A stretch of DNA of 64,000 bases from an uncultured Bacteroidales bacterium (GTDB taxonomy: Bacteria > Bacteroidota > Bacteroidia > Bacteroidales > Paludibacteraceae), in contig ONJT01000004.1 in assembly GCA_900318245.1 (NCBI GenBank), forward strand, positions 6,940 to 70,939, read 5' to 3'. Positions 1-64,000 of the stretch are shown piece by piece. The position numbers were made by a program, and so were the translations under genes. How positions within the stretch are numbered: position 1 is the first letter of the stretch; every line of letters begins with the position of its first letter. A model generated the notes under the pieces. The model saw only the letters and a program-made list of their open reading frames with translations, was not told where the DNA came from and did not search any database.

Positions 1-492
1 CACGGCGCCGAGTTTCTTACGCAACCGCTGAACGTCCTGCGAGGTCAACAAGAGAATCTGGGCTTTCGGGTCGGTATGATAGAGGTGCTTGATGAGCAGG
101 AGCGTCAGTTTGTTATAGCCGACGATGATGAAATGCCCGCGCATCTTATAATGAATCAGGCCCTTCTCGTACATGTCCACGCGACGGGATAAGATACTCG
201 TCATCACCGCGATAAACAAGCCGTTGACGATCGTTAGACCCACCACATCGACTATAGTCGAGAACAGCGTGGACATGTTCGAGCAACGGTTGCGCTGGTC
301 GATGAACATCGCCATCACATCGTAGAACATACCGTGGCTCTTCGGGTCTTTGCCGTACTCGTAGAAGGACGGGATATAGCCGAGGAAATATAGGATGATG
401 ATGGACAGTAGGATAAATCCTACCAGCCACAATAGTTTCTTCACAATACTCTTCGAAAAAGTTCGGTCGAAAATGAGTTTTATGTCCCGCAT
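1..492 (-). CDS. N-terminal part of a membrane protein followed by an RCK/TrkA-N-like Rossmann start (putative ion channel/transport protein); runs off the left edge
   Basis: Hand translation of the minus strand from ATG (490-492): MRDIKLIFDRTFSKSIVKKLLWLVGFILLSIIILYF...MRGHFIIVGYNKLTLLLIKHL..., open to position 1. It is absent from the ORF track because it has no stop in the window. The listed 146..430 ORF is another frame. Confidence 0.45.
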   Translation of the reverse strand, partial: MRDIKLIFDRTFSKSIVKKLLWLVGFILLSIIILYFLGYIPSFYEYGKDPKSHGMFYDVMAMFIDQRNRCSNMSTLFSTIVDVVGLTIVNGLFIAVMTSILSRRVDMYEKGLIHYKMRGHFIIVGYNKLTLLLIKHLYHTDPKAQILLLTSQDVQRLRKKLGAV

Positions 493-613
493 AAGGTTAA
501 ATCATTAAAATCGGCTGCAAATGTACAACTTTTTTTGCATATATCAAAATATTTTTGTAATTTTGCGCCCGATTTTCACTATACTTATTGAGAAACAATA
601 AAAATACACTTAT

Positions 614-3247
614 ATGGAATCAAAGTACAATCCTACAGACATTGAAGCCCGCTGGTACCAATACTGGCTGGACAAAGGTCTTTTTCATTCTGAGCCGGAT
701 GGCCGTGAACCCTTTACGATCGTTATCCCGCCGCCCAATGTGACGGGTGTGCTACATATGGGCCACGTGCTGAACGAGACGATACAGGATATCCTCGTTC
801 GTCGCGCGCGCCTCGAGGGCAAGAACGCCTGCTGGGTGCCCGGCACCGACCACGCCTCTATTGCTACAGAGGCCAAGGTCATCAAGCGCCTCAAAGAGCA
901 AGGTATCAACAAATCCGATTTGACGCGCGAGCAGTTCCTCAAGCACGCCTGGGACTGGACCGACGAGCACGGAGGTATCATCCTCAAGCAGTTACGTAAG
1001 TTAGGCTGTTCCTGTGACTGGGACCGTACGGCCTTCACGATGGACGAACAGCGTTCGAAAGCCGTTATCAAGGTGTTCTGCGACCTGTATAACAAAGGTC
1101 TCATCTACCGCGGCCTGCGTATGGTCAACTGGGACCCGGAGCGTCAGACGGCGCTTAGTGACGAGGAGGTGATATACCACGAGGAGCACTCGAAGTTCTA
1201 CTACCTGCGCTACCGCGTAGCCGAAGATCCGAGCAAATACGCGGTCGTAGCCACCACCCGTCCGGAGACTATCTTCGGCGATATCGCCGTATGTATCAAC
1301 CCGAAGGAAGAGAAGAACCAGTGGCTCAAGGGCAAGCACGTGATCGTGCCGGGCGTAGGCCGTGTGATTCCTATCATCGAGGACCGCTACGTAGAGATCG
1401 GTTTCGGTACCGGTTGCCTCAAAGTGACGCCGGCGCACGACGTAAACGACTACATGCTCGGTCAGAAATACAACCTCAAGACCATCGATATCTTCACGCC
1501 GGACGCGCACCTCAACATGGACACCATCGAAGAGGAGTTGCAGCCGAACGTACGCAAATACCACGGCATGGACCGCTTCGACTGCCGCAAACAGATCGTA
1601 GAGGACCTGAAGGCCCTGGACCTCGTGGAGAAAATCGAGGACTATGACAACAAAGTAGGCTATTCCGAGCGTACGAACGTACCTATCGAGCCGCGCTTGA
1701 GTCTCCAGTGGTTCGTGAAGATGCAACACTTCGCAGACATCGCCCTGCCGCCCGTACTCAACGACGACATCGTGTTCTATCCGGCGAAATACAAGAACAC
1801 CTACCGCAACTGGCTGGAGAACATCAAAGACTGGTGCATCAGTCGCCAACTCTGGTGGGGCCACCGTATCCCGGCGTATTACGACGCGGACCTGTTGGCA
1901 CAAACCGGCCTCGAGAACTATCCGGACGACAAGATCATCGTGTCGGAGACGAAGCCCGAAGGCAACTACGTACAGGACGAAGGCGCGCTGGATACCTGGT
2001 TCAGCTCCTGGCTCTGGCCGATCAGTCTGTTCGACGGCATCGAGCACCCGGATAACAAAGAGATCCGGTACTACTACCCGACCGCCGACCTCGTAACAGG
2101 TCCGGATATCATCTTCTTCTGGGTAGCACGAATGATCATGGCGGGCTATGAATACCAAGGCAAGATGCCGTTCAAGCACGTCTATTTCACGGGCATTGTG
2201 CGCGATAAACTCGGCCGTAAGATGAGTAAATCGCTCGGTAACAGTCCCGATCCGCTGGATCTGATCGCCCGCTACGGTGCGGACGGCGTGCGTATGGGTA
2301 TTCTGCTCTCTGCACCGGCCGGAAATGATATTCTGTACGATGACAGCCTGTGCGAGCAAGGACGTAACTTCTGCAACAAGATATGGAACTGTTTCCGTAT
2401 GGTCAAGGGCCTCGAGGTGGCCGATATCCCGCAACCGGAGACGTCCGCATATGCGATTAAGTGGTTCGATGCCAAACTGGCAGAGACAGAGCGCGAGATA
2501 GCAGACCTGTTCAGCAAATATCGTTTGAGCGAAGCGCTCATGGAGATTTACAAACTCTACTGCGACGAGTTCAGCGGCTGGTACCTGGAGATGATCAAGC
2601 CGGCTTACCAACAGCCGATTGACAAGGCGACCTACGAGGGTACGCTGGCGTTCTTCGACCGCCTGCTGCGCGTACTCCACCCCTTCATGCCGTTCATCAC
2701 GGAAGAACTCTGGCAGAACCTCTACGAGCGCAAAGAGGGAGAGAGTATAATGATCGCTTCGCTCAATGATAGAATGAGCGCTTCGCTCAATGATGGCATC
2801 CTGGGAGAGGTCGATAATCTCAAAGAGATTATTACCAATATCCGCGCGGTGCGCGCTTCGAAAAATATCCCGCAGAAAGAGCGCCTGACCCTCATTAGTC
2901 CGGTGGCGCTGAATGCGCTGGTAGACAAGCTCGCTAATGTGACGGCGTCCCCGTCAAACGGGGAAACCCTAGACGGAAAGGGCAACTGCTCGAAATTCAT
3001 CGTCGGCACGACGGAGTTCGCTATTCCGATGGATGCGTTCATCAACGTAGAAGAGGAGCTTCAGAAACTCGAGGCGGACCTCGCACACCAACAGGGCTTC
3101 CTGCGCGGCGTGCTGGCCAAACTGAGCAACGAGCGCTTTGTGCAGAACGCAAAGCCGGAGATCGTAGCCCTCGAGCAAAAGAAGAAAGCTGACGCAGAGT
3201 CGCGTATCGAAGCGCTTCAGGCTGCTATCGCTGCGCTAAAGGGTTAG
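614..3247 (+). CDS. valS: valyl-tRNA synthetase
   Basis: 877 aa. Class I HIGH-type motif ([16 protein letters not shown]), KMSKS motif, C-terminal coiled coil, typical ValRS N-terminus ([14 protein letters not shown]). Confidence 0.97.
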
Positions 3248-3257
3248 TGATTAGTGG

Positions 3258-5930
3258 ATGAAAAACGAAGGCAACATAGAGGTTATTGGAGCGCGGGTGC
3301 ATAACCTGAAGAACATCAGCGTGTCCATTCCCCGAAAACGACTGACGGTGATCACCGGTCTAAGCGGTTCGGGCAAATCCTCTTTGGCCTTCGATACCAT
3401 CTTCGCGGAAGGTCAACGCCGATACATGGAGACCTTCTCGTCCTATGCCCGTGGCTTTATCGGCCAGATGCAGCGCCCTGATGTGGATAAAATCACCGGT
3501 CTGAGTCCCGTCATTTCCATCGACCAAAAGACCACTTCCAAGAATCCCCGCTCCACCGTCGGGACAATTACCGAGGTGTATGATTTTTTGCGACTACTAT
3601 TTGCAAGAGCCGCAACACCCTATTCGTACCTATCCGGCAAGCCGATGATTAAGTTCACAGACGAACAGATCATGGACTTGATCGTGCGGGAATATGCAGG
3701 AAAGAAGATCCTATTGCTGGCGCCGATGGTGCGCGGTCGTAAGGGTCATTATAAGGAGCTTTTCGACACAGTCCGCAAGAAAGGATTTGTGCATGTGCGG
3801 GTGGACGGCGAGGTGAAAGAGATCACGCCGGGCATGAAACTCGACCGCTATAAGATGCACGATATCGAAGTGGTAGTGGATCGTCTCAAACCCAAGACCG
3901 ACGCTTCAGAAACCGATACCCGCCGTCTCAGGCAGTCCGTGGATCGGGCTATGACGCAAGGTAATGGTATCATGATGGTTGCCGACGAAGCCGGAAACAT
4001 CCGATTCTTAAGCCGCAACCTCATGTGTCCGGAGACGGGATTGAGTTATGCCGAACCCGCCCCGCATACCTTCTCTTTCAACAGTCCGTCGGGTTGGTGC
4101 CCATGCTGCAAAGGCCTTGGACGCGTGAAAAGTGAAGAGGTAAGTAATGCTGAAATCGATAAAATTATTCAATCGGATAATTGGTACGAACAATTAGTTG
4201 ATCTTACTTCATCCCCTTCCCGTGTTACGGTTTCCCCCGCTGGGGGACACCTAGGGTGGGAGAAGATAATGGAGTTATCCGAGCCAACCGAAGAGGATGA
4301 TTCGGAGAAAGAAGAGTGGATCGAGTGTCCGGAGTGTCACGGTTTAAGGTTGAACAAAGAAGCCCGCAGTTATAAGTTCGGGCGGCACACGATCTCCGAC
4401 CTCGCGAACATGGATATCGACGAGTTGATTAAAGTGCTATCGGAATACTCGGAAGACCCGGATTTATCCGATAAGCAGAAGGCTATCGCCGAACCCATCG
4501 TAAAAGAAATCATCGGTCGGTTGCAATTCATGCAGTCCGTAGGACTGAGTTACCTAAGTCTCAACCGCAGTAGTGAGAGTTTGTCGGGCGGTGAGAGTCA
4601 GCGTATTCGTTTGGCTACGCAGATAGGTAGCCGCCTCGTGAACGTACTCTATATCCTCGATGAACCGAGTATCGGTTTGCACCAGCGCGACAACCAACGA
4701 CTGATTAAGAGTCTGAAGGAGTTGCGCGACATGAATAACTCCGTCATCGTCGTCGAGCACGACGAACAGATCATGCGCGAGGCGGACTGGATTGTCGATA
4801 TCGGTCCAAAAGCCGGCCGTTTAGGCGGAAATGTGCTGTTTAGCGGTACACCGAAAGATTTATTAAAGACCGACACCTTGACGGCAAAGTATCTGAAGGG
4901 AGAGGTAGAGATACCTGTGTATCGAGATACAGAGACATCGAAGCCGTCGGATAAATGGCTTACGCTTTCCGGCTGCACGGGCAATAACCTGAAGAACGTG
5001 ACGGCGCGGATACCCTTAGGCAAGATGGTGTGCGTGACGGGCGTGAGTGGTAGCGGCAAGAGTTCGCTCATCAATCAGACGCTCTACCCTATCCTCAGTC
5101 AGCGTTTCTACCGCAGTAAAGCGCAGGCGCTGCCGTACAAGAACCTCGAAGGCGTAGAAGCGATCGACAAGGTCATCAACGTAGACCAGGCGCCGATAGG
5201 ACGCACCCCGCGTTCGAACCCTGCGACCTATACCAACGTGTTTAATGATATCCGCGAACTGTTTGCGCAGTTGCCGGAAGCGAAGATACGCGGTTGGAAA
5301 GCCGGCCGGTTTAGCTTTAACGCCAAAGGCGGGCGCTGCGAAGAATGTACGGGTAATGGCTATAAGACGATTGCGATGCACTTCATGCCGGATGTGTTTG
5401 TGCCGTGCGAGGTGTGCGGCGGGCAGCGCTACAACCGCGAGACACTCGAGGTACGATGGAAAGGTAAGAACATCGCCGACGTACTGGATATGACAGTGAA
5501 CCAAGCCGTAGAGTTCTTCGAGGCTCAACCCACTATCCTGCGCAAGATCAAGACCATTCAAGACGTAGGTCTCGGATATATCAAACTCGGTCAGTCGTCC
5601 ACCAGTCTCTCCGGAGGAGAGAGTCAGCGTATTAAGTTGGCGACGGAGCTGTCACGGCCTTCGACGGGTAAGACCTTGTATATCCTTGATGAGCCTACGA
5701 CCGGCTTGCATTTTGAGGATATCCGCGTACTGATTAACGTGCTGCGCCGCTTGGTGGACAAAGGCAACACGGTGGTCATAATCGAGCATAATACGGACGT
5801 CATCCGTGCATGCGACTGGATCATTGACCTCGGTCCCGAAGGTGGACGAGGCGGCGGACAGATCGTAGCCGAAGGAACGGCAGAAGAACTGCGCGGCAAC
5901 AAACAAAGCATAACTGGAAAGTACATATGA
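3258..5930 (+). CDS. uvrA: excinuclease ABC subunit A family ATPase (UvrA paralogue with a short insertion domain)
   Basis: 890 aa. Two ABC modules (GLSGSGKSSLAFDT, GVSGSGKSSLIN; LSGGESQR twice) and zinc modules CPCCKGLG / CPECHG and CEEC...CEVCGG. Confidence 0.9.
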   Translation: MKNEGNIEVIGARVHNLKNISVSIPRKRLTVITGLSGSGKSSLAFDTIFAEGQRRYMETFSSYARGFIGQMQRPDVDKITGLSPVISIDQKTTSKNPRSTVGTITEVYDFLRLLFARAATPYSYLSGKPMIKFTDEQIMDLIVREYAGKKILLLAPMVRGRKGHYKELFDTVRKKGFVHVRVDGEVKEITPGMKLDRYKMHDIEVVVDRLKPKTDASETDTRRLRQSVDRAMTQGNGIMMVADEAGNIRFLSRNLMCPETGLSYAEPAPHTFSFNSPSGWCPCCKGLGRVKSEEVSNAEIDKIIQSDNWYEQLVDLTSSPSRVTVSPAGGHLGWEKIMELSEPTEEDDSEKEEWIECPECHGLRLNKEARSYKFGRHTISDLANMDIDELIKVLSEYSEDPDLSDKQKAIAEPIVKEIIGRLQFMQSVGLSYLSLNRSSESLSGGESQRIRLATQIGSRLVNVLYILDEPSIGLHQRDNQRLIKSLKELRDMNNSVIVVEHDEQIMREADWIVDIGPKAGRLGGNVLFSGTPKDLLKTDTLTAKYLKGEVEIPVYRDTETSKPSDKWLTLSGCTGNNLKNVTARIPLGKMVCVTGVSGSGKSSLINQTLYPILSQRFYRSKAQALPYKNLEGVEAIDKVINVDQAPIGRTPRSNPATYTNVFNDIRELFAQLPEAKIRGWKAGRFSFNAKGGRCEECTGNGYKTIAMHFMPDVFVPCEVCGGQRYNRETLEVRWKGKNIADVLDMTVNQAVEFFEAQPTILRKIKTIQDVGLGYIKLGQSSTSLSGGESQRIKLATELSRPSTGKTLYILDEPTTGLHFEDIRVLINVLRRLVDKGNTVVIIEHNTDVIRACDWIIDLGPEGGRGGGQIVAEGTAEELRGNKQSITGKYI

Positions 5931-7789
5931 TAACGAACCCGCTTGCAATTATTGCGCTTGTCTTAGCGACGATTTTGTTGGTACCGATGGTGTGCCGAAA
6001 GATCCGTATTCCCAGTATTGTGGGATTTATCATCGTCGGCATCCTCGTCGGTCCTTATGGTTTCGGACTGATACAAAGCGGCACGTCTATCCAGACGCTC
6101 GGCAAGATCGGCATGCTCTATATCATGTTACAGGCTGGTATCGAGGTCGATGTGAATGACTTCCGCCAGCAGCGCAATAACGCCATCACGTTTGGTATCT
6201 ATTCGTTTATCTTTCCGTTTATCTTAGGTGTCGCGACAAGTCTGCTACTCGGTTTTAACTGGGTGACCAGTACGCTGATGGGCGCGATGTATGGTAGCCA
6301 CACACTGATGACCTACCCTATTATCAGTCGCTACGGCGTACAGAAGAACCAGGCGGCTAATATCGCAATCGGCGGTACGATGCTGACCATCAGTCTCTCG
6401 CTGCTGGTGCTCGCGTACCTCAAGAGTCATTATGTCTATACGGACGAAATGAGTTTTTGGCACCAGGCTTTCCGCATCGCCATTACTTTACTGCATATTC
6501 TGGTTATCTTCCCGAAGCTCGCGCAGCGGTTCTTCAAGCGCTGGTCGGACGCGACAAGTGGTTTTCTGATCGTGATGACGCTGATGGTCTTCTCCGCTTG
6601 GATGGCTGAATGGGCAGGACTGGAAGGTATCTTGGGTGCCTTCATGTGCGGTGCTTCGCTCAATAGACTCGTACCGAACCTCAGTCCGGTGATGCAGCGT
6701 ATTAACTTCGTAGGAAACAACCTCTTCGTACCGCTGTTCCTCTTGGGCGTAGGTATGATGATTGATGTGTCGCTCCTTTGGAGCGGTTGGGCAACCATTG
6801 TCATCGCGCTCGTGATGATTGCGACGAAGTTAGTAGGTAAATGGGTGGCTGCGTGGTTAGCGCAAGTGAGTTTCGGGCTGCAGAGGACCGAGCGCCAATT
6901 GATGTTCGGTTTGACCCATGCTACTGCGGCCGGTACGTTGGCTATCGTGACGATCGGCTATGAGACGGGTATCTTCAATGCCGAGATTCTCAATGCGGCC
7001 GTGCTGATGATATTAGTGCTCTGTACGTCGGCTTCGTTTATCACGGAGTATGCGGCCAAGCAGCTGGCGCTGCAAGAACAGGCGCGGTTGGAGGCCGACA
7101 AGACCGATAACAGTTGGCTGATGCTGACGGTAGCCGAGAACCGGCATTATGAGTTACGCGAGTTGAGTGAGTTAGCCGAACTGCACACCCCGGATTTCTC
7201 GAACGAGTCCGACTGGTCAGATGCGACGCAGTTGGTGAACAGTCAGAGCAAAGCGGCTATCATCTATCATCCGGCACAACCCATCAACACCATCTCCCGC
7301 ATCCTCGTAGCCGTGCCGCGCTACGCAGAGAAAGAGCACGATTTCATCTCGTGTTTCGGACTGATACGCCGTCTGAGCAGTCAGATTGGCGCGCGTGTGA
7401 TCTTCTTCACCAACGAGGACACGCAGAAGACCATTCAGGCCCTCTGCCGCCGTAAAGGTAAGTTCCTGCGCGCGTCGTATCGCGAGATGGAAGACTGGGA
7501 AGACGTGTTGATGATCGCCAAGCAAATGGCGCCGGACGACATGATCGTGATGGTCAATGCCCGTCCTTCGACTCCATCCTTCAACCCGCTCTTCGAGCAG
7601 ATTCCGGACATGCTGGCGCGGTTCTTCAGCGACCATAGTTACATGATCGTCTATCCGGAGCAAGAGACCGGAAACAGAATTCCGGACTTGTTAACGGGCG
7701 ACACGACGCAGGCCAGCAAGACATGGTCGATCGTGAGCGCGATCAAGCAGCGGATTGTTCGGATGATGGAGAAGCGTCAACGCCTCTGA
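5927..7789 (+). CDS. cation:proton antiporter (CPA2/Kef-like) with a C-terminal soluble domain
   Basis: 620 aa. About 11 hydrophobic segments and an N-terminus typical of the Na+/H+ exchanger family (IRIPSIVGFIIVGILVGPYGFGLI). ATGA overlap with uvrA. Confidence 0.75.
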   Translation: MITNPLAIIALVLATILLVPMVCRKIRIPSIVGFIIVGILVGPYGFGLIQSGTSIQTLGKIGMLYIMLQAGIEVDVNDFRQQRNNAITFGIYSFIFPFILGVATSLLLGFNWVTSTLMGAMYGSHTLMTYPIISRYGVQKNQAANIAIGGTMLTISLSLLVLAYLKSHYVYTDEMSFWHQAFRIAITLLHILVIFPKLAQRFFKRWSDATSGFLIVMTLMVFSAWMAEWAGLEGILGAFMCGASLNRLVPNLSPVMQRINFVGNNLFVPLFLLGVGMMIDVSLLWSGWATIVIALVMIATKLVGKWVAAWLAQVSFGLQRTERQLMFGLTHATAAGTLAIVTIGYETGIFNAEILNAAVLMILVLCTSASFITEYAAKQLALQEQARLEADKTDNSWLMLTVAENRHYELRELSELAELHTPDFSNESDWSDATQLVNSQSKAAIIYHPAQPINTISRILVAVPRYAEKEHDFISCFGLIRRLSSQIGARVIFFTNEDTQKTIQALCRRKGKFLRASYREMEDWEDVLMIAKQMAPDDMIVMVNARPSTPSFNPLFEQIPDMLARFFSDHSYMIVYPEQETGNRIPDLLTGDTTQASKTWSIVSAIKQRIVRMMEKRQRL

Positions 7790-8360
7790 TGCCCTCTACG
7801 AACCATACCCATAGACCGAAGAGCATGCCGTAGAACAGGTATTTGAAGAGGTAGTCGTGCAGCATATGGAACCACTCCGGATGATGCTCGATAAGCAGGG
7901 CGATTAGGAATATCCGAAGGATATTAAACGCGTAGCAGCACACCCATCCGAGGGGAATAAACCATAGTTTCTTCAACCATAAGGCCTTGCCGGAAGTAGC
8001 CGTTGTGCCTTTTACGGTAAGGATGAGGCAGAGCCAGATAAAGCTTTGCTTTAAGCCCGTGCAACCCCATATGATAGTCGTGCCGGTACCGCCCACAAAA
8101 CGGATGGTATGCGGATCGGACATGTAGGCATTGTCGCGGAAAAGGGACACGAGCCAATAGACCACCGATGCGATATGGCACGCCATGAACTCGAAGGGAG
8201 CTGTGATGTCGAGTCCGAACCAAGTGACGGTGTCGCCGTTCTCATCGCCCACCATCGTCCACTTCCAGGCATAGTTCGCCACCAGAAGCGTCACCATGAA
8301 GATGATGACGTCCGAGTACGGCTTAAGCGCTTCGAGATATTTAGATGGTTGTTTTGGCAT
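7743..8360 (-). CDS. exosortase/archaeosortase-family membrane protein
   Basis: Polytopic membrane protein with the family triad context: IIWGCTGLKQ (Cys), AFNILRIFLIAL (Arg), HMLHDYLF (His). Start trimmed to MPKQPSKY. Confidence 0.55.
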   Translation of the reverse strand: MPKQPSKYLEALKPYSDVIIFMVTLLVANYAWKWTMVGDENGDTVTWFGLDITAPFEFMACHIASVVYWLVSLFRDNAYMSDPHTIRFVGGTGTTIIWGCTGLKQSFIWLCLILTVKGTTATSGKALWLKKLWFIPLGWVCCYAFNILRIFLIALLIEHHPEWFHMLHDYLFKYLFYGMLFGLWVWFVEGIRGVDASPSSEQSAA

Positions 8361-9387
8361 ACGGCACCTCATCTATCGCGCAGAAATCGCGGTCCAAATA
8401 CTTGAAATAACCGGCCTGGCACACCATAGCCGCGTTGTCGGTCGTGAAAGAGAAAGGCGGGATAAAGACGTCCCAATGGTATTTCGCGCCGTAGTCCACA
8501 AAAGCCTGCCGCAAGGCGCTGTTGGCACTCACGCCGCCGGCTACGGCTACTTGGTTAATGCCTAAGTCCTTGGCGGCTTTCTTGAGTTTGCGCATCAAAA
8601 TATCGACTACTGTCGCTTGCAGCGACGCACACATGTCCTCGCGCAGGTTCGGCACCCGCTCCGCTAACTCGTCTATCGTCTCTACCCCGTGCGCCTTGAG
8701 CATGTCGCGCAGCGTGTAGAGGAACGAGGTCTTGAGCCCCGAGAAGGAGTAGTTGTAGTTCGGGATATTGGGCTTCGCAAAGGGATACTTGGTCGAATCG
8801 CCGAGTTTGGCGAGTTTGTCTATCCACGGTCCGCCCGGGTAAGGCAGGCCTAAGACCTTGGCGCATTTATCGAATGCTTCGCCGGCCGCGTCGTCGATCG
8901 TCTGGCCGATGATCTCCATATTATTATACGCGCGCACCAGCACGATCTGGCTGTTACCGCCGGAAACCAAGAGACATAGGAACGGAAAATTAGGATGCTT
9001 GAGACCCGTGCCATCTTCGACAAAGTGCGCTAAAACGTGTCCTTGCAGGTGATTTACATCGATAAGGGGGATGTTGAGCGCAAGGGCAAGACCTTTGGCA
9101 AAAGAGGTTCCGACGAGCAGCGAACCGAGGAGTCCGGGACCGCGGGTAAAAGCGATCGCAGAGAACTCTTCTTTGGTCACGCCGGCACGCTTGAGGGCCG
9201 TATCGACCACCGGCAGGATGTTCTGCTGATGGGCGCGGCTAGCCAGCTCCGGCACGACGCCGCCATACTCCTCATGCACCTTCTGCGAGGCGATGACGTT
9301 ACTGCGGAGCACGCCGTCCACGATGACCGCCGACGAGGTGTCGTCGCAACTGGATTCGATCGCTAATATGACTACGGGTTTATCCAT
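8341..9387 (-). CDS. tsaD: tRNA N6-adenosine threonylcarbamoyltransferase TsaD
   Basis: ILAIESSCDDTSSAV..., GGVVPELASRAH, VAGGVSANSALR. The ORF-track N-terminal 24 aa read through the promoter, so the start is trimmed to MDKPVVILAIE. Confidence 0.93.
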   Translation of the reverse strand: MDKPVVILAIESSCDDTSSAVIVDGVLRSNVIASQKVHEEYGGVVPELASRAHQQNILPVVDTALKRAGVTKEEFSAIAFTRGPGLLGSLLVGTSFAKGLALALNIPLIDVNHLQGHVLAHFVEDGTGLKHPNFPFLCLLVSGGNSQIVLVRAYNNMEIIGQTIDDAAGEAFDKCAKVLGLPYPGGPWIDKLAKLGDSTKYPFAKPNIPNYNYSFSGLKTSFLYTLRDMLKAHGVETIDELAERVPNLREDMCASLQATVVDILMRKLKKAAKDLGINQVAVAGGVSANSALRQAFVDYGAKYHWDVFIPPFSFTTDNAAMVCQAGYFKYLDRDFCAIDEVPYAKTTI

Positions 9388-9461
9388 ATTCTCAAAAACG
9401 GCTGCAAAGGTACGAAAATATTTGCATATATGCAAAAAAAAGTGTAACTTTGCGGCCAATT

Positions 9462-10730
9462 ATGAAAACTTTGCTACTCATACTATCCCTTATAACGCTC
9501 TATCAGGGGCGCGTTGTGGACCAAAACGGCCAGCCTATTCCGTATGCGACAGTGTATCCGGAGGCGCAGCCGGAAGTAGGTACGGCGACCAATAATGACG
9601 GTTTTTTTGCCTTCCAAGCCGACCTGCCGGAGCACAGCGAAGTCATCTTCTCGTTTATCGGTTATGAGAAACTGAGCATGCCCTTGGTGCTCTTGCGTGC
9701 CAATGACTCGTTGGTCTCGACCATTACGCTCAAGGAACAGCCGATCGCGCTTGAAGAGACGGTCGTAGCCGCAAAAGCCAGCAAGCAGCGGAACAAGCGC
9801 AAACAAATGGCCGCCCTACTCCACGCGGTGTTTGTCAAACTGGAGGAAGAGTTTCCGGACGAGAATGCCCAGTATCAGGTGGTGAGCGATGTACGGATGT
9901 TGTCGGAAGGCAGCACCTGGGGCATGGAGCAAATGATCGCTAATATTGTGGTCATGCCGGAGCAATGCCGCGACGGGCGGGACTCCGTGCAGTTCCAAGG
10001 GCGTTTCTGCAAGCGCTTCTTCGATGCCCAGAAACGCGCCCAGGCCGATTCGATCCTTGCTTCCGACGCCCTTGAGCACATGGAGAAACAGAGTAAGGCA
10101 CCGGCCGGCACACCCAGCAACTACATGCGCAAAGCCGCTAACGCCGTGGATTCGGGTGTGGTCGTTCACCGCGCGCTTTTTGCGATGGGAAATATGCGGT
10201 ATGACTTCGAGCAGGCGATGAATGACTTACGTCATTGGTCCGTCAGCAACGAATCGGAAGGCGAGACGGTACTGACGCATACGGAGAGCGTGAGCAAGTA
10301 TCTCGGGTGCTTTAAGATGACCTTCCAGCGCCATTATATCGTCGATTCGCGCACCTACTCCGTGCGCCGTTTCTCCGAGCACGCAGAAGTAAAAGTGACG
10401 ATACCTTTCGGCATCAAACTGAACGCGGAGCAGCTGCAAATGTTGAATCTCGTCAATATGGGCGATCAGGATATTGAGAAGTTCCGCCTGAAGAAACTGC
10501 GCGGGAATATTGACCTCAATACCATCTACCAGCGCCGCGACGGACAAGTCTATACGCTGGAGAAGAACATGCTCGTCAATGCCTTTATCTTGGGTTCGAA
10601 GAAAGCCGAGATACCATTGGTTATCAAGGCGACGCAGCGCGTGACAGGACTACAGACACAAGACGTCAAACCCCTCAAACCGTCCCAAATCACCCGCCGT
10701 CTCAAGCGTGAGATTGTAGAGATTTATTAA
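9462..10730 (+). CDS. carboxypeptidase-regulatory-like domain protein, secreted
   Basis: Signal peptide MKTLLLILSLITLYQG followed by a GRVVDQNGQPIPYATV... CarbopepD_reg-like beta sandwich. TAacTTTG box at 9444-9451. Confidence 0.6.
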   Translation: MKTLLLILSLITLYQGRVVDQNGQPIPYATVYPEAQPEVGTATNNDGFFAFQADLPEHSEVIFSFIGYEKLSMPLVLLRANDSLVSTITLKEQPIALEETVVAAKASKQRNKRKQMAALLHAVFVKLEEEFPDENAQYQVVSDVRMLSEGSTWGMEQMIANIVVMPEQCRDGRDSVQFQGRFCKRFFDAQKRAQADSILASDALEHMEKQSKAPAGTPSNYMRKAANAVDSGVVVHRALFAMGNMRYDFEQAMNDLRHWSVSNESEGETVLTHTESVSKYLGCFKMTFQRHYIVDSRTYSVRRFSEHAEVKVTIPFGIKLNAEQLQMLNLVNMGDQDIEKFRLKKLRGNIDLNTIYQRRDGQVYTLEKNMLVNAFILGSKKAEIPLVIKATQRVTGLQTQDVKPLKPSQITRRLKREIVEIY

Positions 10731-10731
10731 G

Positions 10732-11340
10732 ATGAAAAAGGCCACAATAGATAAACTATACCGAATAGACCGTGTTATGCGCACGATACTTGGTGTCGTT
10801 TCGGTACTAGTGCTCGTCTTTCTTGTGGTTGCTGCGTTTGAGACTCCTTTGCAAAAGTTTTGTATAACAGCCTTTTGGACATGCGCAGGCGTATGGGCGT
10901 TTTTTCTAATATGTCGTATTATTCTCTCTCCCTTCGTTAAAAGTGACGAGGAAGAAGAGTTAGAGCAAAAGATTCAAGAGATAATGCAGAAAAACACGGA
11001 AATAGTCCCAAAGGACTATACGCCGCTATGTAGCTTATCGCAGGAACAAGAGATACAGGTTAAGCATATTTTGAAGAATTTACCGGAACATCCAAGCAAA
11101 CCGGGATACATCAATTTAGCGCTTATTGCCCGTTATTTGACAGCCTTGGAGCAATTAGAGTTGGCCAATTTGGAGAATAGGCACGCTCTACGCCTATGGG
11201 TGCAGCAAGTCACAGGCAAAAAGGTGCCGAGCGTCAGTCAATTCAACGAAGCCATACCCAATACAAATCGCAAAGAAGTCGCTAAAGTAAGAGATAGTAT
11301 ATCAGCTATTGTTCTAAATAGCAAGAATATCCCATCCTGA
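10732..11340 (+). CDS. hypothetical membrane-anchored protein (low-GC islet 1)
   Basis: 202 aa with two N-terminal TM segments. No recognisable family. Noticeably AT-richer than its neighbours. Confidence 0.5.
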   Translation: MKKATIDKLYRIDRVMRTILGVVSVLVLVFLVVAAFETPLQKFCITAFWTCAGVWAFFLICRIILSPFVKSDEEEELEQKIQEIMQKNTEIVPKDYTPLCSLSQEQEIQVKHILKNLPEHPSKPGYINLALIARYLTALEQLELANLENRHALRLWVQQVTGKKVPSVSQFNEAIPNTNRKEVAKVRDSISAIVLNSKNIPS

Positions 11341-11456
11341 TCTTTATTTAGATTTTTCGATTTCTTCGATTTTATCATCGAGTTTTAGGTTTTCTGCCTA
11401 AAACATTGTACTTTTGCCCAAAATTTTGGAATTTATGCATGTAAAATCAAATTATA

Positions 11457-11488
11457 TTTGCGCATATGGAAAAATATTTGTATCTTTG
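11457..11488 (+). promoter_or_regulatory. Bacteroidota-type promoter (TTTG at -33, TATCTTTG at -7)
   Basis: TTTG at 11457-11460 and TATCTTTG at 11481-11488, with a 20-nt spacer. Confidence 0.5.
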
Positions 11489-11496
11489 CGGTCGAA

Positions 11497-11710
11497 ATAA
11501 AATAATGGGCACAAGAGTGTGCCAACAGGTAGCGTTATAAGCTAAACTTGAGTTTTTGAAACTTCGACAACTTCAAAAAACTATTAACGATTCAAGCAAA
11601 AGCCTATGCGCTCGCGCCATCGGCGTGAGCTTTTGCGTAGAATTTGAATCGTTAAGGTAGTCGAAGACCTCAAAAACTCAAAGGACACGAACAAAAGTTC
11701 ACGTTTTTTT
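11497..11710 (+). ncRNA. candidate structured RNA (stand-alone sRNA or long cis-regulatory leader of 11745..12701)
   Basis: 5' hairpin GGCACA-AGAG-TGTGCC (11508-11523). A 137-nt imperfect hairpin at 11547-11683 contains 12-bp, 6-bp, 12-bp, 8-bp and 9-bp helices. It ends in GAAC-AAAA-GTTC plus T7 (11704-11710). No ORF. Confidence 0.4.
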
Positions 11711-11744
11711 AGTGTGTATTATTAACTCAAAATCATAGTATATT

Positions 11745-12701
11745 ATGAAAAAGAAATTGACACTCTTAGTGTGCGTGCTAATTGCAACCACATCTCTCTG
11801 GGCGCAGGACATCATTGTTACTAATGATGCCCAAAAGATTGAAGCAAAAATCCTTGAAGTCTCAAAAACAGAAGTTAAGTACAAGGAAAAGTCTGATCTC
11901 AATGGTCCAACCTTTATTCTTGAGACGAAAGAAATTAGTTCCATCGTTTACTCAAACGGAAAAGTTGTACTGTATAATCAAGAGCAGCCAGCACAAGTAG
12001 CAAAGCAAGTAGAAGAGCACAAACAATCTGCTACTCAAGCTATAGATGAAAATACTGTTGAAATTCTCTTACTCTCAGGCAAAACAATTGTCGCTCCACT
12101 CGTTGAAATGAAAGCGAACTATGTTTCTTGCGTTATGAATGGAAAGACAGAGGTGATTCCTGCTTCGCAGATTGACAGAGTCACCCTACTGGCGAATGGA
12201 CAAGTTAAAGAATATGGTGGGCGCGGAGTTAATGTATCAGAAGAAATAAAGGCAACAAGTGAACAAACTATGTCTTCAAGTGCAACTACAATCTCTAAAT
12301 CCGGGCGTATATATCGCGACAATGGTCACTATCTGCATAACGATGTCTATATTTCCTCAAAAGAAGTTGAACGCATCCTCGAACGGGAAGATCCTGTAGC
12401 ATACAAAGAATGGCAAAAAGCGGAAGGATTATTAATTGCCGGAGGTGTGTTCGACGGTATTGGACTTGGATTAGCAATTGGAGGACTCTTCACGTTAATA
12501 CAACCCCGCAATTATATTGCATGTTTAGGGATTGAATGTGGGGCGCTTGTCTCTCTCGGCGTAGGATTAGGTCTTACGTTTGGCTCATCCGCTCACTACA
12601 ACAAAGCAATTGATATTTACAATTCCAAGTACGATCATGCAGCAGTACAACTTAAATGGCATGTTGCGCCGACAGAAGTCGGTTTAGCCTTGGTATTCTA
12701 A
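11745..12701 (+). CDS. hypothetical secreted/membrane protein (low-GC islet 1)
   Basis: Signal peptide MKKKLTLLVCVLIATTSLWAQ and a C-terminal glycine-zipper TM region (GGVFDGIGLGLAIGGLF). Confidence 0.6.
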   Translation: MKKKLTLLVCVLIATTSLWAQDIIVTNDAQKIEAKILEVSKTEVKYKEKSDLNGPTFILETKEISSIVYSNGKVVLYNQEQPAQVAKQVEEHKQSATQAIDENTVEILLLSGKTIVAPLVEMKANYVSCVMNGKTEVIPASQIDRVTLLANGQVKEYGGRGVNVSEEIKATSEQTMSSSATTISKSGRIYRDNGHYLHNDVYISSKEVERILEREDPVAYKEWQKAEGLLIAGGVFDGIGLGLAIGGLFTLIQPRNYIACLGIECGALVSLGVGLGLTFGSSAHYNKAIDIYNSKYDHAAVQLKWHVAPTEVGLALVF

Positions 12702-12734
12702 CAAATTATAATATTAACTCAAAAATCAATCATT

Positions 12735-13139
12735 ATGAAAAAACTGTTAACTGTCACTCTTTGCGCTATTGTAGCACTATTTATTTGCTCGTGCGAGAAG
12801 AAACAAGTTGCAAATCCTGCAAACCTAACACTTTCGTTTGAGTATCGGGAAGTTGTCAATGATATCCATAATAACAATAAAGTTGAAATACGTAGCACAT
12901 CTACGCCATCTTTCGTTGCTCCCGATATTTGGTACGATTGGGGAGCAGAAACAGGAATAGCTATCATGATAGGAGATGGTAAACATTATTTTAATAACAC
13001 TGGTAAATATAATGTAACTATGCTTTATAAGCCTGCCGTTGAACCGGATGTAGATGCAATACATGCGTCACGTACACTTTCCATGCAAGTGACAGGTGTG
13101 CCAGATAGTATCTGGCGAGCAGCTGTTCCAGTGGAATAA
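12735..13139 (+). CDS. small lipoprotein (low-GC islet 1)
   Basis: MKKLLTVTLCAIVALFICSCEKK lipobox. 134 aa. Confidence 0.6.
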   Translation: MKKLLTVTLCAIVALFICSCEKKQVANPANLTLSFEYREVVNDIHNNNKVEIRSTSTPSFVAPDIWYDWGAETGIAIMIGDGKHYFNNTGKYNVTMLYKPAVEPDVDAIHASRTLSMQVTGVPDSIWRAAVPVE

Positions 13140-13175
13140 AGTCTGTTTTGAAGGAAGTCTCTAGGAATGACGTTG

Positions 13176-13209
13176 GGGTGATCTTAGGCTGAGCAGCCTT
13201 TGATCACCC
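13176..13209 (+). terminator. nested perfect hairpin downstream of 12735..13139
   Basis: GGGTGATC-tt-AGGCT-gagc-AGCCT-tt-GATCACCC followed by TTTC. Confidence 0.5.
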
Positions 13210-13213
13210 TTTC

Positions 13214-13235
13214 AGCACCCATTGAGCACCCATTG
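13214..13235. repeat. tandem direct repeat AGCACCCATTG x2
   Basis: Exact 11-mer at 13214-13224 and again at 13225-13235. Confidence 0.9.
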
Positions 13236-13630
13236 GAACCAGGTGGAGACCTGCAGGAGATGAGGAGGCGGATAGCATCCGCGACAACGAACGACGCAAA
13301 CCGGCATCCAATGCCGGTCTAACTGACAAAGGACGCCGATTAATAATCGGCAAAATGGACAAAGCCCCCTAATAGTAAAAACAGAAAAACCACCGCAGGT
13401 AAACAGCCTGCTACACTCCGCATGGCGCTACAACCGCATTTATCCTGTATCGGGCGGGCCCTCGGCGTTTGTAGCCTCGAGCATCGTGATACAAAGACGA
13501 GGGACGATACAGGATAACCCGTCCGCACGTAGAGGGCGGACAACGAAGCGGTAATCCGCCTACACCGCGAGTCCTGAAAAAGGCACAAGAGAAAAAAGTT
13601 GCCGCAAAAATGCGACAAAGATGCAAATTA

Positions 13631-13662
13631 TTTGCATAATTCAAAAAAAAGCAGTAATTTTG
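13631..13662 (+). promoter_or_regulatory. promoter of the tRNA-Gly/rnpB unit
   Basis: TTTG at 13631-13634 and TAATTTTG at 13655-13662. The tRNA begins 18 nt after the -7 box. Confidence 0.6.
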
Positions 13663-13679
13663 TGGCCGATTTAAGAATT

Positions 13680-13753
13680 GCGGTGTTAGCACATCGGTAG
13701 TGCATCGGCTTCCCAAGCCGAGGAGGCGGGTTCGATTCCCGTACACCGCTCCA
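13680..13753 (+). tRNA. tRNA-Gly (anticodon CCC), CCA encoded
   Basis: Hand-folded cloverleaf: acceptor GCGGTGT/ACACCGC, D arm GCAC/GTGC, anticodon stem TCGGC/GCCGA with loop TTCCCAA, T arm GCGGG-TTCGATT-CCCGT, discriminator T, then CCA. Confidence 0.93.
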
Positions 13754-14040
13754 AGCAGGCCGGTCTGTCGCGCCGAAAGGTGAGGAAAGTCCGGGCAGCA
13801 CAGAGCACCGCAGCGGTTAACGGCCGTCAGGCAGAAATGTTTGGTCACTGCTACAGAGACGAGTCGCCTTCGGGCGGGTGAAACGAGCACACTGTGGGCT
13901 GCAATTCCATGTAAACCGACGTCTGAGCGTTGCTCGCGCGAGTCGGAGGGTAGGAAGCGAGAGAGAGGCATGGTAACATGTTCTCCGAGATTAATGACAG
14001 ACGCCCGAAAGGGTACAGAACCCGGCTTACAGGCCTGCTG
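13754..14040 (+). ncRNA. rnpB: RNase P RNA, bacterial type A, compact (about 287 nt)
   Basis: P1 AGCAGGCC/GGCCTGCT, P2 GGTCTGTC/GACAGAC. Universal P4 strands GAGGAAAGTCCGGGC and ACAGAACCCGGCTTA. GGGTGAAA and GTAAAC motifs are in the specificity domain. Confidence 0.9.
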
Positions 14041-14057
14041 CCCCCTGCGGGGGAAAA
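14041..14057 (+). terminator. GC hairpin after rnpB (no U tract)
   Basis: CCCCC-TGC-GGGGG followed by AAAA. Confidence 0.35.
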
Positions 14058-14058
14058 C

Positions 14059-14095
14059 GTTAAACTGTTAAATCGTTAAACTGTTAACACGTTAA
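14059..14095 (+). repeat. (GTTAA-N3) x5 array, exact 8-nt period, abutting a start codon
   Basis: GTTAA at 14059, 14067, 14075, 14083 and 14091. The GTG start is at 14096. Confidence 0.9.
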
Positions 14096-15418
14096 GTGAA
14101 AAACACCAAATTTTCCCAAATAGCAGGATTTGTACGCTACGACATGTGGCGGAGGACATCGACGGAGATAGACACTTGGTACAAGCGTCTGGGATATATG
14201 GTGATGCGTACGATCGCGCTGGTGGTGCGCGGCTTCACGAGCAAAAACCTCAATGACCAGGCCAAAGCCCTCACCTACTCCCTTATCTTTGCGGTCGTAC
14301 CTATCCTCGCGATGATCTTCGCGGTAGCCAAGGGTTTCGGTGTGGACGATGTGATCGAGCAACAACTCAACGCATCATTCCTCGGCGAGACGAACATGGT
14401 TCCGACCATTATGACGATGGTCGATCGCTATCTGGAGACGGCGCAAGGCGGCCTATTCATCGGAATTGGTATTCTGATCTTGCTTTGGGCCATTTATTCG
14501 TTCTTCCAGTCCGTAGAGACCGCTTTCAACCGCATATGGAACGTGAAAAAATCGCGTTCTATCCTTCGTCAGGTGACCACTTATATCGCTATTGTAGTGC
14601 TGATGCCGGTGTTGATCGTTTGTTCGGCGGGTTTGAATATCTTCGTTCATTCGGCCGTAGAGAACGTCGTGCATGCGCATGTTCTACACGAGTTCCTGCA
14701 TGCTAACGGCGTGAAGTTTCTGCAATTTGTGATGTGCTGGTTGCTCTTCACGATCATGTATGTCGCTATCCCGAACACGAAAGTGCGTTTTCTGCCGGCC
14801 CTTATACCGGGTGTGCTGATGGGTACGCTGTTCCAGTTACTGCAAATGCTGTCCGTCTATTTGATCGCACTCTTAAGCCGCACGAGTATCGTGTACGGAG
14901 CGTTCGCGTCGATACCTATTCTGATGACGTGGCTGCAGTGGACAAGTCTGCTGATTTTGATCGGCGCAGAGATGAGTTATGCCATCCAGAACAACGAGGA
15001 GTTTGAGTACGAGCACGACCTGAATATGATGTCGCGCCGCTACAAAGACTTCATCATGCTCTACCTCTTATCTATTATAATCAAGCGTTTTGAGAACGAC
15101 GAAGCACCTCTCACGGCGCATGAACTTGCTATTCGCGACCATTTACCCATTCGCGTCGTCAATCAGTTATTAGGCCGAATGGTGGAGACCGGCGTGGTGA
15201 GAGAGGTGTATGTAGAGGGCGAAGAAGAGAAGACTTTCCAGCCTGCGCTCGACACACATAAGATCAGCATCGGTATGGTCATCGACCGTATTGACGCGCA
15301 GGGAGCAGAGGAGTTTTTGGCTTCACCGACGCCAGAGATGCAAGCGTTCTGGGAGCGGTATGTGGAGGTGAAGAAGGACCATACGACATTGGACGAAATT
15401 CTAATTACAGACATATGA
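14096..15418 (+). CDS. YihY/BrkB-family inner-membrane protein with a C-terminal winged-helix-like domain
   Basis: 440 aa. YihY core (KALTYSLIFAVVPILAMIFAV..., six TM segments). GTG start at 14096; the alternative ATG is at 14144. Confidence 0.8.
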   Translation: MKNTKFSQIAGFVRYDMWRRTSTEIDTWYKRLGYMVMRTIALVVRGFTSKNLNDQAKALTYSLIFAVVPILAMIFAVAKGFGVDDVIEQQLNASFLGETNMVPTIMTMVDRYLETAQGGLFIGIGILILLWAIYSFFQSVETAFNRIWNVKKSRSILRQVTTYIAIVVLMPVLIVCSAGLNIFVHSAVENVVHAHVLHEFLHANGVKFLQFVMCWLLFTIMYVAIPNTKVRFLPALIPGVLMGTLFQLLQMLSVYLIALLSRTSIVYGAFASIPILMTWLQWTSLLILIGAEMSYAIQNNEEFEYEHDLNMMSRRYKDFIMLYLLSIIIKRFENDEAPLTAHELAIRDHLPIRVVNQLLGRMVETGVVREVYVEGEEEKTFQPALDTHKISIGMVIDRIDAQGAEEFLASPTPEMQAFWERYVEVKKDHTTLDEILITDI

Positions 15419-17265
15419 AAAGACACCCTATTCTATTGGCCGCCGTGCTGATGATGAGTCAGCTGATGATTGCGGCACCGAAGATTCAACAAGTGGAGCC
15501 CCTTTGTTGGTGGACGAACATGAACACGCCGCTGACGTTGCTCTTCCATGGTCAAGATCTGCAAGACGCGCAGGTAAGTGTGCAGCAGATCGTCAACGGC
15601 AAAGTGATGCGCGGCGCGTGCTTAGGTCTCGTGCCTACCGGTCAACACAACGCGGAGAGTGCGAACTACCTGTTCGTGGACTTCGGCGTCAACCAAGCCG
15701 GTACCTACCGTATTACTCTCAAGAAAGGCCGTAAGAAAGCGACGTATGACTATGTCATCAACGAGCGCAAAGCCGGTAGCCGCGAGCGCAAGAGTTTCGA
15801 TGCGTCGGACGTGGTATACCTCATCATGAGTGACCGCTTCGTGGATGGCGACGAGAGCAATAACAGCACGAAAGACACCCGCGAGAAAGCCAACAAAGCC
15901 GACGTGAACGGTCGTTGGGGCGGTGATATCCAAGGTATCATCAATAGTTTCGACCATATTCTGGCGCTGGGTGCGACCGCTATCTGGCCGACGCCGATGC
16001 TTGGCGACGACGAGGCAGCATGGAGTTATCACGGCTACGCATGCTCGGACTACTATCATATCGACCCGCGTTACGGAAGCAACGCGCTGTATGCAAAAAT
16101 GGTGCAACAAGCGCACGAGAAGGGACTGAAGATATTAATGGATATGGTGCCAAACCACTGCGGCGCGGCGCACTGGTGGATGAAAGATCTGCCGTACCAT
16201 AACTGGGTTAACCAGTTCGACAGCTTCACGAACACCAATAACTGCTTCACGGCGAACTACGACCCGAATGCGTCGGAATACGACCGCCTGCTGAGTAACC
16301 GCGGTTGGTTTGACCATCCGATGCCGGATATGAACCTCGAGAACCCCGACTTGCTGAAGTATTTCCAGCAGTGGGCGATTTGGTGGATTGAGTTTGCGGA
16401 CCTCGACGGCCTGCGTGTGGACACCTATCCGTATATTGAGAAGATTCCCGCCAGCCAATGGCTTAAGGCCATCCGCGAGGAGTATCCGAATATGAATATC
16501 GTCGGCGAGTGCTGGACTCGTCCGGCTCCGGCTGTAGCTTACTGGCAGAGCGGCGCAAAGAACTTCGACGGCTTTGACTCGAACCTGCCTACCGTGATGG
16601 ACTTCCCCGTAGAAGAAGCTATTCGTCAGGCGCTTGAGAATGACGGTAGCGGTTGGGGCAACGGTTTGACGCGTGTGTATGACGCGATGACGCTCGATTA
16701 CATGTACGCCGATGTGAACAAGTTGCTGACCTTCCTCGGCAACCACGATATGGCCCGTATCGCCGATGTAGTCAAGGATAAAGACCCGCGCCGCGTGAAG
16801 TTAGCGAACGTGCTGCTGGCGACGATGCGTGGTATTCCGCAACTCCTTTACGGTGATGAGTATGCGATGACCGCTAAGGGCGATCCGAACAGCCACTCCC
16901 TACTCCGCGCTCCGCTGCCGCAGGGCGATGAGGTGACGCCGGAGATGCAGGATATGTTCGACTTCCAGAGCGCGCTCTATACTTGGCGTAAGAACGAACC
17001 GGTGCTGCATTTCGGCCGCACGATGCATTTCCTCGCGCGCAACAACACCTATGCATTCTTCCGTTATAATGACCAAGAGGCGGTGTTTGTGTTCGCGAAC
17101 GCAGCCGAACAGCCGCGTACCATTCCGACGGAGACCTATGCCGAGATCCTGGGCAAGTATAATGCCAGAGGCATTAATCCGCTGACGGGCGAGACGGTTG
17201 ATCTCCGCCGCAGAAATATCGAGGTGCCGGCATTAGGAACACTCATCGTAAAGTTGACGAAATGA
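15415..17265 (+). CDS. GH13 alpha-amylase-family glycosidase (cyclomaltodextrinase/neopullulanase-like), secreted
   Basis: GH13 conserved regions: DRFVDGD, GGDIQGI, LMDMVPNHCG, GLRVDTYPY, VGECW, FLGNHDMAR. N-terminal signal peptide. Confidence 0.85.
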   Translation: MKRHPILLAAVLMMSQLMIAAPKIQQVEPLCWWTNMNTPLTLLFHGQDLQDAQVSVQQIVNGKVMRGACLGLVPTGQHNAESANYLFVDFGVNQAGTYRITLKKGRKKATYDYVINERKAGSRERKSFDASDVVYLIMSDRFVDGDESNNSTKDTREKANKADVNGRWGGDIQGIINSFDHILALGATAIWPTPMLGDDEAAWSYHGYACSDYYHIDPRYGSNALYAKMVQQAHEKGLKILMDMVPNHCGAAHWWMKDLPYHNWVNQFDSFTNTNNCFTANYDPNASEYDRLLSNRGWFDHPMPDMNLENPDLLKYFQQWAIWWIEFADLDGLRVDTYPYIEKIPASQWLKAIREEYPNMNIVGECWTRPAPAVAYWQSGAKNFDGFDSNLPTVMDFPVEEAIRQALENDGSGWGNGLTRVYDAMTLDYMYADVNKLLTFLGNHDMARIADVVKDKDPRRVKLANVLLATMRGIPQLLYGDEYAMTAKGDPNSHSLLRAPLPQGDEVTPEMQDMFDFQSALYTWRKNEPVLHFGRTMHFLARNNTYAFFRYNDQEAVFVFANAAEQPRTIPTETYAEILGKYNARGINPLTGETVDLRRRNIEVPALGTLIVKLTK

Positions 17266-17453
17266 ACGAAGGAATAAAAAAGGCGTGCCCGCGATGCGGC
17301 GCGCCTTTTATTTGCCATCACGAGAATCCTGCGATCTGCCAGTGCGCGGGAGTTACATTAAACGAAAAAGCGCGCGCATTTCTGCGCACGCATTATTCGG
17401 ATTGCTTATGCAGGGCATGCCTGATAGAGGTTGCCAGAAACCTAGGAAACTAG
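17262..17453 (+). CDS. cysteine-rich CWC-family small protein
   Basis: 63 aa with a CPRCGAPFIC...CQC...CLCRAC pattern. ATGA overlap with the amylase gene. Confidence 0.6.
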   Translation: MNEGIKKACPRCGAPFICHHENPAICQCAGVTLNEKARAFLRTHYSDCLCRACLIEVARNLGN

Positions 17454-18475
17454 TATAATTTCGCTGCAAAGTGCAGCGTGGAATCGGGGGCGTTATTCAG
17501 GATGTGAATAACGTCCTCGAGCATTTCTTCGGGGTGTACCACACCTCGCTCCCAGAAATTATTTGCTCCACCGGCCTTGACTTGCCTGCGCCAGTTATAT
17601 ACGCGGCCGTCTTGGTAGGCTTTGAACCACGTATGCTTCTCGTCTAATTGAGCGAGTTCGGCCAAGCTGTTTCCTCCGGCTCCCACCCACACATCCGCGT
17701 CGTGGAAATAACGCAGCGTCTCTTCTATCGTCAGCGGAATAGAGGTCTCGCGTTCGTCGTCATAGAACGGATAGTCTGCGCCGGCATCCTTGAAGAGATA
17801 CGCCAGGTAGTTCTTGCCGGAAGGCACGTACCAAGTGCCTCTAAAATTATTGCCACTCATAATTTTAGAGGATTTGACATTGGAGATTGAAGATTTGAGA
17901 TTGTTATACTTCGTCTCTACTTCGTGGAAGACCGAGTCGGCTTCGCGGAGGCGGCCGGTGAGGGCACCGAGCACACGGATCCATTCGGCCCGCGCGAGCG
18001 GTGAGCCTTCCTGCCACTCGTTGATATAGATCGTCGTCACGCCGAGTTTCTCCAGGCGCGTCGCTTCGAGGTTGTCGTATTGGCCGTAATTGACGGCTAA
18101 CAACGCGTCTAAGCCTGCTTGGAGCGTACGTTCAGCCGAGGGCTTCATCGAATCGCCGAGGTCTATCTCATCGCCTTTGACAGGCGTGTAGATCAGTTCG
18201 GGATTACAGACAGCTACGAGGCAGTCCAAGGCATCAATCGCGTAGAGAAAGCCCACCTGCACGGTGCTCATGGTTCCCAGACGACGCAGCGGCTCCTTGA
18301 TACAAAGACGCTGGTAAGGTTGGAAAACCTCCACGATCGTACCTGTGTCCGTAGGCGTGATTTGAAAGCCTGCAGCGTATTTATTCCCTATGGGAATACT
18401 ACCCTGCTCTGCGGACTGTTTAGCACAGCCCGCAAAGCAAAGCAGCAATCCTACTATCGGTAATAAACGTCTCAT
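17450..18475 (-). CDS. periplasmic-binding-protein (BtuF/FhuD-like, Peripla_BP_2) lipoprotein
   Basis: Lipobox LLLCFAGCAK. Cluster-A-like binding protein architecture. Last gene of the B12 locus. Confidence 0.7.
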   Translation of the reverse strand: MRRLLPIVGLLLCFAGCAKQSAEQGSIPIGNKYAAGFQITPTDTGTIVEVFQPYQRLCIKEPLRRLGTMSTVQVGFLYAIDALDCLVAVCNPELIYTPVKGDEIDLGDSMKPSAERTLQAGLDALLAVNYGQYDNLEATRLEKLGVTTIYINEWQEGSPLARAEWIRVLGALTGRLREADSVFHEVETKYNNLKSSISNVKSSKIMSGNNFRGTWYVPSGKNYLAYLFKDAGADYPFYDDERETSIPLTIEETLRYFHDADVWVGAGGNSLAELAQLDEKHTWFKAYQDGRVYNWRRQVKAGGANNFWERGVVHPEEMLEDVIHILNNAPDSTLHFAAKLY

Positions 18476-19167
18476 TAACGCTTAGCTCCAAGGTCGTCGA
18501 ATGCGAAATAAGCCGGCGTATTTAAATATCCATAAGATGTGCGGCTACCTGTTAGACTGAAAGACAGACCATCAATTTCACCAAGCGTACTAAGATCAAC
18601 ATACGTCCAGTCCTTTACGACCTCAGTATCTTTTGCCAAATAGAAGTCAACCTTTCCGGTAGGCTTATTATTTTTCACTCCGACAATAGTCAATAAGAAC
18701 CAATCTCCTTGAGCAAAAGGTTTCTCATAGGCATCTCCTTTTGTAATAGACTCATACGCATAAATAGAGTTCGTTACATAGAAACCTGGCACTGTAGCAG
18801 GTTGTTTCAGTTTGATGGTATCCAATCCATAAAAGTCCAGATTCCATACCACATAGTTTTTACCGGCATGTGCTCCGCCTACAGCTGATTTCCAGGCATC
18901 ATTCCAACTTTCGAATTTAGTGTCAGTGTGATTCGTTACCACATTGCAGGAATAGTACGCACTAGACGGCTGTGCATCCTGTTTGAAAATAAAATTGCCG
19001 CTCTGGAAAACTCCGGTAGTGTCCAATTTAAATTCGCTATTAACCTCTTTAGGACTAATAGCAGCCTCTTCAAAAGTAGCCACGAATGTGTCTACCGCCT
19101 CGTTTTTGGTGTTACAAGCAGCAAAGGTCAGTGCCAGAGCTGCTACGAAAAGAATTTGTTTTTTCAT
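18475..19167 (-). CDS. DUF4465-like lipoprotein (B12-locus accessory)
   Basis: Lipobox LALTFAACNT. 230 aa. Ends with the AYFAFDDL motif recalled for DUF4465 proteins of Bacteroides btuB loci. Confidence 0.55.
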   Translation of the reverse strand: MKKQILFVAALALTFAACNTKNEAVDTFVATFEEAAISPKEVNSEFKLDTTGVFQSGNFIFKQDAQPSSAYYSCNVVTNHTDTKFESWNDAWKSAVGGAHAGKNYVVWNLDFYGLDTIKLKQPATVPGFYVTNSIYAYESITKGDAYEKPFAQGDWFLLTIVGVKNNKPTGKVDFYLAKDTEVVKDWTYVDLSTLGEIDGLSFSLTGSRTSYGYLNTPAYFAFDDLGAKR

Positions 19168-19222
19168 TTTGTTTTTTGTTATAAATTGTTAATAAATTGG
19201 GTTAATATAAGTGTTATTCGCA

Positions 19223-21091
19223 CTATTTTGCGTGTAAATCAATTGCTCCGGCTATCTCAGTACTGATCTCGCCGGTGGGATTGTTGATCTCATCGATCGC
19301 GGTGTAGACACGGACGAAATCAATCGTCGGCAGACTAACTGATTGTCCGTTCGCATCTACAGCCAACGAAATATCAAAACTCGTACCTTCTATATCCGTA
19401 TTGGGTTTATTATCCACATAGCCGAAGTCCAAGATACGCTGTACCACCTGTCCGCTTATCGTCTGAGTCTGCGAGGGCAGTTTGGCGCCGTAGAGCGTGT
19501 ACTCGTCCTCTGCGATCCACTGCGGGTAGTACGGTTGCTTATGGAAGGGGTTTTGGATCGTGTCCCCGGCGCGCGTGTAAGTCTTTTGATAGAGATGGTT
19601 GGTCTGCGGATCGTCATACAGACAGCCTTTTAACTCATACCAAGTATCATCCGGCTTGCCGTTCTGATTCTCGTCGCGGCTGACGAGCACGATGCCCGGT
19701 TCGGAACTACCATAGACCGTGCTTCCGGTCATATAATAGGCATTTCCAAGGATCTGAATGTCACAGCCTTCTTTGTTCTCCACCGCGTGGTCAAAACCGA
19801 AGGTGATATATCCGCCCCAGCCGCCCAAGCACACCATGCCGCCGGCATTGTTAGCGATCGCCTGTTCGCACTTACGACACATCGTCTCGGCATCGTCGCC
19901 TTCAACGTATTTAGGCAACTCATTGACGAACTGGCCCATACCCGGCATATATTCATATACATGCGCAAGATAGCGGTGCACATCTTCGTGCGAACCCGTA
20001 TCCGGCGCCAAGGTATACTCGCCCGTCACGCGGCATAGATGACCGGGGATGTCGCCCGTAAGGGCTCGCCAGTGCTCTTTACCATCATAGCTATAACAAT
20101 GCAGCACACCCGACGAGACATAGTTCTTCGCGTCTGTGATGTACAATACATCCGTCATCGCCAATAACCCGTAGGGGTGCTCGTAGTTTTTTATATCTAT
20201 CGGTTGGGGCTGTTCCGTAAAGTCTATCGTGGAGAACGCCCGCAGTGTATTGGTCTCATTATCAATCACATACGCGGTGTTGCCGCAGATAGAGATATTA
20301 GAACATGCCGTCTGTATCCTCTTAAGGGCAGTAGTAAAGTCTAGGATTACCAGGTAAGGCTTCGCATCCGCATAGTTTCCTTGGCAGCAAACCCATAGAT
20401 GGTTCATGTTATCCACGCGAACGCGTGTCGGATTGAGACCAACGACGATCCGCTGCGTCTCGGTGAAGGTCGCGAGGTCAATGACAGAGAGCGTGGAGTC
20501 ATAGCGGTTCGTGAGATATCCACCGGAATTAGCCACAAAGAGTTGGTTGCCTACCACGCATAGTTCGTCGGGTTGGTGGCCTACTTTGACTTCCCGCGTG
20601 ACGGTGAGCGTCGCCGTGTCTACTTCGTAGACTGAACCGAGCATGTCGGGGTCAGCTACCGAACCCACATACGCGCTGATGTACATCTTATCGCCCTTGA
20701 AGGCCAAGTAGCGGCAGTTCGAGATATCCACTTTCGCGATGTGTCGACCCTTCAGGTCCATCACCTCCACTTTATGCGAGCAGTTAATAACCGCGTAGAG
20801 CCGGCCGCCGTATTGCTGGATATCATTCCCCACATCGCCGAGTTCCTTCACCTGCTTGGGATTCATCGCCCCGTACCAGTTGGCATAATAGTCGCCATCG
20901 TGCAGGTTAATATAGTCCAAGCGGGCTTTGTTCGAGCCCATATTTCCCTCGCAGAGCACGTATAGCCCACCCTTGCGCACTTCATCCGTGACGTGCGTGC
21001 CAATCGTCGGATAGACGATCTCATCGCCCCTGCAGCCAAAGAGAAGCAGGGAACAAAGGGCAAGGATTAATATCTGAAAGCGAGCGTACAT
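19223..21091 (-). CDS. surface lipoprotein with an N-terminal YncE/DUF5074-like beta-propeller (BtuG-like candidate) plus an extra C-terminal domain
   Basis: Lipobox LLLFGCRG. Propeller-type repeats (YVLCEGNMGSNKARLDYI, GRLYAVINCSHKVEVMD, NQLFVANSGG). Sits directly downstream of the BtuB-like receptor. Confidence 0.55.
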   Translation of the reverse strand: MYARFQILILALCSLLLFGCRGDEIVYPTIGTHVTDEVRKGGLYVLCEGNMGSNKARLDYINLHDGDYYANWYGAMNPKQVKELGDVGNDIQQYGGRLYAVINCSHKVEVMDLKGRHIAKVDISNCRYLAFKGDKMYISAYVGSVADPDMLGSVYEVDTATLTVTREVKVGHQPDELCVVGNQLFVANSGGYLTNRYDSTLSVIDLATFTETQRIVVGLNPTRVRVDNMNHLWVCCQGNYADAKPYLVILDFTTALKRIQTACSNISICGNTAYVIDNETNTLRAFSTIDFTEQPQPIDIKNYEHPYGLLAMTDVLYITDAKNYVSSGVLHCYSYDGKEHWRALTGDIPGHLCRVTGEYTLAPDTGSHEDVHRYLAHVYEYMPGMGQFVNELPKYVEGDDAETMCRKCEQAIANNAGGMVCLGGWGGYITFGFDHAVENKEGCDIQILGNAYYMTGSTVYGSSEPGIVLVSRDENQNGKPDDTWYELKGCLYDDPQTNHLYQKTYTRAGDTIQNPFHKQPYYPQWIAEDEYTLYGAKLPSQTQTISGQVVQRILDFGYVDNKPNTDIEGTSFDISLAVDANGQSVSLPTIDFVRVYTAIDEINNPTGEISTEIAGAIDLHAK

Positions 21092-23085
21092 CGTATGTTT
21101 TGTTTGGGCATCGGATAGTTCCGGATGACTTCGTAGTCCTGTCCGAGCATGTTATTGAGTTCAATATTGGCCTTGAGCCAGTAGTCGTGGTTCGTATGAA
21201 TACACCATTCGGCATATACCATCAGATCGTGCGTATACCATGGCAGCACCTCGTTATAGACCGTGTTTTCCTGCTGACAGTAGCGCTTGCCGACGTAGAT
21301 GAAGGAATAGTTGAAACCGTAGTGGTCTCCGCGCTTACTCTTCCAGTCCAGTCCGCCCACCACACTGCCGCTGTGCCAAGGGATATAGGGAATCTGATGA
21401 CCGTAATAGGTATCTTCCGGGTTGGTGACATCAATCGCCGTCTGATAGGTGTAGTTGAGTCGCGCGCGGAGCGTGAAGTTCTGCGGCAGGAAGAAAGAGA
21501 AGTCCGTGTGTGCGTCCACGCCGTTAATCTTAACCGTGCCGAGATTGAGCATCGTCCAGCGGAATTGCTGTCCCTTCGGGTACGCGATGATCTTATCCGT
21601 CACGCGGTTGTAGTAATACGAGAGCGAGGCGTCAATCTGATAGACCTTCTTGCTCACACGATAAGCCACCTCTATCGAATGCTGGCGCGCCAGTTCGGGG
21701 CGTAAGTCGGCATTGCCCAGATCGGTATAATAGAGGTCGTTGAAAGTCGGATAGCGGTAACTCTGTTTATAGAAGGCATTGATGTTTAGGTCGATCGCCG
21801 GATACGGGCGCAGCGAGAAGAAGATACCCGGCGACACGCGCGGCGCGTTTTGGTCCACCGCCGTCATCAGTATTGAAGCCTGAAGACGCAGGTATTCCTG
21901 AATATTCATCGCCGTAGCAGCACTGAGCCAGTGGCTGTGACGGTTGAAATGTTCGGGTTCGGCTTCGATAAGCAAATTGCTTCGATCAAGCACATTATAC
22001 TGGTAGTCATACGCCAGCGAAGCATCCCACCAGTTGAAGATTTGCACTTTATTCGCAAAAGAGAAATAGAGTTCCTGTTGCAGGTACTCGTTGTCGGACG
22101 GCAGCAGGCGCTCGTCGTAGTTCTTATAGTGCGTGTAGTCGTTCGCCCACTTGGCTAAGACACGCGTACTCCAGCGGTTAAACCACTCGTCTTGCCACTC
22201 GGCCTGAATGAAGTTATTGCGATCCCAGAGGCGTTCGCCGTTCCGCCAGACATTATTCACAATCGCGCCCGGAATACCACGCTCGGACCAGTAGTTATAC
22301 GCATGGATGCGGAAGAAACCCGTCGTGCTGTAATAGTCATACAAACCGCCCTCCACGCGCACCGCATTGATGTCTCCGTTCTGGCGGATGGCCGTCGTGT
22401 CATAGGCTACTTCGCCCGTAGGCAGTACGCGGCGATAGCGGAATGGGTACTTGCCATCCGAATAGATATATTCCGCATCGAAATTGAGAGAAAGGGTCTC
22501 CGTGAGTTTGAGATCGAAGCCTATATTCGGGTTGGCGAGCGCAAACGAACCACACCGCATTTGCGCGCGCACATGCACGCGTTCCTTATCTTTAAAATAC
22601 GGCCTGCGGGTGGTCAGATAGACATTTCCCGCCGAACCAAACTCTCGCGCGGACTGGAAGATGTCGGACTTCTGGCCCTTATAGAGTTGGATCTGCTCCA
22701 TGTTATCGAGCGAGAAGCGGCCTAAGTCCACCTGCCCATTCTGTGCATTACCCAGTTGCACACCGTTATAATACACCGCCGTGTGCTGGCTACCCATAGA
22801 GCGTACATTGATGGTCTTGATACCTCCTACTCCGCCGTAGTCCTTGAGTTGGACACCTGAGAAATAGCGCAGCGCGTCCGCTACGTTGAGCGCGTTGAGG
22901 CGCTCTAACTGCGCACCTTTGAGGGTTTGCGGGACAATGACGTCCTTGGTGAGTGCACGCGCCGTGACCTCAACCTCCTCAAGGTGGAAGTCGCGGTATA
23001 ACGAATCGAGCTCTGCCTCGCTCATCGCGAGAACAGAGGTAGCACAAAGTGCAAGAATCAGTATGAGTGACGTACGTCTTATCAT
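21067..23085 (-). CDS. btuB: TonB-dependent receptor, BtuB-like
   Basis: Plug domain (NVADALRYFSGVQLKDYGGVGGIKTINVRSMG), 22-strand-sized barrel, C-terminal ...TLAFRY. Preceded by a cobalamin-riboswitch-like leader. Confidence 0.8.
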   Translation of the reverse strand: MIRRTSLILILALCATSVLAMSEAELDSLYRDFHLEEVEVTARALTKDVIVPQTLKGAQLERLNALNVADALRYFSGVQLKDYGGVGGIKTINVRSMGSQHTAVYYNGVQLGNAQNGQVDLGRFSLDNMEQIQLYKGQKSDIFQSAREFGSAGNVYLTTRRPYFKDKERVHVRAQMRCGSFALANPNIGFDLKLTETLSLNFDAEYIYSDGKYPFRYRRVLPTGEVAYDTTAIRQNGDINAVRVEGGLYDYYSTTGFFRIHAYNYWSERGIPGAIVNNVWRNGERLWDRNNFIQAEWQDEWFNRWSTRVLAKWANDYTHYKNYDERLLPSDNEYLQQELYFSFANKVQIFNWWDASLAYDYQYNVLDRSNLLIEAEPEHFNRHSHWLSAATAMNIQEYLRLQASILMTAVDQNAPRVSPGIFFSLRPYPAIDLNINAFYKQSYRYPTFNDLYYTDLGNADLRPELARQHSIEVAYRVSKKVYQIDASLSYYYNRVTDKIIAYPKGQQFRWTMLNLGTVKINGVDAHTDFSFFLPQNFTLRARLNYTYQTAIDVTNPEDTYYGHQIPYIPWHSGSVVGGLDWKSKRGDHYGFNYSFIYVGKRYCQQENTVYNEVLPWYTHDLMVYAEWCIHTNHDYWLKANIELNNMLGQDYEVIRNYPMPKQNIRCTLAFRY

Positions 23086-23094
23086 GGGTTTGTC

Positions 23095-23205
23095 CTATTC
23101 CTGGAGGACGCTCCATTATGCAAAGAGGAAGCGATCTGACTTAGGTCCTTCGACCATCACAGTTGCCGGTCAGTCCGGGATTCTCACCCGCGTTCTCTTC
23201 GAAGT
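23095..23205 (-). promoter_or_regulatory. cobalamin (B12) riboswitch
   Basis: The minus strand reads ...GGGTGAGAATCCCGGACTGACCGGCAACTGTGATGG...AAGTCAGATCGCTTCC.... GGTGAnAATCC and GCAACTGT core elements are present, plus a partial B12-box. Sits in the 5' leader of the BtuB-like gene. Confidence 0.65.
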
Positions 23206-23214
23206 CTTTGCTAT

Positions 23215-24696
23215 CTATTTTTTAGCAGGATCGGTTGTTAAATCAATTCCTAGTTTCTTAAATGTTTTCCAGTCCACTTCCTTGAGCATCACCGTCGAAT
23301 GCGCTTGGCAGCCTTTGAGCAGCGGCAGGGTCTCGAGGGCTTTGCGGCAGTTCTCATCTTGCAGCGAGAGGACTGACAGCGCCACTAAGACCTCATCCGT
23401 GTGCAAACGCGGGTTCTGACCGTGCAGGTAAGTGATCTTGGTACGCTGTATCGGCTCAATAAACTTCTCCGGAATCAAGCGTATGTCGTGGTCGATGCCC
23501 GCCAGTTCCTTCATCGCGTTGAGGAGCAACGCTGCGGACGAGCCCAAGAGGTCTCCGGCCTCAGACGTGATGATTTGGCCATTCGGCAGTTCAATCGCGG
23601 CCGCATGAGCAAACACACCGTCGTGCAGTGCACCGGTCAGTGCTCTGCGCTCACGAGCCGCAACGGTCGTCCGACGGTAAGCCGTCGTGATACCCGCTTG
23701 CTGCATCAACAGGGCTATCTTCTTGATCTCCGCATCGTTGCATGCGCCGTTGGCCATGTGGCACAGCGACTGGAAATAACGGCGGATGATCTCCTGTTTA
23801 CTGGCTTCGCGTACGGCATTATCATCGCTGATACAGAAACCCACCATGTTCACGCCCATGTTCGTCGGCGACTTATAGGGACTCTGGCCGTAGATCGAGG
23901 TAAAGAGCGCATCCAGGACGGGATAGATCTCCACATCGCGGTTGTAGTTCACCGCCGTCTTGCCGTAGGCCTCCAGGTGGAAGGGATCGATCATGTTGAC
24001 GTCCTGCAGGTCAGCTGTCGCCGCCTCATAGGCTACGTTCAGCGGGTGCTTGAGGGGTAAGTTCCAAACCGGGAAGGTCTCGAACTTCGCATAGCCGGCT
24101 TCGTGTCCGCGCGCATGCTCGTTATAGAGTTGGCTCAGACACACCGCCATCTTACCGCTTCCGGGACCGGGCGCGGTGACCACCACCAGCGGGCGCGTCG
24201 TCTCCACGAAGTCATTCTTGCCGAAACCGTCTTCCGACGCGATGAGGTCCACGTTATGCGGATAGCCGTCGATGATATAATGGTAGTACACGCGGATACC
24301 TTTGCGCTCCAAGCGCTGACGATACGCGTCCGCCGAACGCTGGCCGGCATAATGCGTGATGACGACCGACGACACCATGAATCCGCGGGCCATAAAGGCC
24401 TCGCGCAGACGCAGCACGTCTTCGTCGTAGGTGATACCTAAGTCCTGACGCACCTTGTTACGCTCGATATCCTCCGCGGAGATGACGATGATGATCTCCA
24501 GCGAGTCCTGCAGCTGCGTTAACATCTGCAGCTTACTGTCCGGCATAAAACCGGGCAGTACTCTACTCGCATGCAGGTCGTCGAACAGTTTACCGCCTAA
24601 CTCAAGATACAGTTTGTTACCAAACTGCGCGATGCGTTCGCGGATATGCTCCGACTGGATACGGATATATTTATCATTGTCAAAAGCCGTAGCCAT
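23215..24696 (-). CDS. DUF1846 / UPF0371-family protein
   Basis: 493 aa. The N-terminus FDNDKYIRIQSEHIRERI...LYLELGGKLFDDLHASRVLPGF matches my recollection of UPF0371. Confidence 0.65.
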   Translation of the reverse strand: MATAFDNDKYIRIQSEHIRERIAQFGNKLYLELGGKLFDDLHASRVLPGFMPDSKLQMLTQLQDSLEIIIVISAEDIERNKVRQDLGITYDEDVLRLREAFMARGFMVSSVVITHYAGQRSADAYRQRLERKGIRVYYHYIIDGYPHNVDLIASEDGFGKNDFVETTRPLVVVTAPGPGSGKMAVCLSQLYNEHARGHEAGYAKFETFPVWNLPLKHPLNVAYEAATADLQDVNMIDPFHLEAYGKTAVNYNRDVEIYPVLDALFTSIYGQSPYKSPTNMGVNMVGFCISDDNAVREASKQEIIRRYFQSLCHMANGACNDAEIKKIALLMQQAGITTAYRRTTVAARERRALTGALHDGVFAHAAAIELPNGQIITSEAGDLLGSSAALLLNAMKELAGIDHDIRLIPEKFIEPIQRTKITYLHGQNPRLHTDEVLVALSVLSLQDENCRKALETLPLLKGCQAHSTVMLKEVDWKTFKKLGIDLTTDPAKK

Positions 24697-24698
24697 CG

Positions 24699-27359
24699 TT
24701 ATGCTTTATTGTTTTTGTTGTTCTCGTTCTCCTGCGACTCCTCGTCATCTTCGTCATGATGGTAGTAATAATACGAGCGATATGCCTTATCGTCCTTCAC
24801 GAGTTTGCCGTAGATCTTGCCGTACAACTTACCGTAGCGACTTGTCTTGGATTGACCGCCATAGCCGTAACCATAACCGCCGTAACCGCCATAACCGAAG
24901 TGACCATAGCCATAACCGCCGTAGCCTCCGTAGCCGTAACCATAACCGGATCCGTAAGAGTGACGACCGGATGTCGGGATATCCGAGAGAACCAATTGGA
25001 TCTTCTCCGGTTGATCTACCACATCCGATACCTGCTCGAGGGTCTGCTTGCAGAACGATTTATTAGTCTGCATACAACGGATCACGTAGAGACAAATATC
25101 GCTGTGCTCAATGATGGCGTATGCATCCGGCACCAAACCGATAGGCGAAGTATCGATCACCACGAAGTCATATTCCTCACGGGCCTTCTCAAGAGTCTTG
25201 GCCAATTTATCGGAGTGAACCAACTCACCCGGGTTCGGCGGGATAGTACCTGCACGCACGAAGTCGAAGCCAAACGGCGTGTTGTGCACAAGGATATCTT
25301 CTTCATCAGCCTCTCCGATCAAGTAGTTGGACATACCTGAGCCGTTCTCCAGACCTAACTTGGTGTGGATGTTCGGCTTACGAAGGTCGAGGTCGACGAG
25401 TAAGGTCTTCTTTCCGGTCATCGCATAGAGGGCAGCGAGGTTGGTAGAGAGGAAGGTCTTACCATCACCGGACTCCGTCGAGGTGACGCATATAACCATC
25501 TTATCTTTGCGACGCAGCACAAACTCCATACGCGTACGAATGGCACGAAGCATTTCCGCATAACTGGAGCGGGGCGAGGCACGTACGAGTGTCGGGTTCT
25601 GGCTCTTTGCGTGACGCAAGGTACCGATGAGACGGAAATATTTGAGTTTGACCACATCCTTCGGCGAACGGATCTTGTTATTGAGCAGCTCGCTGAGGAT
25701 GATCAGAATCATCGGAATAAGGAAGCCGATAATTAGATAGGTCGAAGTCGTTTTCTTCTTTGCCTTCGCGTTCATGATAGCCGTTGTACGGGCTTTATCC
25801 ATGATCGAGTTATCCGGCGTGTTGGAAGCCTTCTGGATTTCGGCCTCGGCGCGTTTCTGCAAGAAGAAGGTATAGTAGTTATCGTCGATGCGGTAGTTAC
25901 GCTCGATAGCTACCATTTCCAGCTCTTTTTCCGGCAACTGCTTGATCGAGTGCTCCACTTCCTTATAACGGTTTGCGAGGTCGGCTTTCTCGATCTCCAG
26001 CGAAGCCCGCATAGAGGTCACTACTTCTTCGATAGCGGTCTTGACGTTCTCGATATCCTTGGTATATTTCGCGTAGTACACGTTCTTCTCCGTCAACTCG
26101 CCGCGCTGTATACGCAGGTCATTGAGTTGTTGTACCAGACCTACCAAGATCGGTTCATCCACGCCCATGGTCGTCGGAGCAATGACAGCGCCTTTCTCGA
26201 TGTTATCGTGAATATACTTGATCAAGTAGTCAAAATAGGTCTCGCGCAGACGCAGCTCCATCGACTGCTGGTCATACGCTGCCACTTGTCCCATGAGCTG
26301 ACCGGCATAGGAGTTGACATCGACGAACTTGTTCTCCTGACGGAAATTGGTCATCGCGCCTTCGCTCACTTGCAAGGAAGACTGCAAGTTATTCAACTGT
26401 TCGTTGATGAAGCGGATAGAGTTCTCGGCAACTTCATTCTTCTGCTCGAGGTTCTGCAACAGGTAAATCTTCGCCAATTTATCAATGAACTCGCAGTCGC
26501 GTTGCGGCGTCTCGCTGACGAGCGAGAGGGCCAAGACAGTCGAGCCCTCCGTCACAAAGGACAGTTGCAGACGACTCATAAACTCATCCACCAGCGACTC
26601 ATGGCTACGGAAGCGGAAATATATCTTTCCGTTATTGGTCATCAGTTCCGTCGGGAAGATCTTTCCGTCGAAATACGGACAATGAATCGGTTCGCCATAG
26701 TTAGCGTCGATTTCCAGATAAAAGTTCTCGTTGGTGGACGAGATATGCATCGAGCCGTCATGACGGAAGTTCACTTGATAGAGGATCTCGTACGCACGCG
26801 GGTCTATACGGGTAGCCTCCACCACAATCGGCGTCTGGCGGTAAAGTTGGCGGGTCTTGAAGCGTCCCTGCGTGATATACTCTACGTTGAGGAACGGCAG
26901 CGAGTCCACTACTCTACTCATCAGGTCATACGAGCCGAGCATGATCATTTGGTTGTTCACGTTCTTATAGCCCGCGTCCACACCGAAACCGCTCATCAGG
27001 GCTGACGCCGAAGTTCCGTACGTCGCGCTCTCCTTGATAACGATGGTGCCCTGCGAGTAATACGTAGGTATCCAGCGTCTGTTCTTAAGCATCGCTAAAC
27101 CCAACGCGATCACGAGTGCGATCACGAACAAGTACCAATAATGCAGGAATGTGAATAGCCACTCCAGCGGATTGAAGTTCAGGCTGCTGTCCTCGTCATC
27201 GCCCTGCTGCTGCTGCGGGTCCTGCTGATAATACTGCTGATTTCCGCCCTGATAGTAATACTGGTTGTTTCCGCCCGGGTTGTAGTAATGATTGTTACCG
27301 TTGCCCGGCGTGTAATAGGCGTTATTGCCGCCCGGATTGTAATATTGATTATTTGCCAT
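24699..27359 (-). CDS. polysaccharide co-polymerase / tyrosine autokinase (Wzc-like BY-kinase) with Q/N/Y-rich N-terminus and GY-repeat C-terminus
   Basis: 886 aa. Wzz/GumC-like periplasmic coiled region between two TM segments. Walker A VTSTESGDGKTFLSTNLA and Walker B-like LVDLDLRKP. C-terminal Tyr cluster. Confidence 0.85.
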   Translation of the reverse strand: MANNQYYNPGGNNAYYTPGNGNNHYYNPGGNNQYYYQGGNQQYYQQDPQQQQGDDEDSSLNFNPLEWLFTFLHYWYLFVIALVIALGLAMLKNRRWIPTYYSQGTIVIKESATYGTSASALMSGFGVDAGYKNVNNQMIMLGSYDLMSRVVDSLPFLNVEYITQGRFKTRQLYRQTPIVVEATRIDPRAYEILYQVNFRHDGSMHISSTNENFYLEIDANYGEPIHCPYFDGKIFPTELMTNNGKIYFRFRSHESLVDEFMSRLQLSFVTEGSTVLALSLVSETPQRDCEFIDKLAKIYLLQNLEQKNEVAENSIRFINEQLNNLQSSLQVSEGAMTNFRQENKFVDVNSYAGQLMGQVAAYDQQSMELRLRETYFDYLIKYIHDNIEKGAVIAPTTMGVDEPILVGLVQQLNDLRIQRGELTEKNVYYAKYTKDIENVKTAIEEVVTSMRASLEIEKADLANRYKEVEHSIKQLPEKELEMVAIERNYRIDDNYYTFFLQKRAEAEIQKASNTPDNSIMDKARTTAIMNAKAKKKTTSTYLIIGFLIPMILIILSELLNNKIRSPKDVVKLKYFRLIGTLRHAKSQNPTLVRASPRSSYAEMLRAIRTRMEFVLRRKDKMVICVTSTESGDGKTFLSTNLAALYAMTGKKTLLVDLDLRKPNIHTKLGLENGSGMSNYLIGEADEEDILVHNTPFGFDFVRAGTIPPNPGELVHSDKLAKTLEKAREEYDFVVIDTSPIGLVPDAYAIIEHSDICLYVIRCMQTNKSFCKQTLEQVSDVVDQPEKIQLVLSDIPTSGRHSYGSGYGYGYGGYGGYGYGHFGYGGYGGYGYGYGGQSKTSRYGKLYGKIYGKLVKDDKAYRSYYYYHHDEDDEESQENENNKNNKA

Positions 27360-27364
27360 ATTCG

Positions 27365-28132
27365 TTATTTATATAGATATGCCACATAGTTGAGTACCGT
27401 CGTCAAGAGCGCCACCGAGCTGGTGATCAGGCCCAGGAAACCCGTATAAGTCGGTACTTTATAGAAACTGTCTTTCGTACGCGCTACGTATATCACGTCA
27501 TTCGGATAGATGTAGTAGTATTTCGAATCGATGATGGTGTTCGTTCGCATGTCGAACTCCAAGATCTCCGGTTCTTCGCCGTTGTCATGCGGACGGATGA
27601 TACGTATGTGACGGCGGTCACCGCTGTTCATCACGTCACCCGTCATCGCGAGAGCCTGGAAGATATTCATCTTCTCCTTATATACGTAGAACTGGCCTGC
27701 GCGTGCATCACCCACTACGGAGAAATACTTGTTGTACAACGACACCTTGACATCCGCATCCGGGATGATCTCTCGGAATGCTGCCTTTAAGGTGTCTTGC
27801 GCCTCCAGCTCCGTCAGACCTTGTATTTTCACCGGCTTGAGGAAAGGCAGGTCCACCGTTCCGTCCTCATACACGCGGTAGGAGTTGGCGTACTGGCCAT
27901 TCGTGATGGTATTGGCGCCTAACATCTTACTCATCGTCTCGTCAAGTGTTATCAGACGATAGATGATCTCGTCATTGACACGGATACGGTATGGCTCGTA
28001 GGGCACGGAGTCATATACCGGCAGTTTGTTGAATTTGGTCGGTTCTTGCAGATAGCCTATCTGACGATGGCTGTAGCAACTCGACAACATTACGGCTACG
28101 AGGCCGAAAAGGATAAATCTCATCGTTTTCAT
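27365..28132 (-). CDS. polysaccharide export outer-membrane lipoprotein (Wza-like, Poly_export + SLBB)
   Basis: Lipobox VMLSSCYS. YRIRVNDEIIY and VSLYNKYFSVVGD...NIFQALAMTGD motifs. Confidence 0.8.
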   Translation of the reverse strand: MKTMRFILFGLVAVMLSSCYSHRQIGYLQEPTKFNKLPVYDSVPYEPYRIRVNDEIIYRLITLDETMSKMLGANTITNGQYANSYRVYEDGTVDLPFLKPVKIQGLTELEAQDTLKAAFREIIPDADVKVSLYNKYFSVVGDARAGQFYVYKEKMNIFQALAMTGDVMNSGDRRHIRIIRPHDNGEEPEILEFDMRTNTIIDSKYYYIYPNDVIYVARTKDSFYKVPTYTGFLGLITSSVALLTTVLNYVAYLYK

Positions 28133-28989
28133 TTCGTACCTCCATTTCCGTAATATTTGTTCACATGATTGATACCCGTCTGCACGATCGAATAGATGAA
28201 TACGCCAAACGAGATAGTTGCGGCTGTCACACCTACTACCGTAGCCGCAGAGTTGATACCAAAGCTATATCCCGGTATTTGACGGATGTAGATGATATCA
28301 TTCGGCTCGATGTAGTAGAACTCCGAGTTGATAATATCTTTCGAGCGGGCATCGAAGGTCTTGATGGTCGTCACGCCTTCTTTCTCGCGCACGAGTTTGA
28401 TCTCCTTGCGGCTGTTGAACTCGCCGAGGTCGCCAACCATCGCGAGGGCCTCGAAGATCGTCAACTTCTCTTTGTTAATCGGATAGCGACCACTCTGCGC
28501 ACCGATGACGGAGAAGGAGCGGTTCACGATATTCACTTCCACGGAAACAACACTATAACCCGGAATTTCCTGCAACAACGAACTCAACTCTTTCTCCAGT
28601 TGTACCTTCACCTCACGCGTCGTCTTGCCGCGCACATACTGCTTTCCTATTGTCGGAAAGTCAATATTTCCTTCCTCATCAATTAGGTAGGTGTAGAGGT
28701 CATAACTGCCATAGGCGCCGCCGCCTTGGCTCATTTGCTGACGCATTTGCGAGGAACTTGTTCCGCCGGCGTTGTACATCTTCATCACGTTTTCGTCCAA
28801 CGAATAGACATACACATACAATCGGTCGCCGATTCGCAATTTGTAGTCCTCAAAACTAAGTGTATCCGCATATGAGGGGATATACTTGTCGGGCTCTTGC
28901 ATATAGTTCACTTTTCGCGCCGTCACGCAGGACGAGAGCGCAAAGCAAACCAAGGCAAGGATGCCTACCAATGTTAGTTTTTTATCCAT
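28129..28989 (-). CDS. second Wza-like polysaccharide export lipoprotein (tandem paralogue)
   Basis: Lipobox FALSSCVT. YKLRIGDRLYVYV and NRSFSVIGA...TIFEALAMVGD motifs. Confidence 0.8.
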   Translation of the reverse strand: MDKKLTLVGILALVCFALSSCVTARKVNYMQEPDKYIPSYADTLSFEDYKLRIGDRLYVYVYSLDENVMKMYNAGGTSSSQMRQQMSQGGGAYGSYDLYTYLIDEEGNIDFPTIGKQYVRGKTTREVKVQLEKELSSLLQEIPGYSVVSVEVNIVNRSFSVIGAQSGRYPINKEKLTIFEALAMVGDLGEFNSRKEIKLVREKEGVTTIKTFDARSKDIINSEFYYIEPNDIIYIRQIPGYSFGINSAATVVGVTAATISFGVFIYSIVQTGINHVNKYYGNGGTK

Positions 28990-29756
28990 AGTTTCTTAAT
29001 ACAATTCTTCGTTTTTTGGAGCACCAACTCCTTCAGCCACGCGGCTTTGTTGTTCGTCCAGCGCTGCGGATGCGTGGTGATCATCACATGTGCCGGCAGT
29101 TGGTTGGCTTCGATCGCTTGCAGCAATTGCGGCGTGGTGTGCCAAGTAAGGCCTTTGGCGGTCCATTCTTCCTGGTGACCGGGTATCTTATCGCGCACAC
29201 TCACTTTGTATCCGTCCCAACAACGGCCCGTGTCCGTCAGGTAGAACACATCCGCGAAATCAGTATCTAAATACGGTTCGCCAAGGATGCCTACCGTCTT
29301 ATAGTCGTATTTCTTCCATAGGTCTTTGCCGTCCCACTTACTAGTCGGCGCGCCGTGCATACAGATCGTCTCTACCGCGTAGTACTGGCGGAAATACTCC
29401 AACCAGGTCTGAAAATGACTCCATGCCTCATCGACCTTCCCGTCGCATAGACTCATGTCTTCGTAGTGATAGCCGATCTCATGACCTAAAGCAGCGATAG
29501 CGCGGATGACTTCGGGATTATTGCTCTCCTTGCCTACGCGGAAATAATACGTCGCTTTCGCGCCGAGGGAATGCTCGATTTGCGCGGTCCGCAGACTGTT
29601 CTCGGGTCGCGCATCGACGTCGTGACGCAGGATGACGAACTTGTCGTCTTGCCGGCATGATGTCGTGACGTACTGACGATAGTCTATCAGTCGATAGCCC
29701 TTTGCCAGAAGGGTCTCTAACAACGCACGATATATGTCAAGTGTAAAATCTTTCAT
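28974..29756 (-). CDS. polysaccharide-deacetylase-like (NodB-fold) protein
   Basis: ILRHDVDARPENSL...ATYYFRV...GHEIGYHYE pattern. 260 aa. Confidence 0.5.
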   Translation of the reverse strand: MKDFTLDIYRALLETLLAKGYRLIDYRQYVTTSCRQDDKFVILRHDVDARPENSLRTAQIEHSLGAKATYYFRVGKESNNPEVIRAIAALGHEIGYHYEDMSLCDGKVDEAWSHFQTWLEYFRQYYAVETICMHGAPTSKWDGKDLWKKYDYKTVGILGEPYLDTDFADVFYLTDTGRCWDGYKVSVRDKIPGHQEEWTAKGLTWHTTPQLLQAIEANQLPAHVMITTHPQRWTNNKAAWLKELVLQKTKNCIKKLWIKN

Positions 29757-30701
29757 CTACCTCTCTGCCCGCATAGGGTTTTCCAAAAAGTCTTTGTACG
29801 CCAGGCGGATACCTTCTTCCAGTTCGGTCTTATAGGTCCATCCGAGGGCCGTCGCCTTGCTGACATCCAGCAGTTTGCGCGGCGTGCCGTCCGGACGCGT
29901 GGTGTCCCATAATATCTCGCCTTCATAGCCTACCACCTTGGCTACCAACTCCGTCAGCTCCTTGATACTCAACTCTTTGCCGGTGCCCGCGTTGACGGTC
30001 TCATTGCCCGAGTAGTGGTTCATGAGGAAAACGCAGAGGTTCGCGAGGTCGTCTACATAGAGGAACTCGCGCAGCGGTTTGCCCGTACCCCAACAGGTCA
30101 CAGACGCTGCTCCACTCTCTTTGGCTTCATGGAAGCGGCGGATGAGTGCCGGCAGCACGTGGCTGTGCTCGGGGTGGTAGTTATCGTTCGGACCATAGAG
30201 GTTGGTCGGCATGACGGAGATATAATCCGTGCCGTATTGGCGGTTCAGGAACTCGCAGTACTTGAGTCCGCTGATCTTCGCCAGCGCGTAGGCTTCGTTG
30301 GTCTTCTCCAACTCGCCCGTCAGCAGACAACTCTCTGTCATCGGTTGCGGCGCCAAGCGCGGGTAGATACAACTCGAGCCCAAGAACTCTAATTTCTTTA
30401 CTCCATTCTTCCATGCCGCATGGATGACGTTCATCTCAAGAATCATGTTGTCGTACATAAAGTCCGCAAGATGACGCTCGTTGGCAATGATACCACCTAC
30501 TTTGGCGGCAGCCAGGAAGACGTACTCGGGTTTCTCGGTCGCAAAGAACGCTTCTACCGCCTCTTGACGGCAGAGATCAAGCTCTTTATGCGTACGAGTG
30601 ATGATGTTCGTATAGCCCTGACGTTGCAGTTCGCGCACGATCGCACTTCCCACCATGCCGCGGTGACCGGCTACGTATATCTTTGAATTCTTCTCCATCA
30701 T
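29757..30701 (-). CDS. fcl: GDP-L-fucose synthase
   Basis: SDR fold: [28 protein letters not shown]. Sits directly after gmd. Confidence 0.9.
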
Positions 30702-31777
30702 TTTACGATTCCTTTTTCCAAATATTCGGCGAGGTTAAAGTGCTCGCGGGTCACTTTCTGCATGTCATGTTTTACCATGAGTTCTACCAACTCCTCGAAA
30801 CTCGTCTTCTGCGGGTTCCAGCCCAACTCGCGCTTGGCCTTACTCGGGTCGCCGAGCAGGTTCACCACATCCGTCGGACGGTAGAAATCCGGGCTGACGG
30901 CTACGACCACCTTACCGGTCTTGGCGTCAATACCTTTCTCGTCTACGCCCTGCCCTTCCCAGCGCAGCTCAATGCCCGCATGGTGGAAAGCGAGGGTCGC
31001 GAACTCGCGTACGGTGTGTTGCACGCCCGTAGCGATCACGAAATCCTCCGGCGTTGGATGCTGCAGGATGAGCCACATACACTCTACATAGTCTTTCGCA
31101 TATCCCCAGTCGCGCAGCGAGTCGAGGTTTCCGAGGTACAGGCAGTCCTGCTTACCCTGCGCGATGCGGGCAGCAGCCAGCGTGATCTTACGCGTCACAA
31201 AAGTCTCGCCACGGCGCTCACTCTCGTGGTTAAAGAGGATACCCGAGCAGCAGAACATATCGTATGCCTCGCGATACTCCTTGATGATCCAGTATCCGTA
31301 GAGTTTGGCTACGGCGTACGGACTATAGGGATGGAACGGTGTGGTCTCAGATTGCGGCACTTCCTCTACCTTGCCGTAGAGCTCAGACGTCGAAGCCTGA
31401 TAGATGCGGCAGGTCTTCTCGAGGTGGTTCGTACGCACGGCCTCCAGCACGCGCAGCACGCCTACCGCGTCCACGTCTGCCGTGAACTCAGGCGCGTCGA
31501 ACGACACCTGCACGTGACTCTGCGCCGCGAGGTTGTATATCTCGTCCGGCTGCACTTTGCCCACCAACTTCACCAGCGACATCGAGTCACTCATGTCTGC
31601 GTAATGTAAATGGAAATGCGGCATACCCTCAAGGTGCGCAATGCGCTCGCGAAAGTCCACCGAAGAGCGACGGATGATGCCGTGCACCTCATATCCCTTC
31701 TCCAACAAAAACTCCGACAGGTAACTTCCGTCCTGTCCCGTAACACCTGTTATTAATGCGATTTTTGCCATATTCAC
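30698..31777 (-). CDS. gmd: GDP-mannose 4,6-dehydratase
   Basis: [33 protein letters not shown]..., [20 protein letters not shown]. Confidence 0.95.
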
Positions 31778-31974
31778 TCAAAATTAGCGTGCAAAGGTAC
31801 AAAAAATACTTGAGTTACACAATAAAATTAAAATAATTTTATGCATAAGGCATTTATTTTGTATTTTTTTTGAGCATTTTCTTGCGCATATGAAATAGTT
31901 TTCGTATCTTTGCCGCCGATTAGAATGTGCAAACAACAAACAATCTCTATTTATTAACTAAATTTTTTACATTT

Positions 31975-32496
31975 ATGAAAAAGATTTTTATGCTTTGCGT
32001 AGTAACACTCGTAGCGCTGAGTATGTCTGCTAAACCGTACAATCACAGTATTGGTGTGGTAGCCGGTTCCGGTCTCGGTGTGCAGTACAAGGCAATGGTA
32101 ACAGAACATTTCACAATCATTGAGGAGTTCGGTTACTTAGGTAGTTTCTGCGCAGCAGGCGCAAACGGTTTACGAGTAAATACATTTGGTGCAACCAACG
32201 ACCTTGTATTGGCTTATCAGGCAAAAGCTGCTGAGGGTCAAGGCATCGGACTCGACTGGTTTATTGGTGGACAGGTAAAAGCCGGCTACATTGATAGTTT
32301 TGGTGCAGCAGGTGGTCAGATTGGCTTAGGCGCTGCAGTCGGTCTTGATGCCAAAATGAAGAATGCGCCTATCGCTTTCTCGTTTGACTTCCGTCCGGGC
32401 TACGGATGCATTCTTGTAGGCAATGGTGGAGGAAATGTTGGTGTCGGTCATGTATTCGACTGGACCATCAACCTTGGTGTTCGCTACGCTTTCTAA
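31975..32496 (+). CDS. small outer-membrane beta-barrel protein
   Basis: Signal peptide MKKIFMLCVVTLVALSMSA. Alternating Gly/aromatic beta strands. C-terminal ...LGVRYAF. Confidence 0.55.
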   Translation: MKKIFMLCVVTLVALSMSAKPYNHSIGVVAGSGLGVQYKAMVTEHFTIIEEFGYLGSFCAAGANGLRVNTFGATNDLVLAYQAKAAEGQGIGLDWFIGGQVKAGYIDSFGAAGGQIGLGAAVGLDAKMKNAPIAFSFDFRPGYGCILVGNGGGNVGVGHVFDWTINLGVRYAF

Positions 32497-33195
32497 GTGA
32501 GTAAGTCGAACGCCATTATTATTCCTGAAGGGTGCACAACAGTGCTGTTACATGCCTGTTGTGCACCTTGTTCTTCAGCCATCGTAGAGTGGTTGTTGGC
32601 GCATGATGTTACGCCCGTCATCTACTATTTCAATCCGAACATCTACCCGCTCGAGGAATACGAGATCCGCAAAAACGAGTCCAAACGGCATGCGGAGTCG
32701 CTCGGCATACAGTGGATAGATGACGACCGGCGAGTCGCCGGAGACAGCCGGCCATGCGGGTATGGCCATGAAGAATGGCTCTCTGCCGTGCAGGGTTTGG
32801 AGCACGAACCGGAGCGCGGCAAGCGCTGCGAGGCGTGTTTTTATTATCGGCTTGCGGCGACTGCGAAGAAGGCACAAGAACTCGGCATTCCTTTCTTCGC
32901 TACTACGCTTGCCTCTTCCCGTTGGAAAAACCTCGACCAAGTTAATGCCGCCGGATTAAGGGCTGAACAGTCTGTCAGCGGTAGCGGTCTGTCAGGCGAA
33001 GCCGGTCCAACTTCTAACAGCGTAGCGGTCCACTATTGGGCACAGAACTGGCGAAAGGACGGCCTGCAAGACCGTCGAAACGCTTTACTCAAAGAGTACG
33101 GATTTTACAACCAGCAGTATTGCGGCTGTGAGTTTAGTTTTCGGGCTTCTCTAAATCATACCGAAAACCCAGATAGATCTTCCAACCCATCGTAG
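32497..33195 (+). CDS. queH: epoxyqueuosine reductase QueH (DUF208)
   Basis: LLHACCAPCSS, YYFNPNIYP, RCEACFYYRL and QQYCGCEFS motifs. GTG start. Confidence 0.8.
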   Translation: MSKSNAIIIPEGCTTVLLHACCAPCSSAIVEWLLAHDVTPVIYYFNPNIYPLEEYEIRKNESKRHAESLGIQWIDDDRRVAGDSRPCGYGHEEWLSAVQGLEHEPERGKRCEACFYYRLAATAKKAQELGIPFFATTLASSRWKNLDQVNAAGLRAEQSVSGSGLSGEAGPTSNSVAVHYWAQNWRKDGLQDRRNALLKEYGFYNQQYCGCEFSFRASLNHTENPDRSSNPS

Positions 33196-35185
33196 GTCCG
33201 CAAACCATCGACGCATCGAAATTCGGACCGTAGGGTTCTTCCCATGCTACAATCGGATTCTCCTGACGGAAATTCGTCATATTCTCTGCGCCCAGATACA
33301 GACTGCAGGTGCGGAAATATTTCGTGATCTGCGCCATGAGTTGCGGGTACCACGTGAAGGGCTGCTCAAAGCCGTCCGGCATACGTCCTACGCCGTTAAA
33401 CTGGGCCGTCACATCGAACTGCCATTTCTTGAGCGGCGTCTGATAACTCGTCGAGATAATACCCTTAAAGCGGTTCGAGAGCGCTTTCGGACGCAGACGG
33501 GCTACTCCATCCGCTCCGATGGTCGTCTGACGTACGTCGGTATAGCGGAAAGCGGCCGTCCAGGTCCATCCGCGTAATACCTCGATGGAGGCCTCTATCT
33601 GCGCGCTGTGCGCAAAGGACTTCGCGCCGGGCAGGTCCGACTGGTTGTAGATATAAACGGCATGTTTGTCTTGGTCCAGATCCACGATGAGGGAGTTCAG
33701 GAAATGCGTGTAGTAATACTCGCCGGAGAGCTGGAGTTCTTTGCTGCCCAGCGGGATATAGAACGTCGTCGAGAGACCGGCATTGACCGCCCGCTCCTGC
33801 TGGACATTCTCCGTGAGGTGCAGCACCCTACTCGACGGCAAAATATTCGCGTTATCGGAGATAGCGTTCGGGCTGCGATACCCCATGCCGACACTTCCGC
33901 GTAGCGTCCACCATTCGAAAGGCGTGTAGCGGATGTTCATACGCGGGGTGAAGAAGAAACCGTAGCGCGTGGAATAGTCGGCGCGGACGCCCGCTACGAG
34001 CGACAGCATCTCGTCGTATTTGAAGCTGTATTCGGCGAAGATGCCGGGCGTCACTTCCGAGCGGTCCAAACCATTCGGTAATATGCTCAGCGCCTCCTGA
34101 TAGCGGTCGTAGTTGACGCTCAGGCCGGCACTCAGGCGGTGGTCATTATCGACATCGCCGCCACCCTCAAAATTACCCTGATAGATGGCGTTGGCATAAA
34201 CGTTCAACTGGTTTGCGTCCCAGGTCCGAACACCATAGGTGTTATTGAGATTATGGTAACTGATGGCGGTGATGAGTGCGACCGACGAACCGCTCTCCGG
34301 ATCGAACACGTAGCCGTTCTTGAAGAACCCTTCTACGCGCCAGGTGTTGAGGTTTATCAGGTACGGGTCAGCAAGGGCAAAATGCTGATGTACGTTCTGT
34401 CCTCCGCGGCGGCGGTCGTAGAGTCCGCGTACAAAGGCCTGGAAGGTATAGTCGTCGTGGTGGTAGAACCATCGGTTCGCCACATTCACGTTCTGCACTT
34501 TCGGCATGTCGGCGAAGGTATCGTGGTTGCCGTCCATCGCCATAAAACTGCCGCCGTAATGGGCCAAAATACCCGTGTAGAGCGTCTCATGGTGGTGCTC
34601 GCCATCCGCGTGCTCGTGCTCTTTGAGGGGTATCTGCCAGCCGCCCATGATATTCGCTTCGCCCATCACTTCGCTGTTGAACATCAGGTTGACCGACAGC
34701 GGGTTTTGTATCTGTGGCTTGAGCAGTTCGACGTTGATCTGGCCGGAGGTCGCTTCGTAGCCGTTGATGACGGAGGAGGTACCTTTGCTGACCTGAATAC
34801 TGCTCATCCACGGGCCGGGGATGTACTCCAGACCAAAGGTCTGCGCGAGCCCTCGCACAGCGGGCGTGTTCTCTTGGATGAGTTGCACGTATGTGCCGCT
34901 CAGGCCCAACAACCGGATCTGCTTGGCGCCGGTCGCCGCATCGGCATAGGCTACATCGACCGAGGCGCTGGTCTCGAACGCTTCGCTCAGGTTACAGCAC
35001 GCCGCACGGCATAGTTCTTCGGAATTGATCTTCTCCGTGTCGAAGGCCTCCGTACGGCTCTTCACCTTGCCTTTCTTGCGCTGCACGACGGTGACTTCCT
35101 CAATCTGGAAATCACTGGCCTCCTGCGCGTACATACCTGCGCTCAGGCATACTAAAAATAGGTATAAAAAGATACGTCTTTGCAT
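33134..35185 (-). CDS. TonB-dependent receptor with a His-rich loop
   Basis: Signal peptide MQRRIFLYLFLVCLSAGMYAQ, plug (IRLLGLSGTYVQLIQENTP, SSVINGYEATSGQINVEL) and a long barrel. Start trimmed to the ATG at 35185, behind TAATTTTG. Confidence 0.85.
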   Translation of the reverse strand: MQRRIFLYLFLVCLSAGMYAQEASDFQIEEVTVVQRKKGKVKSRTEAFDTEKINSEELCRAACCNLSEAFETSASVDVAYADAATGAKQIRLLGLSGTYVQLIQENTPAVRGLAQTFGLEYIPGPWMSSIQVSKGTSSVINGYEATSGQINVELLKPQIQNPLSVNLMFNSEVMGEANIMGGWQIPLKEHEHADGEHHHETLYTGILAHYGGSFMAMDGNHDTFADMPKVQNVNVANRWFYHHDDYTFQAFVRGLYDRRRGGQNVHQHFALADPYLINLNTWRVEGFFKNGYVFDPESGSSVALITAISYHNLNNTYGVRTWDANQLNVYANAIYQGNFEGGGDVDNDHRLSAGLSVNYDRYQEALSILPNGLDRSEVTPGIFAEYSFKYDEMLSLVAGVRADYSTRYGFFFTPRMNIRYTPFEWWTLRGSVGMGYRSPNAISDNANILPSSRVLHLTENVQQERAVNAGLSTTFYIPLGSKELQLSGEYYYTHFLNSLIVDLDQDKHAVYIYNQSDLPGAKSFAHSAQIEASIEVLRGWTWTAAFRYTDVRQTTIGADGVARLRPKALSNRFKGIISTSYQTPLKKWQFDVTAQFNGVGRMPDGFEQPFTWYPQLMAQITKYFRTCSLYLGAENMTNFRQENPIVAWEEPYGPNFDASMVCGPTMGWKIYLGFRYDLEKPEN

Positions 35186-35255
35186 AACTTTATCGAAATT
35201 CGGTGCAAAATTACTGCTTTTGCCCGAACCGTGCAATACCTAAAAGTAGGTATTT

Positions 35256-37211
35256 TTACTTCGTCACCCTATCTACGGCGCGCAAAATGGGCTCAATCGT
35301 CGGAGCTTCACCTACGGCCTGAATGAGCCACTCTTTCGGCGTCAGGCGGCCAAGACGGTAAATACGCATATATTCATATGCGAAATCTTTCTGCGTCTTG
35401 CATTGCGCCAGGTGCTCCTCCAACTGGTACTGCACGATATGTCCCAGCGGATAGTTCGGCAGGTACATCGGTGCATTCACCATGTGGCTGTACACGGCCA
35501 GCAAGATACAGTCGTGTTCACCCAGCACCGGCTCGTAGTATGCATTCCACACGTCTTTGGCTATTTGCTGCGTCGCTTCGCAGAGCTCTTTCGGCGTAGC
35601 CTTCGGGTGCGCATAAATCCACTGCCACATACGCATATCGACGAGGCTCACACCCATGATCTCGTACATCGACCAGAACTGATCGAGAACTGCGTCATTG
35701 CTGATTGATGATTGATGATTGGTGATTTTAGCGCCCGGTAAGAGTTGCAGGTCGCGTTGTTGCCAAAGGAACGCGCTGGCCTCCGTATAGGCGGTGTTGG
35801 GCACGCCGGAGAGCATGTAATAGTCGATGAAATACATGTCGAGCACCTGCTCCACGCAGTGACCGAACTCATGCACAGCGATGTTATAGCCCTTGTAATC
35901 CATGCCGGAAGCAGGAATACGGGTGCGGAGCCGCGCATCTTCTTTGCGACCGAGGCATGGCCATGCGTGTCCTGAACCGCGGGCGGGTTCTACGACGATA
36001 TGATGGGCGATAGTGCGGGCATCTTCGCTATAGAAGCCCATGCTCGTCAGCAGTCGCCACATGTCTGCCGCAAACGCATTGGCGTCCGGATAGAGATCGC
36101 GGGTCTGTGCACTCAGCGCATCTTCGTCCAAGGCTGCACGGGCTTTGAAGCCGTCGTACCATATATCATACGGGCGCAAGTCCCTACCCAAGCGCTCGCG
36201 GATGACGGCCGCCACTTGCGCTACCTGCGGCGAACCTACCAAAGCTCTAAACAGGCTGTCTAACTCTGCAGCCGGAATCTCTACGCCTTCCTCGAAATTA
36301 CGGATGATACCCGTCGGCGCGGTCGGACAATACGGGTCGGCGGCAAAATACGCCTGCGCGATCTCGAGTATCCGCTCGTAGCGGGTGTAAGGCTCGGCTT
36401 CGGACCGGTCTGAATACGGCTTCCAGATATAGTCCTTGCCGTTGATAGCCGCCTGCGGGATTGTCTGATCGACGATGCGCTGCATGACCTGATAGATCAT
36501 CTCCTGCTTCTCCTGCCCGCCTTCTGCGCCATACAGCGCTTTCAGTTCGTCGCGCAGGTTCCAGTGGCTGAGCAGGATCTTGTCTTCCGGCCATAGCTGG
36601 CGATCGTCTTCCGTGCGAAGGTTGCCCATGTAGATATTATAGTCCGCGATATAGTTCTCGGCGTTGGCATTGGCCTGCGCCATGCGGGTATTGACCTCTG
36701 CCGGCACGCGCGTCGTGAACACGTCTCCCATGCGGGCGAAAGCCCACTCTTGGCGGGTCCAGTGCTTGCCCAGCGTGTTCTTCTCCTCGAGCGTGTAATG
36801 CGGGAAGTTAAGAATGGTCACGAAGGCGAGTTTGTTCGCGAACATATCGTCCGAGAAATGCGCCAGCGGACTGTAGCCGGAGAGGATCCAGTCCGGTGTC
36901 TGCGGCTCGGCGGCATTGGTCAACTGGGTCGGGCGCAGCAACTCTACCGTCAGCATGTCGGCCGACTGGAAGAGGTTCTCAAACGCCCTGCTGAGGGACT
37001 CAAAGAGCGCTACGCGCTCGCTGTCGGTCTTGCAGGTGTGGTCGGCAATAAACTGCTCCAACTCCTCCTGTGTACCGTCTGCCGGCGTCCAAAGGGCGCG
37101 CACTTGCTGTTCACCACGCGGATAGTCCATCGTCTCTGTCTTTTTTGCTGTGCATGCCGTCAGGCCTATCATCGCGCCGATCGCCATGCAGAATATTGTG
37201 TTATGTTTCAT
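35256..37211 (-). CDS. gluzincin-type zinc metallopeptidase lipoprotein (HEFGH)
   Basis: Lipobox MIGLTACTA. HExxH (VHEFGHCVEQ) with a downstream Glu (YTEASAF). 651 aa. Confidence 0.6.
   Translation of the reverse strand: MKHNTIFCMAIGAMIGLTACTAKKTETMDYPRGEQQVRALWTPADGTQEELEQFIADHTCKTDSERVALFESLSRAFENLFQSADMLTVELLRPTQLTNAAEPQTPDWILSGYSPLAHFSDDMFANKLAFVTILNFPHYTLEEKNTLGKHWTRQEWAFARMGDVFTTRVPAEVNTRMAQANANAENYIADYNIYMGNLRTEDDRQLWPEDKILLSHWNLRDELKALYGAEGGQEKQEMIYQVMQRIVDQTIPQAAINGKDYIWKPYSDRSEAEPYTRYERILEIAQAYFAADPYCPTAPTGIIRNFEEGVEIPAAELDSLFRALVGSPQVAQVAAVIRERLGRDLRPYDIWYDGFKARAALDEDALSAQTRDLYPDANAFAADMWRLLTSMGFYSEDARTIAHHIVVEPARGSGHAWPCLGRKEDARLRTRIPASGMDYKGYNIAVHEFGHCVEQVLDMYFIDYYMLSGVPNTAYTEASAFLWQQRDLQLLPGAKITNHQSSISNDAVLDQFWSMYEIMGVSLVDMRMWQWIYAHPKATPKELCEATQQIAKDVWNAYYEPVLGEHDCILLAVYSHMVNAPMYLPNYPLGHIVQYQLEEHLAQCKTQKDFAYEYMRIYRLGRLTPKEWLIQAVGEAPTIEPILRAVDRVTK
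35696..35730. repeat. 7-nt-period array CATTGCT GATTGAT GATTGAT GATTGGT GATTTTA inside the peptidase CDS
   Basis: ATTG at 35697, 35704, 35711 and 35718, then ATTT at 35725. Encodes ...KITNHQSSISND... on the minus strand. Confidence 0.85.
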
Positions 37212-37223
37212 AATTGGTCTTAT

Positions 37224-38645
37224 TTATCGTTCGAAAAGCCGTAGCAGCCGCATCTTCGTTTGTCCGGCTTTGCCGCCGTACGGATGCTCGCGCAGCGAGA
37301 GGTTAAACCGCGTGCGGCCTTTGAGCACCGTCTGCGGGTGGGTAAACTCGCGGAAACCCCATTCGCCGTGGTACGCACCCATACCCGAATGGCCGGTGCC
37401 GTTGAAGGGCACACCCTTGACCATCATGTGGATACATACCTCGTTGATACATCCGCCGCCGAACTGCTGGGTCTGCATCACGCGGTTGGCCCAGCGCATG
37501 TTCTTGGTGAACACATACATCGCCAGCGGGTGCTCGCGGTCGGCGATCACGTCCATCAACTCGTCCACCTCCGCATCTTTGAACGGCACGATCGGCAGCA
37601 GCGGACAGAACAGCTCGTGCTGCACGATAGGCTCGTCTATATGCACCGGATAGATCATCGTCGGCGCATATCGGCGCGTCTCTTTGTCGCCTGATCCGCC
37701 GAACACGATTCGCTCTCGGTACTCGTCCGCCAAGTTCGCGCACTTGTCGTACGCGGCGTCGGTGATGAGTCTCGGGTACTCGTCATTCGTCTCCGCATGT
37801 TCGCCGATCTGGGCCACAAAAGCGGCTTGGAGTTCTTTGAGGAAATCGTCCGCTACTTCTTCGGCCACCGCTATCTGGTTGATGTTGATGCATATCTGTC
37901 CGGCGTTGAGCAACTTGAAGAACGCGATCTTACGCGCCGCATCTTTGAGGTCCGCATCCTTACGGATGACGCACCAGTTGCCGGTCTCGCCGCCTAACTC
38001 CAAGGCTACCGGCGTGAGGTTCTTGGCGGCTTCGGAGAGCACGTGTTTGCCCACCGACGGACTGCCGGTATAGAATATCTTATCCCAGCGCTGCGCCAGG
38101 CACATGTCGGCTACGTCGTGTCCGCCGTCTATCAGCGTCACGTATTCCGGCGGGAAGACCTCAGCGAAGAATTTCTTCAGCGCGGCCGTTGAGGCGGCGG
38201 ATTTCGAACTGGACTTGATGACCACCGTGTTGCCGCCGCACATCGCCGTGGCTACGACACCTATCGTCAGAAGTATCGGAAAATTGAACGGACTGATGAC
38301 GAGCGTCACGCCGTACGGCATCTTATAGACCTTGGTGAACACACTCGGCCAGCACATCAGGCCGCTGAAATGCACTTCCGGTCTACTCCATCGGCGCAGA
38401 CCCGATATCATCTCGTTTACCTCGGTGATGATCGGTCCGATATCGCATAGGTAAGCTTCTAACTCACTCCGTCCGAGGTCTTCGCGCAAGGCGCCGATTA
38501 ACTCGTCCTGATGAGCTATCACCGCCGCCTTGAGGCGTTTGAGTTGCTTGATACGCCATGCTATCGGCAGTGTCTCGCCGGTTCTAAAGAATTTCCGCTG
38601 CGCGGCTACTATCTCACGAATCGATTCTTCTGAATACATAATCAA
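37224..38645 (-). CDS. NAD(P)-dependent aldehyde dehydrogenase (class 3-like)
   Basis: 473 aa. ELGG, catalytic Cys context NAGQICI, FGGSGDK / PFNGTGHSGMG motifs. Confidence 0.9.
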   Translation of the reverse strand: MIMYSEESIREIVAAQRKFFRTGETLPIAWRIKQLKRLKAAVIAHQDELIGALREDLGRSELEAYLCDIGPIITEVNEMISGLRRWSRPEVHFSGLMCWPSVFTKVYKMPYGVTLVISPFNFPILLTIGVVATAMCGGNTVVIKSSSKSAASTAALKKFFAEVFPPEYVTLIDGGHDVADMCLAQRWDKIFYTGSPSVGKHVLSEAAKNLTPVALELGGETGNWCVIRKDADLKDAARKIAFFKLLNAGQICININQIAVAEEVADDFLKELQAAFVAQIGEHAETNDEYPRLITDAAYDKCANLADEYRERIVFGGSGDKETRRYAPTMIYPVHIDEPIVQHELFCPLLPIVPFKDAEVDELMDVIADREHPLAMYVFTKNMRWANRVMQTQQFGGGCINEVCIHMMVKGVPFNGTGHSGMGAYHGEWGFREFTHPQTVLKGRTRFNLSLREHPYGGKAGQTKMRLLRLFER

Positions 38646-38697
38646 ACAATTTTGCGGGACAAAGGTACGGAAAATTTTTCACATATGCAAGAGTTAG

Positions 38698-38724
38698 ACA
38701 AAAAAAGACACCCCGAGGGGTGCC
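38698..38724 (-). terminator. rho-independent terminator closing the minus-strand islet operon
   Basis: Minus strand GGCACCC-CUCG-GGGUGUC followed by U7. Confidence 0.75.
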
Positions 38725-38746
38725 TTTCGCCATGTAGGCGCAGTGC

Positions 38747-39142
38747 TTACGCTCCAGCTAACGCTGCGTCGTACGCATCGCCGCAAACCTTCCAGAGGTA
38801 AGCTTTCATGGTCTTTTTGCCAGTCGGGGTGTCCTTCTGCGCGAGGAAGTTGGAGATGTCCGTCGCTTGCTGCATCAGGTCCTTGCTGCGCGCTTTGACA
38901 GCTGCTGCTACCGAAGAGAAGCGAGCACGTGCTGCGAGCTCTTTCGCCTGCGGCACCGTCGAGCGAGCGTAAGCGTCGGAACGCTTAGCATACAGACGCT
39001 GGCAGGCATCGCTGGTGGAAGCCGCTTGACGGTGGGTCGCAACGAGGTAGTTACCGCACTTGTGACCATCTTTCTTTTTCGGCTTCATCAGGGCTCCGGA
39101 GATCGTTTCGATACCCGCGGGGCCTACTACTACTTTTGCCAT
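38747..39142 (-). CDS. hypothetical protein
   Basis: 131 aa, Ala/Lys-rich, no family recognised. Coding-like composition and followed by a strong terminator. Confidence 0.55.
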   Translation of the reverse strand: MAKVVVGPAGIETISGALMKPKKKDGHKCGNYLVATHRQAASTSDACQRLYAKRSDAYARSTVPQAKELAARARFSSVAAAVKARSKDLMQQATDISNFLAQKDTPTGKKTMKAYLWKVCGDAYDAALAGA

Positions 39143-39229
39143 AACTTTGTGTTTTTCATGGTGTTAGACATTACCGGAAAACGTCCGGTGCGTTCACAGA
39201 TTCTTCGTTCAACCTATCTGTGTTTCAGG

Positions 39230-39415
39230 TTATTTCTTGACACCTTGGTACTCTTCTACCGTCTTGGTAGAGATGGTGGTCGTGGTTTTGCTTTGCGCGG
39301 AGTCGTTCTGCTGTACGTAAGTTGCGGAAGTGGTGATAGTCCGCCATGCTTTGCAACTACTCACGCCGACCACGACGCTAAGCAGGATCAATGACATCAA
39401 TAAAAATTTCTTCAT
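39230..39415 (-). CDS. small Thr-rich lipoprotein (o-spanin-like position)
   Basis: MKKFLLMSLILLSVVVGVSSC lipobox. The start overlaps the 3' end of the upstream gene by 38 nt. Confidence 0.55.
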   Translation of the reverse strand: MKKFLLMSLILLSVVVGVSSCKAWRTITTSATYVQQNDSAQSKTTTTISTKTVEEYQGVKK

Positions 39416-39755
39416 CTTCTTCAAACATTTCTTTGCGTTCTTCAACGCGGTTAAACATTACGTCTAAATATGCCATGCCGGCAATATCGGTGAGGATACA
39501 TCCTTGCGAATGTTCGGGCTTGGTGCCTTTATGGATGCGGATGCCTTCGCGGTCGGGAACTTCATCGACGAGCGGTAGATTCTTCTTGAACTTCGGCGAC
39601 CAGGTTCGCTTGAGCGGGTACCTTCCCGCAGGGATGAGGTAGTCCGCGTTCTCGAGCGTCGGAGCGCTATGCGTCTGTTCCTCGAAGGGAAAGGTCATTA
39701 TGCCCGTCACTGCTTTGCCCGTCGGGCGATTTCGTTGGAGGGTTAGTGTTATCAT
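39378..39755 (-). CDS. DUF5675 / YkuD-like (L,D-transpeptidase-fold) protein
   Basis: IRIHKGTKPEHSQGCILT matches the H-x-G...S-x-GC[IV] active-site pattern of the YkuD fold. 125 aa. Confidence 0.55.
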   Translation of the reverse strand: MITLTLQRNRPTGKAVTGIMTFPFEEQTHSAPTLENADYLIPAGRYPLKRTWSPKFKKNLPLVDEVPDREGIRIHKGTKPEHSQGCILTDIAGMAYLDVMFNRVEERKEMFEEDEEIFIDVIDPA

Positions 39756-39900
39756 GGTTATTACGATATTTATGCTTGTACGTATAGTCGATTCCGAACA
39801 GCGCTCCGGCGAAAGTGGCGACCTCGCCGAAACCGATGAGGAGCGATTCGTGGATCTGCCCTTGCGGCTCGATGAAGACCCCGCAGTAAAGCATGATCAT
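39667..39900 (-). CDS. small hydrophobic protein (holin-like position)
   Basis: MIMLYCGVFIEPQGQIHESLLIGFGEVATFAGALFGI... The TACTTTTG -7 box at 39962-39969 excludes the longer ORF-track start. The 3' end overlaps the next gene by 89 nt. Confidence 0.3.
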   Translation of the reverse strand: MIMLYCGVFIEPQGQIHESLLIGFGEVATFAGALFGIDYTYKHKYRNNHDNTNPPTKSPDGQSSDGHNDLSLRGTDA

Positions 39901-40031
39901 TCCTCCAATCGAGAGGACGGCTGCCGTAAGCAATTGTATGTCGAGTTTCTGTTTCACGGTGCAAAAGTACACCTTCTTTTTGACCTGCGCAAGAAAATCC
40001 CCGACTTCTTCAAAGATAGCCGGGGACTTTC

Positions 40032-40253
40032 TCAAACTTGCGCTAAAAGGGGTAGCGGAATAGGGAATCGGAGATCGTATCCGCAGAACTGACTGAAGGC
40101 GATGACGTCCTGTTCCGAGAGGGTCTTTTTCGTTCGTAGGTCTTCGCGGTGCGCTTTTTTGCAGAAGTACCGGAAGAACCACGGGAAGTCGAGCGTGAGG
40201 TCGTGACCTACTGCGGTACTAAGCCGCTTGCAAAGGATATTCTTGGGTGTCAT
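40032..40253 (-). CDS. hypothetical small protein
   Basis: MTPKNILCKRLSTAVG... Its ATG overlaps the stop of the upstream 50-aa ORF (ATGA). Followed by a hairpin plus T-run. Confidence 0.45.
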   Translation of the reverse strand: MTPKNILCKRLSTAVGHDLTLDFPWFFRYFCKKAHREDLRTKKTLSEQDVIAFSQFCGYDLRFPIPLPLLAQV

Positions 40254-40402
40254 AAGCTCCACCCTTTCTTGGCTTTTGCAGTCATAAAACACACGTACTC
40301 GCCTTTACTGTTTTTGCGACGGGTTAATACTATTCCCATCTTGGCTGCTTGACGATGGGCCTCCGTCCATTGTTCGTTTTCTTTGTCTCTTTTCTTTTTC
40401 AT
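40250..40402 (-). CDS. unlisted 50-aa basic ORF
   Basis: Hand translation: MKKKRDKENEQWTEAHRQAAKMGIVLTRRKNSKGEYVCFMTAKAKKGWSL*. Below the ORF-track length cutoff. Translationally coupled to the next ORF. Confidence 0.4.
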   Translation of the reverse strand: MKKKRDKENEQWTEAHRQAAKMGIVLTRRKNSKGEYVCFMTAKAKKGWSL

Positions 40403-40607
40403 AATGGCCTTTTTTTCAGTATTTTACAATGATGTTCTCGGGGTTATCTCGAGGTCTTCTCGAGATCAATTCGAGGATAACACCTGTTTGTTTGTTGTTT
40501 GTGCGGGATATTATCCCGCGTTTTTTAGCGTTTATGCGCCGCTCATCTATGTGCGGCTTTTCTTTTCGTTTATTAGCCCGGCATCGCATGCCGGTTTACG
40601 TCGTTTA

Positions 40608-40925
40608 TTATCCGGCTTTCACATAGATAGTTCTTTGTCGGTCTTTTAGGAACTTCCGCACCCATCCGTCTTGGTTCGCCTGTGTCCCGTACTTCCGGTA
40701 ATACTCATCCGCCGAGATCACCTGCACTTTGGGAATGTTGTCCTGAATAGCCTTTACGGGGTCGTAGTGGACAAACTTTCCGGCCTGCAACTTGCTACGT
40801 ATAGTTTCGTAGATTTGTTGCTGTTGCCGCGCTGTAAATGTTTCCCAAAGGCGCAGACATTCTGCTGTTTTTCCGGGCACTATCGGGCGGGTGTTAAGCA
40901 TTCCTATGAGTTGCTCAAAAAACAT
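40608..40925 (-). CDS. hypothetical protein
   Basis: 105 aa, no family recognised. Confidence 0.5.
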   Translation of the reverse strand: MFFEQLIGMLNTRPIVPGKTAECLRLWETFTARQQQQIYETIRSKLQAGKFVHYDPVKAIQDNIPKVQVISADEYYRKYGTQANQDGWVRKFLKDRQRTIYVKAG

Positions 40926-41025
40926 AAAATCTTAAAAATAGTTGTTGTTGTTCAAACACGCTGCATAGTATAATGTTCAAGAAACAACAACTTTTCTTTA
41001 TTCTTTTGGTTCTTTTCTGTTTTCT

Positions 41026-41412
41026 TTAGTCGATGACTTTGACCGTCAGTTTGATCTCGTCGGGCTCTTTGTCCGGGTAGAGCTGTTTGAAGGTCTCGAC
41101 GTAACCGGCCATGACCGCGGTGCGGGCTTTGACGCAGTTCTGTTCCGTGACTTTCTCGCGGGCATTCTCGCGCCATTTAACCGCTTGCTCTTGCGGGTAT
41201 TTGTGGTAATCGGCGAAGTTAAAGATGTCGGTGCGCTGGAGTTGGAACGTGCCGACGTTAGGGATTTGGAACTCGCCGCGGTCGAGGCCTTGTTCGGCAA
41301 GGACGGCAACGGCTTCTTGAGTGGCGGCGTCAATGATGGCGTCTATCTGAGCCTTGATGGCTTTCTCTTGATTGCGCAGGGAGCGCAGGGTTTCTAAATT
41401 GTTAGTTAGCAT
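41026..41412 (-). CDS. hypothetical protein with an N-terminal coiled coil
   Basis: 128 aa. 7-nt overlap with the upstream HNH gene. Confidence 0.5.
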   Translation of the reverse strand: MLTNNLETLRSLRNQEKAIKAQIDAIIDAATQEAVAVLAEQGLDRGEFQIPNVGTFQLQRTDIFNFADYHKYPQEQAVKWRENAREKVTEQNCVKARTAVMAGYVETFKQLYPDKEPDEIKLTVKVID

Positions 41413-42044
41413 AATGATAAAAAATTTGGGGAATATAAAATGATTTTTAAATCTGCTTGAGTAAGACGGTCATAGCGAGACTTGTTAGTGGCCTTGACTA
41501 TTGCCATGCGGTCGAAATAGCGCAAGAGGTAGGGGCGCCGGATTTCGGGGGGATTGATACCTTGGTTGCGCAGTTTAGTAAGGAAGCCCCCGTCGCGGCT
41601 GTTGATGGCATTGGAGATACAGCGGAGATTGGGAACAAAGTTGTTGGTGGTACATCCGTCGATATGGTCGATAGTCATACTGGCAGGGATCTCCGTGTTG
41701 CGCCAAGCCATATAGACGGCATGGGAAGCAAGGATATGTTTACCGCGACCGAAAGCATCCTTGAATTGCAGATACTCAGCATTGCCATGCGCGTAGGATT
41801 TTCCGCACTTTACCGGAGTTGCGTTCTTCAACACTTTCCGTCCGTCGGGATAGACGCTCACGCCTATTACGCCACCTTGACCGTTGTTGGCATAGAACGA
41901 GATGTTATTCTCGGGGTTCGTGCCGACATAGGCGACCCGCACGTTGTTAAAGAGGAAGGACGAGCCCACCAGATCCGGCTTTCGGATGATTTCAAACCTG
42001 CGTTTTCGCAGGCCTTTTTGATTAGAAATTTTATTCATAAGCAC
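41406..42044 (-). CDS. HNH endonuclease
   Basis: MTIDHIDGCTTNNFVPNLRCISNAINSRD is an HNH_3-type H-N-N motif. Confidence 0.7.
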   Translation of the reverse strand: MLMNKISNQKGLRKRRFEIIRKPDLVGSSFLFNNVRVAYVGTNPENNISFYANNGQGGVIGVSVYPDGRKVLKNATPVKCGKSYAHGNAEYLQFKDAFGRGKHILASHAVYMAWRNTEIPASMTIDHIDGCTTNNFVPNLRCISNAINSRDGGFLTKLRNQGINPPEIRRPYLLRYFDRMAIVKATNKSRYDRLTQADLKIILYSPNFLSLC

Positions 42045-42097
42045 CGCCAGTCGGAGGGATGTTTATTCCGAAAGGCGATGCAAAAGTAGAGGTAATT

Positions 42098-42167
42098 TTG
42101 TGCTATTTGTGGCACATTTTGTGCTATAATTGTGCTACAAATATGCTACTTGTGCTAAAAGTGTGCT
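42098..42167. repeat. seven TGTGCTA boxes at about 11-bp phasing
   Basis: Boxes start at 42098, 42107 (TGTGGCA), 42119, 42130, 42141 (TATGCTA), 42150 and 42161. Confidence 0.9.
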
Positions 42168-42183
42168 ATTCGTAAAAAGGTAT

Positions 42184-42209
42184 AAAAAAAACGACCGAAA
42201 TGGTCGTTT
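42184..42209 (-). terminator. rho-independent terminator of 42208..42588
   Basis: Minus strand ACGACC-AUUUC-GGUCGU followed by U8. Confidence 0.7.
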
Positions 42210-42588
42210 ATTCTTTTCTATGGCGGTTAAGATTTGAGCCTAAAGAGTGCTCATCTACGAACCAGCCGAACTCTTTGGTAAGGCGATCACATAAGTCTCG
42301 CAAAGACCGTTCTTGGACGAAAGTTTTGAACTCGGCATCGAAACGACTTCGCTCCTTAATATACTTACGTACTTGGGTGTATTTGTTTTTCTGCGGTATG
42401 GCGAGAATAGGCTCAGAATCGATTTCCTCAGCGGTTTCATAGCGGTCGTGCTGTTCCGGCAGCTCGTCAGTCTCTAACTGCCGCAATATATCAGCTACGC
42501 TATTGTCTTTGGCATTGATGTGGTACTCTTTGCTATTATCGTGATAAGTACCGATGTTAACTACTCCTCCATGAATTTTCAAACTCAT
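42208..42588 (-). CDS. hypothetical protein
   Basis: Start trimmed to MSLKIHGGVVNIGTYHDNSKEYHI.... It has its own TAATTTTG box at 42763-42770. C-terminal basic helical region. Confidence 0.5.
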   Translation of the reverse strand: MSLKIHGGVVNIGTYHDNSKEYHINAKDNSVADILRQLETDELPEQHDRYETAEEIDSEPILAIPQKNKYTQVRKYIKERSRFDAEFKTFVQERSLRDLCDRLTKEFGWFVDEHSLGSNLNRHRKE

Positions 42589-42624
42589 ATGCTTTTCATT
42601 AAAAAGCACGGAATAGGTGGGATA

Positions 42625-42729
42625 ATAGACAAAGTCTGCGAAACCGTGGTAATATCCCACCTATCCATGCACATGGATATATGGGACATATTTCTCCTTA
42701 CCACTTTAAAGTTTCGCAGACTTGTCTAT
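42625..42729 (-). promoter_or_regulatory. 105-nt imperfect palindrome in the 5' leader of 42208..42588
   Basis: ATAGACAAAGTCTGCGAAAC (42625-42644) pairs with GTTTCGCAGACTTGTCTAT (42711-42729). Inner helices are GTGGTAA/TTACCAC and TATCCATG/CATGGATA. Confidence 0.75.
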
Positions 42730-42801
42730 AAAGGAATATGTCGATTCAATCAAATTCGGGTGCAAAATTACTGCTTTTATTCGATATATGCAAATTTTGC
42801 G

Positions 42802-43986
42802 TTATTTTTCTACATTGTAGGTCTTACTATTGTCGTTGTAAGTGTCGATGTGAACGGTGAGGTGAGCGGACTGCTGGGCTTCCATTGCTTGTCGCATTTT
42901 AATCACCTCTTTTTTAACCTCCATTAACTCATCCACCACCTCATTGGGCTTGCTTGGCTCGATATTTCTTGAGAATGGCAGGGACTTTATGTAGTTCTCC
43001 ATGAATTTCCAATCGGGTTCACCGGAGGGGGTTGCTGGGAGTTTGATCTTTGAATTTCTTAATTTTATCTGACTACATTTTCTACCATAACTATATCGAT
43101 ATTGCTCTTTATTAATCAATGTAACTAAGAAAATAGCAATATATCTATTCATTTCAAAAAGCGGAGTTAATACCTCAACATGGTCAGATGCAGAGAAGTC
43201 ATTCTCCTGATAAGAGCAAAAACCAAGCACGGCTGAGTCTACTGTTAGAACTCCACCTTTTTCTGTACAATAATTATAATATCCCTCTACACCATTATTT
43301 ACAGCCTGAGTTGTTACGTAAGGGTATTTGCCCTTTCCGTATGTCTCCAATTCTTCAATAGGTGTAGTTTTAGAACCCGATATCATGAAAAGATCTGTAT
43401 AATTAAACCATTTCCAATCTTGTGTATTGAGTTTTATTTTCTCTTGCAGTTGGGGTTTGGTGTCGTATTTTTGTAGCCAAACTCTTTGTGCTTTCTTGGG
43501 GAGTTGTGGGATGATTTGGTCTTTGACAAAATCTTCCATGTATTTCCAATCGGGGGTTCCTTCAGGAGTTACAGGGAGTTTGATTTTAAATTCACTAATT
43601 CTATCACAACAATTACGTCCATATGAAAATCTATATTGTTCTTTATTGATTAGCACGCATATGTATAATAAAGTTTCAATCTTTGCTTCAAACTTAGCGA
43701 CTAGAGCCTTAACCCTCGTTCCTACATAAAAATCATGCGTTTGAACAGAAGCGTAAAAATTTCCTCTATCAGCTAGAGAAATGGTTTTTGTGTAGTCATA
43801 CAGTTTATGTGTAGCCAAATATTGAGTAGTTGTCGTCACTCCATTATTTTCAGCCTTATGACCAATAACTGGATATTCCCCAGGAGAAAGTTCAGAATAT
43901 ATGAGATCTTTTCCTGTATCAATAGAAAATAATTGGTCTAAATAAAACCATTTCCATGTATTAGTATCCATGTTATTCATTCTCAT
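42802..43986 (-). CDS. restriction-modification specificity subunit (HsdS/BcgIB-like, two TRDs)
   Basis: Duplicated conserved regions KIKLPVTPEGTPDWKYMEDFVK and KIKLPATPSGEPDWKFMENYIK, and WKWF at the start of each half. Confidence 0.85.
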   Translation of the reverse strand: MRMNNMDTNTWKWFYLDQLFSIDTGKDLIYSELSPGEYPVIGHKAENNGVTTTTQYLATHKLYDYTKTISLADRGNFYASVQTHDFYVGTRVKALVAKFEAKIETLLYICVLINKEQYRFSYGRNCCDRISEFKIKLPVTPEGTPDWKYMEDFVKDQIIPQLPKKAQRVWLQKYDTKPQLQEKIKLNTQDWKWFNYTDLFMISGSKTTPIEELETYGKGKYPYVTTQAVNNGVEGYYNYCTEKGGVLTVDSAVLGFCSYQENDFSASDHVEVLTPLFEMNRYIAIFLVTLINKEQYRYSYGRKCSQIKLRNSKIKLPATPSGEPDWKFMENYIKSLPFSRNIEPSKPNEVVDELMEVKKEVIKMRQAMEAQQSAHLTVHIDTYNDNSKTYNVEK

Positions 43987-45721
43987 TAAGAATTAAGTAC
44001 GCAGCATAATCCTGTAATTTGGCTATAAAATCAGCGTCAGAAAGTGTGCTATAGTCCGTTTCCATGTAAGCCTCGGCGCACCACTCATCTTCGGCAGTTA
44101 CGTGTTTAACGACCGATAATCCTACTTTCGATATTTTATGCGTATATAGATATAACCATTCCTTTTCTATCTCATCCCATTTATTTTTGACATCAACACG
44201 ACCAACACCTTTGCGTTTTTCAAAACCGTCATTCTTGAAATAGCCAAAGAAAGTTTCTTTGTCATCGCTATGAGGACGACCCAAATCAAAAACCATACAA
44301 CAAGCGACAGCACTTGCACCAGGGTAGAACATCTCCGCTGGGAGTGAGAATACGGCATCCAAGGTGTGTTTGTCTAACAACTTCTCCTTAATATCGGCAA
44401 TAACTCCGCTAAGTCCAATGGCACTAGACATCGGAAGCAATGTAACTAATTTACCCTTCCCAACGCAATCAGCGATATATTGTACAAAATATAGGCCTTT
44501 CGACGGGTCTGTGGATGTCTTTCCCCATGTTTTCGCAAATGTCTGAGGTACTTGATCTTTTGAGGCATTGTATGGAGGATTCATAAGCACGACATCTACA
44601 CGAGCTGTATTTTTTATCCAATCCTCTTCATCAAAACAAGATGAGCATTTGATGTTTGTGTTACCATCGCCATGTATCAACATATTTGTTGTAGCGAGGC
44701 CAAATACATTTTGGTCTGCTTCTATACCATATATCTGGTGTGCTTTAACGCCTTTGCGCTCAGCATCTGTCTCACATTGATTTAGAGCCATGGTCATTGC
44801 TTGTACCAAGAATGTACCAGAGCCACAAGTTGGATCAAGAATCCGTGTCGTTTTGCAAATATCTGCCACTTTGCACATAAAATGCGCTATATGGTTTGGA
44901 GTAAAGGCCTGATTCTTATCGTCTTTATTCACATACTTATTAAACGTAGTGAAGAAATAACTCAATATATCATGTCCTTCACTTGTAGCCGCATTGATAT
45001 ACGGCATTATATTCTCTTTTATATAATCCAGTAATTTGCAAAAGTTTTGTGGGACAAGTTTTTTAACTTTATGATCCTCCAATACTTTTGTTTGGAGGAT
45101 AGCAAGTTTTGTGGCTTTATCCATGCTTTTATCTAACAAGACACCCAATTTTTCCTTTATGCCTTCCAGAATTTGACCTGTTGACATATCATCTTGATAT
45201 GTAAGTCCATTTTTTAGAGCCAAGAGGCAAGTCCCCACAAACTGGCTGCGTAATGACTCTGAGATACCATTATCATGTAGTTTTTTATTGAGTGTAGAGG
45301 TGTTTTCGAGCACAGTAGACATGTCGTTTTTGTTCTGCGGTTTGAAATACTCTGCGTACTCGGCTATGGTTTTGAGTTTTTTATCACTCAAAAGTTCGGC
45401 TGCTTTATCTTTTGCGATTTGCCACACTTGGATTTTATCGTTCGAGGTATTTGCCAAGATAGCGATAATGTTATCGGCAATATTGTATTCTTTCTCAAGA
45501 GTAACGTATGCAAATAGTTGCGCCTTATCTTCTTCCTTAAAGCGTTGCTTAGTTTCTATCAGTACCGCAGTCTTTGTTTCTTCATCAAAAAACCGGATAT
45601 CCAATTTGTAGTGGCCAGAGAGAGAACGGCCCAGTACTTGAGCATAACTAAACTCGCCGTTTTCAATATTGGATGTGAGGAAGTCAAGCCCCACAGTTTG
45701 AATCATTTTTATTCGTTCCAT
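43973..45721 (-). CDS. gamma-class N6-adenine DNA methyltransferase with an N-terminal PD-(D/E)xK-like domain (BcgIA-like candidate)
   Basis: Motif I ILDPTCGSGTFLV and motif IV VLMNPPYNASK. The N-terminal about 110 aa contain D...VLIETKQ. Confidence 0.8.
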   Translation of the reverse strand: MERIKMIQTVGLDFLTSNIENGEFSYAQVLGRSLSGHYKLDIRFFDEETKTAVLIETKQRFKEEDKAQLFAYVTLEKEYNIADNIIAILANTSNDKIQVWQIAKDKAAELLSDKKLKTIAEYAEYFKPQNKNDMSTVLENTSTLNKKLHDNGISESLRSQFVGTCLLALKNGLTYQDDMSTGQILEGIKEKLGVLLDKSMDKATKLAILQTKVLEDHKVKKLVPQNFCKLLDYIKENIMPYINAATSEGHDILSYFFTTFNKYVNKDDKNQAFTPNHIAHFMCKVADICKTTRILDPTCGSGTFLVQAMTMALNQCETDAERKGVKAHQIYGIEADQNVFGLATTNMLIHGDGNTNIKCSSCFDEEDWIKNTARVDVVLMNPPYNASKDQVPQTFAKTWGKTSTDPSKGLYFVQYIADCVGKGKLVTLLPMSSAIGLSGVIADIKEKLLDKHTLDAVFSLPAEMFYPGASAVACCMVFDLGRPHSDDKETFFGYFKNDGFEKRKGVGRVDVKNKWDEIEKEWLYLYTHKISKVGLSVVKHVTAEDEWCAEAYMETDYSTLSDADFIAKLQDYAAYLILNENE

Positions 45722-45732
45722 AAAATTATCGC

Positions 45733-46623
45733 TTACTCGTTGCTACCTAAAAATGCAATGTTCTTAAGAGGAAGAAGGTTCTTATCCTCATCCGTCATCT
45801 TTGCGTAATACTTTTGCCACATCGTGATAAACTCGTCGCCATCAATGAGTTTGACGTACTCTTTGCTAGTGCTTGCTTCTTGTTTTGCCGGAGGTGTAAA
45901 CGTCCCCGACGTAACAAACAAACCAATGTCTCCGTCACGCAGGATGCCCACCAGACTGCGTATTTCTTTTGCCCCAATTGGGGTGTCCGGGTAGTGCTTA
46001 ACTTGCACCTTTATACGTGGAGTCTGCGCACCGAGCGGATCTACATACGCCAATACATCAACACCACCATCCTTTCCTTTTGGAGCAACGAAGGGAGTAT
46101 GATAGTCCATAGCACGAAGGAGTGCAGCTACGAGATCTTGGAACTCGTAGGGGTTCTTTTTGCGGATATAATCACGGATTCCATTAAGAGCGCGCTCCTC
46201 TAATTCCTCTAAGTCAATGATAGTAGCCTTTGCATCTTCTAATTCCTCCCCATCATCACCAGAGGCATCTTTTGCATGCTCTTTTTTCCAAGTCCGATAT
46301 GCAGTCTGTGCTATTTCTTGAATCTCTTCGGGAGACTTAGAAAGAATTTTTTCTCCCTCAGGGGTCAGATACCAAATACTATTCTTCTTGATAAGGAATC
46401 CCGCAAGGACATAGTCCACAGATGAGAAATGATAGATGTTCTGCCAACGGACACCTCCTTTGGAGGTAGTTTCCATTTCGTAGTCAGAAAACTCAACCTC
46501 ATTTCCTACTTGTTCCATCAATTGACCGGAACGCATGCTACCCCCATTTTTCTTGAGGATAGAGAGGGCGGCATACATACTCTTTGCCGCAGTTAAGAAA
46601 GTCTTAGAATATTCTTTTGTCAT
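45733..46623 (-). CDS. Mrr-like restriction endonuclease (Mrr_N winged helix + Mrr_cat)
   Basis: N-terminal wHTH (AALSILKKNGGSMRSGQLMEQV). C-terminal nuclease core GKDGGVDVLAY...IKVQVKH...GLFVTSGTF. Start trimmed to MTKEYSK. Confidence 0.8.
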   Translation of the reverse strand: MTKEYSKTFLTAAKSMYAALSILKKNGGSMRSGQLMEQVGNEVEFSDYEMETTSKGGVRWQNIYHFSSVDYVLAGFLIKKNSIWYLTPEGEKILSKSPEEIQEIAQTAYRTWKKEHAKDASGDDGEELEDAKATIIDLEELEERALNGIRDYIRKKNPYEFQDLVAALLRAMDYHTPFVAPKGKDGGVDVLAYVDPLGAQTPRIKVQVKHYPDTPIGAKEIRSLVGILRDGDIGLFVTSGTFTPPAKQEASTSKEYVKLIDGDEFITMWQKYYAKMTDEDKNLLPLKNIAFLGSNE

Positions 46624-46636
46624 ATCTCGTGGTATT

Positions 46637-47036
46637 TTATTCAGGTAAACTATGATGCCACACATTATTCTTATGCAGGCACAGAATGAGTTGGCGGGCA
46701 TCGGGGTTGCCGAGGTCCGCTGCGCGGAGCAACATGATATCCGCCTCGTCGCGGGAGACAGTGGTGCAGGACGCAGGGAAAGAGGCGGGGTCCTGCCACT
46801 TTAGGTACGCTGCTGCGCCGGTGATGAACAGTGCCCTGGGGTCCTCGTCCAAGTACGCGCGCTCCGCATAATATAAAAGAGAATCGGGGTCACAGAAAAC
46901 AGAACTGCTGACCTCGACCGGAGAAGAAGCGGCACGATAACCGCACACAAATACACCAATAAAAAATAAACCTAAGAATGCAAGCGAGACGTGCTTTGCG
47001 ACATTTCCCTTACTGGGGGGGGGTAAAATTGAACAT
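46637..47036 (-). pseudogene. lipoprotein gene (Sel1/TPR-like C-terminus) interrupted by a C9 tract; phase-OFF candidate
   Basis: The ATG at 47036 reads MFNFTPPQ* with C9 (47015-47023). With C8 it continues as MFNFTPPSKGNVAKHVSLAFLGLFFIGVFVCGYRAASS... into the 46637..46948 ORF. TACCTTTG -7 box at 47077-47084. Confidence 0.55.
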
Positions 47037-47171
47037 TTGATTTTGTGTTGTCATAGTGTCAAAACCTTTGCGGCTGCAAAGGTACAATAAAAAAATGACA
47101 TACACAAGGAAAAAGAAAAAAAATCGGCATGCAATGCCGCATCAATAGACGAAACTCCCCTAAACAGCCAT

Positions 47172-47309
47172 CACCGAAAGTAAATACCCACCGGAGGTAT
47201 ACACCCACCGGAGGTAAGCACAAAGGGACGCCCGCCTGCCTGCCCACCGAAGGTACGAACAACAGAAAAACAAACTAACCACCGGAGGTAAACACAACGA
47301 CCGAAGGTA
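47172..47309. repeat. six direct copies of CCACCGRAGGTA
   Basis: 11-mers start at 47172, 47189, 47206 (17-nt tandem period), 47245, 47280 and 47299. Confidence 0.9.
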
Positions 47310-47382
47310 ACAGCAAAAAAGAAGAAAAAAAGCAAGCGCGCTTGCGTATATCAGAAAAATATTGTATCTTTGCAGCCGGATT

Positions 47383-48186
47383 ATGAAAAAAGGCAAGATA
47401 CATACGTGGTGGGAAGCGATGCGGGAGCGGATGAAGGCGTGGCGGGAGCGGCAGACGCAGGAATACGGCGAGGTAGAGGCGACAAGCAAGCGCATCACCA
47501 TCGAGAGCGTGACATCGAACTTCCTCGACGTATGGGGATTCGGTAATAAGAATATCTTCATCACTCTCAAGCACCTGTTCTGGCGTCCGGGATTCATGAT
47601 GCGTGACTATCTCGAGGGCCGTCGCGGACGAATCATGCAGCCGGTGATGATGCTCGTAGTGCTGACGCTTGTGCTGATGTTCATGGTAAAAGTGATGCCG
47701 GTGGAGGTCGTTCCGCGGCAAGATGTGGGTTCTCAGTTCGATGAGCTGCGCATCAAACTGATGAACACCGAAGAGGCAGACAGCGAGGATAAAGCGAGGG
47801 CACTACGGTTCGTAGATGGAGCGGAGAAATTCGCCGTCATACTCGAGAAAGTACGCCAGTGGGAAGACGAGCACCCGGATTTCGGGTTGCTGCTGCAGTT
47901 CTCCTGGACGATCTTGCTGCTATGGTTGCTGTTCCGCAAGACGGAGGACAAAACCTATAACTTCGCGGAGATCATGACGGTGGTATGCTACGCGCTATGC
48001 CAGCTGCAAGCGATCTCGATCGTATGGCTGCTATGCACGGCATGGTGGCATCCGCAGATCAGTTTCCATCCGTTTATATTCTCCTATTGGATTGCACATA
48101 TCGTGTTCTTCATCGACTTTCAACAGCTGTTCCAACGCCGCTGGTGGTCGACCTTATGGCGCACGGTGATTGCATTAGCGTTCTAA
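47383..48186 (+). CDS. DUF3667-like membrane protein (no zinc ribbon)
   Basis: RITIESVTSNFLDVW...TLKHLFWRPGFMMRDYLEGRRGRIMQP matches the DUF3667 core as I recall it. Four TM segments. TATCTTTG box at 47365-47372. Confidence 0.5.
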   Translation: MKKGKIHTWWEAMRERMKAWRERQTQEYGEVEATSKRITIESVTSNFLDVWGFGNKNIFITLKHLFWRPGFMMRDYLEGRRGRIMQPVMMLVVLTLVLMFMVKVMPVEVVPRQDVGSQFDELRIKLMNTEEADSEDKARALRFVDGAEKFAVILEKVRQWEDEHPDFGLLLQFSWTILLLWLLFRKTEDKTYNFAEIMTVVCYALCQLQAISIVWLLCTAWWHPQISFHPFIFSYWIAHIVFFIDFQQLFQRRWWSTLWRTVIALAF

Positions 48187-48187
48187 G

Positions 48188-49483
48188 ATGAGAAAGGTCC
48201 TGCTTTTGATATTCCTCGGCGCAGCCTTCGCCGGTTGGGCGATGCCGCATTATGAGTTAGCGTACAAGCTTACCGGCAACGGCTCGATGATGATGCCCGA
48301 CGGGAAGGTCGATCAGTTCGTGCAGCGGCCTGTCTTAGGCGGTTCGTTTGCCGTGGAATTCCTGCCCACCGGCCGCTGGCATTGCTTGCAGCAATGGAAC
48401 AACGCGTCGATAGGCGTCGGGGCGACGTACCTGAACCTCGGCAATGAGGCGTTCTTAGGTTCGGCTATCGCGGCTTACGGCTATATGAATCAGCCTTTCT
48501 ATAACGGCGAGCACTTCCGTATCGGCATCCGTCCGACCATCGGATTGGCCGCTGTGACGAAGACCTACCGCAATACCCTACCCGCCGAATATGCGCCATA
48601 CAGCATCGCGCAGAAAGACGGTAAGTTGGTGGCCAACTGGTCTATCGGTTCGATCCTCAATGCGTACCTGGCGGTGGACCTGTACATGGATTTCCCGATC
48701 AAAGACGGTTGGGAGATCACGCTCGCCGGCGGATGGCATCATATCAGCAACGGCTCCATCATGCACCCGAATGCGGGCTATAACATGTTCGGCGGAGAGT
48801 TGGGATTGCGATATCATCCCGTAAAGAGTGAAAGATATGAGAAGCCGAAGCCCGATGTGCCGCGGAAATTATACGACGGCGTAGAGAAGAAATGGGCGGT
48901 GGAGATCAGCGCGACGGGCGGCATGAAGCAGAACTACTACAAGGATAATATCAACGGCATGCGGTTCTACGGCATCGCTACGCTCAAAGCCGCGGCGTAC
49001 TGGGTGCCGGTAAGTATCTTCCGCCTCGGCGCCGGTGTGGACGCGTTCTACGACGGCTACTACAGCGCGGTGAACGACGACTATGCGGCTGAGAACCCGG
49101 GTGCGCCGGTGACTTATTTCGACAAGACCTACCTCCGGACAAGCGATATAAAGAACTGTTTCCGCGTCGGCATCAGTATTCAGCCGGAGTTTATCATCGG
49201 TCATCTCACCGCCGGTATACACGTCGGATTCTATGTCTTCGACCCGATCAAGAACCTGGAGAACAAAGAGGAGATACTTACCAAACACGGCGGAGAACCG
49301 TATAACTTAGGGATATTTTATCCCTACGACTTCTCGCAAGCCAGCAATAAGAAAGACGGATGGTGCTACATGCAGTTCGTGCTGAAGTACCACGTGCTGG
49401 ACAATCTGTTTGTTCAGTTGGGACTGAAGACCCACGGCGTACGCGCCGAGTTCATTGATGCCGGAATAGGCGTGGCCTTCTAG
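48188..49483 (+). CDS. acyloxyacyl hydrolase / PagL-like outer-membrane protein
   Basis: Signal peptide, beta-barrel-like sequence, and GWHHISNGSIMHPNAGYN (the H-x-S-N motif of lipid A deacylase-type enzymes). Confidence 0.5.
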   Translation: MRKVLLLIFLGAAFAGWAMPHYELAYKLTGNGSMMMPDGKVDQFVQRPVLGGSFAVEFLPTGRWHCLQQWNNASIGVGATYLNLGNEAFLGSAIAAYGYMNQPFYNGEHFRIGIRPTIGLAAVTKTYRNTLPAEYAPYSIAQKDGKLVANWSIGSILNAYLAVDLYMDFPIKDGWEITLAGGWHHISNGSIMHPNAGYNMFGGELGLRYHPVKSERYEKPKPDVPRKLYDGVEKKWAVEISATGGMKQNYYKDNINGMRFYGIATLKAAAYWVPVSIFRLGAGVDAFYDGYYSAVNDDYAAENPGAPVTYFDKTYLRTSDIKNCFRVGISIQPEFIIGHLTAGIHVGFYVFDPIKNLENKEEILTKHGGEPYNLGIFYPYDFSQASNKKDGWCYMQFVLKYHVLDNLFVQLGLKTHGVRAEFIDAGIGVAF

Positions 49484-49506
49484 TGGTCAGCGTCAGTATT
49501 CAGCAT

Positions 49507-50733
49507 TCAGTTTTTAAGAAGTTGATCTTCGATCAGATAGACTTGCTCGATGGGTACCCCGTGATCCACGAGTGCTTTTCTGTCGGGCCGGAAGAGGTTA
49601 AAGAACTCCTTGGAGGACTTGCACAACTGGCGCGCCTGGCGGTAGTTCTCAACCGCCATGACGCGGTCGCCCTGCAGCAACATACAATGACCGTAGTTGA
49701 TGTAGTCCTTCGGCGAGTTAGCGCCTTTGCGTAAGTGCTCCAGGAGCCAGCGCGACGCCAGTTCGATATTATCCCACATCATATCCATCCGACCAACCGT
49801 CAGATAGGTCAACGCCATCCGGTTTTGGCGCTCATAACTCTCCCCTACGATGACGCTGAAGACCCATGTATCAGGCAGAATATCGATGATGCTGCGCATG
49901 TATTCCTTCTCGGAATTGGTGATGATGGACTGGATGCCGCTCATACTGCTGTCTTCGCCTGTTTGCTCCAAGAGCGTATGCAATTCCTGCGGCATGTCGT
50001 CTGCTCGTAACTCCTTGACAGTCAGGTTCTTAAGCCACTCATCATTGGTAGCAAGCACCAACGAGCATAGGGTCTGAAATGCCTGCTCGCCGTCGTCATT
50101 CATCTCCGCGATGGCGTTGGCGAAGGCGTTTTGGAGGTCCGGGAAGAAGTCTATTCGTACATCGTAATGCGCCAGCAACAGGATGACATTCGACAGACAC
50201 TGCTCGGCAATAACGTCAGAGCCGTTGTTGATGCCGTCAATGAGGGTAAGGATGGAGTCTTTCGAGAAGCATTGCCTTAATCCTTGCGAGATAGCCGAGA
50301 CGGCCATGAGTGCCGTAGCGCCGCGACTCGGGTCACGGATGATATTCGACAACCAGTCCAGGTCGTTCTCATTCGGATGCACCTGATTGGAGAAATAATG
50401 CATGACGGACTGCAGGTTGTCCGCATTGAAGCCATGCATGATGGGCGAGAGACCGCGCTTGAGGCGGATAGCGGCATAGACCACATCCGCCAGCACATAC
50501 GTATTTCCGGTGAGGCGGTCGAGTTCCTTATCGATACCTTCGTCATCGGCACTGACCCATCGGTCAAAGAGTTCCTGATATTCCTGCTGCGTATCGAGAA
50601 AGAACTTCTCGAATTGATTGGCCTCCCCTAACTCGTTCATCCACACGCGCAGGATAGCCAGCGCATGCGTGATCATGCGTTCTCCGAGCGAGCGCTCAAC
50701 GGTTGCTATTTGTTCTTCCAACGATTGCGCCAT
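49507..50733 (-). CDS. hypothetical protein with C-terminal TPR-like repeats
   Basis: 408 aa helical protein. No specific family recognised. Confidence 0.5.
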   Translation of the reverse strand: MAQSLEEQIATVERSLGERMITHALAILRVWMNELGEANQFEKFFLDTQQEYQELFDRWVSADDEGIDKELDRLTGNTYVLADVVYAAIRLKRGLSPIMHGFNADNLQSVMHYFSNQVHPNENDLDWLSNIIRDPSRGATALMAVSAISQGLRQCFSKDSILTLIDGINNGSDVIAEQCLSNVILLLAHYDVRIDFFPDLQNAFANAIAEMNDDGEQAFQTLCSLVLATNDEWLKNLTVKELRADDMPQELHTLLEQTGEDSSMSGIQSIITNSEKEYMRSIIDILPDTWVFSVIVGESYERQNRMALTYLTVGRMDMMWDNIELASRWLLEHLRKGANSPKDYINYGHCMLLQGDRVMAVENYRQARQLCKSSKEFFNLFRPDRKALVDHGVPIEQVYLIEDQLLKN

Positions 50734-51704
50734 CAGATCTCCTCTTTAATCAGATAGTCGTTGCGGGACGGGCTATTACGGATGATGAGTTCCGCCAGGA
50801 AACCGGCGAGGAACAGCATACAACCGAGGATCATCATCAGAATAGCGATGTGGAAATACGGGTTGACACCCACCAACATCGCCGGCACATGGTTCGACAG
50901 CGCATAGAGTTTCATGCCGCCTACGACGATCACAGCGATGAAGCCGATGAAGAACATCAGGCTACCGACGAGACCGAAGAAGTGCATCGGTTGTTTGCCG
51001 AACTTATTGAGGAACCATAGGGTCATGAGGTCCAAGTAACCGTTTACGAAACGGTTGAGACCGAATTTCGAAGTGCCGAACTCGCGTTTGCGGTGCTGTA
51101 CCACTTTCTCGCCGATCTTGGTAAACCCGGCATTCTTCGCCAGGTACGGGATATAGCGGTGCATCTCCGAGAAGACCTCGATATTCTTCACTACCTCCTT
51201 GCGATAAGCTTTCAGTCCGCAGTTCATGTCATGGAGCTTGATCCCCGTGACGCGGCGGGCGGTGGCGTTGAACAGTTTGGACGGCAGGTTCTTGGTGAGC
51301 TTGTTATCATAGCGTTTCTGCTTCCATCCGCTGACGAGGTCGAAACCGTCCTCGGTGATCATACGATAGAGTTCGGGTATCTCGTCCGGCGAGTCCTGCA
51401 GGTCAGCGTCCATCGTGATGACTACATCGCCCTGGGCAGCCTTGAAACCGCAGTACAGCGCCGCGGACTTACCATAGTTACGACGGAAACAGATACCTCT
51501 AACCGGAGAGGCTCCGGAGCCGGACTTTTCGTTTGCGTCCTTCAAATCCTGAATTACCTTCCATGAATCGTCCGTGCTGCCGTCATTGACGAAGATCACT
51601 TCGTACGAAAACTTATTCTCCTTCATCACGCGTGCTATCCACTCGTAGAGTTTCGGCAGCGACTCCGCCTCGTTGAAAAGAGGCACTATAATCGATATAT
51701 CCAT
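50733..51704 (-). CDS. family 2 glycosyltransferase (polyprenyl-phosphate sugar transferase type, C-terminal TMs)
   Basis: SIIVPLFNEAESL, FVNDGSTDDS, VITMDADLQD. Start trimmed to MDISIIVP (ATG at 51704) behind TACTTTTG. Confidence 0.85.
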   Translation of the reverse strand: MDISIIVPLFNEAESLPKLYEWIARVMKENKFSYEVIFVNDGSTDDSWKVIQDLKDANEKSGSGASPVRGICFRRNYGKSAALYCGFKAAQGDVVITMDADLQDSPDEIPELYRMITEDGFDLVSGWKQKRYDNKLTKNLPSKLFNATARRVTGIKLHDMNCGLKAYRKEVVKNIEVFSEMHRYIPYLAKNAGFTKIGEKVVQHRKREFGTSKFGLNRFVNGYLDLMTLWFLNKFGKQPMHFFGLVGSLMFFIGFIAVIVVGGMKLYALSNHVPAMLVGVNPYFHIAILMMILGCMLFLAGFLAELIIRNSPSRNDYLIKEEI

Positions 51705-51848
51705 AAGCCTATTAAGACAATTTGGGTGCAAAAGTAGTATTTTTTTTTGATATACGCAAATAAATCCGAAAAAAACAAGGAAAAATGCGCGCGCGCTTGC
51801 ATATGTGAAAAATTTTCCGTACTTTTGTGGCCGATTTATTGCGTAAAA

Positions 51849-53078
51849 ATGGCAAATACCCTTTTCGGACATAAGACACGTGCGCTCTTCCGCGGTCAAC
51901 GAGCGACCTTGGATGCGGAGCACCGGCCTATCTTAGAGGCCAACCGCGGCGCAGTATGGATTCATGCAGCGTCGGTGGGTGAGTTTGAGCAAGCGCGCCC
52001 GCTCATAGAGCGTCTGCGCCGCGAGCACCCCGACCGTAAGATCGTTGTGACCTTCTTTAGCCCTTCGGGCTATGAGGCGCGTAAGAACTACCCGCATGCG
52101 GATGCGGTGCTCTATCTGCCTTTCGCTACGCGGCGTAAGGCCAAGCGCTTCTTAGAGGGCTTTCAGCCCTCGATGGCGATCTTCGTGAAGTATGAGTTCT
52201 GGCCGGCGTACCTCAAGGAGTTGAAGAAACGCGGTATTCCGACCTATAGTATCTCGGCGATCTTCCGCCCCACCCAACGGTTCTTCCATTGGTACGGCTC
52301 GGGCGCACTGAAACTGCTGCACTGCTTCACGCATATCTTCGTGCAAGACGAGGCTTCGCGCCGGTTGTTGGCGGAGCACGGTGTGCATGAGTGTTCGGTG
52401 GCGGGTGATACCCGTTTTGATCGCGTGAACGAAGTGCTGGCGGCTACGCGCGAGCGCCAGGACGCGCGCCTGTTGCCTATCGCCCAGTTCGTAGAAGAAG
52501 CACCGCAGGTGGTGGTAGCCGGTAGTACATGGCCGGAAGATGAAGTACTCTTAGAAGAGTACATTGAAGATTGTAGATTGAAGAATGAAGAATGTGGTGT
52601 GAAGCTTATTCTGGTGCCGCATGAGATCAATGAGGAGCACCTGCACGATATCTTCCAGCGTTTCAAGGGCCGTTTTGTCAAGTTCAGCGACATCAGCGCC
52701 ATGCCGTCGAATCTCAGCCGCGTGAACATCTTACGCCGCGCAGACGTGCTGGTGATCGACACCATCGGCTTGCTGTCGACGATCTATCAGTTCGGTCAGG
52801 TGGCCTATATCGGTGGCGGTTTTGGCGAAGGTATCCATAACACGATTGAGGCAGCCGTATATGGTGTGCCGGTGGTGTTCGGGCCTAACTACAAGCATTT
52901 TCGCGAGGCGCAAGGACTGATCGACGCCGGCGCGGGGCGCAGCATCAAAAACTATAAGGAATTAGAGGCGGCGTTGGCGACCGCCCTTGAGCAACATCAG
53001 ACAATAGGCGCTAAGGCCGCGGAGTATGTACAGTCCGAGTTAGGCGCAACAGAGAAAATTTATAAAGCATTATTCTAA
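51849..53078 (+). CDS. waaA: 3-deoxy-D-manno-octulosonic acid (Kdo) transferase
   Basis: [48 protein letters not shown]. Start trimmed to MANTLF behind TACTTTTG. Confidence 0.88.
52563..52604. repeat. six in-frame heptamers ATTGAAG ATTGTAG ATTGAAG AATGAAG AATGTGG TGTGAAG inside waaA
   Basis: Exact 7-nt period over 42 nt, starting on a codon boundary. Encodes [14 protein letters not shown]. Confidence 0.85.
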
Positions 53079-54385
53079 TGGCACAAAAACCAAGTATACC
53101 TAAGGGCACGCGGGATTTCGGACAAGTGGAGATGGCCCGCCGTAATTATATCTTTGACACCATAAAGGGTGTGTTTCAGTTGTACGGTTTTCAGCAGATA
53201 GAGACGCCCGCGATGGAGAACCTCTCGACGCTGATGGGGAAGTACGGTGAGGAAGGCGACAAACTGCTCTTCCGCATTCAGAACAGCGGAGAGAAAGCTG
53301 CTCTGGCGCCGGAGAAAGGACTAAGGTATGATCTGACGGTTCCCTTTGCGCGCTATGTGGTGCAGCATCGCGAGGAGATTGTTTTCCCCTTCAAGCGCTT
53401 TCAGATTCAACCTGTATGGCGTGCAGACCGTCCGCAGAAAGGCCGCTACCGCGAGTTCTACCAATGCGATGTCGATGTGATCGGCAGCGACAGTCTGGTG
53501 GGCGAACTGGAGTTGATACAGATTGTAGAAGAGGTGTACCGCCGCTTAGGTATCCGCGTCTGCCTGCATATCAACAACCGCAAGGTACTCGCCGGCATCG
53601 CCGAAGTCATCGGTGCTCCGGACAAGATGATTGACATCACCGTAGCGATCGACAAACTCGACAAGATCGGCGTAGAAGCCGTGAATGCAGAACTGATTGA
53701 ACGCGGACTGGATGCTGCGCAAGTAGAGAAATTGCAACCGATCTTGAACCTCAGCGGCAGTACGGCCGACAAACTCAATGCGCTGAAATCGATTCTCGCC
53801 AGCAGCGAGGTAGGACTGAAGGGTGTCGAGGAGTTAGAGACGCTGTTCGGACTGATTGAGGCAACTGAGGTGAAGCTGAATATCGAACTCGACCTCTGCC
53901 TGGCGCGCGGACTGAATTACTACACCGGCGCGATCTTCGAGGTCAAGGCGCTCGACGCGCAGATAGGTTCTATCACCGGCGGCGGACGCTATGATAACTT
54001 GACGGGTATCTTCGGTCTTCCGAACGTCTCAGGTGTCGGCATTTCCTTCGGTGCCGATCGTATCTACGATGTGCTGACGGAGTTGGATTTATTCCCGAAG
54101 GAGTTGCAATCCGCCACGCAAGTGCTATTCGCAACGTTCGGCGACACAGAATTGCGCTATGCGCTGCGGTGGGCAAAAGCACTGCGCGCAGCCGGAAAGA
54201 CCGTCGAAGTGTTCCCCGAACCGACGAAGATGAAGAAGCAAATGAGCTACGCAGACGATAAGAAGATTCCGTTTGTGGCAATAGTGGGCGGCAATGAGAT
54301 GGAGACCAACACCGTGATGCTCAAGAACATGGCGACGGGCGAACAGAAACAAGTAACATTGGACGAACTATGCACGATACTGTAA
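53078..54385 (+). CDS. hisS: histidyl-tRNA synthetase
   Basis: PKGTRDF, class II motifs (FRIQN..., [21 protein letters not shown]), anticodon-binding C-terminus. Confidence 0.95.
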
Positions 54386-54906
54386 AGGAATTTGACCAAG
54401 TGACGGCGAAATGCCGCCAGATATTCATTGATAAGATGAAGGACTATGGTCCTTCGTGGCGCATCTTCCGTCTACATGGCATTACAGACCAATTGTATAT
54501 CAAGGCTTGTAATATTCGTCAGCGCCAAGAGACGGGTATTAGTTTGGTAGGAGATGACATAGAGGGGAATCTACGCGCAATCGTAAACTACGGCATCATG
54601 GCGATCATCCAAGAGCGGAAGGGGTATGCTGACGCCACGGATATGAGCAGTGAAGAAGCCACGAAGTTATATGACCAAGTTTTGCATGAAGCAAAGGAAT
54701 TGATGGTGCGCAAGAATCACGATTACGGAGAAGCATGGCGCGAAATGAGTAAAGAAGGTATTGTTGATATGATTCTCGCGAAAATCATCCGCATCAAGAA
54801 TATCCTTGCCAACAACGGCAAGACCATCGCGTCGGAAGGCACCGAAGGCAATTACTTCGATATTATCAACTACGCTATATTTGACTTGATTCACTATACG
54901 ATATGA
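54370..54906 (+). CDS. DUF1599-like protein (internal duplication)
   Basis: Two repeats, each with K-x-x-DYG-x-(S/A)W ([18 protein letters not shown]). 178 aa. Confidence 0.5.
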
Positions 54907-56012
54907 AAAAGAACCTCGCAGCACATATTATCGGTTCGGTAGCCCGCACACTATTAGCCCTCACCTTCCTGTTCTCGGGATTTGTGAAGGCCGTTGATCC
55001 GTTAGGAACTGTTTACAAGATAGAAGACTATCTGAAGGCCTTCGGCGGTTTTGCTACCGACCTGCTTCCTTTAGCCGGAACTGCAGCAGTGTGTCTTATT
55101 GCTGTTGAATGGATATTGGGCATATGCATGTTAGCAAATATTCGCACGCGTTGGACGAGTTGGTTAGCTCTTGCTTTCTACCTTGTCATGACACCCCTTA
55201 CGCTTTGGATTGCGTTAACCAATCCTATCAGCGACTGCGGTTGTTTTGGTGATGCATTGGTACTGACGAATTGGCAGACTTTCTGGAAGAATATAGTGCT
55301 GCTTAGTCTTGTCGTCATCCTATTGGCATGCCGCAAAGCTATTCCGCAGACCTTTACGTGGCCGGCAGAAATAATCATTGCGCTTTTAGGCCTTGGTGCC
55401 GTAGCCGGCATCATGGGCTACAGTTACAACCACCTGCCGCCGATGGATTTCCGGCCATATAAAATAGGTAATAACATTCCCGAATTGATGGAGATTCCAG
55501 AGGACGCGGAGCCGGATGTGTATGAGACAACCCTGATATACGAGAAAGACGGTGTACAGCAGAAATTCACGCTGGCGGACTACCCGAAGGGTGACCCGGA
55601 GTGGACGTTTGTGGACCAGCAGTCCGTACTCGTCAAGAAAGGCTACGAGGCACCGATACATGATTTCGAGATCCTGACGATGGACTTCGACGATATCACC
55701 TACGACGTACTGGAATCCGAAGAACCCGTGACGCTTGTCATCATATACGAGATCAAGAAGATGAACCGCTCGCAGTTAGACAAGTTGCGCGAGATCATCG
55801 ACGAGCGCGAGAACCTCTACGTGCTCACCGGCTCGGGCGAAGACGAAGTGATGGAGTTGGCGGATGACCTCGACTTGGACGAAGAGACCGCTTGGGCGAC
55901 GTTCTGCTATACCGATCCTGTGACGCTGAAGACGATCGTGCGGGCCAATCCGGGACTGATCATCGTGCAGAACGGAACAATTATCGAGAAAAAGAATTTT
56001 AAACAACTATAA
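54903..56012 (+). CDS. DoxX/MauE-like membrane protein with a C-terminal thioredoxin-like-sized domain
   Basis: [21 protein letters not shown]..., four TM segments with the DCGCFG motif. Confidence 0.6.
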
Positions 56013-56016
56013 AACA

Positions 56017-56769
56017 ATGGCAAGAATTAAAATGGTAGCAGGTAACTGGAAGATGAACAAGAACCTGCAAGAAGGCGTAGCATTGGCTACCGAGTTAAAA
56101 GAAGCAGTAAAGAACCCCGCATGTGCTGTAGTGATCGGCACGCCGTTTATCCACTTGGCAACCGTTGCTGAGTTGCTGAAGGGTAGTCCTATTAAAGTGG
56201 CTGCAGAGAACTGCGCAGACCACGAGAAGGGCGCATACACCGGTGAGGTAAGCGCAGAAATGGTGAAATCCACGGGTGCAGAGTACGTGATTCTGGGTCA
56301 CTCGGAGCGCCGTCAGTACTACGCTGAGAGTTATGAGATGCTGGCTGAGAAAGTGCGCCTGGCGCTGGCTAACGGTCTGAAGGTCATCTTCTGCATCGGT
56401 GAGGTAAAAGAGGAGCGCGAAGCAGGCAAGCAGAACGAGGTTGTGAAAGCCCAACTCGAGGGTTCGGTCTTCGGTCTGAGTGCAGAGGAGTGGAAGAACA
56501 TCACGTTGGCTTACGAGCCGGTATGGGCAATCGGTACAGGTCTGACGGCTACGCCGGCACAGGCACAGGAGATCCACGCCTTCATCCGCAGCCTCGTAGC
56601 AGAGAAATTCGGCAAGCAGGCGGCTGAGGACACCACGATCCTCTACGGCGGTAGCTGCAATGAGAAGAACGCTGCTGAGTTGTTTGCATGCCCGGATATC
56701 GACGGTGGTCTGATCGGCGGTGCAGCCCTCGTAGCAGAGAAATTCCTCGCGATTATTGCCGCTAGATAA
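56017..56769 (+). CDS. tpiA: triosephosphate isomerase
   Basis: [31 protein letters not shown]. Confidence 0.95.
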
Positions 56770-56880
56770 AAACGTTCGCAATGCTACTCTTCGGGGTACC
56801 GGCCCCCTGCCTACGAGTTTTGGCGTACCCATTCGCCAAAACATGCCCCCTCAGAGTACATATGCTCACTATTAATTATT

Positions 56881-57405
56881 ATGGCTTTACTAAAGACCAT
56901 TAATAGAAACGGCGAGATCCTTACCCCGCGCATCGCGGATGACGTGTTCATGGCAGAGAATGCCACCGTCGTCGGCGATGTGACGGTGGGTGAAGGCTCG
57001 AGTCTGTGGTTCAACAGCGTGCTGCGCGGCGACGTGAACACCATCGTGGTCGGCAAGCACTGTAACATCCAAGATGGCGCGGTGTTGCATACGCTCTATC
57101 AGAAATCGACGATTCGTCTGGGCGATTATGTGTCCGTAGGACACAACGTGACGATTCACGGCGCGGATGTCGATGACTACGCCCTGATAGGTATGGGTGC
57201 TACCCTACTCGACGGAGCGCATGTAGGTCAGGGCGCGATAGTAGCTGCCGGTGCATTGGTGCTCTCGAACACACAGATAGGTCCCAACGAGATCTGGGGC
57301 GGTGTGCCGGCGAAATTCATCAAGAAAGCCGAACCCGCACAGACGCAGGAGATCAATCAAAAAATAGCCAATAACTACGCCATGTATTCCACGTGGTACC
57401 GTTAA
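56881..57405 (+). CDS. gamma carbonic anhydrase-family / hexapeptide-repeat protein
   Basis: FMAENATVVGDVTVGEGSSLWFNSVLRGDVN...IQDGAVLH left-handed beta-helix repeats. Confidence 0.85.
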   Translation: MALLKTINRNGEILTPRIADDVFMAENATVVGDVTVGEGSSLWFNSVLRGDVNTIVVGKHCNIQDGAVLHTLYQKSTIRLGDYVSVGHNVTIHGADVDDYALIGMGATLLDGAHVGQGAIVAAGALVLSNTQIGPNEIWGGVPAKFIKKAEPAQTQEINQKIANNYAMYSTWYR

Positions 57406-57438
57406 TGGGTTAAATTGTTAAAACGTTAAATCGTTATT
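57401..57438 (+). repeat. (GTTAA-N3) x5 array, exact 8-nt period, abutting the pyrH start codon
   Basis: GTTAA at 57401, 57409, 57417 and 57425, GTTAT at 57433, ATG at 57439. Confidence 0.9.
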
Positions 57439-58143
57439 ATGTATAAACGCATTTTACTGAAACTCTCCGGTGAGAGTCTTGCCGGAGAAAGCAAACAAGG
57501 CATCGACACCGAGCGCTTGAGCCAATACGCCGAGCAGGTGAAGGCCATCGCGCAGCGCGGTGTACAGATAGGCATCGTGATAGGAGGCGGAAATATCTTC
57601 CGCGGCTTATCGGGTGCACAGCGCGGTTTTGATCGCGTCAAAGGTGACCACATGGGCATGTTAGCGACGGTCATTAACGCTTTAGCGCTACAGTCCGCCC
57701 TCGAAGCCATCGGTCAGCCCGTGCGTGTACTGACATCCATCCGCATGGAGCCTATCGGAGACTTCTACAGCCCCGCGAAAGCTATCCGTCTGTTGGAGAA
57801 AGGCAATGTAGTGATTCTCGCCGGAGGCACCGGTGCACCCTACTTCACTACCGACACCGGTTCGAGTCTGCGTGCGCTGGAGATCAAAGCCGACGTGATG
57901 CTCAAAGGTACGCGTGTGGACGGCATCTACACCGCCGACCCGGAGAAAGACCCGAAAGCCACGAAGTTCGACGAGATCACGTATGACGAAGTCATCCGCC
58001 GCGGACTGAAGGTGATGGACCTCACCGCTACGGCGATGGCCAAAGAAAACGGCCTGCCGATCTATGTGTTCAACATGGATGAGTTAGGCAACCTCGCGCG
58101 CGTCATCGACGGCGAGAAAATTGGAACACTTGTAACCCCCTAA
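57439..58143 (+). CDS. pyrH: UMP kinase
   Basis: [38 protein letters not shown]. Confidence 0.95.
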
Positions 58144-58147
58144 TAGT

Positions 58148-58711
58148 ATGAACGACGAATTAGAACTCTATCAGTCTGCAGCAGAAGAATCTATGCAGAA
58201 CGCAGTGGAACACTTGGACGACACCCTTCAGCACATCCGTGCAGGAAAGGCCAATCCGCGTATCTTAGACCCGATCAAGATCGACTACTACGGATCGCTG
58301 TCGCCCCTCTCCAGTTGCGCCACCATCACCACTCCCGACGCACGTACGATTGCTATCACGCCGTGGGAGAAGAAACTGATCAGCGACATCGAGCGCGCTA
58401 TCATCAACTCGAATATCGGTCTTGCGCCGTCCAACAACGGCGAGACGATTCGTCTGATCCTGCCGCCGTTGACCGAGGAGCGCCGCCGCGACCTCTGTAA
58501 GCAATGTAAGGCAGAGACCGAGAGCGCCAAGATGTCCATCCGCAATGCCCGCCGCGACGCCATCGAGGAATTCAAGAAACTCGTGAAGAACGGTCTGAGT
58601 GAGGACATCGAGAAGGATGCCGAAGAGAATATGCAGAAGACCCACGATAAGTATATCGCCAAGGTCGAAGCCCTCTACGCAGCCAAAGAGAAAGAGATCA
58701 TGACAGTATAA
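58148..58711 (+). CDS. frr: ribosome recycling factor
   Basis: 187 aa. [24 protein letters not shown]. Confidence 0.95.
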
Positions 58712-58715
58712 CTGT

Positions 58716-58743
58716 CATTGCTAATTGCGAATTGGTAATTGGT
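58716..58743 (+). repeat. four heptamers CATTGCT AATTGCG AATTGGT AATTGGT ending on the rsgA start
   Basis: ATTG at 58717, 58724, 58731 and 58738. The GTG at 58742 overlaps the last unit. Confidence 0.85.
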
Positions 58744-59665
58744 GAGGGGACTCGTCATTAAATCTACGGGCAGCAGTTACATCGTTCGGTTGGACGATGG
58801 TTCGGATGCGGAGTGTCATATCAAGGGCAATTTCCGCATCCGAGGCATCCGTAGTACCAATCCGGTAGCCGTCGGGGACTTCGTGGAAATACAAACGCTC
58901 GCCGATGGCACCAATTGGATCAAAGAGATCGAAGAGCGGCAAAATTATATCATCCGTCGTGCTACGAACCTGAGCAAAGAGAGTCATATCCTCGCCGCTA
59001 ACATCGACCAAGTAGCGCTTATCGTCACCGTCAACCACCCCATCACTTCCACTACCTTCATCGACCGCTTCCTCGCGACCTGCGAGGCCTATCGCGTGCG
59101 CGCGTTCCTTATCTTTAATAAGATAGACCTGCTCACCGACGAAGAACTCGCGCAACTCGACGAACTGCGTGCGCTCTACGAGTCGCTCGACTATCCCACC
59201 CTCGCCATCAGCGCAAAGCAACTCGAAGGCACAGAGTTATTAGCGATGCTTGCGGGAAAGACGACCTTGTTCTCGGGCAACTCCGGCGTAGGCAAATCTA
59301 CGCTGCTGAACGCGCTCTTCGGCAAGGAACTCACGCGCACCGGCAAGATCTCCGACGCGCATGACACGGGTATGCATACCACGACCTTCTCGGAGATGTA
59401 TTTCCTGCCTCAAGGCGGTGCAGTCATTGACACCCCGGGTATCAAGGGTTTTGGTACCATCGACTTCGAGAAAGAAGAAGTGAGTCATTATTTCCGGGAG
59501 ATCTTCCGTGTCGGCCGAGACTGCCGTTTCAGTAACTGTACCCATACTTCCGAACCGGGCTGCGCCGTGCAAGAGGCCGTAATAAAAGGATCCATAGCGA
59601 TCTCTCGCTATGAATCCTACTTATCTATTCTCAACGATTCTACAGAAGGAAAGTATCGAGGGTAG
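58742..59665 (+). CDS. rsgA: ribosome small-subunit-dependent GTPase A
   Basis: [14 protein letters not shown]-fold start, [19 protein letters not shown], zinc knuckle [19 protein letters not shown] at 58742 preferred over the ORF-track TTG at 58739. Confidence 0.9.
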
Positions 59666-60671
59666 CCGTTAGTTCGTCAAAACTCTTGACTTTCGATTTT
59701 TCCCGTATTGCTGCGATCTGGTAATTCACCGCCTGATCGTAGGTCTCTGCTTCTACATTGCGGATAACACCCAGCGCAATCGGCAGTTCGTTTTCCACCT
59801 CGGCATTCACATTTACGATGCGGTCTTGGCCCATCAGGCCCAACAGACGGTGCAGCGTCGGATCGGGCTGCGTAGCGTCGTGCGTCAGCACGCGCGGGTC
59901 GTCAGCAGAAACGACGATCATCTTCGGCACGAAGGTCACAGGGTCGATCTCCACCGCCAGACCTTTGTCTTTGTTAGCGCCGAAAATCATCTTCTCGCCG
60001 TGCTTGAGGATGATGCTATGCTCTGCGCGCTGCTCGCGGTCGGCTATCCAGGCGTGCGTGCCGTTGTTGAAGATCACGCAGTTAACGAGACACTCCACAA
60101 TCGAGCATCCCTTATGCTGCTGCGCAGCTACGAGGCAGTCCACCGTCGTCGGCATATCGACATCCAGCGTGCGGGCAAAGAATGTACCTCCGGCGCCGAG
60201 CACTAACTGTGCCGGCACGAACGGACGTTCTACCGTACCAAACGGAGAAGATTTGGACACAAAGCCCTTCGGGCTTGTCGGCGAATACTGACCCTTCGTA
60301 AGACCATAGATGCGGTTGTTGAACATGCATACATTCAGGTCCACATTGCGGCGTATCTCATGGATAAAATGGTTTCCTCCGATAGCCAGACAGTCACCAT
60401 CTCCGCTCATTTGCCAAACGGCGAGTTCCGGATGCGAGGTCTTCACGCCGGTAGCTATCGCGCCGCCGCGGCCGTGGATGGTATTGAATCCGTAGGTATT
60501 GAGGTAATGCGGCATGCGGCTTGAACAACCGATGCCGGAGATGACTGCCACTTCGTGCGTCGGGATACCTATCTGTGCCATGGCTTTCTGCAGCGCCATG
60601 CATATCGCGTGGTCACCGCAACCCGGGCAGAAACGAACGTATTGGTCGGATTTAAAATCACTTGCTTGCAT
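59640..60671 (-). CDS. korB: 2-oxoglutarate/2-oxoacid:ferredoxin oxidoreductase beta subunit (TPP-binding)
   Basis: [28 protein letters not shown]. Confidence 0.88.
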
Positions 60672-62502
60672 AGTCTACTATCCTTTCTACAGCAAACGGC
60701 TGTCCTTGAATTTCATTATATTGTTCAAATTGAATATCCGGGAATTGCGAGCGGAGATAGGCTGCGAACTGACCTGTATTTAATTCGCAAACTATTATTC
60801 GCTTGCGTTGACTGAGTACTTCGCGGGTATTACGCGGCAGCGGACAGATATAGTTGAACTGCGCCAAATCGCATCCTAAAGCGTTCGCCGCGGCGTGCAA
60901 GTGACCTTCCGTACTACCCCATCCGACGAGCAAGGTATCGCTCTTGCCATTACCAATCACTTTGAGGTCAGGAATGGAGTTGGCTATCTGCTCAATCTTA
61001 TGCTTGCGGGCCATGACCATGGTCTCGTGGTTCTCCGGATTCGTGGAGATAGTTCCTTTCTCGGCATCACGCTCCAAACCGATATTGCGGTGCTCGAAAC
61101 CTTCCATACCCGGGAAAGCCCAGTAGCGCACGCCGCGTTCGTCGCGGAGCGCCGGATTGAAATGCCCTTTCAGTTCTTCGGGTACGGTCTGCGGGTGAAT
61201 CTCCGGCAGGTCAGCCAATTGAGGAATTCGCCAGAGTGCCGTTCCGTTCGCCAAGTAGGTGTCGGTAAGCAGAATGACCGGTGTCATATTCTCCAACGCG
61301 ATCTTACATGCCTCGTAGGCGAAGTCGAAGCAGTTAGCACTGCTTGAAGCGGCCAAAACGACCGCCGGGCACTCGCCATTACGACCGTAGAGGGCTTGCA
61401 GCAAGTCCGTCTGCTCGGTCTTCGTTGGCAGTCCCGTACTCGGTCCGCCGCGCTGCACATCGACCACTACCAGCGGCAGTTCGGCCATCACAGCCAGTCC
61501 TATTGCCTCGGATTTGAGACTTAGACCGGGTCCGCTGGTCGTCGTACACGCCAAGTCACCGGCGAAAGCCGCACCGATAGCCGTACATACACCGGCGATC
61601 TCGTCCTCCGCCTGCACCGCCATGACGTTCATGTCCTTGCGCGCCGCGAGTTCATGGAGGATATCCGTAGCGGGCGTGATAGGATACGAACCAAGGAAGA
61701 GGTGCTTGCCGGCTTTCTCTGCCGCGGCGATGAGTCCCCAAGCCGTGGCTTTATTGCCAGCGATGGAGGTATAGCGGCCATGTGCCTCGGAGGGTTTACC
61801 GTCTAAATGTATCTGGTTGATGGAAAGCGCCAAGTTCTGGCCGTAGTTGTAGCCATCGACTATGACTTTCGTGTTCGGCGCGATGAGTGCCGGCTTTTTC
61901 TTGAACTTGTCTTCGAGCAGGTGAATAGCCTTCTCCATCGGTTCGTCGAAGAGCCAGTAGATGAGGCCGAGCGCGAACATGTTACGGCACTTGAGGATGG
62001 ACTTATTATCCATGCCCGAGTCCTTGAGCGCCTCTTTGGTCAGCGCCGTCAGGGCTACCGGCACGATCTGTACGGACTCAGGGATGCCGAGTTCCGTGAA
62101 CGGATTGTCCGTGTGATAGAGCGCCTTCTCGAGGTCTTTGTCGGTGAGCGCGTCGGTGTCCACTATGACCACGGCGTTACGGTGATAAAGGGCAAAGTGA
62201 TCATCGAAATGCGCCTGCGGATGGTTGAAATGCGAACCTAAGGTACATACCTTCAACGCCGCGGCATTCATCGCGACGATCACGTCGGCTTTGTCACCCG
62301 GCGTATAGACCTCACTGCCTAACTCTACTTGAAAACCACTCACGCCGCCCAAGGTACCTTGCGGCGCACGTATCTCCGCCGGGAAGTCCGGCAAGGTAGA
62401 GATCTCGTGACCTAATTCGGCAGCCAACTGGGCAAACATGTTACCCGTAAGCTGCATTCCGTCGCCCGAGTCTCCACAAAAACGTACTACGATATTTTTC
62501 AC
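60658..62502 (-). CDS. korA: 2-oxoglutarate/2-oxoacid:ferredoxin oxidoreductase alpha subunit
   Basis: 614 aa. VRFCGDSGDGMQLTG N-terminus, YPITPATDI and TTSGPGLSL motifs. Overlaps korB by 14 nt. Confidence 0.88.
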   Translation of the reverse strand: MKNIVVRFCGDSGDGMQLTGNMFAQLAAELGHEISTLPDFPAEIRAPQGTLGGVSGFQVELGSEVYTPGDKADVIVAMNAAALKVCTLGSHFNHPQAHFDDHFALYHRNAVVIVDTDALTDKDLEKALYHTDNPFTELGIPESVQIVPVALTALTKEALKDSGMDNKSILKCRNMFALGLIYWLFDEPMEKAIHLLEDKFKKKPALIAPNTKVIVDGYNYGQNLALSINQIHLDGKPSEAHGRYTSIAGNKATAWGLIAAAEKAGKHLFLGSYPITPATDILHELAARKDMNVMAVQAEDEIAGVCTAIGAAFAGDLACTTTSGPGLSLKSEAIGLAVMAELPLVVVDVQRGGPSTGLPTKTEQTDLLQALYGRNGECPAVVLAASSSANCFDFAYEACKIALENMTPVILLTDTYLANGTALWRIPQLADLPEIHPQTVPEELKGHFNPALRDERGVRYWAFPGMEGFEHRNIGLERDAEKGTISTNPENHETMVMARKHKIEQIANSIPDLKVIGNGKSDTLLVGWGSTEGHLHAAANALGCDLAQFNYICPLPRNTREVLSQRKRIIVCELNTGQFAAYLRSQFPDIQFEQYNEIQGQPFAVERIVDYASK

Positions 62503-62610
62503 AACTATAGATTAATTGTTAAATTTTGCGCAAAGTTACGAATTTATTTTGATATGTGCAAATTTTTTTATACCTTTGCAGCCGAATTTAGTTTGGGTAA
62601 ATAGGATTTA

Positions 62611-64000
62611 ATGGATAAGATACGAAATTTCTGCATCATTGCGCATATCGACCATGGTAAAAGTACCCTGGCGGATCGTATGTTGGAGTTGACGGGCACG
62701 GTAGATGCACGCAACATGGAGAACCAGGTTCTGGACGATATGGACCTGGAGAAAGAGCGCGGCATCACCATCAAGAGCCATGCTATCCAAATGGACCATA
62801 AGGGTTTTACCCTTAACCTCATCGATACTCCGGGACACGTGGATTTTAGTTATGAGGTAAGCCGCTCTATCGCGGCCTGCGAGGGTGCGGTGCTTGTGGT
62901 GGACGCTACGCAAGGCGTGCAGGCGCAGACGATCAGTAACTTGTATATGGCGATCGAGCACGACTTGGAGATCATCCCCGTGCTCAATAAATGCGACATG
63001 CCGAACGCCATGCCCGAGCGCGTGGAGGATGAGATTGTAGATCTCTTGGGTTGCAAGCGCGAGGATATACTGCGTTGCTCGGCAAAGACGGGCGAAGGCG
63101 TGCCGGAGATCTTAGACGCGATCATCGAGCGCATCCCTGCGCCGGTAGGTGATCCGAACGCGCCGCTGCAGTGCCTCGTTTTCGACTCTGTATTCAATTC
63201 CTTCCGCGGTATCATCGCCTATTTCAAGGTTGTCAACGGCACCATGCATACCGGTGACCACGTGCGTTTTGTCAATACCGGCAAGGAGTACGATGCCGAT
63301 GAAATCGGTATTCTGCGGCTTGACATGAGTCCGCGTAAGAGTATCAGCGCCGGCAATGTGGGATATATTATCTCGGGTATCAAAACCAGTACGGAGGTAA
63401 AGGTAGGCGACACGATCACGCATGTCGCGCGGCCTTGCGAGAAAGCGATTGACGGCTTCGAAGAAGCCATGCCGATGGTCTTTGCCGGTGTCTATCCGAT
63501 AGAGAGCGAGGATTATGAGGACCTGCGCGCGAGTCTCGAGAAGTTGCAACTCAATGACGCGAGTCTCACCTTCCAGCCTGAGAGTTCGATGGCCTTGGGG
63601 TTTGGTTTCCGTTGCGGATTCTTGGGTCTATTGCACATGGAGATCGTGCAGGAGCGTCTCGACCGCGAGTTCAATATGGACGTCATCACCACCGTGCCGA
63701 ACGTAAGTTATAATGTCTATACCAAGGACGGTAACATGATCGAGGTGCATAATCCCGCGGGCATGCCGGACTTGACGGAGATAGACCGCATCGAAGAGCC
63801 GTATATCCGCGCGAGTGTGATCACTACGGCCGACTATATCGGACCGATCATGACGCTCTGTCTCGGCAAACGCGGCGAGTTGGTAAAGCAGGCCTATATA
63901 TCCGGCAACCGAATGGAGTTGCTCTTCGACATGCCGCTCGGCGAGATCGTCATTGACTTCTACGACAAGTTGAAATCTATCTCCAAGGGCTACGCGTCCT
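62611..64000 (+). CDS. lepA: translation elongation factor 4 (LepA), runs off the right edge
   Basis: Hand translation from ATG 62611: [29 protein letters not shown]...DTPGHVDF...NKCDM.... Not in the ORF track because there is no stop in the window. Confidence 0.95.

Follow-up and report, generated by a model that had tools for sequence, protein, structure and literature searches.

Tandem arrays of the box GTTAA, phased at 8 nt, are a lineage-specific dispersed repeat family of uncultured rumen Paludibacteraceae. The member that ends on the start codon of a yihY-like gene in the window (the whole 64,000-nt stretch of DNA analyzed here) is best explained as tolerated tandem-repeat DNA and not as a conserved signal, a reading to which we assign a probability of roughly 0.55. 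The array is transcribed, the family turns over between species, and no start-region advantage could be measured. Slippage and copying probably gave rise to the arrays, which appear to be nearly neutral.

Anatomy of the two arrays in the window

The features around the yihY start are as follows.

13680-13750: tRNA (Rfam)
13752-14045, + strand: RNase P RNA gene, rnpB (Rfam RF00010, 158 bits)
14041-14053, + strand: G+C-rich hairpin CCCCC-TGC-GGGGG between rnpB and array 1 (sequence, fold and alignment)
14054-14095, + strand: tandem array 1, 42 nt (sequence and TRF)
14096-15418, + strand: yihY/BrkB-family membrane protein gene, 440-aa ORF with a GTG start

The sequence-only reading had described five GTTAA boxes at an exact 8-nt period ending on the yihY GTG, and the window sequence confirmed this. 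Exact boxes begin at 14059, 14067, 14075, 14083, and 14091, and the units are, in order, GTTAAACT, GTTAAATC, GTTAAACT, GTTAACAC, and GTTAA. TRF scored the array at 70 as a 16-nt repeat covering 14054-14095 (88% match) and at 46 as an 8-nt repeat. Because TRF prefers the 16-nt repeat from 14054, the AAAAC ahead of the first box is part of the array. Array 1 comprises 2.6 copies of the 16-nt unit GTTAAACT+GTTAAATC or, at the 8-nt level, 5.25 copies of the subunit AAAYYGTT (GTTAAAYY). The slippage-type origin suggested earlier is compatible with this higher-order unit and with unit numbers that vary from species to species. A three-box pattern gave five overlapping matches in the window versus none in 100 shuffles. 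TAA is present in all three frames of both strands of array 1, and no significant fold was predicted for it. The in-frame TAA of the last box (14093-14095) immediately precedes the yihY GTG (14096), which occupies positions 6-8, the variable triplet, of array unit 5.

The features around the second array are as follows.

56881-57405, + strand: 174-aa ORF upstream of array 2, hexapeptide-repeat or gamma-carbonic-anhydrase-like by its sequence alone
57401-57437, + strand: tandem array 2, GTTAATGG GTTAAATT GTTAAAAC GTTAAATC GTTAT
57439-58143, + strand: pyrH (UMP kinase), with its ATG at position 7 of the degenerate fifth unit

The twin array reported before pyrH exists, but it has four exact GTTAA boxes plus GTTAT, and its register relative to the start codon differs from that at yihY. 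It makes up the entire spacer from the upstream stop to pyrH, the stop codon of the 174-aa ORF being the TAA of its first GTTAA box. Array 2 was unaltered in a strain contig carrying 11 substitutions nearby. The pyrH leaders of four relatives (G073, G061, G023, and G069) also contain GTTAA boxes, and in several relatives the pyrH spacer is only 4-6 nt long.

Transcription and variation at the rnpB-yihY junction

A search of the array region against Rfam returned the tRNA and rnpB only, with no known RNA family for the array. In an alignment of relatives, the position of the hairpin at 14041-14053 was kept while its sequence changed. Metatranscriptome reads from rnpB RNA reached depths in the thousands, fell after ~14035, and stopped at ~14025-14035, where adapter sequence appeared in the rnpB-derived reads. 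An RNA-derived contig spanning 14015-14110 without a mismatch takes in array 1, which answers in the affirmative the earlier question of whether the array is transcribed; it lies within the yihY leader. Array 2 was covered by no RNA contig in three metatranscriptomes, a result that is uninformative on its transcription.

No length variants of array 1 were found in DNA contigs from four runs of different studies, although assembled contigs hide minority variants; at the level of these contigs, a hypervariable locus was rejected. The genome RUG11932 keeps the array almost base for base (GTTAAACT GTTAAATC GTTAAACC GTTAA, then GTG), with a third-codon identity in yihY of only 52% (saturated) and a different flanking hairpin. 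Such retention is suggestive of constraint, or else of sequence transfer on a very local scale. In the nearest relative, RGIG3390 (97% YihY identity), yihY lacks the array and starts with ATG, and yihY alleles without the array open with ATG (MKK[I/F]SQ). The rnpB-yihY spacer of other species holds different 7-9-nt arrays.

A dispersed family of GTTAA arrays

The proposal that such arrays form a family was borne out within this genome and its relatives. Six arrays with at least four exact boxes and ~5 weaker copies were found in this genome, and three-box arrays were found in 15 of 41 relatives; shuffled-sequence controls never produced such arrays. With up to 2 mismatches allowed, the exact 26-mer core was located at many non-orthologous loci in 39 of 201 genus genomes, and the distribution of the arrays among relatives is patchy. 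The GTTAA(A) core of GTTAAAYY is invariant and strictly phased at 8 nt, and the two variable positions mostly follow one 16-nt consensus. Of 67 pairs of neighboring 8-nt units, only 2 match exactly, likeness emerging at the 16-nt level, as in array 1. Arrays with four to seven boxes occur, those of relatives have 3-13 units, and lengths differ by whole units. A preferred array length was rejected: runs of four to five boxes occur here and none of three, yet ~15 three-box arrays are implied in G003. Five "exact copies" in G174 were also rejected as a sign of independent mobility; they are paralogous gene cassettes.

Position, orientation, and neighboring genes

Across four genomes, 24 copies lie in sense, 3 in antisense, and 4 in other orientations. 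Most occupy 5' leaders or the narrow space separating a stop from the next start codon, and some occur in 3' regions or convergent gaps. The start codon of most copies falls 0-11 nt past the last unit or inside it, and at four of eight loci of this genome the upstream stop lies inside the array. A short-period array is present in 127 of 1417 co-directional gaps. Gaps with an array have a median length of 56 nt, as opposed to 12 nt for those lacking one; 17 nt is left once the array is subtracted. The arrays adjoin the upstream stop as closely as the downstream start. Because they occupy the whole tiny spacer, nearness to start codons is for the most part incidental. The suspected bias toward start codons is thus present, copies being start-proximal and mostly in sense, but is largely explained by the spacer.

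The sense bias of 24:3 exceeds what gene-strand bias alone would give and is not explained by the start-region score described below. Gene strand and replication strand were compared as candidate causes of the orientation bias in 79 arrays with a period of 7-8 nt; the G-rich strand coincided with the gene sense strand in 70% and with the GC-skew-positive strand in 76%. A TAnnTTTG promoter box is found shortly upstream of some arrays; most copies sit in promoter-less, operon-internal junctions and overlap stop or start codons. The downstream genes (yihY, pyrH, lepB, rpoN, hypA, a STAS-domain gene, and a lipoprotein gene) are unrelated and mostly housekeeping, and a common regulon was rejected. 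A composite element of hairpin and array was rejected as well, an adjacent upstream hairpin being present at 17 of 27 arrays versus 103 of 200 random positions (not significant). The array borders showed no conserved termini, inverted repeats, or obvious target duplications, and the flanks shared no common sequence. Comparison of filled with empty sites revealed no obvious target-site duplication at junctions that are highly diverged.

Tests for a role in translation initiation

The start regions of this genome are enriched in A at -3, -6, and -12 to -14, and only 5% of leaders contain GGAG, in agreement with the A-rich, Shine-Dalgarno-less start regions said earlier to typify Bacteroidota. 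Initiation in this phylum is reportedly independent of Shine-Dalgarno pairing, and position-specific A enrichment is said to raise it. An initiation-region score built from this genome's own start regions was 3.78 for array-led genes versus a genome mean of 3.34, and 3.27 when the array was reversed in silico (p=0.28). On this computed score a better initiation context was rejected, since the array-led score is average and the effect of reversal was not significant.

Array-led start regions were predicted to be slightly less folded (-6.5 vs -8.2 kcal/mol). This difference was fully explained by GC content, with GTTAA-led regions slightly more folded than expected and folding z-scores of the arrays themselves of +0.2 to +0.9. 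An advantage as an unstructured leader was rejected, since the regions are no less folded than GC-matched leaders. The sense strands of the arrays are C-poor (8-10% C). The idea of a translation-initiation platform was not upheld, given the average start scores, the lack of a reversal effect, folding as in GC-matched leaders, array-free orthologues, and unrelated words in sister species. Overall, the interpretation in the sequence-only reading was partly supported.

Turnover between species and the wider repeat population

Where relatives have an array, the orthologous spacer in this genome mostly has none. The groES-groEL spacer holds different arrays in different species, and certain loci (rpoN, a STAS-domain gene, pyrH, and rlmN/LytTR) bear an array in several species. 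Many orthologues work with spacers of 0-15 nt. Sister species have their own octamer word at dozens of loci: (RTTAGCGA)n has 59 matches in G063 but hardly any in 10 other genomes, and (GATTTGAR)n has 100 matches in G072 and 47 in G003.

This genome contains 335 strong short-period arrays in 2.26 Mb, including 174 of period 7, 56 of period 8, 31 of period 9, and 43 of period 11. Roughly half of those with period 7 lie within genes and are read in frame, forming lineage-specific loop insertions, and in-frame copies occur inside essential enzymes. Loss of mismatch repair as the cause of instability was rejected on a search for MutL, which is intact here and in 24 of 25 genomes searched.

Interpretation of the arrays

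Tolerated tandem-repeat DNA is favored because the family is non-random, with a higher-order 16-nt unit and an insertion-like footprint, and because the array is dispensable at yihY (RGIG3390) and at pyrH (4-6-nt spacers). It is favored further because the arrays turn over, their words are species-specific and belong to a wider population of 335, and there is neither a downstream theme nor a start-region benefit. Arrays of this kind would grow and shrink by 8- or 16-nt steps, and the unit variants common to several loci may behave like a small satellite "library." Because GTTAA puts a TAA on each strand and its 8-nt period is not divisible by 3, the array shuts all six reading frames and would therefore persist only between genes. 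In a compact genome, such persistence probably means being wedged between a stop and the next start, where the first TAA in frame would terminate the upstream protein and the next gene would start at or just past the last unit. The visible effects are structural: a spacer of ~10-15 nt is lengthened to ~40-55 nt, and the arrays supply boundary codons, namely the stop of the pyrH neighbor and the yihY GTG that replaces the ATG of array-free alleles.

Several observations weaken the same reading. The sense bias goes beyond gene-strand bias, RUG11932 has kept its array beside a saturated yihY, and arrays recur at the same loci in several species. Since adjacent units are rarely identical (2/67) and no length variants appeared in four metagenomes, the array is unlike a freely slipping microsatellite. 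The spread of a 26-40-nt word to new loci is also not accounted for.

One rival is a sequence-specific RNA platform, in which phased GUUAAAYY is bound by a putative lineage-specific RNA-binding protein or antisense small RNA that would control the translation or stability of dispersed mRNAs, the word of each species matching its own reader. The invariant, strictly phased core with its two variable positions, the 24:3 sense bias, and the presence of the array in an RNA contig, predicted unstructured and hence accessible, agree with such a platform. So do the persistence of the array in RUG11932 despite saturating divergence, its retention at several orthologous loci, a copy number stable between strains, and species-specific words at dozens of loci. 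We nevertheless regard it as possible but unlikely, given that the downstream genes share no theme, that the array is absent at yihY of the closest relative and at pyrH of many relatives, and that 3' regions and convergent gaps also harbor some copies. Moreover, the variable positions follow the 16-nt consensus, which makes the contrast between core and spacer partly inherited and not independently selected. It is more doubtful still that the species-own words (GTTAAAYY here, RTTAGCGA in G063, and GATTTGAR in G072/G003) mark a private post-transcriptional regulon with a co-evolving RNA-binding protein or small RNA reader, or the product of a copying enzyme. If true, this would be a lineage-private post-transcriptional regulon spanning housekeeping genes. 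A generic translation aid stands between these two in plausibility and is itself unlikely: selection would keep only an A/U-rich, C-poor, unstructured spacer, whatever its word, as a standby or insulating site that uncouples the start codon from an upstream hairpin or terminating ribosome without Shine-Dalgarno pairing. Such an aid would suit the A-rich start signature of this genome, the C-poor, non-folding sense strands, and the rnpB-yihY and groES-groEL spacers, which different species fill with different arrays as if a spacer were favored. It fits poorly with start scores that are average and indifferent to reversal, with folding no weaker than in GC-matched leaders (and slightly stronger in GTTAA-led ones), with the many orthologues that manage on 0-15 nt, and with members of the same repeat families inside coding sequences.

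The two DNA-level alternatives are less probable again. A small non-autonomous mobile element of ~40 nt, inserted at TAA/TTAA-rich junctions by a trans-acting transposase or reverse-transcriptase-type copier, would account for an identical 26-mer at many unrelated loci in 39 of 201 genomes, the insertion-like footprint, the patchy distribution, and the species-specific bursts of other words. We consider it very unlikely because the borders lack conserved termini, inverted repeats, and obvious target duplications, length varies by whole units, the G174 copies are gene cassettes, and an unsystematic look found no associated enzyme gene. The earlier argument that an 8-nt period speaks against same-face DNA binding is weak, as MetJ and ParG act at tandem operators of 8 bp, the met-boxes and parH boxes. 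Ribbon-helix-helix proteins, including those that bind omega heptads, recognize two to about twelve direct repeats of 7-8 bp at promoters or centromere-like sites by their cognate gene, and these boxes define a regulon. An operator array coated by such a protein, or a similar one, and regulating transcription would match the 8-bp (or 7-bp) direct-repeat period, far from the DNA helical repeat, the four to seven boxes per array, and the location of some arrays just downstream of a TAnnTTTG box. Unlike these operators, the arrays are mostly found where unrelated housekeeping genes adjoin within operons, at promoter-less sites that overlap stop and start codons, and are biased toward the mRNA sense, which a roadblock would not need. 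With no regulon theme and a word that is not conserved between sister species, an operator role is highly improbable.

Relation to known repeats and significance

Cyanobacterial STRR are heptamer tandem repeats. Long simple sequence repeats with 5-11-nt units were described by Mrazek et al. (2007), here as summarized in PMC4679880. Like both, the arrays are dispersed, intergenic, 7-8-nt-unit repeats at many loci with lineage-specific units and a strong period-7 excess, to which a period of 8 is added here. Unlike them, they occur at very high density (335 in 2.26 Mb), and about half of the heptamer arrays lie in frame in genes. The GTTAA arrays are also imperfect at the 8-nt level, whereas neighboring units of STRR and slippage products are near-identical. 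Direct repeats of the heptamer TAACTGA, found in marine Beggiatoaceae as well as in some cyanobacteria and five Bacteroidetes, have an unknown function (MacGregor 2015, PMC4679880). They form sets of 2-6 copies, mostly intergenic and forward, and the largest class ends 1 nt before a start codon (PMC4679880). The GTTAA arrays share with them a short tandem unit with a non-multiple-of-3 period and internal stop triplets, at least 2-6 units (five of 8 nt or 2.6 of 16 nt), a mostly intergenic, forward position near start codons with some overlap of the upstream ORF end, downstream genes without a functional theme, and a patchy phylogenetic spread. They differ in that the unit is a GTTAAAYY octamer within a 16-nt higher-order repeat and not a perfect heptamer, with TAA alone in common; adjacent units are rarely identical, the word differs between sister species, and the carriers are rumen Paludibacteraceae.

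In outline, the heptameric G-rich repeats of Xanthomonas and Nostoc described by Rehm et al. (2015, PMC4692102) form quadruplexes. On that outline, the two cases share a genome-wide excess of 7-nt-period intergenic repeats in particular lineages, but the GTTAA arrays are A/T-rich, with no predicted structure. Unlike phase-variable contingency repeats, they precede mostly housekeeping genes and not surface, virulence, or defense genes, and because they lie outside reading frames, unit number shifts no frame. Unlike MITE/REP-like elements, they have no terminal inverted repeats or palindromic hairpin.

The GTTAA arrays are best read as joining the little-understood TAACTGA/STRR kind of repeat. 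They add to a poorly understood class, short repeats of non-multiple-of-3 period just before starts, known from Beggiatoaceae, cyanobacteria, and Xanthomonas. The annotation of rumen metagenome-assembled genomes is affected, as arrays move stops and starts (yihY ATG to GTG) and break assemblies. The genus is an unusually rich natural experiment: it offers hundreds of genomes, junctions that have an array in some genomes and none in others, words particular to each species, and in-frame copies. It could decide between two views of such repeats, as neutral by-products of replication or as a general means of leader construction in bacteria without Shine-Dalgarno sites.

Structure of the two GTTAA arrays

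The sequence confirmed that five GTTAA boxes with an 8-nt period run up to the GTG start codon of yihY, and that a twin of this array stands before pyrH. The features 5' of the yihY array (array 1) are as follows:

13680-13750, tRNA (Rfam)
13752-14045, RNase P RNA, rnpB (Rfam)
14041-14053, hairpin CCCCC-TGC-GGGGG (sequence)

Array 1 reads GTTAAACT GTTAAATC GTTAAACT GTTAACAC GTTAA (14059-14095). The GTG directly 3' of it, at 14096, opens a 440-aa ORF of the yihY/BrkB family, and the in-frame TAA of the last box is the triplet preceding this GTG. TRF favoured a 16-nt period for array 1 (14054-14095, 2.6 copies, 88% match, score 70) over an 8-nt period (score 46), indicating that the AAAAC preceding the first box is part of the array. 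The three-box pattern was found at only two places in the window, array 1 and 57401-57429, and in none of 100 shuffles. The array at pyrH (array 2), GTTAATGG GTTAAATT GTTAAAAC GTTAAATC GTTAT, begins on the stop codon of the 174-aa ORF that precedes it and leaves one nucleotide between its last base and the pyrH ATG.

Distribution and unit structure of the GTTAA family

In the whole assembly (2.26 Mb, 50% G+C, 56 contigs), six arrays have four or more exact boxes, and ~5 others are weaker. An unbiased scan for 5-mers that recur four times with constant spacing detected 18 period-8 arrays, seven of them of the GTTAA type with the same conserved columns every time; none was detected in shuffled sequence. 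Exact GTTAA runs at period 8 of lengths 2, 3, 4, and 5 numbered 12, 0, 4, and 2, respectively. The metagenome runs containing the sequence were of bovine and other gut origin. Arrays of at least three boxes were present in 15 of 41 genomes (25 of this genus and 16 of the order's other families), with a patchy distribution within the genus. The 26-mer AACGTTAAACTGTTAAATCGTTAAAC, allowing up to 2 mismatches, was found in 39 of 201 genomes, and several unrelated loci per genome were common.

The unit consensus over 27 arrays (four genomes) was GTTAA-A-Y-Y, with A at position 6 in 84% of units and ATT, ACT, ATC, and AAC as the commonest tails. Only 2 of 67 pairs of neighbouring units were identical, since the form that dominates a wider sample is built of 16-nt higher-order units (GTTAAACT+GTTAAATC), two to three in tandem and up to 13 subunits in all. 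The appearance of a conserved core plus free spacer is thus largely inherited from one consensus, and does not, for the most part, reflect independent selection at each locus.

Turnover of arrays at conserved junctions

The rnpB-yihY synteny was kept across the genus; the spacer was not. RGIG3390, a relative with an identity of 97% in protein and 93% in nucleotide sequence, lacks the array and begins with ATG (MKKISQ). RUG644 shares the array except that its fifth box has mutated to GTTTA; the identity of its CDS is a mosaic (95% over the first 200 nt vs ~80% over the following 600 nt), a pattern suggestive of recombination. In RUG11932, with only 52% third-codon identity to this genome and a different hairpin, the spacer is GTTAAACT GTTAAATC GTTAAACC GTTAA, followed by GTG. 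Other species fill the spacer with (RTTAGCGA)9, (AGATTTGA)11, ATTTGAR x4, GATTTNN, CTATAGAGA, or (GAGRAGAT)4 + (CAACTNNN)7, and in further species it is just 10-20 nt. Alleles with the array start with GTG (VKNT-KFSQ; window 14096-14110) and those without it with ATG (MKK[I/F]SQ; comparison L097); former leader bases appear to have been turned into yihY codons once the ATG was lost. In rnpB variants of related organisms (window ~13980, run X26; L040), a heptamer array of GTGTACA-like or GTACGAT-like units lies in a variable helix of the RNase P RNA.

At pyrH, the spacer is 4-6 nt in several relatives. In four genomes (G073, G061, G023, and G069; loci L065, L069, L073, and L076), GTTAA boxes alternate with two small hairpins, and others carry unrelated 7-, 8-, or 16-nt arrays. 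The hairpin stems vary by species (GTTTTTAT..ATAAAAAC vs GTCGC..GCGAC), with their position kept. For 18 arrays of relatives with an orthologue here, the spacer of this genome was usually short and array-less. The groES-groEL spacer holds a heptamer array (TTGAAGA / TTTAAGA) here (contig C38) vs a GTTAA octamer array in G023 (L029). The arrays of this genome at rpoN, the STAS-domain gene, and the gene at C12:67959 recur in three relatives (G185, G054, and G174), differing in unit number and variants.

The repeated octamers were species specific: (RTTAGCGA)n had 59 matches in G063 and nearly none in ten other genomes, and (GATTTGAR)n had 100 in G072, 47 in G003, and 0-4 elsewhere. G032, from another family of the order, had more than 100 matches of perfect (GTTAAATT)n. 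In G032 (L091-L096), perfect (GTTAAATT)n and (GTTAAATG)n arrays often face each other as inverted pairs, separated by 30-130 nt of AT-rich intergenic DNA, and would be predicted to fold into long hairpins. These arrays often lie at contig ends, indicating that they broke the assembly.

Position, orientation, and translation initiation

The genes downstream of arrays in this genome encode YihY, PyrH, signal peptidase I, sigma-54, HypA, a STAS-domain protein, and a lipoprotein; in the last of these, the array contains the ATG together with the opening codons (MVKGLK). One copy occupies the gap between two convergent genes, and another is in reverse orientation. Of 21 loci in three relatives, 16 were in sense orientation just 5' of a start codon, 2 were reversed, and 3 were in 3' or unclear contexts, giving 24 sense, 3 antisense, and 4 other over the four genomes. 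Several arrays of relatives lie downstream of a TAnnTTTG promoter box and are therefore 5' leaders. The start codon is usually 0-11 nt past the last box or is built from a box, either as GTTATG or by A7-T8 of one unit joining G1 of its successor. The proposed bias toward start codons held in that arrays are mostly in sense orientation at starts, but they touch the upstream stop codon as closely. Using our own gene calls (1753 genes), we found arrays of 7-, 8-, 10-, or 11-nt period in 127 of 1417 co-directional gaps. The median gap was 56 nt with an array vs 12 nt without, and 17 nt once the array was subtracted; the median distance of array starts from the stop was -1 nt, and that of array ends from the start codon was 10 nt. 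Ending on the start codon thus mostly amounts to filling a tiny spacer. With TAA on both strands and a period of 8, GTTAA arrays close all six frames; reading in frame within genes is thereby barred, which would explain their strictly intergenic position.

The sequence-only reading had also proposed that the GUUAA leader might serve as a platform for translation initiation or an RNA-binding protein. Start regions in this genome are of the Bacteroidota type, with A peaks at -3, -6, and -12 to -14 and depleted G, and 5% of leaders contain GGAG. An initiation-region score built from these start regions averaged 3.78 for 20 GTTAA-led genes vs a genome mean of 3.34 (sd 4.3), and in silico reversal of the array in these 20 genes gave 3.27 (Wilcoxon p=0.28). 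Start regions led by any array folded slightly more weakly (-6.5 vs -8.2 kcal/mol), a difference fully explained by GC content, so that an unstructured-leader advantage was rejected. Folding of five GTTAA-led start regions was slightly above expectation, and the two arrays alone gave -3.8 and -4.4 kcal/mol (z-scores +0.9 and +0.2). With average scores, no significant effect of reversal, and folding accounted for by GC content, the translation-initiation role was not supported; neither score nor folding tests gave any sign of an improved initiation context.

Transcription and stability

In rumen metatranscriptomes, rnpB depth reached thousands and collapsed after ~14035, followed by adapter sequence. 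One RNA-derived contig (run X25, 14015-14110, no mismatch) links the 3' end of rnpB to yihY across the entire array 1, and further ones cover 14081-14272. RNA depth over array 1 equalled that of the yihY body, although DNA carry-over in such libraries is possible. Transcription of array 1 is thus borne out, subject to that carry-over. RNA contigs sought at the pyrH junction in metatranscriptomes gave zero coverage.

No length change of array 1 was seen in DNA contigs from four studies, including a 10.6-kb contig with 3 substitutions over 401 nt (window 13900-14300). Around pyrH, a strain contig had 11 substitutions over 351 nt (window 57250-57600) and 0 in array 2.

Wider repeat population of the genome

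TRF identified 335 strong non-redundant arrays in this genome (period 7, n=174; 8, n=56; 9, n=31; 11, n=43), and a phased-5-mer scan yielded 115, 18, 21, and 24 arrays at periods 7, 8, 9, and 11, with none in shuffles. The sense strand of arrays in co-directional gaps was C-poor (8-10% C). About half of the heptamer arrays (~95/174) lie within called genes and are read in frame. Individual arrays in this genome include the following:

C8:31025-31057 and C8:31205-31240, two (GTGAAAG)n arrays, in frame in the CCA-adding-enzyme gene (C8:30014-31486)
Window 35697-35727 (ATTGATG x4.4) and 52563-52591 (ATTGAAG x4.1), heptamer arrays within called genes
Window 13190-13235 (TGAGCACCCTT x4.2) and 42119-42169 (TTGTGCTATAA x4.8), intergenic 11-nt-period arrays
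C19:32306-32350, C19:32568-32602, C12:63015-63052, C24:56441-56469, and C28:68581-68615, CTAGG / CCTAGG arrays

The CCA-adding-enzyme arrays encode VKGERLKVKGER, and every third unit is GTTAAAG, by which an in-frame TGA is avoided. In an alignment of 13 genus orthologues, both were lineage-specific insertions (10 and 13 residues), missing from most. Another heptamer array (window 58716-58743, CATTGCT AATTGCG AATTGGT AATTGGT) fills the spacer from the TAA of an frr-like gene into the start of the next gene, the wedge arrangement also seen for GTTAA arrays. The CTAGG / CCTAGG arrays are intergenic, with an invariant core, fully variable spacers, and periods of 8 and 10 nt; several 11-nt families also occur (e.g., ACTTATnnCGY at C21:149234, C22:45679, and C42:13294). 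Both kinds resemble phased binding sites more than slippage repeats. Loss of mismatch repair was rejected as a cause of the repeats, as MutL is intact here and in relatives.

Interpretation and known counterparts

Repeat-DNA dynamics fit the data best. The arrays would constitute a dispersed, lineage-specific repeat family with a higher-order unit, gained, lost, and replaced at given junctions; each species would amplify different words, and arrays would survive only where harmless. No evidence was found in these analyses that any factor reads the word GTTAA. A functional reading is kept alive by the 24:3 sense bias, the near-identity of the RUG11932 array although divergence is saturating, the recurrence of arrays at shared junctions of several species, and stable copy number. 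No composition-based explanation was found for the orientation bias. In the wider set of 7-8-nt arrays, orientation matched the sign of GC skew in 76% and gene direction in 70%, so a replication-linked origin of the bias is possible.

Long simple sequence repeats, together with STRR heptamers and the Xanthomonas/Nostoc heptamers (PMC4692102), make up the broader class to which the GTTAA arrays belong. The closest description is that of MacGregor's TAACTGA repeats (PMC4679880): they resemble the GTTAA arrays in position, orientation, and overlap with upstream ORF ends, are likewise patchily distributed and without a functional theme, and have an equally unexplained role. We file the GTTAA arrays with this known kind of short tandem repeats. 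The array belongs to the yihY transcript and has become structurally integrated; the arrays supply the GTG start at yihY and the stop of the neighbouring gene at pyrH.

Follow-up and report, generated by a model that had tools for sequence, protein, structure and literature searches.

The locus analysed here lies on the minus strand of a 64-kb stretch of DNA from an uncultured rumen Bacteroidales bacterium (hereafter the window) and comprises a short leader with a run of nine C residues, the gene for a small putative envelope protein, and three defence genes (Table 1). The codons TTC AAT TTT ACC CCC CCC CAG TAA follow the start codon at 47036, yielding the peptide MFNFTPPQ and a stop, and the run was counted as exactly nine C residues. 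The frame of the 46637..46948 ORF stays open upstream through the tract (47014-46640 translates as SKGNVAKHVSLAFLGLFFIGVFVCGYRAASS...HSLPE), and by frame arithmetic a run of eight or eleven C residues (C8 or C11) would place the start codon in frame with the ORF body. A preliminary description of the locus had given the -7 box, the start codon, the short peptide with its stop codon and the C9 run, as well as the effect of C8 or C11; all of these were verified on the minus strand, the last by translation. An in-frame ATG is found 5-6 codons further upstream in most related loci, and the ATG at 47054-47052 is likely the physiological start. The C9 tract is the only G/C run of at least 7 nt in the 64 kb scanned. 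Dinucleotide-preserving shuffles gave a mean of 0.81 matches to C8, and the observed number of two was reached in 19 of 100 shuffles. The tract by itself is thus statistically unremarkable, and the weight of the argument rests on the comparative data.

Table 1. Features of the locus and its surroundings in the window
Feature	Position	Strand	Basis and remarks
Left end of the mobile island (~47166) and terminator-like hairpin CGGCATTGCATGCCG with T8 (47139-47125)	47125..47166	minus	Hairpin scan; homology onset
Bacteroidetes-type -7 box TACCTTTG, putative promoter	47077..47084	minus	Consensus match; distance to ATG kept in most related loci
Palindrome CCTTTGC-AGCC-GCAAAGG overlapping the -7 box, candidate operator	47065..47082	minus	Sequence read
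Upstream in-frame ATG (MTTQNQ-MFNF...), 18 nt before the 47036 ATG	47052..47054	minus	Used in gene calls of ON relatives (P0001, P0004)
Start codon ATG	47036-47034	minus	Read directly
Invariant 13 nt ATGTTCAATTTTA (MFNF-T) abutting the tract, start codon included	47024..47036	minus	Same in 40/40 leader loci
Poly-C tract C9 (G9 on the plus strand)	47015..47023	minus	Read directly; putative hypermutable element, C9 being the predicted OFF length here
TAA closing the 8-codon peptide MFNFTPPQ in the C9 state	47010..47012	minus	Read directly
Switched-gene body, 125 codons and stop; hydrophobic segment with Cys (46990-46943), then two Sel1/TPR-like helical hairpins	46637..47014	minus	Translation; AF2 model
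Spacer from lipoprotein stop to Mrr start (ATG 46623), 13 nt	46624..46636	minus	Sequence read
Mrr-like Type IV restriction endonuclease, first cargo gene	45733..46623	minus	Pfam Mrr_cat 4.8e-25 and Mrr_N; PADLOC mREase_IV, PDC-S02
Fused REase-MTase (Type IIG/BcgI-like A subunit), cargo	43973..45721	minus	Pfam N6_Mtase 1.7e-33; PADLOC REase_MTase_IIG 2e-64
Specificity (HsdS-like) subunit, last cargo gene	42802..43986	minus	Pfam Methylase_S 3e-30; two target-recognition stretches
Next canonical -7 box TAATTTTG, promoter of conserved backbone gene p150, right border of the cargo slot	42763..42770	minus	Consensus match
First clear intrinsic-terminator-like hairpin downstream of the lipoprotein promoter	42189..42209	bidirectional	Hairpin scan

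The match of the upstream box to the Bacteroidetes consensus suggests that it acts as a promoter. The palindrome lying over it is a possible operator, and its arms covary among relatives (CTTTTGC..GCAAAAG in L002, L025 and L031; ATTTTGC..GCAAAAT in L028). The terminator-like hairpin with its T8 stretch stands just upstream of this promoter, and the homology between copies of the same island in two chromosomal contexts begins at ~47166. The TACCTCCGGTGGG repeats (47177-47295) were considered as island ends or att sites and were discarded because they are located in the host-side intergenic region.

We found and aligned 42 homologues of the 125-codon body. Searches of Pfam (E<=0.01), PHROG and NCBIfam yielded no match for the lipoprotein and likewise none for most of the backbone genes of the island, and a PDB profile search with the lipoprotein returned nothing meaningful. 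The AF2 model (pLDDT 84) consists of two helical hairpins, and its best Foldseek matches are Sel1-repeat proteins, with E values of about 0.8-1 and TM scores of 0.4-0.47 that appear too weak to point to a function. The product had been described as carrying a textbook lipoprotein signal peptide. Most of the homologues have a canonical L-x-[GS]-A-C motif (e.g. P0007, P0010, P0028 and P0032), which makes the family lipoprotein-like. For the window copy it is overstated, because the putative lipobox there is VFV followed by C (...FFIGVFV-C-GYRA), with V at position -1 where [AGS] is usual, and does not match the pattern [LVI][ASTVI][GAS]-C. The window branch may therefore encode a signal-anchored or atypically processed protein. 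ON forms are on record as proteins starting with MTTQNQMFNFTPPS (P0001-P0004), and OFF forms are annotated from an internal GTG (P0005, P0006 and P0008); an exact look-up of the product of the window's OFF-state ORF gave no record.

The defence genes follow the lipoprotein gene after a spacer that measures 13 nt, one less than first reported. In nearly all loci the cargo begins 4-18 nt behind the lipoprotein stop, and relatives typically have a 4-nt spacer (TGCC or TACC) regardless of the cargo. Over the copies compared, the slot contains Type I, IIB/IIG and III systems, Type II REase, Mrr (Type IV), GmrSD and an AriA/NsnB-like ATPase, and it also holds several large proteins without a family match. 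A short block (42753-42795) is conserved in relatives immediately behind their differing cargos. The surrounding island has a phage-like backbone of ~7-9 kb without an integrase, which includes HNH_3, a DUF5675 lysin-like gene and small ORFs. The gene had initially been placed at the edge of a defence islet. It does adjoin the defence genes, and it is more than an edge, namely the conserved first gene of the cargo slot of a mobile island. On the basis of this arrangement, the switched gene is predicted to be the promoter-proximal gene of an operon whose other genes are exchangeable defence cargo, carried on an integrase-less phage-like island. The slot represents a defence hotspot that had not been described before, and its varied contents all stand at a fixed distance from one small gene for an envelope protein.

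Promoter, palindrome, MFNFTPP codons and poly-C tract together appear to make up a discrete leader module, which has become attached to differing downstream sequences. The lipoprotein family of this locus is its usual partner. L016 carries a fusion of the leader to a Type IIG enzyme (REase-MTase) of 1097 aa, the sole case of this kind, seen in one contig. In L067, the leader is a separate 54-aa upstream ORF ahead of a canonical lipoprotein gene; a doubled-leader protein query returned just two short proteins, one of which led to this arrangement. The 13 nt before the tract are unchanged even where the protein bodies share only 42-50% identity, and the pattern used to search for leader loci permitted synonymous variants in the MFNF-T codons. 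The leader had no match among phage genomes in IMG/VR.

Tract length was then compared among 40 related rumen Bacteroidales loci. Every sequence used for comparison comes from a metagenome assembly, where homopolymers are the most error-prone sites. The census yielded C8 in 15 loci and C9 in 20, together with single C6, two C7 and two C10 loci. The third-codon positions within the tract are synonymous, yet the tract is unbroken in all 40 loci. Interrupted tracts, which had been named beforehand as an observation that would speak against a switch, were found in none of the 40, and the metagenome search pattern accepted any 4-16 nt at the tract position, so that interruptions were admissible. 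The in-frame length is C9 in the P0032 lineage and C8 elsewhere, as set by the bases following the tract.

Variation was also found on almost invariant backgrounds. Independent rumen-metagenome contigs that are 99.97-100% identical to the window, traced via look-ups with the neighbouring MTase and Mrr proteins, carry C8 (ON), C9 or C10. In these contigs no indel occurs outside the tract, and frequently there is no other difference at all. L049 differs from the window over 12.2 kb by a single indel at the tract (C8) and three distant SNPs, C10 is the sole difference between L056 and the window over 5,114 nt, and L054 is 100% identical with C9. Several near-identical pairs differ at the tract alone over 3.8-5.1 kb, including L061/L063 and L062/L064, with no SNP and one tract gap over 3.8-4.1 kb, and L059/L060 show one SNP and one tract gap over 5.9 kb. 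C9 (OFF) is the dominant length, being present in nine of the 14 near-identical contigs. Three long contigs (L064-L066) stop within 35 nt of the tract. These contig ends give at most a hint of a within-sample mixture of lengths, and we did not accept them as proof, because the leader is multi-copy in some genomes, which is enough to break assemblies.

The gene behind the tract has been kept. The full-length ORF is retained in nine of the 11 OFF loci first examined, with no other lesion over 125-156 codons, and dN/dS is 0.1-0.47 in all pairs, OFF-OFF pairs included (dS 0.18-0.74). In these comparisons the tract is by far the fastest-changing site of the locus, and the ORF behind it remains intact and constrained.

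We consider it about 80% probable that the C9 run is a slipped-strand contingency tract near the 5' end of the coding sequence for a small envelope protein, a gene that would be OFF in the window. The tract separates the ATG at 47036 from the ORF body, and unit changes there shift the reading frame; its length is polymorphic on 99.97-100% identical backgrounds; and the tract is unbroken and the gene intact in ON as well as OFF lineages. The proposal of a slipped-strand phase switch, OFF as sequenced, made in the preliminary description is thereby supported, both by the occurrence of C8, C9 and C10 on near-identical contigs and by intact OFF ORFs under purifying selection; the comparison of tract length in related strains that it had suggested was likewise positive, with an unbroken tract of C6 to C10 in more distant relatives. 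Under this reading, one C gained or lost at replication would bring the start codons at 47054 and 47036 into the frame of the 125-codon body or take them out of it. C8, like C11 by frame arithmetic, would be the ON state, producing M(TTQNQM)FNFTPPSKGNVAK, next a hydrophobic anchor with a Cys, and finally the putative Sel1-like domain. C9 would end translation after MFNFTPPQ, and C6, C7 and C10 would be OFF too. The resulting 380-nt untranslated stretch and the loss of stop-start coupling may lower the expression of the cargo as well.

The last point leads to a broader reading, in which the defence operon is the main target of the switch. Translation of the leader and lipoprotein ORF would gate the R-M cargo by stop-start coupling and Rho-type polarity, and C9 cells would be transiently low in restriction and modification. 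This reading extends the contingency-tract explanation and is compatible with it, and we put it forward tentatively, as a possibility of less than even odds. The TGA-TGCC-ATG junction, with its fixed 4 nt between stop and ATG, recurs over seven unrelated cargo types, and in 13 loci the 150 nt preceding the first cargo gene contained no TAnnTTTG box. On the minus strand of the window, the only other TAnnTTTG between 47077 and 42770 is at 43696, inside hsdS, and the hairpin scan detected no terminator-like hairpin before 42209, nor any between the lipoprotein gene and the cargo. From this spacing, the absence of consensus promoters and the single direct fusion of the leader to a Type IIG REase-MTase in L016, we infer that the OFF state may silence the cargo too. 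However, the promoters of Bacteroidetes may depart from the consensus, the internal cargo genes of L005 carry their own -7 boxes, and the direct fusion occurs in one contig only. The same cargo slot is also found behind leaderless homologues that have ordinary signal peptides, so that the link between lipoprotein and cargo can do without the switch. In addition, OFF prevails among the near-identical contigs while the cargo is intact, and the dominance of C9 would be odd if OFF also silenced an intactly kept R-M system. Slipped-strand phase variation of R-M systems is nevertheless widespread elsewhere (PMC12707154).

A further step would be to regard the promoter, MFNFTPP codons and poly-C tract as a portable, mutation-driven gate that turns whole interchangeable R-M operons ON and OFF, which we consider rather unlikely. 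Such a gate would travel with the phage-like integrase-less island and work through the coupling across the 4 nt between stop and ATG and through polarity. If so, an R-M system entering the slot would gain phase variation without a repeat of its own, and the leader would serve as a generic 'phasevarion adaptor' in Bacteroidales.

Another explanation, to which we assign a very low probability, is that the C9 form is functional and is read with the DNA unchanged, via +1 ribosomal frameshifting at the CCC-C Pro codons or via slippage of RNA polymerase. CCC-C ranks among the sequences most prone to +1 shifts, and a long homopolymer permits transcriptional slippage. C9 is the commonest length (20 of 40 loci) and the nucleotides flanking the tract are unusually conserved. 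However, straight-through C8 copies are common, and it is these that have been annotated as full-length proteins. The lineage-dependent in-frame length (C9 for P0032 and its lineage, C8 elsewhere) is also better explained by plain frame arithmetic than by a dedicated recoding signal. In addition, the stop lies only one codon past the tract, and an Rfam search at E<=1 matched no known frameshift element or other RNA element around it. Some leakiness of the OFF state through recoding is possible.

It is similarly improbable that the gene is an ordinary pseudogene, i.e. that a one-off frameshift struck a dispensable, decaying gene and that the tract is merely the site of the lesion. Unbiased samples are indeed mostly out of frame (nine OFF versus six ON, plus the window). 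Moreover, L008 has a second lesion, L031 is out of frame via a G deletion adjoining the tract, and L052 has a 6-nt deletion in the hydrophobic segment. These features are outweighed by the intact OFF copies and their dN/dS values, by the tract that is never broken despite synonymous third positions, and by recurrent length change in both directions (to C8 and to C10) on near-identical backgrounds, which is unlike a single historical lesion.

A sequencing or assembly artefact, in which one real length (e.g. C8) is fixed, the gene is ordinary and intact, and C9 is a miscall, is least credible: homopolymers are a classic site of indel errors and the three contigs ending at the tract indicate that assemblers struggle here, but lengths from C6 to C10 are observed, C9 recurs on a 99.7-100% identical background in L050, L052, L053 and L054 (different samples and assemblers), C8 and C9 are each recurrent in several independent assemblies of a second lineage, L049 has no further indel across 12.2 kb, and the long ORFs of the window are intact, unlike the product of a random homopolymer-error platform. 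Recurrent consensus errors at both C8 and C9 across many Illumina-type assemblies are unlikely, and the specific proposal that the window is a fixed C8 altered by a sequencing error is excluded because C9 is found again in five independent assemblies whose background is otherwise identical.

Repeats at comparable positions occur in several known systems. The opa genes carry CTCTT repeats in the leader peptide. In Neisseria gonorrhoeae pilC, the sequence coding for the signal peptide contains a poly-G tract (Jonsson et al. 1991, cited in PMC11741434). As in pilC and opa, the repeat at our locus separates the start codon from the hydrophobic or signal part of an envelope protein, a one-unit change toggles the frame, and a conserved repeat-bearing leader is common to several paralogous loci. 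The present locus differs in that it belongs to uncultured rumen Bacteroidales and to an unrelated protein family, and in that the gene heads a defence operon on a mobile island, whereas pilC and opa stand alone. Among R-M genes, the Campylobacter Type IIG gene cj0031 carries a poly-G tract. Phase-variable R-M systems and phasevarions include Type III mod and Type I hsdM/hsdS genes (PMC12707154, PMC11868660). These share with our locus a homopolymer or SSR tract, slipped-strand mispairing and physically linked R-M genes, and L016 matches them exactly in having the tract within the 5' end of an ORF for a Type IIG REase-MTase. The window and most relatives, in contrast, have the tract in an upstream envelope gene that is not an R-M gene, and an effect on methylation is inferred. 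The run scan detected no such tract in the MTase and S genes of the window, where a phasevarion would have it in the methyltransferase gene, and L016 is the only relative with a tract inside an R-M gene.

Poly-G/C contingency genes are also known from Campylobacter jejuni and Helicobacter pylori (PMC11868660). The likeness extends to coding-region G/C homopolymers of ~8-10 nt, to alleles one unit apart in near-identical genomes, and to genes with surface or defence-related functions. However, those genomes contain dozens of tracts each, whereas here a single G/C run of at least 7 nt occurs in 64 kb, on a mobile module. The cargo slots of P2 and P4 are defence hotspots of prophages and satellites. 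They resemble the slot described here in having a conserved backbone on either side of very different defence systems in each copy. The differences are that our backbone is uncharacterised, integrase-less and ~7-9 kb long, that a lipoprotein gene stands first in the slot and is followed by a fixed junction of stop, 4 nt and ATG, and that in one branch a poly-C switch heads the slot.

Within the same order, phase variation in Bacteroides occurs by invertible promoters and hsdS shufflons (PMC11868660, PMC7394358), and that of Bacteroidales is ascribed to DNA invertases and shufflons (PMC11868660). Those systems likewise vary surface and R-M functions stochastically, but they do so by site-specific inversion or recombination, whereas replication slippage would operate here. 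Our literature search revealed no account of homopolymer slippage switches in Bacteroidales, nor of this lipoprotein family or island; the mechanism is known, and the taxon, the gene family and the architecture are new. The locus represents a well-supported example of a slippage switch from abundant uncultured rumen bacteria, found from public assemblies alone. If the switch gates the cargo, it would show how bacteria can render any acquired R-M system stochastic, with consequences for phage-host dynamics and horizontal gene transfer in the rumen as well as for the reading of methylation heterogeneity in metagenomes.

No recombinase gene was found within 38.7-47.2 kb of the window, and likewise no invertase or functional promoter flanked by inverted repeats. 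A 38-nt inverted repeat (47071-47108 / 47341-47378) was examined as a candidate invertible promoter and was rejected. Its arms are two similar, outward-facing (divergent) promoters, the second of which falls outside the island.

The C-run at the head of the small lipoprotein gene is a real and well-supported slipped-strand contingency locus, in a taxon and a gene family that are new to this class. As judged from the related genome and metagenome loci compared here (L numbers), the frame in which the first ORF is read depends on the length of a hypermutable poly-C tract; the ON (start codon in frame with the body) and OFF states both occur commonly in nature, and that of the window is OFF. Its minus strand carries, 22 nt after the -7 box, ATGACAACACAAAATCAA and then ATG TTC AAT TTT ACC CCC CCC CAG TAA. 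Direct reading agreed with the preliminary description on the start ATG, on a tract of exactly nine C and on a short frame, MFNFTPPQ, terminated by TAA. Translation likewise confirmed that the frame of the downstream ORF is open upstream through the tract, reading SKGNVAKHVSLAFLGLFFIGVFVCGYRAASS..., and that the ATG would join this frame with one C fewer or two more; a second in-frame ATG can be added. Although the tract is the sole G/C homopolymer of at least 7 nt within the 64-kb window, a run of eight or more C is not rare by chance (shuffles gave a mean of 0.81 matches, and 19 of 100 reached the observed count), so the case rests on the comparison with relatives.

Positions of features in the window and in related loci
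Feature	Sequence	Position	Strand
-7 box TACCTTTG (direct reading)	window	47084-47077	minus
Second in-frame ATG	window	47054	minus
Start ATG	window	47036-47034	minus
Poly-C tract	window	47023-47015	minus
TAA of short frame	window	47012-47010	minus
Downstream ORF	window	46637..46948	minus
Junction at lipoprotein stop	window	46624-46636	
38-nt inverted repeat	window	47071-47108 / 47341-47378	
TACCTCCGGTGGG(T)-type repeats	window	47177-47295	
Island	window	about 38700-47166	
Terminator-like hairpin	window	47139-47125	
REase-MTase-like protein (582 aa)	window	43973-45721	
S subunit	window	42802-43986	
-7 box of p150	window	42770	
HNH_3 protein	window	41406-42044	
Lysis-cassette-like trio	window	39230-40182	minus
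Two-TM membrane protein	window	C-terminal half of 39667-40182	minus
DUF5675	window	39378-39755	minus
Small lipoprotein MKKFLLMSLILLSVVVGVSSC	window	39230-39445	minus
6-nt deletion GGTTTA	L052 versus window	46967-46972	
Slot protein, 925 aa	L003	6169-8946	
Slot protein, 885 aa	L004	6359-9016	
Slot protein, 877 aa	L031	6337-8970	
Slot protein, 350 aa	L005	9265-10317	
Heptamer region	L007	5940-6000	
REase-MTase gene	L060	3418-5151	

Sixteen contigs of other rumen samples encode the window's exact MTase protein. One of these (L054) is 100% identical to the window over 6.2 kb and carries C9, as do the near-identical L050, L052 and L053. Over 12.2 kb, L049 differs by three distant SNPs and one indel, which lies at the tract (C8, ON) and is accompanied by a called 138-aa gene, and over 5,114 nt the sole difference of L056 is one extra C (C10). 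In a second lineage, the carriers of the window's exact Mrr protein, both C8 (L059, L062 and L063) and C9 (L060, L061, L064 and L065) are found; the L061/L063 and L062/L064 pairs show 0 SNPs and one tract gap each, and in the L059/L060 pair a single SNP accompanies the tract gap. The comparison of tract lengths in related strains that had been proposed was thus positive, and the occurrence of C8, C9 and C10 on near-identical backgrounds indicates that the tract changes far faster than any other site, in both directions. Replication slippage, by which tracts of this kind are known to change (PMC11868660, PMC12707154), would be the source of these length changes; the OFF state would abolish the envelope protein, and the switching would be reversible.

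A search with the frame-corrected protein as query yielded 42 protein relatives (P numbers), none of which has a Pfam domain. P0001-P0004, P0028 and P0032 begin M...MFNFTPP and read on uninterrupted (ON), P0005, P0006 and P0008 were called from an internal GTG (MCGYRAASS), which is the gene caller's outcome on an OFF allele, and many others lack the leader and carry an ordinary lipoprotein signal (MKH..LILGAC). The genome loci of the relatives lie in MAGs of uncultured rumen Bacteroidales and Paludibacteraceae. The lipobox is canonical in most family members; in the window's branch it is VFV|C, with V at -1, which does not fit the textbook lipoprotein signal peptide of the preliminary description, and the product there may be either a lipoprotein or a signal-anchored protein. 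Searches of Pfam, PHROGs and NCBIfam gave no match to the product. AlphaFold, run on the family alignment, predicted (pLDDT 84) an N-terminal hydrophobic helix followed by two helical hairpins, for which the best PDB matches were Sel1-repeat proteins, weakly matched (E about 0.8, TM 0.4-0.47). A putative small periplasm- or envelope-facing protein-binding module is the best available description.

Homology among the loci starts at the promoter. In L016, the same leader (promoter, MFNFTPP codons and tract), here with C8, is directly fused with a Type IIG REase-MTase of 1097 aa (PADLOC 2e-302). The leader of L067, with C10, is an ORF of its own (54 aa), which ends 56 nt before a lipoprotein gene with its own canonical signal, hsdM being next. 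The leader is thus a module. Overlapping the -7 box is a palindrome, CCTTTGC-N4-GCAAAGG, whose arms change in pairs in some loci; it may be an operator. Elsewhere around the promoter, the 38-nt inverted repeat (76% complementary) consists of two divergent promoters with a common extended box, TAyCTTTGCAGCCG, on the minus strand for the lipoprotein gene and on the plus strand for the DUF3667 gene, and an invertase switch was rejected for the window locus. In the divergent leader lineage (L007, L016 and L028), the 5' UTR between promoter and ATG consists of about five tandem CATAAAT-like heptamers, equal in copy number in all three.

The switched gene heads a slot, and in every locus the next gene begins 4-18 nt past its stop or overlaps it. 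The junction is nearly always the stop, 4 nt (TGCC, TACC or CGCC) and ATG (junction data from L001, L005, L007, L008, L014, L025, L028-L030, L032, L039-L044 and the window); TGA/TAA-(TGCC|TACC)-ATG recurs with seven unrelated cargo types. In the window, the spacer before the Mrr start is 13 nt, not 14 as first described, with TACC inside. Such regularity points to coupled translation or to an exact cassette boundary. The cargo varies from locus to locus: Type I HsdMSR (L001, L025 and L028), BcgI-like REase-MTase plus S (L007, L014, L038 and the window, the last also with Mrr), Type III mod/res (L021 and L044), Tsp45I (L023), an EcoRI-type methylase with GmrSD/HNH (L033), WYL, an AriA/NsnB-like ATPase and HsdM (L005), Type IIG (L039-L043), and 877-925-aa proteins without a family match (L003, L004 and L031). 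The OFF state may also reduce cargo expression, since the cargo lacks its own consensus promoter and lies at a fixed coupling distance behind the lipoprotein gene. However, we regard this as possible but rather doubtful, because the same slot is also headed by leaderless homologues, OFF prevails among near-identical contigs with the cargo still intact, and direct fusion was seen only in L016.

Three synonymous third positions in the tract and the 13 nt preceding it, ATGTTCAATTTTA, are invariant across all loci, also those at which identity of the protein body falls to 42-50%. Two OFF loci have further changes, a second lesion in L008 and, in L003, in-frame fusion of the lipoprotein 3' end to the 925-aa ORF. 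However, 9 of the 11 OFF loci first examined retain a full-length ORF without other lesion, and pairwise dN/dS is 0.10-0.47 (dS 0.18-0.74), OFF-OFF pairs included (0.16 for window-L004 and 0.18 for L014-L021). The switched gene therefore does not appear to be a decaying pseudogene, and a plain pseudogene is very unlikely. Recoding through +1 frameshifting or transcriptional slippage is equally improbable: some leakiness at CCC-C codons is possible, but the in-frame length follows simple arithmetic from the bases after the tract, being C8 where AGTA comes next and C9 in the P0032 lineage, where ATAT does. In the census of 40 leader-bearing loci, found by a metagenome scan permitting any 4-16 nt at the tract position and extended through exact-protein look-ups, C6 occurs once, C7 twice, C8 15 times, C9 20 times and C10 twice, and no tract is interrupted. 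An assembly artefact is likewise very unlikely, because C9 recurs in near-identical contigs from other samples, which also excludes a sequencing error private to the window.

In its anatomy, the window locus matches gonococcal pilC and opa, with a repeat in the leader of an envelope protein, and the poly-G contingency genes of Campylobacter and Helicobacter; the L016 locus matches R-M genes of Type IIG and Type III that are phase-variable. The window locus does not represent a phasevarion, because its tract lies outside the methyltransferase. Reviews describe Bacteroides phase variation only via inversions and shufflons (PMC11868660), and our literature search found no description of the locus, protein family or island. 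If the operon effect is true, the arrangement of a portable leader at the head of a slot for defence cargo could be a new architecture.

After the cargo, the island has a conserved backbone of p150 (with its own -7 box), HNH_3, p128, a membrane protein, DUF5675, a small lipoprotein and p131, and contains no integrase and no visible recombinase gene. Because it is 99.8% identical in two chromosomal contexts (L059 versus L061/L062), DUF3667/PagL, as in the window, and SHMT/AraC, the island is judged mobile. In more distant relatives it adjoins ValRS, dCMP deaminase and other genes, and several MAGs contain it twice, with different cargo in each copy. The left end of the island lies at about 47166, with the terminator-like hairpin just inside, upstream of the promoter. 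The intergenic region beyond contains at least three TACCTCCGGTGGG(T)-type motifs, which belong to the host side, since they occur only in contigs of the DUF3667 context. The backbone includes a lysis-cassette-like trio of the two-TM membrane protein, DUF5675 and the small lipoprotein, of which DUF5675 has been proposed as a C82-like peptidase lysin (bioRxiv 10.64898/2026.04.11.717860), and the island may be phage-derived or satellite-like.

Several minor observations were also made. The 582-aa window protein resembles a fusion of a PD-ExK nuclease with an N6-MTase (PADLOC REase_MTase_IIG; nuclease motif read by eye) and, with the separate S subunit, probably constitutes a BcgI-like (Type IIB) system, not a classical Type I system without HsdR. 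The large slot proteins of L003, L004 and L005 have no Pfam or PADLOC match, and that of L031 has no precomputed Pfam match; they are candidates for undescribed defence genes because of their slot position. The REase-MTase gene of L060 (C9, OFF) is broken up into ORFs of 224 and 344 aa, presumably by the single substitution relative to L059 (C8, ON), possibly an independent inactivation of the R-M gene. In L052, which over 6.4 kb shows no other difference from the window, the in-frame deletion shortens the hydrophobic segment of the switched gene by two residues. Finally, the ends of three long contigs (L064-L066, 54-328 kb) lie no more than 35 nt from the tract, two of them starting 2 nt ahead of it and 3 nt past it, respectively. 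Either varying tract length within a sample or assembly-graph breaks caused by a multi-copy leader would fit this.

Follow-up and report, generated by a model that had tools for sequence, protein, structure and literature searches.

Six 11-bp boxes upstream of a restriction-modification operon as the probable middle module of a dispersed intergenic repeat in a rumen Bacteroidales lineage

The segment 47116-47309 of the window (the whole 64,000-nt stretch of DNA analysed here, which lies on contig C27) is probably a truncated copy of a dispersed, modular, non-coding repeat of a rumen Bacteroidales (Paludibacteraceae-like) lineage; the probability of this reading is put at about 0.55. The six boxes of the segment are best read as the variable-number middle module of the family, which is comparable to the BrickBuilt and BOX elements and contains a slippage-prone minisatellite. 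The evidence is drawn from the array itself, its promoters and hairpins, the other copies in the genome, and related arrays in other genomes and in prophage; several other roles for the boxes, including protein binding, tuning of expression, recombination and a small RNA, are weighed against it.

All six boxes are same-strand copies of CACCGRAGGTA on the plus strand and lie where the first-pass annotation had placed them, two of the six carrying one mismatch. Box 1 (CACCGAAAGTA, 47172-47182) is degenerate, as its G8 to A change disrupts the C:G pair that otherwise closes the loop; boxes 2 (47189-47199), 3 (47206-47216) and 5 (47280-47290) are each CACCGGAGGTA, while box 4 is CACCGAAGGTA (47245-47255) and box 6 is GACCGAAGGTA (47299-47309). 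Boxes 1-3 do form the described tandem with a period of 17 nt; TRF gives no score for this three-unit run (47172-47216), which is too short for it. The boxes are non-random, with 10 matches at no more than one mismatch in the window against 1.56 ± 1.28 in 100 shuffles of the window, none of which gave 10. A GC-rich insert (AGCACAAAGGGACGCCCGCCTGCCTGCC, 47217-47244, plus strand) interrupts the array between boxes 3 and 4 and is also found in the arrays of C50 and of the related metagenome-assembled genome (MAG) RGIG3390 (L006, L021). After box 6, at ACAGC, homology to the full element of the related MAG ends, so the tail module is absent from the window copy. The plus strand of the array block is composed of A 43%, C 29%, G 19% and T 8%.

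The gene context given earlier for the array stands, with a lipoprotein-like gene carrying a C9 tract on the minus strand (46637-47040; the tract reads as G9 on the plus strand at 47016-47024) and a DUF3667 gene on the plus strand (47383-48186; PF12412, 42.5 bits). Downstream of the lipoprotein-like gene on the minus strand are genes for Mrr, an N6-methylase and HsdS; the promoter of this operon is of the Bacteroidetes type (minus strand, 47077-47107), with a TTG at 47107-47105 separated by a 20-nt spacer from the -7 box TACCTTTG at 47084-47077, and its consensus has well over 100 matches in the genome. The DUF3667 promoter (plus strand, 47342-47372) has its TTG at 47342-47344, a 20-nt spacer and then the -7 box TATCTTTG at 47365-47372; it is kept at the orthologue in RGIG3390, where the boxes are absent and the upstream neighbour is a different one. 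A 38-nt inverted repeat (47071-47108 and 47341-47378) was considered as the ends of an invertible or mobile element and rejected, as it consists of two copies of the genome-wide promoter consensus.

Immediately upstream of the operon promoter, on the minus strand, is a leader module (47116-47171) made up of an A8 run (47116-47123), the hairpin CGGCAT-GCA-ATGCCG (47125-47139) and the conserved word CATCAATAGACGAAACTCCCCTAAACAGCCAT (47140-47171). In a terminator scan the leader hairpin with its T8 is intrinsic-terminator-like on the minus strand; it sits between the array and the operon promoter, which places the array outside the core promoter. The two hairpins that had been described as bracketing the block are both present, but they are two separate things rather than a pair: the left one, following A8, is real and belongs to the repeated leader module as its minus-strand terminator, whereas the right palindrome GCAAGCGCGCTTGC (47332-47345, no strand) is not a bracket of the array, as it adjoins the -33 element of the DUF3667 promoter and overlaps its TTG. 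The folding of this palindrome is no better than that of shuffled sequence (z = -0.1).

Across the genome there are 34 exact CACCGNAGGTA boxes; although the genome is about 91% coding, 27 of the 34 are intergenic, at 14 loci, and the repeat family as such is restricted to intergenic DNA. The order of modules in the family is fixed: a leader (an A-run, a hairpin of variable stem, then ATCAATAGACGAAACTCCCCTAAACAGC) is followed by one to six boxes at a 17-nt period and by a GC-rich tail, the 17-bp unit of the middle module being CACCGNAGGTA plus about 6 nt. Multi-box arrays are found on C17 (5), C27 (6), C50 (5) and C38 (2), with single boxes elsewhere; AAACAGC words flank the single boxes on both sides and are better read as a partial 17-nt unit. 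Some copies are partial, with a leader only on C36, a tail only on C17 at 32.6 kb, and leader and boxes in the window. The leader has eleven further copies, in which the stems differ (CGGCAT, GCGGGAT, CCGGCAT, CGGAAT, GGGCGAT) while pairing is maintained; compensatory double changes occur at four of the seven pairs, 94% of cells are paired, and this covariation was equalled in 0 of 500 shuffles.

A second composite copy with a single box lies within the window at 13310-13600 on the plus strand, and consists of the hairpin GCCGATTAATAATCGGC, AAAATGGACAAAGCCCCCTAATAG, the box, AAACAGCC and a tail ending in GCGGTAATCCGCCTACACCGCGAG. The orphan box reported near this position, CACCGCAGGTA at 13391-13401, is real; it is part of this copy and belongs to the same family. 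The neighbours of the box loci are unrelated genes that include mreB, dnaK, prfB and gyrA; the boxes are co-oriented with the neighbouring genes in eight cases and not in six, which amounts to no rule, and no fixed distance to promoters is seen. With 14 intergenic loci beside unrelated genes, the boxes are not private to the lipoprotein-like and DUF3667 genes, and the genome-wide search largely returned the generic dispersed repeat that the first-pass annotation had itself named as the outcome speaking against its proposals. The lipoprotein gene has five paralogues in the genome, each with its own simple repeat; boxes lie upstream in four of the five, and all three arrays of at least five boxes in this genome are upstream of such paralogues. 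This clustering of the long arrays is explained by the shared ancestry of the loci, though there may be more to it.

Of 101 genomes of the genus, 14 have related box arrays, some of which lie in prophage, and one Flavobacteriales MAG has them as well. A search for the 17-nt tandem form in one genome each for 185,579 species and in 36 same-genus genomes gave it in this genome and RGIG3390 only. The tandem pattern gave 29 matching stretches; of these L003, L006, L008, L012 and L018 were examined, as was L021, and L003 and L018 were rejected as family members, being 18-nt coding repeats of the T-P-E-V type. Elsewhere in the genus the leader gave no significant match. The window array is nearly identical to one in RGIG3390 that lies beside an ECF sigma gene, and the modules have been reshuffled between non-orthologous loci; synteny with RGIG3390 is too rearranged for a clean insertion, and the ADH neighbour is missing from this genome. 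The number of boxes varies between loci, species and strains. At the window locus, a 93-nt deletion in one metagenome contig brings box 3 up to box 6, and in another 47330-47341 is replaced by 54 nt; a +34-nt joint (47221 to 47188) in runs X1 and X4 cannot be placed at the window locus, as the same units form a longer run on C17. The metagenome joints used for an empty-site test are dominated by cross-mapping between modules.

Several known repeat families share features with the one described here. BrickBuilt of Porphyromonas gingivalis is a MITE and minisatellite with 19 copies that are always intergenic (Klein et al. 2015, PMC4596501). It resembles the present family in having a Bacteroidales host, in being multi-copy, intergenic and restricted to a species or narrow lineage, and in having a short unit in tandem (1 to about 23 copies in BrickBuilt) between a leader and a tail; in both, many copies are without leader or tail and the unit is imperfect, with conserved and variable positions (PMC4596501). 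The unit of BrickBuilt is however 23 nt as opposed to 17 nt here, the sequences are unrelated, and BrickBuilt has the small terminal inverted repeats that make it a MITE (PMC4596501), of which none were found in the present family. A further difference is that the 11-bp core described here is also found, amid different spacers, in further species, in prophage and in a second order.

The BOX elements of Streptococcus pneumoniae have the structure boxA-boxB(n)-boxC; they too are modular, intergenic and hairpin-rich with a variable-copy middle between two different ends, have no known transposase of their own, and have incidental effects on neighbouring genes. They differ in belonging to another phylum, in their unrelated sequence and much higher copy number, and in the partial complementarity of boxA and boxC, which is not shared by the leader and tail. 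The REP/BIME elements of enterobacteria are likewise intergenic mosaics of short palindromic units and linker words, the units often serving as terminators or mRNA stabilisers; REP stems, however, have a conserved sequence and are linked to a Y1 (RAYT) transposase, whereas the stems here are not those of a conserved palindromic unit but vary with compensatory changes, and PF01797 has no match in the 92%-complete genome, in which the controls were found.

As a minisatellite, the box array would grow and shrink via replication slippage or unequal recombination. Such changes in length may be helped by the fit of ACC-GNA-GGT to the rule for the stable C-GNA-G DNA mini-hairpin and by pairing between neighbouring boxes; adjacent boxes co-fold at -6.8 kcal/mol (z = -2.6). 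The family would spread and persist as selfish or neutral DNA through recombination, and its local effects would be incidental: the operon promoter may be insulated from upstream minus-strand transcription, and a variable distance may be set between the two divergent promoters. No terminal inverted repeats were detected, the only inverted repeat around the full C50 copy being the flanking promoter pair, nor was a clean empty site or target duplication found. With no partner transposase among the findings and the genome lacking a Y1/RAYT gene, mobility of the family is at most putative.

The invariant grammar of the box is ACC-GNA-GGT with N free. In this genome the centre base is G in 14 boxes, A in 10, C in 5 and T in 2, and the flanks of the box carry at most 1.1 bits; in the arrays of other species a GNA centre is present in 109 of about 113 ACC-N3-GGT words (GCA 55, GGA 47, GTA 7). 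The pattern CACCGNAGGTAA has 145 matches in 60 genus genomes against 48 for its reversed control, and 22 against 1 in this genome. Box orientation goes with GC skew at 12 of 14 loci here, which is suggestive, and at 4 of 7 in the related MAG, which is not. The sequence rule C-GNA-G with a closing C:G pair is satisfied by 29 of the 31 family boxes in this genome; among DNA loops of this kind only GNA forms the mini-hairpin, with a Tm of 70-76 °C and a stability order of A>G>C>T (PMC13037366, PMC3201870). The CC-GNA-GG core obeys the same rule as the GNA mini-hairpin d(GCGNAGC), namely a sheared G/A pair, any apex base and closure by a C:G pair (PMC13037366, PMC3201870). The word CCGAAGG of the ssiA priming signal of RSF1010 (PMC13037366, PMC3201870) is also the core of boxes 4 and 6. 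The ssiA signal and the phage G4 origin are, however, single hairpins that act as priming or origin sites on ssDNA, whereas the boxes form tandem chromosomal arrays and share the sequence rule alone. G5 and A7 are strictly conserved between species and in prophages, with N6 free, which suggests that the box is additionally recognised, either as a structure or through a protein.

The core 11-bp box is kept in quite different spacers across the 14 of 101 genus genomes, prophage and the Flavobacteriales MAG, which points to a function and is unexpected for purely neutral DNA. Recognition of the box by a protein is possible, and a tentative alternative, considered unlikely, is that the box (YACC-GNA-GGTR, a near-dyad) is the recognition word of a putative DNA-binding protein of the genus. 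A regulator, a nucleoid protein or a recombination or replication factor would each be a candidate, and an array would recruit several copies of it to a cassette junction or to the DNA ahead of a promoter. A conserved core amid wholly different spacers, in other species, in prophage arrays and in the Flavobacteriales MAG, is consistent with such binding, as is the excess of CACCGNAGGTAA over its reversed control both in the genus and in this genome; the phage arrays have boxes of two subtypes, GCACCGCAGGTA and CCACCGGAGGTA, in alternation, and arrays flank small inserted cassettes in prophages and, in the host, the restriction-modification (R-M) slot. However, no protein emerged as a candidate, and the boxes lie beside unrelated genes without fixed orientation or promoter distance; the paralogous slot on C36 works without any box, the 17-bp spacing of about 1.6 helical turns puts neighbouring sites on different faces of the helix, and the array-carrying prophage of other genomes is not in this genome.

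It is also conceivable, if unlikely, that ACC-GNA-GGT is a functional word of Bacteroidota, read as an ssDNA mini-hairpin or by a dedicated protein, with the arrays acting as landing pads that mark points of cassette exchange. If true, this would explain how the 11-bp core survives in different spacers in host chromosomes, prophage and a Flavobacteriales genome. Landing pads of this type might serve priming or loading on a transiently single-stranded template, or a recombination factor; the putative exchange points are the R-M slot behind the phase-variable lipoprotein gene and the small cassettes in prophages of the genus.

An improbable role for the array is that of an expression rheostat, in which the lipoprotein/R-M operon or the DUF3667 gene is tuned by how many 17-bp units precede the -33 element; changed spacing or phasing would be the mode of action. 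Every array of at least five boxes here, like one of the two in the related MAG, precedes the promoter of a lipoprotein paralogue by 50-130 bp; these paralogues also carry simple repeats in their coding regions, and the unit number at the window locus differs between strains. Phase-variable genes are tuned by promoter-upstream tracts such as the TAAA tract of Neisseria nadA and the 7-bp repeats of Haemophilus hmw, which are similar in being variable-number repeats upstream of the promoter of a phase-variable gene; these tracts are nevertheless private to one gene and have a proven effect on expression, whereas the boxes belong to a dispersed family. The shared position of the arrays is explained by segmental paralogy, as C36 and the window are 94% identical over 127 nt; the minus-strand terminator separates the array from the operon promoter, identical arrays adjoin unrelated genes, and to our knowledge there is no upstream activator, which also counts against tuning by the array.

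It is very improbable that a site-specific recombinase uses the boxes as arm-type or accessory sites and that they mark the right border of the low-GC R-M islet. The array does lie at the junction of this islet (33-44% GC, 42-46.5 kb) and the DUF3667 gene, the boxless RGIG3390 orthologue of that gene with its other upstream neighbour agrees with such a border, and prophage arrays flank small cassettes; on the other hand, the other islet border has no box, boxes also occur at island-free loci such as mreB, dnaK, prfB and gyrA, and the rearranged RGIG3390 synteny defines no clean insertion. The window's contig is without a tyrosine recombinase, which speaks against the arm-type sites suggested in the first-pass annotation; in a search confined to Phage_integrase (PF00589), the genome gave six matches, none on C27, C17 or C50. 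Iterons, also suggested there, are contradicted by the 14 chromosomal loci beside unrelated genes, where one replicon-specific cluster with an adjacent initiator gene would be expected. The box was likewise rejected as the C-box of an R-M system, since a controller gene is absent and loci without an R-M system also have boxes, and as a KOPS-like polarity word, for which the copy number is far too low.

There is very little to commend the block as a small RNA or RNA sponge with reiterated motifs that are SD-like on the plus strand or anti-SD-like on the minus strand. The likeness to SD and anti-SD (GGAGG/CCUCC) is coincidental, because the box grammar leaves N free: GGAGG is not the conserved feature, the centre varies between G, A, C and T, and only ACC-G.A-GGT is fixed. 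Bacteroidetes moreover make little use of SD pairing. A terminator-like hairpin with T8 ends the block on the minus strand, the plus strand of the array is strongly skewed in composition, and one metatranscriptome holds a 221-nt contig on another module of the family (13443-13519). No TAnnTTTG promoter faces the array on either strand, however, and folding of the block is unremarkable (z = -2.0 on the minus strand, -0.5 on the plus strand). The five metatranscriptome runs, four of which (rumen) hold abundant RNase P RNA of this lineage, gave no RNA contig over 47118-47339, with the limit that assembled contigs miss rare transcripts; in the run that matches the stretch, the match is to the promoter consensus only. 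Rfam 15 gave no covariance-model match over 46000-48500 up to E = 10, and none for the boxes, leader and tail in 16 related loci; with neither an RNA contig on the array nor an Rfam family, the small RNA proposed earlier is not borne out. Three further candidates were rejected: a decoy -7 element on the minus strand (TACCTTCG), in which TTTG is exactly the non-conserved part; a mimic of 16S helix 45 or a CsrA-type GGA hairpin, as GGA is not conserved; and a minus-strand G-quadruplex, which is not conserved in the phage arrays.

Reading the array as part of a dispersed repeat removes a tempting but wrong interpretation, that of a ribosome-binding-site mimic or private operator beside a phase-variable defence operon. 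The intergenic DNA of this uncultured rumen lineage is instead seen to use a small vocabulary of reshuffled modules. This is of consequence for annotation, where the repeat blocks look like regulatory arrays, give rise to spurious ORFs of 110-200 aa and interrupt assemblies, and for strain typing, since strains differ in their number of boxes. The one point of wider interest is that the grammar of the box, C-GNA-G with a free apex, is also that of the most stable DNA mini-hairpins known and persists in different species and in prophage; if the box is read by a protein or as ssDNA, it would provide a new handle on how repeat families originate and persist in Bacteroidota.

The block at 47116-47309, which lies between a lipoprotein-like gene on the minus strand and the DUF3667 gene (PF12412; start 47383, plus strand) to its right, is a truncated copy of a modular repeat of intergenic DNA, one whose 17-bp minisatellite is probably prone to slippage and hairpin formation. 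All six box positions of the first-pass annotation are recovered, each on the plus strand: box 1 at 47172 (CACCGAAAGTA), boxes 2, 3 and 5 at 47189, 47206 and 47280 (all CACCGGAGGTA), box 4 at 47245 (CACCGAAGGTA) and box 6 at 47299 (GACCGAAGGTA). Boxes 1, 2 and 3 are spaced at 17 nt; TRF gives this three-box tandem of the window no score, the run being too short. At up to one mismatch the 64-kb window contains 10 box matches against 1.56 expected, and 0 of 100 shuffles reached 10. The locus varies among metagenome contigs: one lacks 93 nt between box 3 and box 6 (47211 joined to 47305) and has, on its right side, unique sequence into the DUF3667 start, another carries 54 nt in place of 47330-47341, and several have a CCG insert at 47231; a +34-nt joint in runs holding this strain is indistinguishable from the longer array on contig C17.

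The source assembly (2.26 Mb, 50% GC, 56 contigs) contains 34 exact CACCGNAGGTA boxes, 7 of them inside long ORFs, which is about chance level, and 27 in non-coding DNA (~9% of the genome) at 14 loci. The boxes are not locus-specific: the 14 intergenic loci adjoin unrelated genes (mreB, dnaK, prfB, gyrA, NAD kinase, an AraC regulator, a histidine kinase), and the boxes show no consistent orientation with respect to those genes (8 against 6). The box strand is the G-rich strand at 12 of the 14 loci, including a flip along contig C30, and at only 4 of 7 in the related genome RGIG3390. Arrays with a 17-nt period comprise five boxes at C17:4385-4465, six in the window (contig C27), five at C50:3545-3625 and two at C38:186410-186437; single boxes lie at other loci. 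All three arrays of at least five boxes lie upstream of small lipoprotein gene paralogues, the loci themselves being related as segmental paralogues (C36 and the window share 94% identity over 127 nt). The small lipoprotein-like gene has five paralogues in this genome, whose 5' ends all carry different simple repeats (C9 for the window gene, C8, C6, and (CA)n of ~17 units on C17); their loci in the stretches read are L058:~330-365 (C17:~4230-4265), L064 (C36:~5030), L056 (C50) and L060 (C30:~6000), and the RGIG3390 orthologue has a C8 tract, in frame.

The element is built of separable modules. A leader precedes every box or array, consisting of an A-run (in most copies), a hairpin and then ATCAATAGACGAAACTCCCC(C)TAAACAGC; full copies end in a GC-rich tail that reads ...GCTACACCCGCATTGAGCCCGAAGCGGGCGGGGCGGCG..., a hairpin, ATAATAGACGACGCGGCGGACGCGAGGGCGAA, then ...GCGGTAATCCGCCTACACCGCGAG. 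The window copy has leader and boxes without the tail, leader-only copies occur on C36 and at C30:47.6 kb, and a tail-only copy at C17:32.6 kb. The supposed orphan at 13391 does belong to the family: the window contains another composite copy at ~13310-13600, complete with hairpin, leader word and tail end, and this is its only box. In single-box copies the order is AAACAGC-box-AAACAGCC, which amounts to 1.4 units of the 17-nt repeat, as expected if arrays grew from one unit by slippage. The sequence of the leader hairpin varies by copy while its pairing is always kept; across 12 copies two-sided changes occur at 4 of 7 pairs, and 94% of hairpin cells are paired versus 24-50% with the partner slid, a score reached by 0 of 500 shuffles. 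A near-threshold Rfam RAGATH-32 match (L063:112-190, C30:47411-47489; 36.8 bits vs a gathering score of 41.8, E = 3.6e-5) lies ~110 nt upstream of the leader-only copy on C30. Elsewhere in the genome, a 630-bp divergent spacer (C21:47180-47810; L054:280-910) consists wholly of reshuffled modules and holds three tandem ~100-nt units (hairpin GCGCCGGATAATATCCGGCG, AAACAACAAACGCTACACTCCGCAGGGGCTACACCCGCGAG, hairpin CGGCCGCAAAAATGCGACCG); spurious ORFs of 110-200 aa arise from such blocks.

The 17-nt tandem form was not found in any other of 36 same-genus species; among 185,579 species (one genome each; 6 of 29 matching stretches read) it occurs outside the source genome only in the goat-rumen MAG 'Paludibacteraceae bacterium RGIG3390', L003 and L018 of the stretches read being 18-nt coding repeats outside the family. 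RGIG3390 belongs to another species. Its DUF3667 orthologue shares 79% nucleotide identity and has another upstream neighbour and no boxes. One of its arrays lies beside an ECF sigma gene and is nearly identical to that of the window; another has four boxes plus leader and tail and sits upstream of the lipoprotein orthologue. Near-identical arrays at non-orthologous loci therefore indicate that modules are exchanged between such loci. With a looser pattern, two boxes separated by N4-40, 14 of 101 genus genomes give hits (reversed control 0), some of which fall in host mosaic regions of like style, upstream of promoters. In four genomes of the genus (G022, G068, G087, G122), a tailed prophage harbours box arrays 300-600 bp long, placed where its modules meet (L078:8465-8860 and 8880-9560 in G022; L075:3270-3900 and 17270-17830; L079:4340-5760) and always reading TACCTNCGGTG in the sense direction of the phage genes. 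This prophage encodes an amidase, portal protein, large terminase and 1359-aa tape-measure-like protein, and is absent from the source genome. The cassettes that its arrays flank are small: one has a 73-aa gene and a HicB-like gene, another a 113-aa gene. In G022 some 650 bp made up of a second phased word, RRGACTGCAAAGG, separate the array from the promoter of the tape-measure-like gene. The Flavobacteriales MAG CBDFGG01, a Bacteroidota genome outside the Bacteroidales, has 16-nt tandem box arrays at two apparently non-coding loci (L008:2794-2852 and L012:4584-4640; unit CACCGAAGGTA + CCCGA/CCAGT), flanked by other short repeated words (GCGAAGC...). In 60 genus genomes the box plus A (CACCGNAGGTAA) is found 145 times and its control 48 times; for the source genome the counts are 22 and 1.

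Two further box-bearing arrangements were observed. The first, in genome G008 (L077:6459-7046, C100:36458-37045), is a higher-order tandem of ~119 bp in at least five copies, each unit with three boxes and two hairpins, at a contig end beside a promoter. The second is a ~160-nt non-coding element with three boxes (TACCTACGGTCT...CTACCTGCCGGTGGCTGCA..TACCTCCGGTGGGTGAC...GCGAGCGTCCGGCT), one with a GGCA four-base loop; it is ~90% conserved among five genus species, has two copies in the source genome (L112:100-260 on C4; L113:130-300 on C6; elsewhere L043:1450-1620 and L108-L111), and usually begins just past the intrinsic-terminator-like hairpin of the upstream gene. Its two adjacent boxes pair mutually in the predicted fold, and the element may represent an RNA gene or one end of a mobile element.

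Neutrality does not explain why the box core is kept across spacers, species and a prophage; given this conservation, a putative function in which the box is read by a protein or as a single strand is conceivable, if rather unlikely. Only ACC-G.A-GGT is fixed within the family: the centre base in the source genome is G in 14, A in 10, C in 5 and T in 2, the flanks hold at most about 1 bit, and under the looser pattern ACC-N3-GGT the centres in other species' arrays are GCA (55), GGA (47) and GTA (7), any other occurring at most once. DNA mini-hairpins described as 'extraordinarily stable' follow this very rule, C-GNA-G with the apex base free; only GNA loops form them, they melt at 70-76 C (stability A>G>C>T), and they need a closing C:G pair. 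The RSF1010 ssiA priming signal contains CCGAAGG (PMC13037366, PMC3201870), the exact core of boxes 4 and 6. Two neighbouring boxes pair mutually at -6.8 kcal/mol as DNA (z = -2.6), and the boxes may fold in the cell.

A small RNA with reiterated SD or anti-SD motifs, one of the first-pass proposals, finds little support. As the centre base is free, the resemblance to GGAGG/CCUCC is an accident of the G variant. Rfam has no family match for the window block or related loci, no TAnnTTTG promoter facing the array was found in the spacer, and whole-block folding does not stand out (minus strand z = -2.0, plus strand z = -0.5; ~ -2.1 on both strands for the full C50 copy). Five metatranscriptome runs contain no RNA contig on 47118-47339, these being assembled contigs that a rare RNA could escape; four of the five hold this lineage's RNase P RNA at depths of hundreds to tens of thousands, and both flanking genes are covered by relatives' low-depth contigs. 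Some modules of the family may be transcribed: one rRNA-depleted rumen run (X28) has a 221-nt contig of depth 24 over 13443-13519. The second composite copy contributes its nested-hairpin module to this contig, which continues into another mosaic module.

The two divergent genes share a Bacteroidetes-type promoter (TTG, 20-nt spacer, TAnnTTTG), located for the lipoprotein operon at TTG 47107-47105 and TACCTTTG 47084-47077 on the minus strand, and for DUF3667 at TTG 47342-47344 and TATCTTTG 47365-47372 on the plus strand. This consensus, including the palindrome CCTTTGC-N4-GCAAAGG, matches well over 100 places in the genome, so the 38-nt inverted repeat 47071-47108 / 47341-47378 is two copies of it. 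Promoters of this genome have an unusually long common consensus, TTGnnTATGT, ~12 nt, TTGTACCTTTGCAGCCGCAAAGG (window 47059-47109, 47341-47378), the 3' part being the palindrome across the -7 box and transcript start. The hairpins thought to bracket the array read differently: the right one, GCAAGCGCGCTTGC, shares bases with the -33 TTG of the DUF3667 promoter, and its folding does not exceed that of shuffled sequence; the left one (A8 run, CGGCAT-GCA-ATGCCG) stands as a hairpin, not as an array bracket, and is terminator-like with T8 on the minus strand. Recombinase arm-type sites are an unlikely reading, as none of the six tyrosine recombinase matches in the genome lies on C27, C17 or C50.

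The closest described element is BrickBuilt of P. gingivalis, which is intergenic and lineage-restricted; its leader and tail enclose a minisatellite of 1 to about 23 units of 23 nt, and many of its copies are partial (PMC4596501). Its MITE hallmark is terminal inverted repeats, and none were found in the box-array family; nor did a clean empty site emerge from the metagenome contigs, whose joints were dominated by cross-mapping between modules. REP/BIME elements do not fit, the stems being variable and no Y1 transposase having been found in the genome. The box-array family is new and undescribed, of a modular-repeat kind already known. Locally, its leader hairpin, which is terminator-like and whose structure is maintained, lies immediately upstream of the promoter of an operon that continues from the lipoprotein-like gene into Mrr, N6-adenine methylase and HsdS genes (minus strand; low GC, 33-44%); the repeat copy would insulate this promoter and act as a variable spacer between the two divergent promoters.
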